Under the pieces are notes generated by a model. It was not told the origin of the DNA. It did no database searches and worked only from the letters and a program-made list of their open reading frames with translations. Positions 1-14,923 of a DNA stretch of 14,923 nt are shown here, one piece after another (position 1 is the first letter of the stretch; the number at the start of each line of letters is the position of its first letter). The DNA comes from Promethearchaeia archaeon. Its GTDB lineage: Archaea > Asgardarchaeota > Lokiarchaeia > Sigyniarchaeales > SOKP01. The stretch spans positions 1 to 14,923 of the forward strand of contig JAHQWH010000217.1 of the NCBI GenBank assembly GCA_029856105.1, written 5' to 3'. The position numbers were made by a program, and so were the translations under genes.

Positions 1-254
1 CCAGAAGCTCTAATTGCAGGGTCTAATACATCGTCGATTACGGTTTTAACGACTCCCGCAGCACCAATTAAGTCAGGCAGAAAAATATCTTCATTCTCAA
101 ATTGAGATCCTATATATTTCATGAGATTACCAATAATTTCCAAGAGTTCTTCCGCAGACGCTTCTTGGTTTTCTAAAACTGAACGACATAGGTTTTTTAA
201 ACCAGTCTCATCCCATTCTTCAACAAGTTCTTTCACTTGTTCTTCTAATGACAT
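1..254 (-). CDS. Corrinoid (cobalamin-binding) methyl-carrier protein, MttC/MtbC-like; N-terminal cap domain only, truncated by the window edge
   Basis: Not in the ORF track. Manual translation from ATG 254: MSLEEQVKELVEEWDETGLKNLCRSVLENQEASAEELLEIIGNLMKYIGSQFENEDIFLPDLIGAAGVVKTVIDDVLDPAIRAS. M..IG..FE...IFLPDL..AA is the B12-binding cap signature. A GAGGAG SD-like motif lies just upstream on the minus strand, and the gene is divergent from an MttB homologue. Confidence 0.88.
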   Translation of the reverse strand, partial: MSLEEQVKELVEEWDETGLKNLCRSVLENQEASAEELLEIIGNLMKYIGSQFENEDIFLPDLIGAAGVVKTVIDDVLDPAIRAS

Positions 255-390
255 TTTGACTCCTCTGAATAATAGAATTTAAAATAAAGTTATTAGTTAT
301 TTACTAACCTTTATGAAAAAAAAAGTTTTTCAAAAAGTAGATAAATTAATGGTTTCTAGAACTAAAATATTGAAATAATATCTTTTTAAA

Positions 391-404
391 AGAGAATTTA
401 AATA
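391..404 (+). promoter_or_regulatory. Putative archaeal BRE/TATA promoter of the mttB-lyase operon
   Basis: Purine-rich AGAGAA followed by TTTAAATA (397-404), ending 22 nt before ATG 427. This spacing fits a leaderless transcript. The AT-rich background lowers confidence. Confidence 0.45.
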
Positions 405-426
405 TCTTATCTGGTTTGAAATTATA

Positions 427-1935
427 ATGAGAATGAATCAACTTGAAGTTTTAGCGAAGGATGAAATTGAACTTATACATCAAAACACGATAGAACTATT
501 AGAAACTATTGGCGTTAAAATAGATTCTATCGAAGCTAGGGATCTTTTAATTGACAATGGAGCAGAATTTGATAAAAATACTAAATATATAAAATTTCCT
601 GAAAGCCTTGTAAAAGAGACCATGAAAGTCGTACCCGATTCTTTCAGTCTATGGGGTCCGGATGGTTCTTTTAAGTTTGATGTAAATACATCTAGTACAA
701 AATTTGCTACCGTTGGTACACCCGTTAGAATGTACGACCCCGAGAAAAAAACCGGTGTGCGAAAATCTTCGCTTGAAGATACTATAAGTCAAATTCGGAT
801 CGTCGATAGTTTAAAAAACATCGTATGTTCACACTTAGATGTGTGGCCGAACGATGTACCCTATACGGAAACTCATTATCACAGTATACGCGCTTGGGCA
901 GAACATAGTTTCAAACCCTTTGGATTAGGGTGTTATGGGAGGGTTGCAAGCAAAGATATGATGGTTATGACTTCAATTATCGCTGGCGGTGTAGATGAAC
1001 TAAAAAAAAGACCAAGGTTAATTGGCTTTTTTAACCCAACAAGTCCACTAATGCTTACTAAAATTATGTTAAATGGCTTATTCGTTTTTGCAAAATACAA
1101 GCAGCCAATTATTATTGCATCTGCGGCTAGTGCTGGAGCGACTGCACCAGTAACTTTAGCGGGCTTGTTAATACAAACAAATATGGAAGTCTTATCTTCA
1201 ATTGTTCTTACTGAACTTATTAATCCTGGAACGCCTGTCTTTTATTCGACAATGAATTGCCCTATGGACCCTCCCAGCGGGAACGTTGCTTGGGGTTCAA
1301 TAGAAACTGGCTTAATAACCGCAGCTGCGGCTCAGTTAGCCCGCTTCTATAAAATCCCGTCTAGAGGTCCGGGAGCAGTTACAGAATCAAAATGTTTTGA
1401 TGTTCAAAACGGATTTGAAAGATTTATGACACTTTTCTTCGCTACACAGGCGGGAATAAATTACATTACTTGCGCGGGAACCTACGAATCTTCGTTAGCA
1501 GAAGCATTAGAATTACTCGTTATTGATGATGAATTAATTGATATGATCAATCATGGGATGAATGGAATTAGATTTAACGAGGAAACCCTCGCTATAAATG
1601 AAATTAAAAGGGTAGCGACAGAGGGGAAGAATTATATGATGTTAAAACACACATCAAAAAATACTAGGAAAGAAATATTTGTCCCAAAATTAGCAGATAG
1701 AGATAAGAGAGGGATTTGGAGAAGGAATGGATCAAAAGATATCATCGTGAGAGCTAAAGAAAAAGTTAATTTGATACTTGAAAAACAAGTGGGCCCCGGA
1801 ATTGCTCCAGAAGTTGATAAGGAACTAAAAAAGTACTTTAAAATTATAGCATCCCGCACTATGGATGAATTTCGAAAAGTCGAAGGGTTAGATGAATCTG
1901 AGGATCCTCAAAAAATTATTGATTTGGAGGGATAA
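427..1935 (+). CDS. mttB: Trimethylamine methyltransferase (MttB) superfamily corrinoid methyltransferase, non-pyrrolysine type
   Basis: 502 aa with MttB family motifs: IH..T.ELLETIGVK, NPTSPL, GATAPVTLAG.L.Q.N.EVL, PGTPVFY, QLARFYKIPSR, SK.FDVQ.GFE, LVIDDE. No in-frame TAG. Confidence 0.92.
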   Translation: MRMNQLEVLAKDEIELIHQNTIELLETIGVKIDSIEARDLLIDNGAEFDKNTKYIKFPESLVKETMKVVPDSFSLWGPDGSFKFDVNTSSTKFATVGTPVRMYDPEKKTGVRKSSLEDTISQIRIVDSLKNIVCSHLDVWPNDVPYTETHYHSIRAWAEHSFKPFGLGCYGRVASKDMMVMTSIIAGGVDELKKRPRLIGFFNPTSPLMLTKIMLNGLFVFAKYKQPIIIASAASAGATAPVTLAGLLIQTNMEVLSSIVLTELINPGTPVFYSTMNCPMDPPSGNVAWGSIETGLITAAAAQLARFYKIPSRGPGAVTESKCFDVQNGFERFMTLFFATQAGINYITCAGTYESSLAEALELLVIDDELIDMINHGMNGIRFNEETLAINEIKRVATEGKNYMMLKHTSKNTRKEIFVPKLADRDKRGIWRRNGSKDIIVRAKEKVNLILEKQVGPGIAPEVDKELKKYFKIIASRTMDEFRKVEGLDESEDPQKIIDLEG

Positions 1936-1937
1936 AG

Positions 1938-3212
1938 ATGGCAGAAAAAAAACCACAAGATCAAATCAATAAAGAATTAAGAGAAAAGTGGGATGAGCTA
2001 GAATTCGATTCACAACTAATTAGAGCTGGAGAAGATCCATACCCTAGCACTACTCATAGTTTACGCGTACCCTTATATGCGACTAAATCCTACGTATATT
2101 CCTCCTTAACAGAGCTTTTAAAGCACCATTACTTTTATTCAAGAACAGAAAACCCTACATTGTTTGCTTTGGATAAGAAACTCGCAACATTGCATGGAGG
2201 AGAAGATGCTATATCCGTTGCTTCTGGGATGGCAGCAGTTCATCTTGCTTGTTCGAGCGTCCTCCAAAAACGGATTAAGAGAGTCAAACCAAAAAATTTA
2301 TCCAAACATTTCCCTCAAAGTAAACCAGATCATATTCCAAACTTTATTATACATAAAAACCAATACACAGGAACATATCGCCTTTTTACAAATGTATACC
2401 CACAAATGGGATACGAACCGAGAATAATAGATATGCGGGATTTAAACGCTGTCAAAAAGGCTATTGACGAACAGACTAAATTTGTATATGTTGAGACACC
2501 AGCAAATCCCACAATTGATGTGATAAACATTCAGAAGTGCGCTGAACTTATTCACGAAATAGGAGGAAAATGTATTGTGGATAACACATTCGCAAGTCCA
2601 GCTTTACAGAAACCATTAGAATTAGGTGCTGATTTAGTAATTGAAAGTTTAACTAAATACATTAATGGCCACGGTGATTGCCTTGGTGGGGCAATAATTG
2701 GCCCTAAAAACGAATTACAAAATATTCGATATTTCTGGTTAGAGACTCAAGGAGCCGTTTTAAGTCCGTTTAACGCTTGGCTCATTTTACGCGGATGCAG
2801 AACTCTTAGTTTGCGAATGAAAAGACATAGTTCAAGCGCAATAAAAATAGCAGAATTCTTAAGTAAACATCCAAAAGTGACAAATGTTGTTTACCCGGGA
2901 TTAGAATCAGATTTGGGACACGAGATTGCTAAAAAACAAATGATGGATTTTGGGGGCATGATTGGCTTCGAATTGAAGTCGATGGATGCTAGTTATAAGT
3001 TTATCGATTTATTAAAACTAATCAAAGTCGGAGTATCGTTAGGAGACACGACTTCTTTAATTGAATATACGGCTGTTATGACGGGAATCGATCTAGCTTC
3101 TTGGGAAAAACGAACTATGGGAATGTCTGATACTCACTTTAGATTTTCGATCGGTTTAGAAGATCCTAGCGATTTGATCAGGGATTTGGAGCAAGCTTTA
3201 AAAAATTCATAA
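1938..3212 (+). CDS. PLP-dependent Cys/Met metabolism enzyme (methionine gamma-lyase / cystathionine gamma-synthase/lyase family)
   Basis: Motifs YSR.ENPT, ASGMAA, ETPANPT, VDNTFASP, SLTKYINGHGD (PLP lysine), RG.RTL.LRM, YPGL, FGGMI.FEL, VSLGD, RFSIGLED. Starts 2 nt after the mttB stop, with GGAGG at 1926-1930. Confidence 0.93.
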   Translation: MAEKKPQDQINKELREKWDELEFDSQLIRAGEDPYPSTTHSLRVPLYATKSYVYSSLTELLKHHYFYSRTENPTLFALDKKLATLHGGEDAISVASGMAAVHLACSSVLQKRIKRVKPKNLSKHFPQSKPDHIPNFIIHKNQYTGTYRLFTNVYPQMGYEPRIIDMRDLNAVKKAIDEQTKFVYVETPANPTIDVINIQKCAELIHEIGGKCIVDNTFASPALQKPLELGADLVIESLTKYINGHGDCLGGAIIGPKNELQNIRYFWLETQGAVLSPFNAWLILRGCRTLSLRMKRHSSSAIKIAEFLSKHPKVTNVVYPGLESDLGHEIAKKQMMDFGGMIGFELKSMDASYKFIDLLKLIKVGVSLGDTTSLIEYTAVMTGIDLASWEKRTMGMSDTHFRFSIGLEDPSDLIRDLEQALKNS

Positions 3213-3283
3213 GTAAATTTAAATTAAAATTTAAGCCTAAAATAAAAAAAAAGAATTTTAAAAAAATTTTATAGTTAATACAT

Positions 3284-4663
3284 TTAAGTAACTTTTTCTT
3301 TCTTCTGGTTATGAAGCTCCGTGATTTGTTGCTTAATATCATCAACTTTAGATTTTGAGAAGGGATAAAATTTTAAACAAATCAGGTTTAGACCTAGTGC
3401 AATGGCTGGGAACAAAAATACTAACAATCTAAGCCCAAAAATATTACTTGGATCAATAAGTTCGTAATCCCCCCAACCCGTCGCTGTGAATACGAGCCCT
3501 ACAGTTAAAATAGAAAGAACCATTGAAAGCCGCATGAAGAAATTTGTAATTCCAAAGAAGATTCCCTCGTGCCGTACACCCGTTTTTAACTCATCTTCGT
3601 CAATAACATCTGCAATAATCAAGTAAATGAAATACAACATACCTCCAAACCCAAAACCCATCAAGGATACTACAATTAATGCTATTTCGTATAACTCTAT
3701 AAATAACAATGGGATTGAAGCAACAAAATACGCGATAATTGAGATAAAATATCCTTTTTTGCTTCCAAGTTTAACATCTAACTTCCTCCAAATTATTACA
3801 GTAACAATTCCTACGATAAATAACAACCCTAACATTATCGATGTGAGAAATGTACTTTCTTGGCCTAGAACATGCAAACTATACAACGGTACGGTTGTTG
3901 CGAGCACCAGTAGGACATACTCATATAAGAAAAACATGAGTGTATAGAGTACAAAACCTTTGTTCTTTAAAGCATATTTTAATCCTCCAAAAAAGGAAAA
4001 AGCTTGTTTATAATCTTCTTTAAATTCTACACGTTCAACAGCACCCCATTTTAGAAAAATGAGCATTGTTAATCCTACGATTATTGATGTAACAATACCA
4101 TTTGTTAGGTAACCAGACATCACATTCAATTCTACAATGAAAAAACCTGGAACTAAGAAAGCTAATATCAACCCAACTGTAGATAAAACTTGTCTAATAG
4201 TATTTACTTGCGCCCGTTCTTCTACAGTCGTATACAATTCAGGAAACAATGAATCTGAAGGTAAGGCCAGCATAGTATAGAAGGTATCATAACATATAAG
4301 CATAATAAGAAGATAGATAAAGCCTAACATTTGATTACCAACAGGGGGTAACCATAAGATTATCTCAATTATAAGAACAGGTATTAATCCAATCATTATA
4401 TATGGTTTTCGTCGACCCCAGCGAGAATGTGTACGATCTGAAAGGTAACCAATTAGAGGGTCATTTATTGCGTTCCAAAAGGTCCATAAAACATATGCTA
4501 ATATTATATACGGTATATCTAAGCCAACAGCGACATAGTAAAAAGAAAAAACCCATGTATTAAATGCACTATTAATAAAAAATAGTCCGAACGAAATTGA
4601 CCCAAAACTCCACTTTTGCAGCGTCCCAAATTCTTGAGTACTTTTATCTTTATTTTGATTCAT
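3284..4663 (-). CDS. MFS transporter, glycoside-pentoside-hexuronide (MelB-like) cation symporter family
   Basis: About 12 hydrophobic segments. Motifs WNAINDPLIGYLSDRT.SRWGRRKPY, ERAQVN..RQ and IADVIDEDELKTGVRHEG.FFG. Confidence 0.92.
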   Translation of the reverse strand: MNQNKDKSTQEFGTLQKWSFGSISFGLFFINSAFNTWVFSFYYVAVGLDIPYIILAYVLWTFWNAINDPLIGYLSDRTHSRWGRRKPYIMIGLIPVLIIEIILWLPPVGNQMLGFIYLLIMLICYDTFYTMLALPSDSLFPELYTTVEERAQVNTIRQVLSTVGLILAFLVPGFFIVELNVMSGYLTNGIVTSIIVGLTMLIFLKWGAVERVEFKEDYKQAFSFFGGLKYALKNKGFVLYTLMFFLYEYVLLVLATTVPLYSLHVLGQESTFLTSIMLGLLFIVGIVTVIIWRKLDVKLGSKKGYFISIIAYFVASIPLLFIELYEIALIVVSLMGFGFGGMLYFIYLIIADVIDEDELKTGVRHEGIFFGITNFFMRLSMVLSILTVGLVFTATGWGDYELIDPSNIFGLRLLVFLFPAIALGLNLICLKFYPFSKSKVDDIKQQITELHNQKKEKVT

Positions 4664-4895
4664 CTTTTTAAAACCAATAATTTAATTATTTAATTGTTTA
4701 TTTTTAAAATTTATATAAGGTATTAGATTCTTTCACATATAAAAATAAGCAATTTTAAACTATTTCTAAGTCAGATTATAAATAGAGATAAGTAGATTAT
4801 GGCAAAATTAAAATTTATTATTATAATTATATGTTTAATATTGCGGCATATCTCACTAAACTAAGAAAAATCAAATAGAAAAGGGATATCGCGCT

Positions 4896-5108
4896 TTACT
4901 CTCTAGAGTATTTCTCTATTATATAATTTTGCAAAGACCAAACATACTTTTCAAGATTTAGAATTAAAACTTTTTGTTGTATTTCTCTTAAGTATGGCAC
5001 GTCAAAACTTTCAAATAATCCTTTAAGGTGATCTATTGTGTTAAAAACTTCTACGATAATCTTCCAATCGCTCGCCCATTCTTTATCTTGAATTTCTAAT
5101 TGCTTCAT
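4896..5108 (-). CDS. Small hypothetical helical protein (70 aa)
   Basis: ATG-started ORF in intergenic space with protein-like amphipathic composition, co-oriented with its neighbours. Confidence 0.7.
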   Translation of the reverse strand: MKQLEIQDKEWASDWKIIVEVFNTIDHLKGLFESFDVPYLREIQQKVLILNLEKYVWSLQNYIIEKYSRE

Positions 5109-5240
5109 TTTATGAAATTGTTAAATCTTAATGTTTTTGAATTGAATTATAACTTCTTTATGAATCCTATAGTTACACCTATTAAAAAATGTTTAGATAT
5201 CTATGATTTAGTAATTTCAATATTTCGCGAAAGTTCTGAA

Positions 5241-6389
5241 TTATAAATACAATTGAAAGTTTTTTTCTACGATTTCTTTTGCGCCGCTGAATTCTGAAAC
5301 ATTAATTAACCGATTTATATCTTGAAGATCGGTTAGCTCATCCTCATATTTGCTATTAAATTCAATCGAAAATTTTAGCATAAGGTCTTCTATTATACTG
5401 TTTTTTTTATTAGTGATAACTACCAAAGCGTAACCATAGTCAATTTCATACCTAACAACGATATCCGTCTTTTTTGTTTGAATAACATCAATTCTATCTT
5501 TTTTGCCAATAAATTCGCTGAGGATATGATTAAGCCCTATAAGAATGTTTCCCCAGAGGGGTGATTCATCTTTATTATCTGATTTTTTATCGAAATTAAT
5601 AGAATATAGTAAGATGCCTGATTTGTGATAAATATTAATTGAATAAATTCTATTTGGTAAAACGAAAAACATCTCTGGTTTTTTAATTAGCATGATATTA
5701 ACGGCAAAGTTTGTTATCCAAATAAGAATTATGTATAACTCTCTAAAGACGGTCTGTTGTAATATTACATAATAAATATTCATTAATATAGGAATCGTAA
5801 AAACAATGGTATTTAATATTAAAGGCAAACTTTCTTCCTTTTTTTTTGATCTAATATTAATTATTAAAGCAATATAAAGATAATAAATCGTGATTAAACT
5901 TTGCAACAATATAATTATTGCTCCAGTTATAAAATTAAAGCGAAAGTTAATTAGAGCCGGATCTATAACAGAAAACAACGAAGGAGGGGGGATACTAAGA
6001 ATTAGTTCGATTGAATCTGGGGTTAGTAAAGCCCCAATCAACATGCCAAGAAGTAGCGCGTAGTACAAAAATGGAAAAGGTTTAATTTTTTTGTATTCGT
6101 TAAAAAAAGAATACACAAATGAAGATATTATTAGTGAAATAACCCCCGATACAAGTGATAGTTTCCAAAATAAAACGTTGATTTCATTTGATATGAAAAA
6201 AGTAACTGAAAAGACGAATAATGTTGAATAAATAATACCCCCAGTAAGAACTGTTGCCGCAAGCAAAAAAGCTATTAGTTCCGTTCCATATTTCTTTCGA
6301 TATCGGATAATGTGATATATTATTATAACACTTAAACATAATATAATAATATAACCAATGATGAGCGATATGGAAGTAGTATAATTCAT
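5241..6389 (-). CDS. 7-TM membrane protein with C-terminal longin-like cytoplasmic domain
   Basis: Seven hydrophobic segments in about the first 235 aa. Then IYSINIYHKSGILLYSINF...ILIGLNHILSEF...IDVIQ...IVVRY...YALVVIT...KFSIEF, which follows the beta-beta-alpha-beta-beta-beta-alpha-alpha longin pattern. Confidence 0.8.
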   Translation of the reverse strand: MNYTTSISLIIGYIIILCLSVIIIYHIIRYRKKYGTELIAFLLAATVLTGGIIYSTLFVFSVTFFISNEINVLFWKLSLVSGVISLIISSFVYSFFNEYKKIKPFPFLYYALLLGMLIGALLTPDSIELILSIPPPSLFSVIDPALINFRFNFITGAIIILLQSLITIYYLYIALIINIRSKKKEESLPLILNTIVFTIPILMNIYYVILQQTVFRELYIILIWITNFAVNIMLIKKPEMFFVLPNRIYSINIYHKSGILLYSINFDKKSDNKDESPLWGNILIGLNHILSEFIGKKDRIDVIQTKKTDIVVRYEIDYGYALVVITNKKNSIIEDLMLKFSIEFNSKYEDELTDLQDINRLINVSEFSGAKEIVEKNFQLYL

Positions 6390-6583
6390 AATTTATAATG
6401 GTTCAAAATTCAAACGAGAAAAACTATGAGATTTCTTGGAAATATCAAAAAATATTCTTATAAATAGAGAAGAATTATTGATTTTTAAGAATTACTGAAG
6501 GTTTTTCTAAAAAAATGTGAGAAAATCTTTTAAAAATGTAAATTACGAAATAATTCTGCGTAGAAATATAGACGTTTTACTTA

Positions 6584-7681
6584 TTATCCAGTTAAATAAT
6601 GGTTAAAATATTCTTCAATTAGATCGTAAGCATTTTTAAAAGTTGAAACATCAATTAGACCACTGAGTTTTTTTAAGTTTTCTTTATTGATTTCGGCAAA
6701 TTTCTTCGAAAAATTATCTACTGCGTTGTCGAGAATTTTATTTTTATGTTTTGCAATTAGTAAAACTGCGTAACCTAATTGGTTGTTATAGTTAAAAACA
6801 ACCGCTCGATCGCTCATCTTAATAAGGGTTATCTGATTTTCTACGTTCGATAAATTAGCTAAAATATGATTAATTCCAATTAGTATACTCCCTTTTAAAA
6901 GCGTTTCATCAATTTCTGATTGTTTTTCGAAATTAAAAGAATATAATAAGATGCCAGATTTATGGAAAATAATAAAATCGTATATTTTATTAGTGAAAAC
7001 TACAAATAAATCTGGTTTCTTAACTGCAAGAAAGACTACAAATCCCATAAAAATAACATAAAACATTAGATGTAGAATTTTAAAAAATGAATTTAGAGTT
7101 AGTATATAGAGAGTATACCATAAAATCTTTAAGAATAAGAGAAATACGAACAAGAAATAGAAATTACTTAACTTTCTGTCGTTAATCTCCTTGTATCCTT
7201 TTATTTGTGTAATCCAGGAAATAACTACAATAAACCCATTGAATAATACAATCGAAATTAATAAGGGAACGTTATTGAAAAAGTAATAGTACTCAGATCC
7301 CGTCTGGGTAACTAAAAACGAAACAGGATTGAACAATAAGCTAAGAATAATCCCTCCCATTAATATGTATATTATAACGGGTAAAAATCTAACTCGGCTT
7401 AATTTGTTTAATTCCATACTATGAACAGCAGACCATATCCCATTTGATATTATTCTAGTAAAAATGGATACACTCCATAATATCAAGGCTAAATTTATGT
7501 TAAAAAAGGTCTCGACTGATAGATTAAATAAAATAAAGTAAGCACTTTCACTGACGAAATATATCATAATTACAATAAAAAAATCTACTTCAGGCTTGTA
7601 ATCTCCTCTGTGAAATAATATATAAATTAGACCAATAGAACATACCGCAAAGTAAGCGGTAATAAATATGCTTGCAATCAT
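6584..7681 (-). CDS. 7-TM membrane protein with C-terminal longin-like domain (paralogue of 5241..6389)
   Basis: Seven hydrophobic segments, then KKPDLF...IYDFIIFHKSGILLYSFNF...ILIGINHIL...GYAVLLI...LIDVSTF, matching the neighbouring gene motif for motif. Confidence 0.8.
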   Translation of the reverse strand: MIASIFITAYFAVCSIGLIYILFHRGDYKPEVDFFIVIMIYFVSESAYFILFNLSVETFFNINLALILWSVSIFTRIISNGIWSAVHSMELNKLSRVRFLPVIIYILMGGIILSLLFNPVSFLVTQTGSEYYYFFNNVPLLISIVLFNGFIVVISWITQIKGYKEINDRKLSNFYFLFVFLLFLKILWYTLYILTLNSFFKILHLMFYVIFMGFVVFLAVKKPDLFVVFTNKIYDFIIFHKSGILLYSFNFEKQSEIDETLLKGSILIGINHILANLSNVENQITLIKMSDRAVVFNYNNQLGYAVLLIAKHKNKILDNAVDNFSKKFAEINKENLKKLSGLIDVSTFKNAYDLIEEYFNHYLTG

Positions 7682-7915
7682 TAATTTTAAGGGATTTCTT
7701 TATTATTTTTAATTTCTTCCTCTTGTGTCAAAGAAGATATTGAATAATTTTATATAAATATTGGTTCAACAACCTATAAGAAGTTTTATGTGAATGGTGA
7801 TTTCCATAATTTTAAAGAACTCTTAATTAAATATAAAACTTTATTCTGGTTAAATTAAATTGAAATATAATTTAATAAAATATAATTTGATTTATAATAC
7901 CTAAAACCGAACTTT

Positions 7916-9802
7916 ATGAGCGATTTTCAAAAATTCCTAATAGATAAGGGAATAATTTCAAACTTAAAAACTCGATATGAAATCGATTTAAAAGATAATG
8001 TAGTAAACGATTTCATCCATAATATAGCCAAAAATTTAATTAAGATTGAATCCAAAGAAATTCATGATTTGGATATCCTATCTAAATCTTACGAAAAGAT
8101 TATTCCCCATTCCCAAAGAAAAACAATGGGTGAGTTTTTCACTCCCATTCAAATCGTTGATTACATAATAAAGAGAGTTGGCTACACAGAACAGCAAGAT
8201 ATTGAAAATAAAAAATTAATAGATTTAAGTTGTGGTTTAGGGAGTTTTTTAATTAGAGCTGTAAAGGTTCTCTTAGAAAAATTGAGAAAGCAAATTAAAT
8301 CGAAAGAAAATTCAGAGTTAACTCCTAAACAAGCAAAGGAAATTATTAACAAAATTAAAGTGAATATCTCTGGTGTTGACATAAATCCAATTGCTTGTAT
8401 CTTATGCCAAATCAACTTTTACTATACGCTTTTTGAACTCATTAAAATTATTTTAAAAACAGATAAAGATTACCAAATACCCGTATTTAATATTTTCAAT
8501 AAAGATACTCTTCAATTAAATTTTAATAATAAATACGACTATGTAGTTGGAAATCCCCCATATTTATTTATCCGAGCGATTCCACATGATTATAAAAAAT
8601 TAATTGAAAAGCTCCCTTTGGAAACAAATAAGGGACAATTCGACTATTATCAACTGTTTACCGAAATAGGACTTCAAATATTAAAGCAAAATGGTTTACT
8701 TGGTTATATAATCCCTGATTCTCTACTCGCTCTATCAAATCGTAGAATTCTTAGAAAATATATATATGACTCAACTAAAATAAGGGAAATTTATTATTGC
8801 GGTCCGCAATTCGATGAACCCGTCGTTTCAAATATTATACTTGTTTTAGAAAAAGAATCAGATGAAATAAAGAGGAAAAATAATCAAATCATATTAAAAT
8901 TTCCATTAGATCAATCTCAAGATGATAATGTAATTTTTCAAAATGTAATTGAAAAATGGAATTATCGATTTCTAATCAATTTAAATGACCAGGATAGAGA
9001 AATTATCGAGTTTTTGAATATAAATTTTCCAGAATTAAATGATTTAAATGTTAATCCAAATTTTAAAATTGATATATGGAGGGGCGTTGAATTAGGTAAA
9101 AGTGGAAATGTCATATTCTGTAATACTTGTAATAAATATTTTCCTCTTCCAAAAAATAATTATATTTGCAAAGAATGTAAATCAGAATTAAACAATGATT
9201 CTATAGAAAGCATAATAGTAAAAAGTACTAAAGGCGATTTAAAAAAAAATTATAAACCATTTCTCTATTCTATTAATCGATACCAAGTTAAAGATTTAAA
9301 ATATATTGATACAACTAAACAAGGCATTAATTACAAGGAGTTAAATCGCTACGCAAATCGCGTAATAGTAAGACAATTAGCACAAAATAGCTTAATATGT
9401 GCTACTTATGATAAGGGTTCATTGACTTCACAATCACTTTACAACTTAAAAATAATTAAATCTCCTATTAGAGAATTTAATAATTATTACCTTCTAGGGC
9501 TTTTAAATTCGCAATTATTAGCGTTTTACTTTATTAAATCATTTGGCTCTTATAAAAAACTATTCCCAAGGATTCTTATAGAGAATTTAAAAAGGTTGCC
9601 TATAGTAGTTCCTGAAAGCGATATTGAAAAGAAGCTTTCAAGAGAAATTATAATACTCGTTAAAACCATCTTGAAATTAGATAAATTTGATACAGAACAC
9701 TATACTAATTTACAAAATAAAATTAATTCACTTGTTTTCGATCTTTATCGGATAACAAATGAGCAATGTAATTATATATCTGAAGTTTTGAAGAATTTAT
9801 GA
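7916..9802 (+). CDS. N6-adenine DNA methyltransferase, gamma class (TaqI/Eco57I-like) with C-terminal target-recognition domain
   Basis: GEFFTP (motif X), DLSCGLGSFL (motif I), GVDINP, VVGNPPY (motif IV), G.LGYIIPDS. The C-terminus has YLLGLLNS and LKRLPI. No recognisable nuclease domain. Confidence 0.9.
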   Translation: MSDFQKFLIDKGIISNLKTRYEIDLKDNVVNDFIHNIAKNLIKIESKEIHDLDILSKSYEKIIPHSQRKTMGEFFTPIQIVDYIIKRVGYTEQQDIENKKLIDLSCGLGSFLIRAVKVLLEKLRKQIKSKENSELTPKQAKEIINKIKVNISGVDINPIACILCQINFYYTLFELIKIILKTDKDYQIPVFNIFNKDTLQLNFNNKYDYVVGNPPYLFIRAIPHDYKKLIEKLPLETNKGQFDYYQLFTEIGLQILKQNGLLGYIIPDSLLALSNRRILRKYIYDSTKIREIYYCGPQFDEPVVSNIILVLEKESDEIKRKNNQIILKFPLDQSQDDNVIFQNVIEKWNYRFLINLNDQDREIIEFLNINFPELNDLNVNPNFKIDIWRGVELGKSGNVIFCNTCNKYFPLPKNNYICKECKSELNNDSIESIIVKSTKGDLKKNYKPFLYSINRYQVKDLKYIDTTKQGINYKELNRYANRVIVRQLAQNSLICATYDKGSLTSQSLYNLKIIKSPIREFNNYYLLGLLNSQLLAFYFIKSFGSYKKLFPRILIENLKRLPIVVPESDIEKKLSREIIILVKTILKLDKFDTEHYTNLQNKINSLVFDLYRITNEQCNYISEVLKNL

Positions 9803-9862
9803 TCGTTCAAGCTTCGATAAAATTTGATAGATATTTGAATTGAGTAATTAAGAAAACGATTA

Positions 9863-10015
9863 TTAAACTATTTCTTTTTTTGCTACATATGTTTTCAAAA
9901 TTCTGTCCCATTTTTCGGCCAGATCAGTTAGCCCAGTTTTTTTAAAGAGATCAACAGCTCTAAATAAAATTTTTTCAATTTGCTTATCTTCAATCAAGTC
10001 GTTATTCAAATGCAT
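9863..10015 (-). CDS. 50-aa microprotein, paralogue B (likely start ATG 10015 rather than 10045)
   Basis: MHLNNDLIEDKQIEKILFRAVDLFKKTGLTDLAEKWDRILKTYVAKKEIV. Similarity to the upstream 50-aa ORF supports coding status and the shorter start. Confidence 0.75.
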   Translation of the reverse strand: MHLNNDLIEDKQIEKILFRAVDLFKKTGLTDLAEKWDRILKTYVAKKEIV

Positions 10016-10156
10016 ATTGTCTATCATAAAAAATAAAAGAAACATATCGAATAAAAAAAAGAATAATATTGTGATATAACTCTGAAAATATCGTTTTTGG
10101 AATAAAACGAGAGAACTTCCTTAAGAATCGACAAAAAATAATTCTGAACCATTTAA

Positions 10157-10309
10157 TTATTTTCGTAATGTTTTTGCTTTGTCGTAGTTCTTTAGAACTT
10201 GTTCTCCTTTTTTTGATAGGTCAGTAAGATCTGTTTGTTTGCATAGAGAAACTATACGACCTAGAATTTTTGCAATGTTTTCCTCGTGCTTTAAAAAATT
10301 TTCTTCCAT
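10157..10309 (-). CDS. 50-aa microprotein, paralogue A (not in the ORF track)
   Basis: Manual translation: MEENFLKHEENIAKILGRIVSLCKQTDLTDLSKKGEQVLKNYDKAKTLRK. It shares 19 of 39 identical residues, ungapped, with the 9863..10015 product. Confidence 0.75.
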   Translation of the reverse strand: MEENFLKHEENIAKILGRIVSLCKQTDLTDLSKKGEQVLKNYDKAKTLRK

Positions 10310-10457
10310 ACTACAAAAATCAATGCAAATTTAAAAATAAATAAGTTTATGTCATGGAGATACTCAGAGTTTAGAAATAACTTCTTGTAACAATTTTCTA
10401 ATAGCTATATTTATATTTTTTAAATCTAATATAATTTTAAGAAAACTACCAACAAAG

Positions 10458-11444
10458 TTGAATTCTATGGAAGGTCTGCCCAATATCGATTTAATTCAGT
10501 CATTATTAGAAAATTACATGTTCGATGTAGATGGTGCCGCAGCGGTGGCAATTTGCGATAGAGACGGTTTTATCATCGCCTCAGAAAGTAAAGAGAAAGG
10601 AAGTCACGAATCAGATTTAGTAATTGGAGCAATTTCAGCATTTCTTGATATCTACATTGATAGAATTAAAAGCGAATATAAAACCCAGAGCAATTTTTTT
10701 AATATAACCTCAATGCAAGATAAAAAATTTGCGTATTGTTCCATGGGACCACATTGCATATTGACTACGATCGCTGATCCAACTACGTCGAATACAGAAC
10801 TAAGGATTTATTCGGAATATATTGCCGGTAAGGTTGAATTGATTCTTGATGGTTTCGATAATGTATCTACAGATATACCCGAAATTATCCGTGTTTTATC
10901 AACAAGAAGAGAAGGTAAGCTACCGAAGGGTCAATTTACGGCAAAACTCATTCTAAATGGCGATTTTAAAGTTGGAAAAACATCTTTAATTAAGAGATTT
11001 GTCGAAAATAATTTCAGTGAAACATATATCTCAACGATTGGCGTTGAGATTTCTAAGAAATCCGTTGTAATGGACGAAGATACAAGCATTAATTTCGTCC
11101 TATGGGATATTGGAGGTCAAATAGGCTCAATGGCACCTTATAGACAGAGATTTTACGAAGGAGCAAGCGCAGCTTTCATAGTGATTGATAGAACCCGTCC
11201 AAATAATCTAGAAAGCGTTAAGACATGGTATAAGGACATCAAAACTTCTGTATCGAGAGATATACCCGTCGTGATAGTTGGAAATAAATCGGATTTACAA
11301 GAAGAGGTCGTAATTAGCGAAGAAGAGATAAAGGTTGTTGCTAAACAATTAGGTTTTCACCACATTTTAACTTCTGCCCGAACAGGCGAAAATGTCAACG
11401 AGGCTTTCCTTTATATTGCCTACAGATTTATTGAAAAAGCGTAG
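10458..11444 (+). CDS. Roadblock/LC7-domain + Ras-superfamily (Rab-like) small GTPase fusion
   Basis: The N-terminus has a roadblock pattern (DVDGAAAVAICDRDGFIIAS...LVIGAISA). The C-terminus has G1 GDFKVGKT, G2 YISTIGVE, G3 WDIGGQ, G4 NKSD and G5 TSART. Start is either TTG 10458 or ATG 10467. Confidence 0.92.
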   Translation: MNSMEGLPNIDLIQSLLENYMFDVDGAAAVAICDRDGFIIASESKEKGSHESDLVIGAISAFLDIYIDRIKSEYKTQSNFFNITSMQDKKFAYCSMGPHCILTTIADPTTSNTELRIYSEYIAGKVELILDGFDNVSTDIPEIIRVLSTRREGKLPKGQFTAKLILNGDFKVGKTSLIKRFVENNFSETYISTIGVEISKKSVVMDEDTSINFVLWDIGGQIGSMAPYRQRFYEGASAAFIVIDRTRPNNLESVKTWYKDIKTSVSRDIPVVIVGNKSDLQEEVVISEEEIKVVAKQLGFHHILTSARTGENVNEAFLYIAYRFIEKA

Positions 11445-11509
11445 ATTAATCGATAGAAACTTTTTTAATTTTCACACATATTCTTATTATTGTAAGATTA
11501 GCATCAAGT

Positions 11510-12481
11510 TTGTTAAATATTTGTATAGAAATAAATAAAGGAGGTTATAAAAAAATAGTATTAAAGGTTTTATTCAACGACATTTTGGCGACTTGAAATC
11601 AATCAGGCTATTTAATGGGGTTTTCGATAAAAGAATTGACATACCAAGGAAAATATTTGCTATTTTTGACAGAACAGCAGTTTGCCGGGCCATGGTTCAG
11701 TTTTAAATTGATAGGTGAAAAAATTGGCACTATTCCTGTTGTGTTAAAAAATATTGAGCCAACGCCGATCTATAAAATGGTAAACAGCCGGACCGGAACT
11801 GTGATCGACCGTATAACACTAGATTTTGACATAAAAGAATACTTAAAAATATTAATAAGAGAAAAGAAAATTCAACCGATTACATTTAAAAAAGAAAATT
11901 CTTCGATACGGTTATATATCGACGTCTTTAATCGTCCAAAAGTCCCTTACGTCAACACATTTTTCACGTTAAAGAATATTTCCGATTTCAGCTTAATTGA
12001 CTTCTCGATGTACTTTGTGTTTGACTTTGACATCAACGGATTAGAAGGTTTCGATAACGACTTATCTGGTTATGACGAGGAAAACGATATACTTTACCAA
12101 TACGACCATACAAGCTTATATGCTGGCTTTTCTCCTATATCAAAATCGACGAATTACGAAACTTGTTTAACCAAAGACTTTAAAATTAATAACGAAAGAT
12201 TAAATCTGTCAAATACTTTACACATAGAGGCTGGAGAAATCTTATCGGCTTTGCAAATTGAATTCAAAACTCTAAAACCAGACCAATCGTTTCAAACGGC
12301 CCTAACTATTTCTGGAGCTTTAAAAAAAGAAGAATTAATTGAAAACATTAACGAAGGTAAAAATAACGCGATGAAATTTTTGTCGCAAGTAAACAGATCG
12401 GTAAAATCAGAGCAAAGAAACATACAAGAAGAAGCTTTCATAAAAATCAATCTCCAAAAAGCAGTTGATTGTAACGAATAA
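11510..12481 (+). CDS. Candidate selenoprotein (in-frame UGA at 11594-11596) with a beta-supersandwich-like body; the ORF track calls only 11615..12481
   Basis: The 288-aa body is clearly coding. The same frame is open from 11450 to 11593, has one TGA, then six sense codons into ATG 11615, giving ...KKIVLKVLFNDILAT-U-NQSGYLMGFSIKEL. A SECIS-like hairpin follows the stop codon. The start is uncertain: TTG 11510, or ATA 11555 downstream of AAGGAGGT. Confidence 0.7.
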
Positions 12482-12558
12482 GTCCTATATAATGATTCAA
12501 ATAAAAAAGTCCGATTAGGGAAGTTATTTGATGAATGCTCCGCGAGAGTTGGGATTTA
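12479..12558 (+). ncRNA. Eukaryote-type SECIS-like element (cis-acting 3'-UTR RNA structure)
   Basis: AUGAU at 12492-12496 faces UGAA at 12532-12535, forming a tandem G.A core. A perfect 8-bp stem pairs UCAAAUAA (12497-12504) with UUAUUUGA (12524-12531). Unpaired AAAA lies at 12505-12508, followed by an apical UCC/GGA mini-stem. A 9-bp basal helix pairs 12479-12487 with 12550-12558. Confidence 0.72.
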
Positions 12559-12619
12559 CTATAATTAAATTAATGATTATTGAATTTATTTAAGGATAGA
12601 TATTCGATGTTTGACTATA

Positions 12620-13693
12620 TCAATTATTTTTTTGCTCTAATTCAAATTTACTATAATTTACAGTAAATTTATTACCATTTTTGCTATAATTTTTTATGGA
12701 AAATAATAAGAATTCAATTTCTTGTTTTGTAATAACTGGAAACTTATAGTTATTCGCTTGATATTTAGGTTCCTTTCCTGATTTCTTATAACTTTCTATA
12801 AATTCAATATGACTTTTAATTCGGTTACTGTTAATCGATTGAGTGGTACTTTTTAGTTCTTTAAGATTGAGTTTAAAGCCCTCTAAAAATTCAGAATTAA
12901 TCTCGTACCCTATAGAATTTCTCCCAGATACCATCGCAGCGAGAGTAGTTGTACCTGTCCCCCAAAAAGGATCTAAAACTGTGTCTCCATAAATAGAGAA
13001 CATATTAATCAATCTATATGGCAACTTTAAAGGAAATGCTGCTGATCGTTCTCTTATTTTTTTTTTATTTTCATTTGTATTATTCAATTTTTGGGACATC
13101 CCTCTAATATCTACCCACAAATCTGAAAACCATTTATTTCTTTCTTCCCAAAAATAAGCGCTATTATATCTATGTTCAAACCCAGGAGGTAGCTTTCTTT
13201 TTTTATCCCCTTTTCTAAAAATTAATATATATTCGTGTTCAAGGGTTATGTATGCATTTGTTGGCAACATACCTGATCCTAAGAATTTAGTAGGGCTATT
13301 TGTTGGTTTTCTCCATAGAATGCATGGTAAAACTATAAATCCATTGTTTTGAAAAAAAGTAGTTATTCTAACGTGGTTAGTAAATAGTTGAAAATTTTTA
13401 TCAATATTTCTTGTAGCATCTCCAACATTGATACATACAATTCCCCCCGGTTTCACCACTCTCACAACTTCATTCCAAATCTTTTCTAATTCTTCATGCA
13501 TAAGATTAAAAGCGTTAATACCGTCTCCCTCTTGAAGGGATTGTTTTATATCTTCGTTTAGAGTTGAAAATAATGCATCCCACATTTCTATCATAGGGTA
13601 AGGGGGCGAAGTTATTACCAAATCAACTGTGTCTGATTTTACTTCGCTCATATCAGAAGAATTCTTAAAAAAAAATTTGTGAACAGTTTCCAT
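12620..13693 (-). CDS. N4-cytosine DNA methyltransferase, beta class, MthZI/Zim-like (likely start ATG 13693; ORF track gives 13720)
   Basis: DLVITSPPYPMIEMWD (motif IV) precedes VLDPFWGTGTT (motif I). Blocks KFLGSGMLP.NAYITLEHEYILIFRK and SAYFWEERN.WFSD.W resemble, from memory, the archaeal CTAG-specific M.MthZI family. Confidence 0.88.
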   Translation of the reverse strand: METVHKFFFKNSSDMSEVKSDTVDLVITSPPYPMIEMWDALFSTLNEDIKQSLQEGDGINAFNLMHEELEKIWNEVVRVVKPGGIVCINVGDATRNIDKNFQLFTNHVRITTFFQNNGFIVLPCILWRKPTNSPTKFLGSGMLPTNAYITLEHEYILIFRKGDKKRKLPPGFEHRYNSAYFWEERNKWFSDLWVDIRGMSQKLNNTNENKKKIRERSAAFPLKLPYRLINMFSIYGDTVLDPFWGTGTTTLAAMVSGRNSIGYEINSEFLEGFKLNLKELKSTTQSINSNRIKSHIEFIESYKKSGKEPKYQANNYKFPVITKQEIEFLLFSIKNYSKNGNKFTVNYSKFELEQKNN

Positions 13694-13760
13694 TGTCAAA
13701 TTATAGTCTTCAATATGCATTTTGTTGCATATAATTAGCTCTTCGGATTTATTAAAACTT

Positions 13761-14861
13761 TTAGTCCTCGATTTGCAAAAAATAACCTACAATACGCAAC
13801 TTATTATTAAAGCGATTTAATTCTGTAATAATTCCTTTGAGTCCCTTGGCATCGTGAACTACTGTTTTATCAAAAAGAATCTTAACAATTCCACTCTTAC
13901 CGGGAGTTAATTCTTGACCTTCAATAAATTTGAGAGGAGATAATTTTAAGCCTACTAAACCGTAATACTGAACTCCGTCGCCTGGTTTTATTGATCCCTC
14001 TTTGGGCGCATAATATTGATTTATAAAAACCTTAGCTTTTATTTCATGTTCTTGTTTAAAAACTCCAGGACTAACTAAAAGATTATCTCGACTAAGATCG
14101 TTTGGTGAAATATTCCCCTTTAAGGCAAGGCCGACTCTATCGCCCTCGTAGGCAACTTTAAAGGTTCTATCGTGTTTCTGTATGCTTCGAATTATTACCT
14201 TTTTTACTGCTGCTTCGTAACCTACTATTTCGAGCATTTGACCAATTTGAACCTTTCCTTGCTTTACTATTCCAAGTATCACCGTTCCTATACCCTTAAC
14301 GGGAAATACATGATCAATGAGTATCTTAGTATTATCTTCGGAATTTGGCTCTTTTTCCAGAAGTTCAAAGCCAAGATCTATAATTTTCTTCTTTAAATTT
14401 TCGTAATCCTCTTTAATTTTTAACTCGAATATTTCAGTATCGTTCAAACTGGTGCTCTTCAAAATTGTTTCGAGCTTCTTTCTTACCTCAGGCAGCCTCC
14501 ACTCCGTTTTCGAATTTATCCCAGCTATTACTATTAAAGTTTTAGTTTTAAAGAGTTGGTAAAATAAATCCATCCCTACTAAGATTTCTCCAATAGAAGC
14601 ATTTAACCCCGCATTTAAGTCTATAACAAGAATATGAATATTAGATATAACTAGAGTTTGTAAAAGCGGTTTAATTTTTTCGGGATAGTCGATTGGTGTT
14701 AACCCACAAAACACTTGATTTAGGCTTACATCCAAACGATTGTAAAATAGAATATCTGACTTTGTTCCGGGGGAACCTAACGCTTGCCCTATTAGATTAT
14801 TAATATCAAAATTATCCCCTAAGATTCCCACAATAAAATTTCTTTCAATTGCTTCACTCAT
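13761..14861 (-). CDS. Archaeal SelB-like protein (aSelBL / SelB-II): degenerate G domain plus EF-Tu-like domains II and III
   Basis: Domain II signature IDHVFPVKGIGTVILG.VKQG...IRSIQKHD.....A..GDRVGLALK. The N-terminus LGSPGTKSDI.FY...YPEKIKPLLQ lacks canonical GHxDxGKT, DxPG and NKxD motifs. At 366 aa it has no SelB domain IV. Confidence 0.85.
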   Translation of the reverse strand: MSEAIERNFIVGILGDNFDINNLIGQALGSPGTKSDILFYNRLDVSLNQVFCGLTPIDYPEKIKPLLQTLVISNIHILVIDLNAGLNASIGEILVGMDLFYQLFKTKTLIVIAGINSKTEWRLPEVRKKLETILKSTSLNDTEIFELKIKEDYENLKKKIIDLGFELLEKEPNSEDNTKILIDHVFPVKGIGTVILGIVKQGKVQIGQMLEIVGYEAAVKKVIIRSIQKHDRTFKVAYEGDRVGLALKGNISPNDLSRDNLLVSPGVFKQEHEIKAKVFINQYYAPKEGSIKPGDGVQYYGLVGLKLSPLKFIEGQELTPGKSGIVKILFDKTVVHDAKGLKGIITELNRFNNKLRIVGYFLQIED

Positions 14862-14923
14862 TTGTCTTATTAAATATTTTAAACATCAAAAACTTTTTGG
14901 AATCACGCTTGAATAAAAGTAAC

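Follow-up and report, generated by a model that had tools for sequence, protein, structure and literature searches.

Selenoprotein genes of Lokiarchaeia carry eukaryote-like SECIS elements in the 3′ UTR, and this arrangement has been described for SelD/SPS, HdrA, VhuD/FrhD, VhuU/FrhA, and PrxL (PMC4989117; PMC11227280); no SBP2 is known in archaea (PMC4989117). Five Loki selenoprotein families were reported by Mariotti in 2016 (PMC4989117), HdrA, Prx, and MvhD are given by Sun in 2021 (PMC9723677), and the largest survey, that of Huang in 2024 (PMC11227280), gives seven Asgard families and is homology-based on known families. A 2026 review lists 11 archaeal families: SelD, HdrA, FrhA/VhuU, FrhD/VhuD, FdhA, Fwd, PrxL, AhpF-N, DsbA-like, and others (PMC13188914). 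The Asgard AhpF-N-terminal-like and DsbA-like selenoproteins are lineage-restricted, with Cys homologues in related Asgard archaea and eSECIS-like elements. They are also rare, with 2–4 sequences, and adopt a thioredoxin fold; as selenoproteins, their families were already known from bacteria (PMC11227280).

The window that we analyzed is a stretch of 14,923 nt from a genome of a Promethearchaeia archaeon; the source names of the database homologues and gene content, such as the roadblock-Ras GTPase and non-Pyl MttB, likewise point to a Lokiarchaeial (Promethearchaeota) metagenome-assembled genome. It contains a gene currently annotated as encoding a 288-residue hypothetical protein, with an in-frame TGA at 11594–11596, seven codons upstream of the annotated ATG at 11615, and, just past the stop codon, an AUGA at 12492 with a GA at 12533–12534. 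The initial annotation located the TGA and the SECIS-type core correctly, and it suggested that the gene may represent an undescribed selenoprotein family that gene callers truncate and that resembles none of the known archaeal selenoproteins. The comparative results given below support this proposal, with both the TGA and the core conserved across orthologues. We conclude that 11555–12481 very probably encodes a 308-residue selenoprotein of a previously unreported family, made by the known Lokiarchaeial SECIS mechanism. The insertion of Sec is inferred, as there is no protein-level evidence from 75Se labeling, mass spectrometry, or ribosome profiling. We found no published report of the family, which is absent from the family lists of PMC4989117, PMC11227280, PMC9723677, and PMC13188914; neither the 308-residue nor the 288-residue form has a Pfam or NCBIfam match, and the protein does not belong to any of the 11 listed archaeal families. 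The gene resembles those of the known Loki selenoproteins in having an in-frame UGA, followed by AUGA, helix II, an A-run, and GA beginning within about 12 nt of the stop, and in the Sec machinery on which it would depend. It differs from them in that the protein has no sequence relation to theirs, is not a thioredoxin-fold, FeS, or hydrogenase protein, and appears to have a non-AUG start. Like the AhpF-N-like and DsbA-like selenoproteins, the family is lineage-restricted, with Cys homologues in related Asgard archaea and an eSECIS-like element; unlike them, it is found in 120 of the 131 sampled genomes of one Lokiarchaeial family (f1) and has no non-Asgard homologue in the searches that we ran. 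The features of the revised gene model are as follows.

11540..11545, plus strand: Shine–Dalgarno sequence GGAGGU, six bases without variation in 20/20 aligned loci of the genus
11555..11557, plus strand: inferred non-AUG start codon AUA, ATA being invariant in the genus; no N-terminal mapping
11555..12481, plus strand: corrected coding sequence, 308 codons and stop, Sec at codon 14; AlphaFold2 model of the sequence with pLDDT 90.3
11594..11596, plus strand: putative UGA selenocysteine codon, residue 14, invariant in 46/46 inspected f1 loci and aligned with Cys in CxxC homologues and U in CxxU homologues
11615..11617, plus strand: ATG used as the start by gene callers, Met21 in the revised model; genus g14 and the Cys homologues have Phe there
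12470..12472, plus strand: near-invariant C-terminal Cys306 (at least 90% of 30 aligned sequences), candidate partner of Sec14, its role being inferred only

When 40 relatives were searched in six frames, 22 of the 24 genomes of the same genus proved to have the gene, with one TGA in every match, and in these 22 matches the homology starts 5′ of the TGA. With a CxxU homologue as the query, a second search of 150 genomes sampled from the order found the gene in the 120 f1 genomes mentioned above, which represent 13 genera, and nearly all of the matches span exactly one TGA. About 110 six-frame matches from these 13 genera span a single TGA, and no examined orthologue lacks this TGA. Nine f1 matches without a stop begin downstream of the UGA site; the one that was inspected, L091, has the TGA. 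In-frame translation of 46 f1 loci gives the constant pattern K-I-V-L-K-V-x-F-N-x-x-x-A-x-U-N-x-x-G-Y-L-M-G-F, and also the form A-x-U-N/D-x-x-G-Y. For the 12 codons preceding the TGA, the variability at the three codon phases is 0.12/0.04/0.28; for the six that separate the TGA from the annotated ATG it is 0.15/0.05/0.41, and for the coding sequence downstream 0.13/0.09/0.38. Upstream of the ribosome-binding site it is 0.41/0.47/0.33, showing no periodicity. Third-position wobble is seen in codons 2–13 and 15–20. Judged by this comparison of genomes, the sequence flanking the TGA on both sides is coding and under purifying selection. TGA terminates 168 of the 1470 long ORFs in this genome and so has not been reassigned genome-wide. 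RNA-library contigs of close relatives run through 11492–11637 and 11400–11627 with the TGA unchanged; this evidence is weak, since DNA carry-over is not excluded, and these contigs give no cover over the SECIS region at 12425–12600.

Cysteine is the classical counterpart of selenocysteine. The homologues in the sister family f2, which are 22–29% identical, are encoded by uninterrupted ORFs, including those in three single-contig genomes, and begin M-x9-C-x-x-C-(K/Q)-x-K-G-Y, in which the second Cys (a TGY codon) aligns with the UGA. In families f4 and f3, and in genus g14 of f1, the motif is C-x-x-U with TGA. An alignment of 30 sequences has an invariant C/U column, invariant G18 and G22, and a nearly invariant Y19. 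Sec14 most likely corresponds to the second position of an ancestral CxxC/CxxU motif. In the genus of this genome, the first Cys of CxxU has been replaced by Leu (L-A-T-U), which rules out a classical CxxU redox mechanism in its usual form. SepSecS is encoded in all of the f2 and f4 genomes, so loss of the Sec trait does not account for the Cys form.

Where does translation begin? The frame is indeed open for 48 codons back to the TAA at 11447–11449, as the initial annotation stated, but this openness is not conserved: 15 of 20 members of the genus have in-frame stops within it, which in nine of them lie just two codons ahead of ATA 11555, and many loci have TAA or TGA at that place. The argument that so long an open frame had only about a 1% chance of occurring is irrelevant. 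The read-through peptide had been proposed to be continuous protein with an N-terminal extension of at least 27 codons from a TTG. The 13 codons before the TGA are coding, but the part read as LNICIEINKGGYKK is not protein, because of the in-frame stops in the genus and the lack of conservation. We rejected this peptide, as the first 35 or so codons of the 48-codon frame are unconserved, and also the TTG start near 11510, where most orthologues have in-frame stops; the "GG" within the LNICIEINKGGYKK stretch is the Shine–Dalgarno sequence GGAGGU read as codons. The extension instead appears to comprise 13 codons from AUA 11555. The Shine–Dalgarno sequence sits 9 nt 5′ of this AUA, and in other genera GGAGGU or GGUGA is present. 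In the alignment, AUA 11555 falls exactly on the ATG with which the Cys homologues start (I-x12-U vs M-x12-C). AUA is unusual as a start codon. Elsewhere, the aligned codon is ATG in L070, TTG in L033, ATC in L085, and ATT in L034 and L088; genus g14 has AGA or AGT there, with no near-cognate codon at the aligned position. Because GGAGGT and ATA are invariant, the frame farther upstream is unconserved, and the ATG of the Cys homologues coincides, we take AUA 11555 as the start, so that the product has 308 residues and Sec is residue 14. This start is an inference and has not been demonstrated. The AUA start together with the in-frame UGA at codon 14 would explain why gene callers truncate the gene. 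All 120 homologues listed, of 386 found in the database, are 260–289 residues long and cover only the part after Met21, so the database entries for this protein appear to be mis-started.

The putative SECIS element lies directly at the end of the coding sequence, which stops with the TAA at 12479–12481, and is made up as follows.

12479..12558, plus strand: SECIS, eukaryote-like type II, supported by the minimum free energy fold, covariation, and the independent model R2
12479–12487 with 12550–12558, plus strand: helix I, which includes the stop codon
12492–12495 and 12533–12534, plus strand: core AUGA and GA, with 10 nt between stop and AUGA
12497–12504 with 12524–12531, plus strand: helix II, 8 bp
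12505–12508, plus strand: unpaired A-run
12510–12512 with 12519–12521, plus strand: ministem, with compensatory changes in both of its pairs
12537–12540 with 12546–12549, plus strand: side hairpin in the 3′ strand, between the core and helix I

The minimum free energy fold of 12476–12562 reproduces this structure, and one structure is common to the 3′ UTRs of all f1 loci, with the stop-containing lower helix, AUGA, helix II, the A-run, the ministem, U-GA, and the side hairpin. In 23 sequences of the genus, 92.5% of the cells pair, vs 25–49% in slid controls; in 46 sequences from 13 genera, 94.2% pair, vs at most 57% in the controls, and compensatory changes are present in 17 of 21 pairs. The alignment of the 46 sequences was fitted to the model, which favors pairing. 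Among the 23 sequences, the core shows no variation in the UGA of AUGA or in the G of the 3′ GA, and both the leading A of AUGA and the A of GA are kept in at least 90%; minor core variants occur in other genera. A covariance model, R1, found the element in 46/46 f1 UGA loci and in 0/7 of the f2 Cys loci. Run on the whole genome, R1 proved too specific to this family and matched nothing beyond its own locus. A simple regular-expression scan of the genome for SECIS-like elements gave 36 matches, including ones 1–12 nt after the TGA-containing ORFs of PrxL, three FlpD/VhuD genes, and SelD; two further matches, C122 and C190, are near-identical SECIS elements downstream of ORFs without a Pfam match. 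A second covariance model, R2, was built without the candidate; its only sources were six further SECIS elements in this genome, belonging to PrxL, the three FlpD/VhuD genes, and the two unidentified UGA-containing ORFs. R2 has a single significant match in the window, at 12486–12540 (24.1 bits, E 5.5e-4), and the next scores 11 bits. The initial annotation had proposed checking whether homology spans the UGA, whether orthologues carry TGA or Cys there, whether the hairpin is kept with TGA and lost with Cys, and whether a model built from Loki SECIS elements recognizes it; all four answers are positive, given homology across the UGA in about 110 f1 genomes, TGA in orthologues and TGY in f2, the counts of 46/46 for f1 and 0/7 for f2, and the R2 match.

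The element resembles eukaryotic type II SECIS elements in its AUGA...GA core with a flanking U·U pair, 8-bp helix II, unpaired adenines, apical ministem, and 3′ UTR location. It is unlike them in that the stop codon lies inside helix I, there is an extra 3′-strand hairpin between the core and helix I, and no Rfam SECIS family was matched in scans of the window and of 12460–12580 with E up to 10. This last result is uninformative, since Rfam lacks a model for the SECIS elements of Lokiarchaeia. The side hairpin and lower helix are also seen in five of the six R2 elements (PrxL, two VhuD, and the two unidentified ORFs; VhuD_C11 is the exception and did not align), so this geometry is normal for the genome rather than atypical. 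The candidate is of type II, having a ministem, as is otherwise found in this genome at SelD, while the PrxL and VhuD elements are of type I. We regard the hairpin, on its conservation with covariation, as a genuine SECIS element; recoding in vivo has not been shown.

The TGA might still be a true stop, in which case the 13 codons before it would be a short uORF or leader, a 288-residue product would be made from ATG 11615, and the 3′ hairpin would serve in termination or RNA stability. Mechanistically, re-initiation could occur 18 nt past a stop; ATG 11615 does not vary within the genus, and the public gene calls all use it among the 120 homologues listed of 386. Nevertheless, we consider this explanation very unlikely. 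Residues 15–20, which would then be untranslated, show coding periodicity, and of the residues conserved even in homologues of 22–29% identity (G18, Y19, and G22), the first two fall between the UGA and the annotated ATG and are invariant or nearly so in the continuous ORFs of those homologues. The 13 N-terminal residues align with the N-terminus of the Cys homologues. Met is present at residue 21 only in part of family f1, and genus g14 has Phe instead. Furthermore, the hairpin has the AUGA/GA core, A-run, and ministem of a SECIS element and is recognized by a model made from those of other selenoprotein genes.

This genome possesses the Sec machinery that the initial annotation sought. The gene for SepSecS is at C16, adjoined by that for a tRNA-Sec with a UCA anticodon, which we found by blastn with the tRNA-Sec of the genus. 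It was missed in this genome by aragorn and by the RF01852 genome search, because it carries two inserts resembling introns; an intron-less 89-nt form is above the Rfam threshold in 13 of 31 genomes of the genus. An EFSec-like factor of the EF-Tu family, the best SelB match, is encoded 5 kb from the SepSecS and tRNA-Sec genes, and there are a KTI12/PSTK-like kinase gene and two Sec-type SelD genes with in-frame TGA. The PSTK and EFSec matches are below the NCBIfam equivalog cut-offs, but they are the best matches in the genome and have the right domains. In the mechanism that we propose, the strong Shine–Dalgarno sequence GGAGGU at 11540–11545 would place the ribosome for initiation at the near-cognate AUA 11555, and thirteen codons on, UGA 11594 would be decoded as selenocysteine by Sec-tRNA(Sec). 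The latter would be delivered by the archaeal Sec elongation factor, recruited by the Lokiarchaeial eukaryote-like type II SECIS element of the 3′ UTR (12479–12558), which holds the UAA stop in its lower helix.

A second possibility is that the UGA is read through by near-cognate decoding as one of the standard amino acids (Cys, Trp, or Arg) and not as Sec. No physical evidence for selenium excludes this, and the three f4 CxxU loci have no Loki-type SECIS element recognizable with R1 or R2; a hairpin motif common to the f4 loci is not enriched elsewhere in the f4 genomes. However, in f1 the SECIS element strictly accompanies the UGA (46/46 loci), the full Sec machinery is present in the genome, the aligned residue in homologues is Cys, and TGA acts as an ordinary stop elsewhere in the genome, so we see only a slight chance that a standard amino acid is inserted. 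That the TGA is a nonsense mutation, the mark of a pseudogene, or a sequencing or assembly error in this metagenome-assembled genome, for which nothing speaks beyond the bare presence of a stop codon, is already refuted for practical purposes by the identical TGA in about 110 independent genomes of 13 genera and by the purifying selection on its flanks. At least half of the sampled words of the stretch also occur in each of about 13 metagenome runs, of DNA or probably so, that come from at least five studies, with the TGA itself unchecked in them.

What kind of protein contains Sec14? A PDB profile search gave no sequence match, and among 1.8 billion proteins the matches are confined to 32 clusters (50% identity). 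The ESM Atlas neighbors are Asgard hypothetical proteins, and no homologue outside Asgard archaea was found in the protein database, the 1.8-billion-protein clusters, or the ESM Atlas. An AlphaFold model from the 30-sequence alignment has pLDDT 90.3 and pTM 0.89, with lower confidence at the C-terminus and around Sec14 (mean pLDDT 64 for residues 11–20). The predicted structure shows the protein to be a stand-alone galactose-mutarotase-like β-supersandwich. It resembles the N-terminal β-supersandwich domains of GH15 glucoamylase/glucodextranase, GH94 phosphorylases, and GH116 (PDB 1lf6, 1ulv, 2cqs, 8rf9, and 7w2t), with VIA Z of 18.5–19.9 and rmsd of 2.4–3.2 Å over 212–236 of the 308 residues, and a Foldseek E of 4e-8 against domains of this type. 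It differs from them in having no detectable sequence similarity (no Pfam and no PDB profile match) and no (α/α)6 catalytic domain; the model ends after three C-terminal helices at residue 308, without a catalytic barrel. We know of no GH15, GH94, or GH116 N-terminal domain with Sec or an N-terminal CxxC.

In the model, the second strand of an N-terminal β-hairpin ends at Sec14, which falls within the lower-confidence region. We also considered a thioredoxin-fold CxxU oxidoreductase and ruled it out, since the model is an all-β sandwich with Sec in a β-hairpin, and the first Cys is Leu in this genus. Cys306 is the only Cys besides position 14 that is common to all forms, being kept in both the Cys and the CxxU forms, and for this reason we propose, as our best guess, a Sec14–Cys306 redox pair. 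Sec14 would then probably be the redox center together with the conserved Cys306, a function that is inferred. The protein also has a conserved Asp-rich motif, F-D-F-D-I-N-G-L-x-G-F-D-N-D.

If this assignment is correct, there is one more family beyond the seven Asgard and 11 archaeal selenoprotein families (PMC11227280; PMC13188914), with a prevalence in one Lokiarchaeial family, 120 of 131 sampled genomes, that is comparable to that reported for SelD, and homology-based counts of the Asgard selenoproteome are underestimates. The gene would also offer, subject to the inferred start, a natural archaeal example of conserved initiation at AUA, and about 46 covarying sequences would join the few Lokiarchaeial SECIS elements on which debate about the origin of the eukaryotic SECIS draws.

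The conserved upstream neighbor of the gene is the following.

10458..11444, plus strand: gene for a roadblock-Ras-like GTPase, with Pfam Ras/Roc matches and a weak roadblock-type N-terminal match

In almost every f1 and f2 locus, this gene immediately precedes the selenoprotein gene or its Cys homologue on the same strand. The convergent downstream neighbor in many f1 loci is a gene for aSelBL; in the clade of this genome, a DNA methyltransferase gene is inserted between the two. A complex prediction with the GTPase (single sequence) and the 288-residue part (alignment) gave a score of 0.00, without a verdict on an interaction. One could imagine that the selenoprotein is a selenium- and redox-dependent partner or regulator of the adjacent GTPase in an Asgard proto-eukaryotic signaling module, that it exists in two forms, full-length with Sec when selenium is available and initiated at Met21 without Sec if recoding fails, and that aSelBL has a role in decoding this UGA. 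We regard this combined reading as speculative and rather unlikely. The window also carries a non-Pyl MttB gene, identified by Pfam.

Two genes lie downstream of the selenoprotein gene in the window, both on the opposite strand:

12620-13720, minus strand, N6/N4 DNA methyltransferase gene, between the selenoprotein gene and the aSelBL-type gene
13761-14861, minus strand, aSelBL-type gene (SelB/EF-Tu-like)

The best NCBIfam match of the latter is selB, at 84 bits, which is far under the cut-off. In several genera, the selenoprotein gene is followed directly by a convergent aSelBL-type gene. The distance is just 128-160 nt in L005, L015, L032, and L087, and in these loci the SECIS is located within this short spacer. 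The N6/N4 methyltransferase gene is found between the two only in the clade of the window genome. Since other genera have a different methyltransferase at this site, or none, the gene looks like an insertion.

The codon aligned with the inferred AUA start is AGA or AGT in g14, the genus of the same family with a CxxU motif (L068, L075, L076, L079, and L067). In these loci, AAG/AGG, one codon before the aligned position, is the only candidate from the Shine-Dalgarno sequence to the Sec codon; there is otherwise no standard or near-cognate start.

A Loki-type SECIS was not found at the CxxU homologues of another family, f4 (L064, L065, and L066). Instead of unrelated sequences, all three have the hairpin CCCAAG-UAGCC-CUUGGG in common, some 15 nt past the stop codon. 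The regions concerned are:

L064:1400-1503, minus strand
L065:1385-1485, minus strand
L066:2431-2530, plus strand

Elsewhere in these three genomes, the motif shows no enrichment. Possibly it represents another type of recoding signal.

The genome of the window contains the following additional elements:

Contig C16 (L037:2895-3036), minus strand, tRNA-Sec gene, anticodon UCA, adjoining SepSecS
Contig C122:1120-1323, plus strand, and contig C190 near 1673, minus strand (loci L047 and L050), further canonical SECIS elements after short TGA-containing ORFs

The tRNA-Sec gene seemingly carries two inserts of about 30 nt each, in the D-arm and the T-loop; in other genomes of the same genus, it is uninterrupted, at 89 nt. 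The acceptor stem covaries between the insert-bearing and uninterrupted forms. Most likely, the inserts represent a pair of introns in non-canonical positions. The short ORFs, one of which has 67 aa and a single TGA, gave no Pfam match. They could encode VhuU-type subunits or else selenoproteins of some other kind that has gone unrecognised.

The window also contains the following gene:

427-1935, plus strand, non-Pyl MttB-family gene, with a weak PYLIS_3 match at 1378-1477

The match scores 25.6 bits, compared with a gathering score of 38, and the gene lacks an in-frame TAG. Its stop codon is followed after 2 nt by the start of a Cys/Met PLP lyase gene.
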